In this document: positions 1 through 13,478 of the stretch, in pieces | Layout: each line of letters starts with the position of its first letter | How positions within the stretch are numbered: position 1 is the stretch's first letter | Source of the DNA: Promethearchaeota archaeon | GTDB lineage: Archaea > Asgardarchaeota > Odinarchaeia > Odinarchaeales > JBHLKK01 | Direction of reading: 5' to 3' | NCBI GenBank assembly: GCA_048939465.1 | Contig: JBHLPL010000049.1 | Coordinates: forward strand, 1-13,478 | DNA length: 13,478 nucleotides | Notes under the pieces: generated by a model | What the model was told of the DNA's origin: nothing | The model's database searches: none | Seen by the model: the letters and a program-made list of their open reading frames with translations, nothing else | Translations under genes and position numbers: made by a program

Positions 1-426
1 GACTCTCTTTATCTTTGTCGCTCCTCCAACACTGATCTTCAATGAGCTTGCCTCGAATTTTACCTGGTCGTCAGTGGTCTCTTCCTCTTCTCCTAGTCCT
101 TCTCTTAACCTTTCGATCTTCCTTCTGAGTTCGTTAATCTTTGACAGCAGATTCTGGTTGTCTTGATTTCTCGTCTCAAGTTGATTCGATAGCCGATCTA
201 TTCGGTTCTTCATATCTTCTCTGTCGTAGTCGCTCCAGACTACTCTTGTTCCACCTTTCTCTCTCCTTGTGGAGATAAGATTCGCCGCTCTGAGAACTGC
301 AATTATGTCGTATACTCGTCTTCTGGGCATGTCAAGTAGCTGAGCCAGTCTGATGTTGTTAAGTCCTTCTTCCTTGGCTTCCTTCAGCAGGTTCACAGCA
401 GTTGTTGTTATCTCTGATAGCTTCAA
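1..426 (-). CDS. E2F/DP-family winged-helix transcription-factor-like protein with coiled coil (3' end runs off the window; absent from the ORF track)
   Basis: Manual translation from TTG at 426, with GGAGAGGGAAG upstream: MKLSEITTTAVNLLKEAKEEGLNNIRLAQLLDMPRRRVYDIIAVLRAANLISTRREKGGTRVVWSDYDREDMKNRIDRLSNQLETRNQDNQNLLSKINELRRKIERLREGLGEEEETTDDQVKFEASSLKISVGGATKIKRV. This is 142 open codons. RRRVYDIIAVL matches the E2F/DP RRxYD recognition helix, and a heptad coiled coil follows. Confidence 0.85.
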   Translation of the reverse strand, partial: MKLSEITTTAVNLLKEAKEEGLNNIRLAQLLDMPRRRVYDIIAVLRAANLISTRREKGGTRVVWSDYDREDMKNRIDRLSNQLETRNQDNQNLLSKINELRRKIERLREGLGEEEETTDDQVKFEASSLKISVGGATKIKRV

Positions 427-466
427 GCAACTTCCCTCTCCTTTTAAGAAAAATACACTAAATCGC

Positions 467-494
467 ATTTAAATAAATTATGGCCTTATATAAA
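467..494. promoter_or_regulatory. Candidate TATA boxes for the E2F-like gene (ATTTAAATAAA 467-477; TTATATAAA 486-494)
   Basis: AT-rich TATA-like motifs 40-70 nt upstream of the TTG start. Which one is used, and on which strand, cannot be determined. Confidence 0.4.
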
Positions 495-601
495 GCGAAG
501 AATCATTAAAGGCGTCTTTTCTCCTTAAATCGATAAATTATATCCTCGCACGCCCGAAATCAGCTGTCAAGTCATAGAAATCTAAGCTATTAATTTGCCG
601 A

Positions 602-1008
602 GGGTGATAGAACTCTTTTCACCCACCATTCCATGAGACTGCTGGCGCCATTCGTAACATTTTCAGGTGGCATCGTAGAATGAGTAGGTGTGAGCACTCA
701 GGCCTACCTTGGTTCATTTGAACCACATCAAGGAGACTCCGTCCGAAGGGGCGGAGAGGAATTGAGCGATCCTTGAGTACTCGTGACAAACAAGCCAATA
801 AGTCCGAAGGTACACCTCTCTTCGATGTGGAAACGGTTAATGACCTCCGAGGAAGGACGGGTAAACCCTATAGATTGACGCTATACACAAGTCACCGGGC
901 TGGGACGCTGTAACCCCCCTGATTTGACGTGCGATGAAGCCAAAGCCTGAAAGGGAATTGCGGTTATGCACAGTCATAAGCTCCTTCTGCAAGGAAGGAG
1001 TGGTTTAC
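602..1008 (+). ncRNA. Putative large structured RNA (omega/reRNA-like) without an associated ORF
   Basis: Dense hairpins: GGGTGA 602-607/TCACCC 619-624; GTAGGT 684-689/GCCTAC 702-707; TGGTTC 710-715/GAACCA 720-725; TCAAGGA 728-734/TCCTTGA 770-776 enclosing CTCCGTCC-GAAG-GGGCGGAG 737-756; GGG-TAAA-CCC 859-868; TATAG 869-873/CTATA 881-885; GACGTGC 926-932/GCACAGTC 968-975 enclosing CCT-GAAA-GGG; CTCCTTCT-GCAA-GGAAGGAG 981-1000. GNRA loops and G-U pairs favour the + strand. The ORF track shows no ORF here. The 5' boundary is uncertain. Confidence 0.6.
977..1008 (+). mobile_element. IS200/IS605-type right end (subterminal hairpin plus TTAC)
   Basis: TAAG-CTCCTTCTGCAAGGAAGGAG-TGGTTTAC follows the AAGC-[hairpin]-TAGTTCAC pattern I recognise from IS605/TnpB right ends. 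Its reverse complement resembles the GTCAACTACCCC...GGGGCTT start of HEARO/IscB elements. No tnpA, tnpB or iscB is nearby. Confidence 0.6.
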
Positions 1009-1586
1009 TTTCGAGCATAAGGTATGGCTAACGCTCTCGAGAAGAACTCCAGCAGGAGTTCTGGAACAGGATTTATCCCTTTGTCTCTTGTCAAGTCGTT
1101 CCAAATCGATACGAGCTTAGCAAAATCCGCCCTTTCTCTTACTATAACAGAACCGATCTTATCTAATACTTCTGCACTGATGGCATTCCCTTTGTTTAGC
1201 CCTCTGCATTGCTTCGCCTTTTGTGCAACTCCCCAGCAGAGCCATCTCTTCTTGACATCGAAAGTGAATGGAAACGCCCTACATTCCATGGGCCGTACTG
1301 GATATACTGAGCACCTATTCCCATTGTCCAGAAAAACACACTTTCCTTCTTTATCCTTCAAAAGACCAAGAAAAGTGTCTCCCTTGATTGTACGAATGGG
1401 CGGGCTAGCAATGAATTTGCCAGCAGCTGCACTGTCCTCAAGATAATAGAAAGCTAGGAATTTGATTGCTTCCTGAGGCGTGAAGTTCAGGAATCTCGCA
1501 ATCCTTTGAATATCGTGATGCGTCACAGTCACAATGATACTGGGATCATTGCAGCAACGTCCGCATTTCTCACATTTGAATTTCAT
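1005..1586 (-). CDS. YkgJ-family CxxCxxCC cysteine-cluster (putative Fe-S/Zn) protein
   Basis: N-terminal FKCEKCGRCC and the internal CVFLDNGNRCSVYPVRPMECRAFPF motif. GGAG lies upstream of the ATG. Confidence 0.9.
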   Translation of the reverse strand: MKFKCEKCGRCCNDPSIIVTVTHHDIQRIARFLNFTPQEAIKFLAFYYLEDSAAAGKFIASPPIRTIKGDTFLGLLKDKEGKCVFLDNGNRCSVYPVRPMECRAFPFTFDVKKRWLCWGVAQKAKQCRGLNKGNAISAEVLDKIGSVIVRERADFAKLVSIWNDLTRDKGINPVPELLLEFFSRALAIPYARK

Positions 1587-1686
1587 CAGAGTGTCTCCAA
1601 TCCAACTTTAATACCTGTAGTCTTTTCTGGATCAACAGATATCTAAGGCGAATTTGAGCTGAGATTATCCCGAGGTAAGGACATAC

Positions 1687-1887
1687 TTATTTCCAGACTT
1701 CAGTGTTGCACTTTTCGCATTTGATTTGCCGAATCAGTTTGTCTCCGAGTGCATAAACCTTAACTGTCAGATTCCTTCCACATACGCCACACTTCACTGC
1801 GTCTAGCGCTTCTTCGCTTATTAGGACCATGTCGTCTCTTCTGGTGGTCTCTGGTCCTGGGGATCTTAGCTTGCGAAGAATATCCAA
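1687..1887 (-). CDS. Small zinc-ribbon protein (CGVC...CEKC)
   Basis: 66 aa with two CxxC pairs. TTG start with a GGAAGTGA Shine-Dalgarno-like motif, 15 nt downstream of the alba stop. Confidence 0.7.
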   Translation of the reverse strand: MDILRKLRSPGPETTRRDDMVLISEEALDAVKCGVCGRNLTVKVYALGDKLIRQIKCEKCNTEVWK

Positions 1888-1902
1888 GATGGTTCACTTC
1901 CT

Positions 1903-2178
1903 TTACTCCTTCGCGAGCAGGATTTCCATAGTGGATACATTCTGCCGCCTACCTTCTTCTCCGAGGACTTCAGTTCCTATTTCTGTCTTCTTTATCTTCA
2001 CGGTATCCTTTAGGAATCTTCTTCTTACTATTTCCACCACGTCTACAGCTTTTGATATCGCCCTTCCACGAGCTTTTACAAAGACTTCTTCTGAACCTTG
2101 GTTAAATAGGATTATCACAGCAAGGGCATAATTCATGGCGGGTTTTCGACCAATAAACACTGAGTTTTCTCTAGACAA
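1903..2178 (-). CDS. albA: DNA/RNA-binding chromatin protein Alba
   Basis: [17 protein letters not shown]...[23 protein letters not shown]...IGTE...NVSTMEI is the Alba1 signature. Confidence 0.97.
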
Positions 2179-2350
2179 ACTTTGTCCCCCTGTTGCTCTC
2201 TACGAAAAATCATTTGACATAAAAGCATGATTACAGGCATTTAAGCTTTTCTTTTTTTGCGGGGGGTACTTTTTCACAGCAATTTTATTAAATCCGTAGG
2301 TGTTATGTTATTTGAAAACATTCAATTAGGATATAAGGAGATGTCATGGC

Positions 2351-3088
2351 TTGACAACTAATTCAAACAATCTTGTTGAAATTGTGGAAACCGAAAAGAT
2401 TAGTTTTAATAAACCACTCGTAATAGCAGGATTCGCGGGGCAAGGTCTCGTTGGCAGCATTGCACTAAGTTATATTGTGGACAATCTGAAGCTAAAAGAA
2501 ATCGCATATGTTCGATCAAGACTCCTCCCCCCGGCAACCATATTTATCGATGGGGTGCTTCGCTATCCCTTCCGAGTATATTCAAACGATCAAGGTACGC
2601 TTCTGGCTGTAGTCTCAGAGATTTCGCCACCTGTCGAGGGGTTCTATGACATATCTCATTCACTTATGAATTGGATCGAAAAAATGAACGTTGAGGAGGT
2701 TGTAGTTTTGTCAGGTCTTGTGGTAAGAAGCGACCCAGATCCTAAGCTAATATTCGCTGCTGCCGAGCCTGAAGTACTGGATAAATTGAGGCAACACAAT
2801 ATTCCGATCCTTACTCGGGGCTTGATAACTGGTATTGCTGCTACCATACTCAACGAGTGTATTACAAGGAGACTAACCGGGATATGCCTCCTTAGTCCCA
2901 CAACGGCAAAGCCGAATCCTGAGGCCTCTGTGACTCTGATTAGTGCATTAAACAGGGTTTATAATTTGGGCATAGAGCTGACTCCTTTAGTTAAAGAAAT
3001 TGAGCTTATCAAGAAAAAGCAACGCGAGCTTGCGGAGCATGCAGAGAAGATGAGTGATCGAGACATGGTCCAAAGCATATACGTTTGA
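2351..3088 (+). CDS. PAC2-family proteasome assembly chaperone/activator (archaeal Pba-like)
   Basis: VIAGFAGQGLVGSIA, YPFRVY, GLITGIAATILNEC and PNPEAS motifs, a C-terminal coiled coil and a terminal IYV. AGGAG lies 9 nt before the TTG. Confidence 0.9.
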   Translation: MTTNSNNLVEIVETEKISFNKPLVIAGFAGQGLVGSIALSYIVDNLKLKEIAYVRSRLLPPATIFIDGVLRYPFRVYSNDQGTLLAVVSEISPPVEGFYDISHSLMNWIEKMNVEEVVVLSGLVVRSDPDPKLIFAAAEPEVLDKLRQHNIPILTRGLITGIAATILNECITRRLTGICLLSPTTAKPNPEASVTLISALNRVYNLGIELTPLVKEIELIKKKQRELAEHAEKMSDRDMVQSIYV

Positions 3089-3152
3089 TATTCATTTCGT
3101 AATTCGACTGTCAACAACATTCTGACAGTGGTAAATCTAGTATCCTCAATCC

Positions 3153-3211
3153 ATCATCCTTCTCTTTATTTCGAGTTCTGTCGGTCAGTGGGCCGTGATA
3201 AAGAGGATGAT
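3153..3211. other. Intergenic stem-loop between convergent genes (possible terminator or RNA stability element)
   Basis: ATCATC 3153-3158/GATGAT 3206-3211, CTCTTTAT 3162-3169/ATAAAGAG 3198-3205, and an inner CGGTC-AGTG-GGCCG hairpin at 3182-3195. Confidence 0.4.
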
Positions 3212-3332
3212 CTTCAAATCACTCTTAGGAACTAATCTGGCTAATGTCCATTAGTAACGTAATTCGGCAAGAATCAACTGATTATTCATTATGTTTATGT
3301 TATTAGAGGTACTTCCTATTGGCACCTATGGG

Positions 3333-5090
3333 TCATGAAGAATCAAATGGTATGCCCTGGCTATCCCATTTCCTAAGCGCATAATAATCGCTGAGTAGCT
3401 TTTCAAATTCTCTTTTATCCAAGAACATGCCTTTGCTCGGGCCTAAAGGAAACGGCTGTTCAAAGAATAGCTCTGGCAAACGATCATCTTTTCGACTTAT
3501 ACCGGCTTCCACACTGAATGATCGAGCAGAAGTGATTATCCTTGAACCGGTTGTTTTTAAGACCTTCTTCACAATAGAGACCCCAAACACCGAAACCAGT
3601 ACGCTTTCAATTAGATCCCAATCCATAACTGGTTGAATGAGATGACATACAAGAAGACTATCATAAATAGCAACTTTATCTTCTTCGTCAACAAGAAGCA
3701 GGGATTTTCCACCATAAGTATGTCGGTCTTCTTTGCCAAGCAATTCCTGTGTGAATAGTTGACTGCGGAAGTGACATGCGCCTCTACTGGCAACCGCATA
3801 GCCCAATCCGGTTCCTACAAGTCCTCTAGCATCAAAGCCGACAGGCTCAAGCCCTTTAACATGAACAGCAATATTTTCTAACCCTGTTCTTTTAGCTATG
3901 TGAAATACTCCGTTGGCCAAGTTGGAACCTATATCCTTACGCTGACTTATCAGTTCAAGCAACGCGTAGGTCGCCTCGGCATTACCGTAATCCAGATCCA
4001 GCCCTGTTTTGATTTTGCCCCTATCCTTAAGCATTATGGCAAAAGAGACTACGTTGCCCGAAGTCATAGGGTCCAAACCGAGTTTGTTACATAGATCCAC
4101 AAGACCGGTTATTGCGTGAATATCGCCTATGTCACAGAGACCTCCAAAACTGCTTATTGCTTCGTATTCTAATTCTGCTTTTGCATTGGCAAATGAATCC
4201 GACTTTGCATCACACAATTTTCTGCATCTGATCGGACAGCCCTCACACGACGTACGCTCAATCAGAACCTGATCAATAATTGCCTTTGAGTTTATTTCTG
4301 ACCTGAACCTAGATACACCACCGCTCCAGTACCTTGTTGGAAAGACTCCAAGTTCATTTGCAACATCTACCCAGAACGAAGTCCCGTGTTTAGGATATAC
4401 CTCGTTTGTTTCCCTGGATTTCGCTATTCTCTCAACAACCTCATCCACAGTCTCATTAAACCTTGTTTCGTCTTTGATTATTGGTTCTCTTGAACCCCCA
4501 AAAACGATTGCCTTAAGGTTTTTGGAACCCATTACTGCACCGCCACCACATCTACTGGCGGCATGATAATGGTCATTTACTATAGAGGCGTAGAGCACAA
4601 CATTTTCTCCAGCAGGGCCAATGCTAATTACACCTGTATCATCACCAGTATCCCTTCTAAGGGCATCCTCTGTTTCATGTGTTGTCCTTCCCCAGAGTTC
4701 TTTAGCATCATTGAATGCCACTTCCCCGTCAATAACAGATAGCCAAGTTGGGTTCTCTGCCTTTTTCTCAATTACCAGAGCATCGTAACCACTTTCCCAA
4801 ATCCTCCTTGCAGTGTGACCCCCTGCATAACTCTCTCCATAGATTTCAGTTAGTGGGGACTTGAAGAAAACACCGTACCAGTTTGCAGTTGGAAACTTCG
4901 TCCCTGTAAGAGGCCCAACAGCAATAATCAGTTTGTTTCCGGGACTTAGAGGGTCTATCGTTGGATCTACCTCCTCCTTAAGGATGAATGAGGCTATTCC
5001 TTTGCCCCCAATGTATTCCCAAGCCATCTTATAGGGAAGCGTGAGCCTTTCAGCTTTTTGACTAGAAAGATCAATGCGAAGGATTCTCAT
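3333..5090 (-). CDS. aor: Tungsten-containing aldehyde:ferredoxin oxidoreductase family protein
   Basis: ILRIDLS, YIGGKGIA, KSPLT, GPAGEN, GAVMGSKNLKAI, CEGCPIRC, EYE, GLDPM and RGACH motifs; 585 aa. Confidence 0.95.
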   Translation of the reverse strand: MRILRIDLSSQKAERLTLPYKMAWEYIGGKGIASFILKEEVDPTIDPLSPGNKLIIAVGPLTGTKFPTANWYGVFFKSPLTEIYGESYAGGHTARRIWESGYDALVIEKKAENPTWLSVIDGEVAFNDAKELWGRTTHETEDALRRDTGDDTGVISIGPAGENVVLYASIVNDHYHAASRCGGGAVMGSKNLKAIVFGGSREPIIKDETRFNETVDEVVERIAKSRETNEVYPKHGTSFWVDVANELGVFPTRYWSGGVSRFRSEINSKAIIDQVLIERTSCEGCPIRCRKLCDAKSDSFANAKAELEYEAISSFGGLCDIGDIHAITGLVDLCNKLGLDPMTSGNVVSFAIMLKDRGKIKTGLDLDYGNAEATYALLELISQRKDIGSNLANGVFHIAKRTGLENIAVHVKGLEPVGFDARGLVGTGLGYAVASRGACHFRSQLFTQELLGKEDRHTYGGKSLLLVDEEDKVAIYDSLLVCHLIQPVMDWDLIESVLVSVFGVSIVKKVLKTTGSRIITSARSFSVEAGISRKDDRLPELFFEQPFPLGPSKGMFLDKREFEKLLSDYYALRKWDSQGIPFDSS

Positions 5091-5337
5091 ATTGTACTCA
5101 CTTCTTTTAGCCTATGCGTAACTAACAATAGCAGCTAACTGAAAGATTAATCTTCTGATGCACCTCCCGACCCTGAGTCTTCTGAATAGTTGAAGTGGAA
5201 TTTACACTGATACTGTGGCATCTAACCTTTGCTGACCAGGTTCGCCGATATCAGGCTGAGGCAGAAGGAAAAGATTACACATCAACAGTCTCAAAATCGA
5301 GGCAACCCGGATATGATTTCTTTCCTTGAGCTCATTT

Positions 5338-5589
5338 TTATGGCTTATCCAAAAACTCAGCTAACACTCTTGTACAGCAGAAGCCGTTCCTAAAGCACAT
5401 ACCCTTACAGTCGCTATTCCAAACGCGAGGTTCAAGTTTGCAGTAGGATGCCAAGCTTGGATCGTAGAAGGGGCATTCGTTTTCGTGGCTGGTTATGTCA
5501 TTTATGAGGGCTCTTATCCTATCTTCTCTAATTCTTGGATCCAGTATTTCCCCAGGATCGATTTTAAGGCTCCTTGTATTACTATTCAC
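5338..5589 (-). CDS. Hypothetical cysteine-rich small protein
   Basis: 83 aa with six Cys (CPFY...YCKL...DCKGMC...FCC). GGAGG precedes the GTG start, 12 nt after the stop of the upstream gene. Confidence 0.7.
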   Translation of the reverse strand: MNSNTRSLKIDPGEILDPRIREDRIRALINDITSHENECPFYDPSLASYCKLEPRVWNSDCKGMCFRNGFCCTRVLAEFLDKP

Positions 5590-5601
5590 CAGATCGACCT
5601 C

Positions 5602-7044
5602 CTATCTGCCAAATACGGATCTTATTCTCCTTCTAGCTACTGTTATAGTAAGACCCAATGCTACGAAAGATGAAGATGCTCCCAAGGATACAATCAAAAG
5701 AACACTGTCAGAAGTAGTAGCAACGAGATCGATTATGCAGGAATTAGAAATGGAACCAGCATGAGCTCGGTCTCCTTCGTATACAGCCCAGGATTCGATT
5801 ACACCTGTAGAACCCTCAGGAATCTCCCACATAAACATCGCGACGCCGCTGTCATCTGTGTAGGATGAACCGACGCATGTGCCGTTGATGAAAAAGGATA
5901 TTTCAGAAGAGGTCATGTTGTATCCCTTTCCGAAGGATAAGGAGGCAACTAAAGTTACATTTTGTCCTGCGTATGCCAAGGAAGGAACTTCCATGCTAAG
6001 CACGGTGGGGATTTTGACTACCGTGATAGTACGGTTAATCGAAGTACAGCTTAAGTATAACTGACTTCCGAGGTACACAGCGTAGACTGTGGCATTACCC
6101 GTACAATTGCTCGTAGCATTCCAAAAGGCTATAGCCATGCCGCTTTCATTTGTGGAACTCTGATCAACATGTGTATCATTTACATAGAAATGAATTGGTG
6201 CGCCTTCTATCACGTTTTCATTCCTATCGGTGAGAGTCGCTACAATTCTTACAAAGTCTCCTGGGAAGGCCGAGAGTGGCAACTCTAATGCAAGATTGGT
6301 CTCGGACTTGGACCCAGAATATCCAAGCAGCCATTCGATTATGTTCGCAACCAGATTCTGTCCGTTACTGTTCAGAAGAGATGCATTGTTAAATCCAAAG
6401 AAAAACATATCTGGATTGTTTTCGCATCCGTAGTACCTAGCTAATGCTACATGGGACATCACCCAGCCTAGTCGGGTCAGATCGGGCGATGTTGTCTCTT
6501 CGAGCGTAAAAATATCATTGAACGCGGAGTCACTTATCAAAATATTGTTGTAACCATCATTTTCTGTGTAGGATATGTTATAGGGAGTGTTGTAGATTGT
6601 GTGATTGATTTCACCATCATATGCCTCTATGTTATCGATAGCTGAGGAGACGAACCCGTAAGGAAAGTCGGCCAGTCTCAAGATGATCCAGCCCCCATAG
6701 CCTGAGGCCAGTACAGGTTTTCCAGCGTTAGCAATAACTTGAGCTTCATTCTGGCTGATTCCATTGCCGTTGGAATCACTTACGCTGCTCCCAACGACTA
6801 TGAGGTCGTAGACACTAGCTGTTTGGGGATTCGAAAGAAACTCCTGAAGATTCATTTCCTCAAGGTTGTATTCGAATCCCATCAGTACTGCTTCCCAATC
6901 TTGATAATATGAGGGGTTAATAGGATTGTGAAGGTAGAGTATGTTTTTCTGGACGCCGGTCTGCCGACCATCAATCGTAATAGAGGCTGCACACAATGAG
7001 AATGTGAGCAAAAGCAATAAGATTAAGTTTCTTCGACGATTCAT
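5602..7044 (-). CDS. Secreted, C-terminally membrane-anchored surface protein with two Ig-like (Big-type) repeats
   Basis: Likely start at ATG 7044 (MNRRRNLILLLLLTFSLCAA signal peptide). Two similar repeats (LALELPLSAFPGDFVRIVATL...TNESGMA and LSMEVPSLAYAGQNVTLVASL...TDDSGVA), many N-x-S/T sequons, and a C-terminal TM helix followed by RRRIR. Confidence 0.85.
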   Translation of the reverse strand: MNRRRNLILLLLLTFSLCAASITIDGRQTGVQKNILYLHNPINPSYYQDWEAVLMGFEYNLEEMNLQEFLSNPQTASVYDLIVVGSSVSDSNGNGISQNEAQVIANAGKPVLASGYGGWIILRLADFPYGFVSSAIDNIEAYDGEINHTIYNTPYNISYTENDGYNNILISDSAFNDIFTLEETTSPDLTRLGWVMSHVALARYYGCENNPDMFFFGFNNASLLNSNGQNLVANIIEWLLGYSGSKSETNLALELPLSAFPGDFVRIVATLTDRNENVIEGAPIHFYVNDTHVDQSSTNESGMAIAFWNATSNCTGNATVYAVYLGSQLYLSCTSINRTITVVKIPTVLSMEVPSLAYAGQNVTLVASLSFGKGYNMTSSEISFFINGTCVGSSYTDDSGVAMFMWEIPEGSTGVIESWAVYEGDRAHAGSISNSCIIDLVATTSDSVLLIVSLGASSSFVALGLTITVARRRIRSVFGR

Positions 7045-7319
7045 ACTGCAATCACTTCTTAAGGCGAAAGCCAGCGGTTGATTTTTAAAACTTCTTACCC
7101 GCATTCAGTGGACATCATTTGCTCTCTAAATCAGCTTTAGACCCACGATTAACAATTTTATGCCAAAAAATATCTCCTGACCCATTTTTTCCTCCATATA
7201 AGGCCTCGCGATTCTTATTCCTTTTGAAAAAGCAAGATTCTGGGTGGAGATATCCGATGCAGTGTCTTGAAAAGGGATGAAAAAAACGTAAAAACGCGAC
7301 AAATAGAGCATGGTTGGAG

Positions 7320-7328
7320 TTTATATAA
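7320..7328 (+). promoter_or_regulatory. TATA box for the small Zn-finger gene
   Basis: TTTATATAA about 32 nt upstream of ATG 7360. Confidence 0.55.
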
Positions 7329-7359
7329 TAATCCAATCAAACAAAGAAATGGGTTACCG

Positions 7360-7560
7360 ATGGCAACAGATGCGGAGAATCGAAAATCGGCTTCCTGCTA
7401 TCAGAATGGAGAAAACGGATATAAGCTAGTGGAGGTCTTATGCTCAGGATGCTGGAGCAAATTCGCTGGCATATATGTGCCGAATGACGTGAATATTGAG
7501 CGCATTCGCCTGTTGTGCCACAGATGCTCTGAGTTCGAGAAAACGGTGATACCTGTTTAG
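7360..7560 (+). CDS. Small zinc-finger protein (CSGC...CHRC)
   Basis: Start re-assigned to ATG 7360 (MATDAENRK) from the TATA position; two CxxC pairs; 66 aa. Confidence 0.65.
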   Translation: MATDAENRKSASCYQNGENGYKLVEVLCSGCWSKFAGIYVPNDVNIERIRLLCHRCSEFEKTVIPV

Positions 7561-7689
7561 ATTGACTGCTCCCATTGCTAGGCTCCAAAGAACTTCTTCC
7601 AGCTGTCTTTCAGTAAGTTCATCAAATATCAGTGTCTTAAAGAACACTGAATCAAAACTGAGATGAGCAATTCCGAATGTTTTTCCCGG
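7444..7689 (-). pseudogene. Possible C-terminal continuation of the 7690-8148 ORF beyond its TGA
   Basis: Same frame as 7690-8148 (8148-7647 = 501). Reads PGKTFGIAHLSFDSVFFKTLIFDELTERQLEEVLWSLAMGAVNLNR..., which is protein-like. No Shine-Dalgarno motif precedes the GTG at 7647. Confidence 0.4.
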
Positions 7690-8148
7690 TCAATACTTTG
7701 TGACCATCGAGGATATACTGATTCTCACGTTTTCTCCCGGATTCCTTAATGGTATTGCGAGAAACTTGAAAAGAACGTATCTGTCTTGCTCGTGTTCCTG
7801 TCTTAGATATTCGGCGAAGGACTCAGGAGCAACTCCAACGCATATTCCTCTTCTATCAGGAACCGCAAATGGGTCCTCATGTATCAGGAAATTCATCGGA
7901 GATGAAAAATCCGGGAAGTCTTTCACCTCAATACTCCACCAAGCCCTGTCAGAGAGATTCTTCTGATCTGGATTAACTACTTCTTCAACGAGATTCTCAC
8001 CAAAGAAGGTGCTTTCCAATATTCCTCGGAAAATCTCGAAGAACTTCTCTTTAATAATAGGATAATCACCCAGAATGGACTGCACATCTACAAAGGTCAT
8101 GATTCTATATTCCTCCCCATTCTTAACCCGAACTGCCCATGTTTTCAT
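7690..8148 (-). CDS. Hypothetical protein, ending at a TGA that is followed by an in-frame open extension
   Basis: 152 aa ORF with GGGGAAGGA upstream of the ATG, co-oriented with the topo VI cluster. No recognisable family. Confidence 0.75.
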   Translation of the reverse strand: MKTWAVRVKNGEEYRIMTFVDVQSILGDYPIIKEKFFEIFRGILESTFFGENLVEEVVNPDQKNLSDRAWWSIEVKDFPDFSSPMNFLIHEDPFAVPDRRGICVGVAPESFAEYLRQEHEQDRYVLFKFLAIPLRNPGENVRISISSMVTKY

Positions 8149-8214
8149 GTTCCTTCCCCAAAGCCTTTGAATATTGGTATAGAAGACCTTTCTTGCAGTA
8201 GGAGACCTCTGGAT

Positions 8215-8940
8215 TTACTCTCTAAGAGCCGATATCGAATCAATAAACTCGCTAGGCAGATCATAGATAATCCAATCAGACGGTCCGGCAGCAATAAGCA
8301 GTTTCCTGACTCTAACCATAGGCCTTTCTTCTCTCTTATGTTCTCTGATTTTGAACTCAAGTATTACATCAGAGTTGTACTCTATCATGTCCCTACATTC
8401 TTGATCTACCGGATCGGGAATCAATAAGAATACCACGCAGCCAAATCTTGTCGCTATTTCCCGCATCAGCAGACTGAAACTAACTGCGTGCTGAATACTA
8501 AAAAGAGTAGAAAGCGACAGCACGGAATCAACTATACAGACTGTTTTGTCCTTCATCTTACCTTCAGTAATCCTGTTTACTTCCCTAAAGGGACGCAAAA
8601 CCTCCGGACTACTTGACGGATTCGTTATTGTGAGTGGGCCAGTCTTCTCAGAGAATTTGAAGCAATTAACAAAGAATAACTTCTCTTCCTCTTCGTATTT
8701 GGCAGCGTCTATTCCTATCGATTTCAACTGTTTCCTAATCAGATCTGGCGAGTGGTCAAAAGCCATGAAGATTCCATACTTTTTTTTCTTTAACTCATTG
8801 GAGAGGATGCTGCTACTTAACAGCCAACCACTGCCCGCTGTTACGTCGTTGATAGATACCAGACTCTCTAATGGAAATCCCCCTTTCAGGATTTTGTCAA
8901 GACCAGGCAAATTTGATTTCAGGCGAGGAATTTGGTCCAC
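8215..8940 (-). CDS. KaiC/RecA-superfamily ATPase-like protein with degenerate Walker A
   Basis: RLKSNLPGLDKILKGGFP start, FDHSPDLIRKQL, CIVDSV (Walker B) and DVILEF...VRVRK are all KaiC-like. The P-loop reads DVTAGSGWLL. Confidence 0.85.
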   Translation of the reverse strand: MDQIPRLKSNLPGLDKILKGGFPLESLVSINDVTAGSGWLLSSSILSNELKKKKYGIFMAFDHSPDLIRKQLKSIGIDAAKYEEEEKLFFVNCFKFSEKTGPLTITNPSSSPEVLRPFREVNRITEGKMKDKTVCIVDSVLSLSTLFSIQHAVSFSLLMREIATRFGCVVFLLIPDPVDQECRDMIEYNSDVILEFKIREHKREERPMVRVRKLLIAAGPSDWIIYDLPSEFIDSISALRE

Positions 8941-8956
8941 CTCCGATTCTCAGACT

Positions 8957-10306
8957 CTATCCTGTTTGAATTATCCCTTTTCTTTTGAGCTTATCTATTT
9001 CCTTAAATTTCGCGGGCAAATACTCATCAACTACATAGGTTAATCCGTAGCGACTGAAGGCTTGTTGCTCTGCCTTTCTCTTAATGGAGAGGAACTTGCT
9101 GAGTTGATCTTGCCAAAACTTGGTCCTGTATCTGGGATCCTTTCTAAGCTCCTTTGTTCTTTTTATATCTTGCTCTGTGAACTTGTCTGTCGGTAGATTA
9201 TACTTCTCAATATCTGACGCCCAAACCCCCATCCAAACGGCATCGGGGGTAGCTAGTCCTCTTAGATGAGCTGCAGTGGCAGAGCCGCTTATTATAACCA
9301 TCGCAATGTGGACTCCCCAGGGATCTCCATCCGTGAAAACGTAGGCAGGAATATTGAATTCATAGTGTAGTCTTCTGATTAGTCTCCTAGTACTTCTCGG
9401 AGCTTGACCCGCCGTGTGTAATAATAATGCGTTGAAACTCTCGTGAACCCCCTCTTCAATGAATCTCGTAAACATACCACCGGATTCTATTGCAATGATC
9501 TTGTCAGCACCACAATTAACGAACTTGGAGTTTATTAAATGGGGTCCGATCATTACTCCGTCTGGATTGTCCATCATGTTGACTCTCTTGCCACGGTATT
9601 TTTCAGGGGTAGTATATTCTACGGTTAGATCGCCATATATGGCAGACCTTTCTTCTGGGAATATTTTGAAGTCCTCGCGGGGGGTTTCAATCACAGCTTC
9701 GACATCTGTAATAAGGCTGTCGGATTCCTGTTGATCCAAGAATTTAATCTTGTATGCCTCTGAAGAGTAATACACGTCTCTGAGAGTACTGCTTTTGTTC
9801 ATCCTCAACAGTTCTCTGACGAATCTCATAACCCAAATGAGTTGTGTTAAACTCTTAATTTGGCCGATGTTTCTTGCTGAGCGGGTCACCATCCTTCCCG
9901 CCAATATGTACTGCCTTGAAATGGGGTCGAACTTGATGTTTGAGGTGCTTCTGCTAGGTACATCCAGGGACGGGAATCTTCCTGAAGAAAGCTGACCATA
10001 CAGATCCAGACCAACGCCCTTCAGTTCTTTGAGTATGTCATCAGCTGTTTTCATTGATTCTTCATGGGCTCTTTCTTTCTCTTTGGTCACATGTTTCTTG
10101 ACTTTGGCCTCAGCTTTTGTGAGACGCCAGTACGTCATCCCGCCCAGTTTTATGGACTCAACAACCCCTTCTTTCGCCATACGCGTAAGGACCCGTCTTA
10201 CGGGTGCTGCTTTTTTGTATTTCAAGTTCTTCATTATGGATTTAATGGATTTCCATCTTCTAGTCAATACAGCTCTTATGGCTTCTCCGCTCAGATTTTT
10301 GGACAC
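8957..10306 (-). CDS. top6A: DNA topoisomerase VI subunit A (Spo11 family) with N-terminal extension
   Basis: TLRDVYY catalytic-Tyr motif, IIAIESGGMF Toprim glutamate, FTDGDPWG DxD motif and KAEQQA. GGAGG lies 9 nt before the GTG. Confidence 0.97.
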   Translation of the reverse strand: MSKNLSGEAIRAVLTRRWKSIKSIMKNLKYKKAAPVRRVLTRMAKEGVVESIKLGGMTYWRLTKAEAKVKKHVTKEKERAHEESMKTADDILKELKGVGLDLYGQLSSGRFPSLDVPSRSTSNIKFDPISRQYILAGRMVTRSARNIGQIKSLTQLIWVMRFVRELLRMNKSSTLRDVYYSSEAYKIKFLDQQESDSLITDVEAVIETPREDFKIFPEERSAIYGDLTVEYTTPEKYRGKRVNMMDNPDGVMIGPHLINSKFVNCGADKIIAIESGGMFTRFIEEGVHESFNALLLHTAGQAPRSTRRLIRRLHYEFNIPAYVFTDGDPWGVHIAMVIISGSATAAHLRGLATPDAVWMGVWASDIEKYNLPTDKFTEQDIKRTKELRKDPRYRTKFWQDQLSKFLSIKRKAEQQAFSRYGLTYVVDEYLPAKFKEIDKLKRKGIIQTG

Positions 10307-10307
10307 T

Positions 10308-11870
10308 CTACTTGCCCTCCTTCAAAGATTTGGATGAGTCTTTTCTTCTGGTGGAGCTTCCCGACTGGCTTTTGCTGATAATTAGCAGTCTTTTGATATT
10401 AGGGACTTCTCGTTTACCTGCAAGAAAAGAAATGTTCTCTGCCATTACTGGCAGGTATCGGCCATAAATGTCGAGACGCAGCTTCTCTCTGGCGACTCGT
10501 TCTTTTCTGTGAAGGTGTCTCATTAATCTTCTTGCACACGCTTGAATACCTTTGCGTATTTCCCCCTCAATTTCGACTCTGTCGGCTATGAATTCTTTTC
10601 CAGCAGTCTTGAAAGGTATCTTTGTGCTAACGATGTGTACAAACACAGCTATCGGCATTCCGGGCCTTATTTTGTACCGAGTCCAGTTCACTGCTTTAAT
10701 CACCTTTGCAGAGACATCCTTATACTCATCGTAGATCAGAGGAATACGATTTGCGAACCTGTACAGGACAATATTCTGCTTAAGCGGGACCCCCCCTCCG
10801 TATGCTAACCCGACCTCCGTTATAAATGGATGTCCACCGTAAGATGACGGAGGTCGTTGAGCCACTGCTACGAACTCTGGATCGAGTTCCTTGCGTATAC
10901 CTGCTTCGAGCATCTCTTCTCCCAAGGGGGATAAGCAATCAGCTGCAGGGGGGAGGAATCCTTGATAGCTTCGCATGTTGTGTACAAGTCTCACAACTTC
11001 TCCCATTGTAAGGGATTTCGGGTCTTTATTCGGCTGTATTTTGACTGACTTCAGGAATTTCTTTGCTATTCCTTTTCCTACTCTGTGGAAGTGCGTTGCA
11101 AGAAACTTGCCAATATTCCTCGTCTTTGTCTCTTCTATTAATCGCCTCACATGCTCTATATCGATTCCATGAGGATGTGGTTTTACCAACTTTGAAGGGG
11201 GGGGCAAAGCGTCGACTTTCCTGTGGAAGGTAGACAGGACTCCTTTTGGATCTATGAAGGTGATGTTTGCATAGGGTGTAATGAGTGCGGTCTCCCGAAC
11301 ATACTCGGTTACATTTAATTTCGAGCGCATCCAGTCGCCTTCAAGACTAAACTCGACAATAGTTCCATTCCAACCATTATCATTCTTTCGTCTGTCCCAA
11401 CTCAATAATTCCGGAACATTTCTTTGAATATCCATACGGAGCTTCACATCATAGATATAGCTATCATCATTCGTAGAAGTTATCACGTGAAGAGGGTTGT
11501 GCGTTGTGATCTGGCCGTAGAGATAGGCCATTTTCCCACCCAAGCCGAATCTACCTCGAGCTTGCTTATGCTTGTATTTCGAGCCGTAGAGGATTTGACC
11601 GAAGCACTGCTGTATATAATCTCTCGGAACTCCGCCTCCATTGTCCTCTACCCTTAGTTGATAGACACCGTCGCTTTCTCCCGTCAGCCTTATCAGAAGG
11701 TCAGGAAGGATATTGCTTTCTTCACAGGCATCCAAGGAGTTTTCGACTAACTCACGAACAGCGGTGTATAAGGCTCGTGCTGGATTGTCAAAACCGGCTA
11801 TGTCCCTGTTCCGATAGAAGAAATCGGCGGGACTAATGGCCTCATATATGGTAGAATTGTCTGTTGCCAT
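10308..11870 (-). CDS. top6B: DNA topoisomerase VI subunit B
   Basis: ISPADFFYRN, ELVENSLDA, VEDNGGG, RGRFGLGGK (GHKL), KPHPHG, RFANRIPL and PFKTAGKE. Start placed at ATG 11870 because GAAGGAG lies about 9 nt upstream. Confidence 0.98.
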   Translation of the reverse strand: MATDNSTIYEAISPADFFYRNRDIAGFDNPARALYTAVRELVENSLDACEESNILPDLLIRLTGESDGVYQLRVEDNGGGVPRDYIQQCFGQILYGSKYKHKQARGRFGLGGKMAYLYGQITTHNPLHVITSTNDDSYIYDVKLRMDIQRNVPELLSWDRRKNDNGWNGTIVEFSLEGDWMRSKLNVTEYVRETALITPYANITFIDPKGVLSTFHRKVDALPPPSKLVKPHPHGIDIEHVRRLIEETKTRNIGKFLATHFHRVGKGIAKKFLKSVKIQPNKDPKSLTMGEVVRLVHNMRSYQGFLPPAADCLSPLGEEMLEAGIRKELDPEFVAVAQRPPSSYGGHPFITEVGLAYGGGVPLKQNIVLYRFANRIPLIYDEYKDVSAKVIKAVNWTRYKIRPGMPIAVFVHIVSTKIPFKTAGKEFIADRVEIEGEIRKGIQACARRLMRHLHRKERVAREKLRLDIYGRYLPVMAENISFLAGKREVPNIKRLLIISKSQSGSSTRRKDSSKSLKEGK

Positions 11871-11909
11871 CTTTTGGTACTCCTTCAATCTCTAATTTCC
11901 AGTAGACCA

Positions 11910-11917
11910 TTAATAAA
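11910..11917 (-). promoter_or_regulatory. TATA box for the top6B-top6A cluster
   Basis: TTTATTAA on the minus strand about 40 nt upstream of ATG 11870. Confidence 0.5.
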
Positions 11918-11983
11918 CTATACTAATAATCAACGGGTCACAAGACTTTTCCGCCACGAATGTGGAGAAGTGTAAACAGAGGG

Positions 11984-12130
11984 GGGCAGTGAACTGGCCC
12001 TAGCCCTCGCAAGGGGCCATCCCTCGCTCTCTGGATCGCCAGCACGTCTCCTCTCAGAGGAGTGAATACTGGGAAGTTTTGGGCAGGTTTAAATCCTTTG
12101 CTGGTGCCTTAGGGCGAGGCAGTCATGCCC
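11984..12130 (+). ncRNA. Putative ~150-nt structured RNA of unknown family
   Basis: Closing stem GGGCA 11984-11988/TGCCC 12126-12130, TGAACTG/CAGTCA and GCCCTA 11997-12002/TAGGGC 12110-12115. Internal arms: CCTC-GCAA-GGGG, ATCC/GGAT, CGCCAGCA 12037-12044/TGCTGGTG 12099-12106 and CTCCTC-TCA-GAGGAG. It is GC-rich relative to its flanks. The G-U pairs and GNRA loop favour the + strand. Confidence 0.55.
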
Positions 12131-12307
12131 GTCAGGATATATGCGAAGGGCCTGTTTCTTCTGTATTCCTTTTCTTCACTCCAAGGCAACAAACCTCAAG
12201 TTTGGGTTTTCGTGAGAGTATTTAAGTTCACCGCAGTCCATCTCCGCTCTATCGGGCAGAGTCTTCTTGTGGAGGGCAGAGAGAGTTTTCGTGTGTGGAT
12301 CAGCCCT

Positions 12308-12559
12308 TTATTTCAGCGGGTAATCCGCAGGTTCACGCCCCTCTTCCACAAAGATTGCTTTTGCTCCAACCAGCCTGAGCTGAGTCTTGAGTTTTGTGGC
12401 AAACGCAGAGGCCTTATATCTTGAATGAGGCGTAGACCTTATACCTTTCCATATCCAAAGCTTCTTGTTGTTTTCATCAACAATGACTGCAGCAGAATCA
12501 CTTGTAGGCTTCTCGTGAATCTGTTCAATCTTGCCATTAAGTACTTTATAGACACGCAT
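12308..12559 (-). CDS. Single-domain gelsolin-like protein
   Basis: MRVYKVLNGKIEQI...SDSAAVIVDENNKKLWIWKGIRST...ASAFATKL...FVEEGREPADY has the gelsolin repeat pattern (lyvW.G...ks...a...A...v.EG.Ep..F). TTTAATTA about 25 nt upstream suggests a leaderless start at 12559; ATG 12583 is the alternative. Confidence 0.8.
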   Translation of the reverse strand: MRVYKVLNGKIEQIHEKPTSDSAAVIVDENNKKLWIWKGIRSTPHSRYKASAFATKLKTQLRLVGAKAIFVEEGREPADYPLK

Positions 12560-12853
12560 ACTCGCTACCACTAACGTCACCATTAATTAAAGTGAAGAAA
12601 TAATCTCTTAAGTCTTTCGGGTCTGTATGAGGATATCGCAACAGAACATCGTTCGCATCGTGAGAATCCCCATTGGAACTGGATGAACTATGGGATGATT
12701 TAATCTCCGATGAGTAAATCTTGATATCTCCTAGCTTCTGTTTTCGAATTCAGTATTCCAATAACACATCAAAAAGCTTTAGTATTACGGTAATAATATA
12801 ATGGTAATACCTCGAGGAGAGAAGGAAGTACTTTTTTTAGGAAGGCGGGGATA

Positions 12854-13222
12854 GTGGAGTCGGAAAGCGCGAGGGAATGGGTAAGAAAAGCGAAGAAGTT
12901 TAGAATAGTGGGGCAGTATTACGAAACAGGCTACTACTACAGCAAAGCTGCAAAAGAACTCTGGAGATTCGATGAAAAAAAAGCTCGAAAATACTACAAG
13001 GTTGCTGCCGGCTATTTTGTCCTGGGAGCAGACCATCACCATAAGAATGGCTCACTGAATCTTGCGGCCAAAGGCTATGAAGACGCTGCAAGGATTTTTA
13101 GGAAGCTTGGCGCAAAGGATGCTGCTCTCGAGGCTTTTTTGAGGGCAACGAGATGTAGAATTAATGCTATTAAGTCGCACCTAGAGAAATCAGCCACAGA
13201 GCCTGAAGAAATGTCTGGATAG
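12854..13222 (+). CDS. SNAP-like / TPR helical-repeat protein
   Basis: Repeated helical pattern (GYYYSKAA; KYYKVAAGYF; AAKGYEDAARIFRKLG; AALEAFLRA) resembling alpha-SNAP/TPR helices. GTG start after GGAAGGCGGGG. Confidence 0.55.
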   Translation: MESESAREWVRKAKKFRIVGQYYETGYYYSKAAKELWRFDEKKARKYYKVAAGYFVLGADHHHKNGSLNLAAKGYEDAARIFRKLGAKDAALEAFLRATRCRINAIKSHLEKSATEPEEMSG

Positions 13223-13301
13223 ACTCAAGGCAACCACAATACAAAAAAGGAAGGGGGCAATATTAAAGAACAGCATAGTAAGTAAGGCTTTTCGTTAAAA
13301 G

Positions 13302-13478
13302 GTGAGTGAGCTGAAGAGAGGCGCAAGACTCGCGACCCTGTTCATTGCCGGCGTTTTTCTAATGGCTCTATTTGTCCCGTTGCAGAGCAACCAAGTGGGT
13401 AGAATAGTCGATAACCTCGGCTACGACGACTCAAAATTCACGACATTAAGACGTGTTACAATAGTCTGGTCAGACCTG
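13302..13478 (+). CDS. 5' fragment of a secreted or membrane protein (runs off the window)
   Basis: Open from GTG 13302 to the window end: MSELKRGARLATLFIAGVFLMALFVPLQSNQVGRIVDNLGYDDSKFTTLRRVTIVWSDL. A basic N-region plus a hydrophobic stretch suggests a signal peptide. Confidence 0.7.
   Translation, partial: MSELKRGARLATLFIAGVFLMALFVPLQSNQVGRIVDNLGYDDSKFTTLRRVTIVWSDL

Follow-up and report, generated by a model that had tools for sequence, protein, structure and literature searches.

A protein-less, PATE-like element that probably carries an omegaRNA cassette, derived from a tnpB-only IS200/IS605-family element in an archaeal genome

The locus and the boundaries of the element

The window analyzed here is a 13,478-nt stretch of DNA, contig C96 of an archaeal genome bin (1.96 Mb, 152 contigs, 91% complete), and archaeal housekeeping genes lie nearby (Alba, PAC2, aldehyde:ferredoxin oxidoreductase, KaiC-like ATPase, and Topo VI-A). 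The interval of interest, positions 602–1008, has as its left neighbor an E2F/DP-like winged-helix gene (1–468, minus strand) and as its right neighbor a CxxCxxCC-domain gene (1005–1586, minus strand). An earlier, sequence-only reading had described the interval as an ORF-free gap filled by an RNA of about 400 nt, structured on the plus strand and ending in an IS200/IS605 right end. The gap is indeed free of credible ORFs; only 59- and 51-aa minus-strand ORFs are listed between the two neighboring genes, and these overlap the element described below, which holds no protein-coding gene. A conserved small ORF in 469–717 or in the element can be rejected on account of stop codons and nonconserved ATGs, a remnant ATG being present in some copies. 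There is no tRNA in the window, and Rfam covariance models have no match across the whole window at gathering thresholds. At E values up to 10, a search of 400–1200 returns two chance-level hits, both outside 602–1008; none of the models that the sequence-only reading had pointed to (HEARO/IscB RNA, IS605-orfB motifs, and group I introns) matches within that interval.

We find that only part of the interval belongs to a dispersed repeat. Searching its own genome yields ~16 near-full matches to 713–1008, with 67–80% identity, and no match to 602–712. A profile built from these copies (nhmmer, own genome) recovers 18 full copies, two end-only forms, and one intermediate form, together with ~35 further left-end-like matches, one of them in the window. 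When the copies are aligned with their flanks, similarity drops sharply on both sides in every copy, which sets the repeat boundary at 713/718. The BLAST and nhmmer repeats, the sharp aligned ends, and the absence of the unit from two orthologous loci in sister genomes delimit a nonautonomous element of 291 nt on the plus strand (718–1008).

The two orthologous loci (G002:C10 and G001:C40) are empty and read ...GGTTCAT|C(T)..., whereas the occupied site in the window reads ...GGTTCAT|[718...GTGGTTTAC 1008]|TTTCGAGC... The pentanucleotide TTCAT (713–717, plus strand) is host DNA and constitutes the target, or transposon-adjacent motif (TAM), both from the empty-site comparison and from the consensus of 16 copies, in which its five positions are occupied by T (12), T (15), C (11), A (11), and T (15). 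Two further copies can be compared in the same manner: the site of the copy on contig C66 is empty in G002:C80 and orthologously occupied in G001:C22, while that of the copy on contig C10 is empty in both G001:C1 and G002:C69. In all three occupied-versus-empty comparisons, insertion is directly 3′ of TTCAT, oriented, and without target duplication. We show that the element has been mobile on the timescale of species divergence.

The insertion point coincides exactly with the stop codon of the CxxCxxCC-domain gene (1005–1017 with 713–717). In the sister genomes, the TGA stop of this gene is the reverse complement of the TCA in TTCAT; here, the right end of the element (TTA of GTTTAC) gives TAA at the same codon position, and the length of the protein is unchanged (...PYARK*).

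Positions 8–685 of the window are conserved host DNA that stands without the element at the sister loci. Since the sister genomes keep 602–717 in the absence of the element, we removed these positions from the feature: they are 116 nt of ordinary host intergenic DNA. Their predicted fold has a z score of −1.35 (21 of 200 shuffles were as good), and their hairpins are not kept in the sister-genome sequences, though the DNA is present there. The ~400-nt feature first proposed therefore contracts to 718–1008. The plus-strand structure that had been claimed for it is borne out, with a z score of −3.0 for 590–1020 on the plus strand against −0.85 on the minus strand, GAAG and GAAA tetraloops, and many G-U pairs that fit the plus strand only. 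For the element alone (718–1008), the values are −2.1 on the plus strand (1 of 200 shuffles as good) and −1.5 on the minus strand. The TTATAT motif at 538–543, once suggested as a promoter, fares less well: 175 nt separate it from the element, and the orthologous locus in G001 does not conserve it.

Within the host DNA, a noncoding block (596–685) is ~75% conserved in two sister species, for example at GCTGGCGCCATTC[GA]TA. No frame is open across all three genomes, and the block has no Rfam match and no tRNA; it may be a 3′ untranslated region or a small RNA.

Two sister species and a second family of the phylum have copies of the element as well; in this second family, the full short elements (G024 and G034) measure ~335 nt and carry a 29-nt insert after the left end. 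The motif GGAAACGGTTAATGAC is multicopy in all three genomes of the own family (own genus) and in all five of family f16, and it is not multicopy in the other ~390 of the 400 phylum genomes searched. Three local arrangements in the own genome can be added to this distribution. On contig C139 (2698–5570), a stretch of less than 3 kb holds three family members in the same orientation, of which one is partial. On C118 (~3937–3990), a copy directly follows an apparent tRNA 3′ end (GTTCGAGTC...CCCCGGCGCCA), with TTTAT between this and the element. On C59 (~1586–1615), a second right-end-like hairpin, which also ends in ATAGTTTAC, stands directly after the right end of a copy, so that two right ends are in tandem.

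The parent element and the anatomy of the short form

Two contigs of the same genome, C70 and C55, overlap by 77 nt and when joined form a 1.25-kb tnpB-only IS605-type element. Its left end is the one found in the short copies (TTCAT, hairpin, and GGAATTGAG), and its right end consists of a hairpin followed by GTAGTTTAC. The motif ATTAAATA ends 22 nt before the tnpB ATG, from which we infer a leaderless mRNA. The ORF encodes 385 aa, and its stop codon lies 14 nt before the right end. The protein matches OrfB_IS605 and Cas12f1-like_TNB and has the motifs GVDLG, IEDL, and NSDLNGA as well as two CxxC pairs; with its RuvC-type D, E, and D motifs kept, it is apparently intact. The left end (profile positions 1–79) and the right end (162–305) flank tnpB also in G001 (L042) and G034 (L047). 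We show that the element in the window is a dispersed, diverged repeat that shares its left end and its last ~150 nt with this 1.25-kb element. The sequence-only reading was thus right to place an IS200/IS605 right end at the terminus of the locus, to note that no nuclease gene is present there, and to expect a TnpB-like protein to be encoded elsewhere.

Relative to the parent, the short form can be divided into three parts. Profile positions 1–83 hold the left end and the TATA box and are common to the full-length element; positions 84–151 correspond to a mid module that derives from the tnpB ORF; and positions 152–305 comprise the last ~150 nt of tnpB and the right end (152/162–305 match C55, C5, L042, and L047). 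As judged from these alignments, the short form is an internal-deletion derivative in which the promoter, a small piece of the ORF, and the 3′ scaffold were retained.

Two end-only forms of ~105 nt (C84:8667–8771 and C41:8644–8748), in which 49 nt of the left end are joined to 58 nt of the right end without a scaffold, are classical minimal PATEs. An intermediate decay form (C5:934–1316) keeps the left end, a remnant of the tnpB zinc ribbon with an in-frame TAG, the scaffold, and the right end.

In the window copy, a left-end subterminal hairpin (CTCCGTCC-GAAG-GGGCGGAG; 737–756, plus strand) lies 19 nt in from the left boundary. This hairpin also stands ahead of tnpB in C70; it is predicted in most copies, with 87% of alignment cells paired and three of its eight pairs changing on both sides. 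A TATA-like box follows at 771–780 (plus strand), with the family consensus CCTTAAATAC in alignments A1 and A2 and the degenerate form CCTTGAGTAC in the window copy. This box is a better promoter candidate than the TTATAT motif discussed above. The 45-nt mid module (801–846, plus strand; AAGGYACACC...GTGGAAACGGTTAATGACC) can be traced to the tnpB ORF by collinear matches and is separated from the scaffold by a variable linker with indels (847–870, plus strand; columns 168–203 of A2), which is 50% identical in the genus and 34% between families.

The remainder (871–1008, plus strand) is an omegaRNA-like scaffold, identified by homology to the last ~150 nt of tnpB and the right end, by covariation, and by third-codon conservation. 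Two short helices, 874–877/896–899 and 902–904/916–918, are followed by a long irregular stem with a GAAA-capped tip (925–976) and by the right-end subterminal hairpin (CTCCTTC/GAAGGAG; 980–1001), 7 nt from the end of the element, all on the plus strand. The terminal hairpin had been recognized from the sequence alone, as had the segment behind it, TGGTTTAC (1001–1008). In the alignment, 94.7% of the cells of this hairpin are paired, and three pairs are swapped on both sides in all eight second-family copies. The stems of the two end hairpins are related (CTCCGTCC/GGGCGGAG and CTCCTTC/GAAGGAG), lie on the same strand, and both covary. A pseudoknot is proposed between GUAACC (consensus GUAAAC; 910–915, plus strand), in the loop of helix 902–918, and the transposon-end motif GGTTTAC (1002–1008, plus strand), with one U bulged in the window copy.

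Support for the scaffold comes from alignment A2, which contains 36 sequences, second-family copies included. RNAalifold recovers the helices from A2; with the pseudoknot, which we added, these amount to 43 pairs, for which 92.5% of cells are paired compared with 40–50% when the partners are slid by 1–3 columns. On both sides, changes occur in 22 of the 43 pairs, and double-change cells number 95 where 30 are expected, a count that none of 500 shuffles attains, though many of these double changes are one event common to the eight second-family copies, and the structure was derived from the same sequences used to test it. The structure could be tested only once the diverged second-family copies had been added: with the 18 own-genome copies, RNAalifold gives an unconvincing long-range fold, and two all-against-all covariation screens are swamped by G-U-tolerant chance helices. 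We show that the 3′ part of the element has a covarying, strand-specific secondary structure and is homologous to the 3′ end of tnpB.

The pseudoknot (GUAAAC/GUUUAC) is paired in 94–95% of cells, but its strands are almost invariant, and two or three copies are informative. Variants in C84 (GAAAUG/CAUUUC) and C73 (AACCAC/GUGGUU) support it, and single mismatches are found in C106, C61, and C69a. In the omegaRNA of ISDra2, positions −5 to −3 pair with positions −103 to −105, beside the terminal stem and a long middle stem (PMC10097598), and the topology that we propose would match this arrangement. Across three full-length tnpB genes, third-codon identity rises to 8–9 of 10 over the last ~150 nt, compared with 0.44 overall, a rise that an RNA scaffold overlapping the ORF would be expected to cause. 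With no Rfam match, the assignment as an omegaRNA is based on homology to the tnpB 3′ end and on structure.

Downstream of the element, 16 nt of host flank (1009–1024, plus strand; TTTCGAGCATAAGGTA) form the predicted guide segment, by analogy with the TnpB mechanism (PMC10055086 and PMC10097598); TTCAT joined to this flank reconstitutes the empty site. By profile score, the window copy itself is 10th among the 18. Its helix 874–877/896–899 is weak, with a mismatch and two wobble pairs, and given the degenerate TATA box, this weakened first scaffold helix, and the bulged pseudoknot, it may be decaying or inactive.

Mobilization, retention, and rival explanations

The genome carries a single Y1 tnpA, on contig C105 (Y1_Tnp, E = 7.5e-37), and further tnpB genes on C2 and C105 (433 aa). 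In the elements of C105 and C2, the right end consists of a hairpin followed by AGTAGTTCAC or CAGTTCAC and resembles that of the present family. An nhmmer profile of the short-element ends has no match to the tnpA-bearing element of C105, and compatibility with it is judged from the similar right-end hairpin and terminus.

Two small elements can be recorded beside these. Just upstream of tnpA on C105 (~1000–1042), a unit of ~45 nt has the look of a left-end leader fused to a right-end hairpin and TAGTTTAC; it may be a minimal element inserted beside the autonomous IS. The window also contains another IS605-type mini-element without a gene, which belongs to a different family (11991–12283, minus strand). 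Its left end has the hairpin CTCTGCCC-GATA-GAGCGGAG and the TATA-like box ACTTAAATAC, and its right end (...GGGCCAGTTCAC) is like that of the C2 tnpB element.

We consider it probable (roughly 0.85) that 718–1008 is a PATE-like, protein-less, nonautonomous derivative of a tnpB-only IS200/IS605-family element that carries an omegaRNA cassette. PATEs that encode omegaRNAs and are acted on in trans have already been described (Meers et al. 2023, PMC10055086). In such a scheme, the Y1 TnpA of C105 would recognize both subterminal hairpins and excise and reinsert the top strand in trans (peel-and-paste), a step suggested by the very similar hairpin and AGTAGTTCAC in which the C105 element ends. Transcription from the internal TATA box through the right end and into the flank would produce the scaffold with a guide of ~16 nt. 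TnpB from the full-length element could then load the RNA of the short element in trans and cut an empty site, where TTCAT adjoins a match to the guide, while the occupied site would be protected, as its flank is preceded by TTTAC and not by TTCAT. Homologous repair would restore the element, a form of homing that would favor its retention (Meers et al. 2023, PMC10055086). Scaffold-bearing forms outnumber end-only forms by 18 to 2, though the ends alone define a PATE; this ratio fits a benefit of guide-RNA retention and is no proof of it.

The rival that survives best, although we regard it as improbable, is that the copies are inert relics: decaying remnants left by internal deletion of tnpB, no longer mobile or transcribed, whose structure is inherited and not selected. 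Such a history would suit the degenerate TATA box and weakened helices of the window copy, the 67–80% identity among copies, which implies age, and the orthologous C66 insertion in G001, which has been immobile since that split. It accounts poorly for helices that are kept through compensatory and G-U changes across copies, or for modules that are unevenly conserved (82% in the mid module, 77% in the scaffold, and 50% in the linker). Moreover, presence or absence differs among the sister species at all three loci examined, and the full 291-nt form, not the end-only form, is the prevalent one.

The sequence-only reading had offered two possibilities, a nonautonomous element or a stand-alone guide-RNA locus, and our results retain the first, including its guide scaffold for a protein acting in trans. 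The second would be a domesticated locus whose RNA guides a TnpB-like protein to a target in the host in order to regulate it, as in TldR-like systems, and not for transposon maintenance. The window has no nuclease gene, and exapted TnpB relatives are reported to exist (bioRxiv 10.1101/2023.11.30.569447). Against this, the element is multicopy and polymorphic in position, and its site is empty in both sister species, which argues against a conserved host function; the cognate TnpB also keeps its RuvC-type motifs. The flank-derived guides of 13 copies have no second match in the genome adjoining TTCAT, and the only other genomic match of the window-copy guide (with up to two mismatches) is not beside TTCAT. 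Thus, nothing suggests a host regulatory use, and we hold domestication to be very unlikely.

Two further explanations have still less in their favor. A new class of structured RNA of ~400 nt spanning 602–1008, which the plus-strand z score of 590–1020 and the lack of an Rfam match might have recommended, can be set aside almost entirely, given that sister genomes have 602–717 without 718–1008, that 602–717 folds no better than shuffled sequence and lacks conserved hairpins, and that the repeat boundary lies at 713/718 in all copies; the scaffold occupies only the last ~150 nt, is homologous to the tnpB 3′ end with an omegaRNA-like pseudoknot topology as modeled, and belongs to a PATE-like kind already described. 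Equally hard to sustain is a MITE derived from a DDE (cut-and-paste) transposon and bounded by terminal inverted repeats, for which the weak complementarity of the ends (TAAACCACCTC and GAGGAGTAGTTTA) could be cited. None of the three junctions that were set against empty sites has a target-site duplication, the orientation of the insert is fixed with respect to TTCAT, both hairpins lie on one strand and are subterminal and asymmetric, and the ends are those of a tnpB element.

History of the short form and its place among known systems

The preferred reading of a PATE-like element with a guide-RNA cassette leaves the mid module to be accounted for. Its identity, 82% in the genus and 80% between the two families, is the highest in the element, compared with 77% and 57% for the scaffold, 78% and 45% for the right-end hairpin, and 50% between families for the whole element. 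In the orthologous C66/G001 pair, the mid module is 98% identical. Its two halves, AAAGGCACACCT and GTGGAAACGGTTCATGAC, are collinear with the tnpB coding sequence (joined element 814–825 and 861–878), where they are 35 nt apart; in the short element they are 9 nt apart. Within full-length tnpB, the synonymous conservation of the module is not exceptional (7 of 10, like several other windows). No pairing partner for it is convincing. Own-genus copies suggested that it forms a helix with the left-end region (CCACCTCAAGGAGA), but this was dropped as the second family does not keep it; evidence for a hairpin within the module and for a GGUC/GACC closing stem is mixed and uncompensated, so that neither of these two is claimed.

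Set beside the archaeal promoter consensus, the mid module resembles a BRE/TATA arrangement (GGAAAC-GG-TTAATGA), ~35–45 nt before the scaffold. The sequence GGAAACGGTTAATGA at 829–843 is a second candidate promoter box.

Derived states of the mid module are common to both host families (the CCTCTC junction and TTAATGACC), a hint that the short form arose once. In a tree of the scaffold core, however, the short elements do not fall together across the two host families. Second-family short copies group with the full-length element of that family, and the own-genus (g1) short copies stand in a clade of their own, away from the full-length g1 scaffold, so that cross-recognition by the C70/C55 TnpB is not assured. 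Tentatively, and with the odds against it, the short elements could represent an old lineage of “promoter plus guide RNA” transposons that has long persisted and evolved independently in two archaeal families, in which the most constrained part would be the 45-nt tnpB-derived module (GGYACACC...GTGGAAACGGTTAATGACC) and not the TnpB-binding scaffold. The module might then have a function not recognized before, such as that of a BRE/TATA-like promoter inside the element or of a 5′ domain belonging to an extended omegaRNA.

Archaeal PATEs have reportedly been known since 2011, when Dyall-Smith et al. are said to have described them in Haloquadratum walsbyi and other haloarchaea and to have defined them by their terminal palindromes, before omegaRNAs were known. 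Like those, the present elements are archaeal, gene-less IS200/IS605 derivatives bounded by the ends of the parent, and the ~105-nt C84 and C41 forms resemble the haloarchaeal end-only forms. The difference is that the present family is dominated by the form with a guide-RNA scaffold.

A closer counterpart in organization is provided by the ISGst PATE-like elements of Geobacillus stearothermophilus (PMC10055086). These also have no protein gene, share their left and right ends with tnpB elements, and keep an omegaRNA; a need for TnpA and TnpB in trans would, by analogy, be common to both. In both, a pentanucleotide TAM abuts the left end, and copies far outnumber a single tnpA. The present family differs in its archaeal host, in its TAM (TTCAT), and in having kept the archaeal TATA box of its parent and an extra conserved 45-nt piece of the tnpB ORF. 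Sequence similarity between the two was neither detected nor expected.

The scaffold can likewise be compared with the ISDra2 TnpB omegaRNA (Nakagawa et al. 2023, PMC10097598). Each has an overlap with the 3′ end of tnpB and extends as far as the right-end boundary; a hairpin stands immediately 5′ of the guide, and the middle stem is long and in part irregular. In each, as modeled here, a pseudoknot would join the last ~6 nt to a segment ~95–105 nt upstream. The TAMs are both pentanucleotides (TTGAT in ISDra2 and TTCAT here). There is no detectable sequence similarity to ISDra2; the present scaffold measures ~140–150 nt against a 116-nt ordered core, and the mid module stands before it in the short elements.

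Thus, this kind of element has already been described, and the find is real but largely ordinary: the structured, ORF-free stretch is a known type of mobile element and does not warrant annotation as a new RNA gene. It offers a clean archaeal example, with exact boundaries, the TAM TTCAT, three empty sites, a full-length parent, a decay series, and a scaffold supported by covariation. In this genome, guide-RNA-only IS605 derivatives outnumber their nuclease-bearing parent ~18 to 1–2. The short forms that occur in nature distinguish the parts that the element can lose from those that it retains and could guide the minimization of the guide RNA of the C70/C55 TnpB.

Follow-up and report, generated by a model that had tools for sequence, protein, structure and literature searches.

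A putative structured RNA between top6B and a gelsolin-like gene of an Asgard archaeon as part of a gene-less IS200/IS605 element

The stretch of DNA analysed here (the window, 13,478 nt) is contig C96 of G000, a 1.96-Mb archaeal assembly that is 91% complete. A segment of ~150 nt (positions 11984-12130) occupies the gap between two minus-strand genes. The downstream neighbour is top6B, which encodes DNA topoisomerase VI subunit B (10308..11888; Pfam PF09239, E 1e-57). The upstream neighbour is an open reading frame with a single gelsolin-like domain (12308..12583). It has no match in Pfam, and its nearest ESM Atlas clusters are gelsolin-repeat proteins (score 0.93), which is a lead only. A 99-aa open reading frame on the plus strand (12125-12424) overlaps the gelsolin-like gene and the element described below, gives no Pfam match and is taken as spurious. 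A scan for sigma-70 promoters and terminators performed at chance level, and the method is unsuited to archaea. At the far end of the window, an open reading frame at 1-468 on the minus strand has an E2F/DP-family winged-helix domain (PF02319, E 2e-8, above the cut-off) followed by a probable coiled coil. The congener G001 has two top6B-like genes (L088, L089) that are 86% and 55% identical to the top6B of the window.

An earlier note described the segment as a multi-branch RNA with paired ends, and offered three explanations: a new small RNA class, a tRNA mimic or a small non-autonomous mobile element. Two of the motifs it named are found as described, the CTCCTC/GAGGAG hairpin at about 12049-12063 and a pyrimidine/U-rich tract at about 12152-12180. 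The note saw no motifs of tRNA or of several other known RNAs; Rfam at E<=5 on the window yields nothing relevant, and ARAGORN yields nothing. The segment is, however, not an independent RNA gene. It is almost certainly the right-hand part of a gene-less IS200/IS605 element on the minus strand, of the type termed palindrome-associated transposable elements (PATEs) in Haloquadratum walsbyi (PMC3119063).

A search of G000 for copies, which the earlier note had proposed, brings out a multi-copy family with sharp ends. Two parts of the top6B/gelsolin gap are repeated, one starting sharply at 11989 and the other at ~12217-12275. Both co-occur on many contigs, ~215-430 nt apart and in identical orientation. 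Iterated profile searches of the assembly give 35 matches to the right end and 91 to the left-end-type hairpin, the latter number including short single-hairpin forms. TTCAC terminates 23 of the 35 right ends, and sequence similarity stops there; TTTAT or TTCAT is present near 57 of the 91 left ends, compared with 5.7% of random 22-mers. PATE copies are dispersed and their flanks are unrelated. At the phylum level, the family model has matches in 17 of 101 genomes, and it also matches one Bathyarchaeia contig. Minimal elements of ~45-50 nt, in which a hairpin lies directly 5′ of the right-end motif, are seen in G000 as well (C73:16336, C105:1002, C23:2041, C68:5966 and others). Relative to the nearest upstream open reading frame in G000, as determined by a crude call of these frames, left-end matches are in the opposite orientation in 46 cases and in line in 24.

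Filled and empty alleles define the insertion. The orthologous gap of G002 carries the same PATE at the same position. The gap of G001 is empty with the same gene order, and here TTTAT directly abuts the sequence found after TTCAC in the filled alleles, without any duplication. This TTTAT-flank junction without a duplication is the signature of IS200/IS605 insertion. Comparison of the alleles fixes the PATE at 12279..11989 on the minus strand (291 nt), and the multi-copy alignment gives the same unit; both the boundaries and the strand of the unit proposed earlier are therefore incorrect. By the same comparison, 11984-11988, the five bases with which the proposed terminal stem begins, belong to the host flank. 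Read on the minus strand, the segment corresponds to the rightmost 172 nt of the PATE, and the gelsolin-like open reading frame has its stop codon 28 nt ahead of the element. That the segment is fixed in all relatives, or that no tnpB-bearing element shares its ends, is in each case contradicted by what was found. The guess of a small non-autonomous mobile element was right, as shown by the copies, by longer parents with the same ends and by the filled and empty sites.

At 291 nt the PATE has no room for a transposase or TnpB gene and contains only remnants of tnpB. It retains the left-end hairpin, a TATA-like box, the first codons and the last ~55 codons of tnpB, the right-end hairpin and TTCAC. 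Subterminal palindromes are present at both ends, and these are not terminal inverted repeats. All parts are on the minus strand. The position of the target-adjacent motif (TAM; 12280..12284) has decayed to TCTCT; it reads TCCAT in G002, and TTTAT at the empty site of G001. The left-end hairpin (12261-12242), delineated by sequence and multi-copy comparison, has a GATA loop. A putative DNA guide, AAGA (12265-12262), lies 5′ of this hairpin, its role being assigned by analogy with IS608 and ISGst2. Among the copies, the first base of the putative guide and TAM position -3 display weak covariation (A/T 16, G/C 10, discordant 10; p=0.017, with copies that are not independent), as the DNA-guide model predicts. 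The TATA-like box TTAAATA (12219..12225), found in 43 of 64 long left-end matches, is the putative promoter of the parental tnpB and is directed through the element to top6B. Decayed first codons of tnpB (12172..12197) align to the probable tnpB start of full-length parents, and include a Shine-Dalgarno-like GAGGT (12197-12193) and a TTG (12184-12182). The approximate deletion junction (12160..12171) follows, where ~1.0-1.1 kb of tnpB is missing relative to the parent (~1.29 kb vs 291 nt). Read on the opposite strand, the purine-rich relic of the tnpB start together with this junction gives the pyrimidine tract mentioned above.

The tnpB 3′ end and the right end (11989..12160) constitute the omegaRNA (reRNA) scaffold, with the segment inside it in antisense. 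The scaffold is 79-81% identical over 97 nt to the parents L090 and L065, and a tblastn trace connects it to TnpB residues 364-411 (E 0.62). Against a covariance model built for the family, the copy in the window scores 117.5 bits and the parent 202 bits, both being members of the training set. The scaffold ends with the right-end hairpin (11996..12017), whose loop is GAGG here and GAAA in the family, and with the end motif TTCAC (11989..11993), which is the same as that of ISGst2. The flank at 11969..11988 would be the omegaRNA guide; its own site is its sole match, and no convincing TAM-adjacent second target was found elsewhere in the assembly. The arrangement is that of an omegaRNA: a scaffold that spans the tnpB 3′ end and the right end, on the tnpB strand, with a variable flank in the guide position.

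Longer elements, with ~1.3 kb between the same two ends, are present in congeners and in a further Asgard family. These parents carry tnpB (L070/L090, L065, L064, L078). The G001 parent has an open frame for a 417-aa TnpB (NCBIfam NF040570, 132.8 bits vs a cut-off of 100); the parental copies of G002, G007 and G018 carry frameshifts or are broken. Aligned with the parent, the PATE of the window matches from the left end past the probable start codons up to the junction at ~12171-12160, beyond which it matches the final ~55 codons together with the right end. The parent TnpB (L070:1513-2766, minus strand, on contig C76 of G001) has a rearranged RuvC-II site, with Gly at the Glu position and a Glu ~50 residues downstream. 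Close relatives of this protein are present in the isolates DZ1B.307 and DZ1B.339 and in Ca. Wukongarchaeum yapensis, and a remnant is found in a Bathyarchaeia contig. This distribution suggests horizontal spread. The G000 assembly, 91% complete, yielded only fragments of the cognate TnpB and no intact one. A single Y1 TnpA gene was found in this assembly, on contig C105; it belongs to a complete tnpA-tnpB IS605 element (L035:1150-2840), and the TnpB of that element also has Gly at RuvC-II. An IS607 origin was considered and rejected: the single resolvase-family match (C114, a 549-aa open frame) is on a contig with no tnpB-family match, and the ends and TAM fit the Y1 type. An IscB/HEARO-type RNA on the plus strand was rejected, since the tnpB of the parent lies on the minus strand. 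In addition, Rfam covariance models at E<=1, including HEARO and sotRNA, have no match in the parents and better-preserved copies.

At the RNA level, the two strands fold differently. The plus-strand fold of the segment (-61.8 kcal/mol, z -1.72) is borderline, with 12 of 200 shuffled sequences folding equally well, and the minus strand does better against its shuffles (z -2.42). The end pairing of about 17 bp can be drawn as 16 bulged base pairs. Its outer 8-10 bp have appreciable probability, but the inner five have ~0.01, five pairs use the flank at 11984-11988, and the stem is not conserved, just 6-10 of the 16 pairs being possible in 23 homologous copies. In a 24-copy alignment, 63.6% of cells are paired in the plus-strand fold and 41% in its outer helix. 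For a 49-pair structure on the minus strand, the proportion of paired cells is 85.6%, and there are 51 double changes, compared with 20 +/- 3.8 in shuffles, none of 500 reaching this value; the structure was built from these same related sequences, so that the figures favour it, and in the parents the scaffold region is additionally under coding constraint. RNAalifold at default settings with all 26 rows gives only 13 pairs, the fuller structure coming from 15 well-preserved rows. The covariation check envisaged in the earlier note supports the minus-strand fold, with these caveats; the plus-strand fold is poorly conserved. GNRA loops fall on the minus strand. Together these data are supportive of a conserved secondary structure of the omegaRNA scaffold, on the minus strand and at the family level.

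About 100 nt from the end of the element there is a GTGAAC, kept in 20 of 26 copies, that is complementary to the terminal GTTCAC. This putative 6-bp pseudoknot has 92.8% of cells paired, without covariation. In the window the corresponding strand (12087..12092, minus strand) reads TTAAAC, and it is this mutation from GTGAAC that gives rise to the T-loop-like sequence on the plus strand. That sequence, GGTTTAAATCC, is present at 12086-12096 as reported, but the family consensus is GGTTCACTTCC, and the T-loop look is peculiar to this copy. On the other strand, these bases are the tnpB codons E-V-N. A plus-strand small RNA of a new kind, or a tRNA mimic, is extremely improbable. Its motifs are present and Rfam is without a match, but the fold and above all its outer stem are poorly conserved and depend on flank bases beyond the element. 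The conserved structure is on the opposite strand from that of the proposed new RNA class, and for the tRNA mimic ARAGORN and Rfam are negative and the T-loop-like sequence is not conserved among copies.

The copy in the window is poorly preserved. It can form 33 of the 49 pairs, is 71% identical to the consensus and ranks 22nd of 26 (tied). At paired positions, 12 of its 16 substitutions break the pair, and two pair-breaking changes lie in the putative pseudoknot strand. Substitutions are somewhat fewer at paired positions (16 of 94) than at unpaired positions (23 of 77), which leaves room for residual selection. Excision by Geobacillus TnpA requires the cognate TAM (10.1101/2023.03.14.532601). 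Since its TAM and right-end loop are mutated and its putative pseudoknot is broken, the copy is most likely an immobilised, decaying relic.

Perhaps, as an alternative with the same origin, the copy is still expressed as a stand-alone omegaRNA that loads TnpB in trans and guards the site against loss of the element. The TATA-like box and most of the scaffold are retained, the orthologous G002 copy has remained in good condition (193 bits), G001 has an empty allele, and stand-alone omegaRNAs that work in trans have been described (PMC10691335). However, given the mutated TAM, an empty site regenerated from this copy would be without TTTAT; the pseudoknot strand carries its two pair-breaking changes, and the cognate TnpB of G000 is found as fragments only. 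A live guide RNA at this locus is therefore unlikely.

Co-option in cis is a further alternative, with the relic serving as a terminator for the gelsolin-like gene, or as a promoter or leader of the top6B-top6A operon. PATE and both neighbours share orientation, the terminal hairpin is still able to form, and the element is 77% identical to its G002 counterpart, compared with 51% identity at fourfold-degenerate sites of top6B. Yet the adjacent intergenic flank is likewise 71% identical, the branch leading to the window copy is long (0.29 substitutions per site, near the ~0.4 estimated from fourfold sites), and G001 maintains the same gene order without the PATE. Such a role appears quite improbable, and an immobilised relic is the preferred reading.

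At fourfold-degenerate sites G001 and G002 are 80% identical, and each is about 51% identical to G000. An insertion common to G000 and G002, with G001 empty, is at odds with these species relationships. In a tree of the family, the filled copies of G000 and G002 form a modestly supported group (0.76), on branches of 0.29 and 0.08. A single old insertion that was precisely excised in G001, two insertions at one TTTAT, and transfer of the filled allele are all possible. The G002 copy (L010, on contig C78 of G002; the empty allele is L088, on contig C84 of G001) is far less diverged than the age of the G000-G002 split would imply. On a more speculative reading, the site has been held or re-colonised by one PATE subfamily in two diverged Asgard species, via TnpB-driven homing of an orphan omegaRNA or via service as a promoter or terminator. 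The proposal is a long shot; if true, Asgard archaea would have domesticated a guide-RNA cassette that belongs to a rearranged-RuvC (Fanzor-like) TnpB.

For the relic itself, the origin is read as follows. As the alignment shows, a solo-tnpB element underwent an internal deletion that took most of tnpB and spared its two ends, along with the promoter region and the 3′ tnpB/omegaRNA scaffold. The short form spread among these archaea and entered the top6B/gelsolin gap directly 3′ of TTTAT, leaving no target duplication, as the empty site shows. Mobilisation was presumably in trans, by a Y1 TnpA and single-stranded peel-and-paste transposition, with the C105 TnpA as a candidate source. By analogy with ISGst2 and ISDra2, the left-end promoter of young copies would direct an omegaRNA guided by the flank after TTCAC, and TnpB supplied in trans would, with such an omegaRNA, cut the empty site.

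The element of the window is a PATE by the published description (PMC3119063). Like those of H. walsbyi, it has near-terminal palindromes, makes no target duplication, has neither a transposase gene nor terminal inverted repeats, and is of IS605-type origin by loss of the core. It differs in its Asgard host, in belonging to a different sequence family and in having kept ~170 nt of omegaRNA scaffold. With ISGst2 and the PATE-like elements of Geobacillus stearothermophilus it shares the TAM TTTAT, the end TTCAC and insertion 3′ of the TAM (10.1101/2023.03.14.532601). The G. stearothermophilus PATE-like elements are likewise gene-less and encode omegaRNAs. Activity has been shown for the Geobacillus elements, whereas the copy in the window has decayed and the RuvC-II of the parent TnpB is rearranged. 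As in the omegaRNA/reRNA of ISDra2 (PMC10097598), the RNA region overlaps the tnpB 3′ end and the right end. The last bases can also pair ~100 nt upstream, here as judged from conservation and complementarity, and this likeness is one of position. The parent protein, as distinct from the copy in the window, resembles rearranged-RuvC TnpB2 proteins such as TvTnpB (PMC10530073) and the Fanzors, with Gly at the RuvC-II Glu and a Glu ~50 residues downstream.

PATEs and stand-alone omegaRNA loci have already been described (Haloquadratum, Geobacillus; PMC10691335), and the discovery value of the present element is little. Its use lies in annotation: such relics mimic novel structured RNAs, Rfam has no model for them, and masking them is advisable when Asgard genomes are searched for RNAs. 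In addition, the family alignment supplies a TAM, an end motif and a scaffold for a predicted Asgard TnpB with a rearranged RuvC site. The window contains a second gene-less element with ends of the same type (718-1008, plus strand), preceded by TTCAT at 713-717 and ending with TTTAC. This element provides the open reading frame at 1005-1586 with its TAA stop codon (1005-1007, minus strand).
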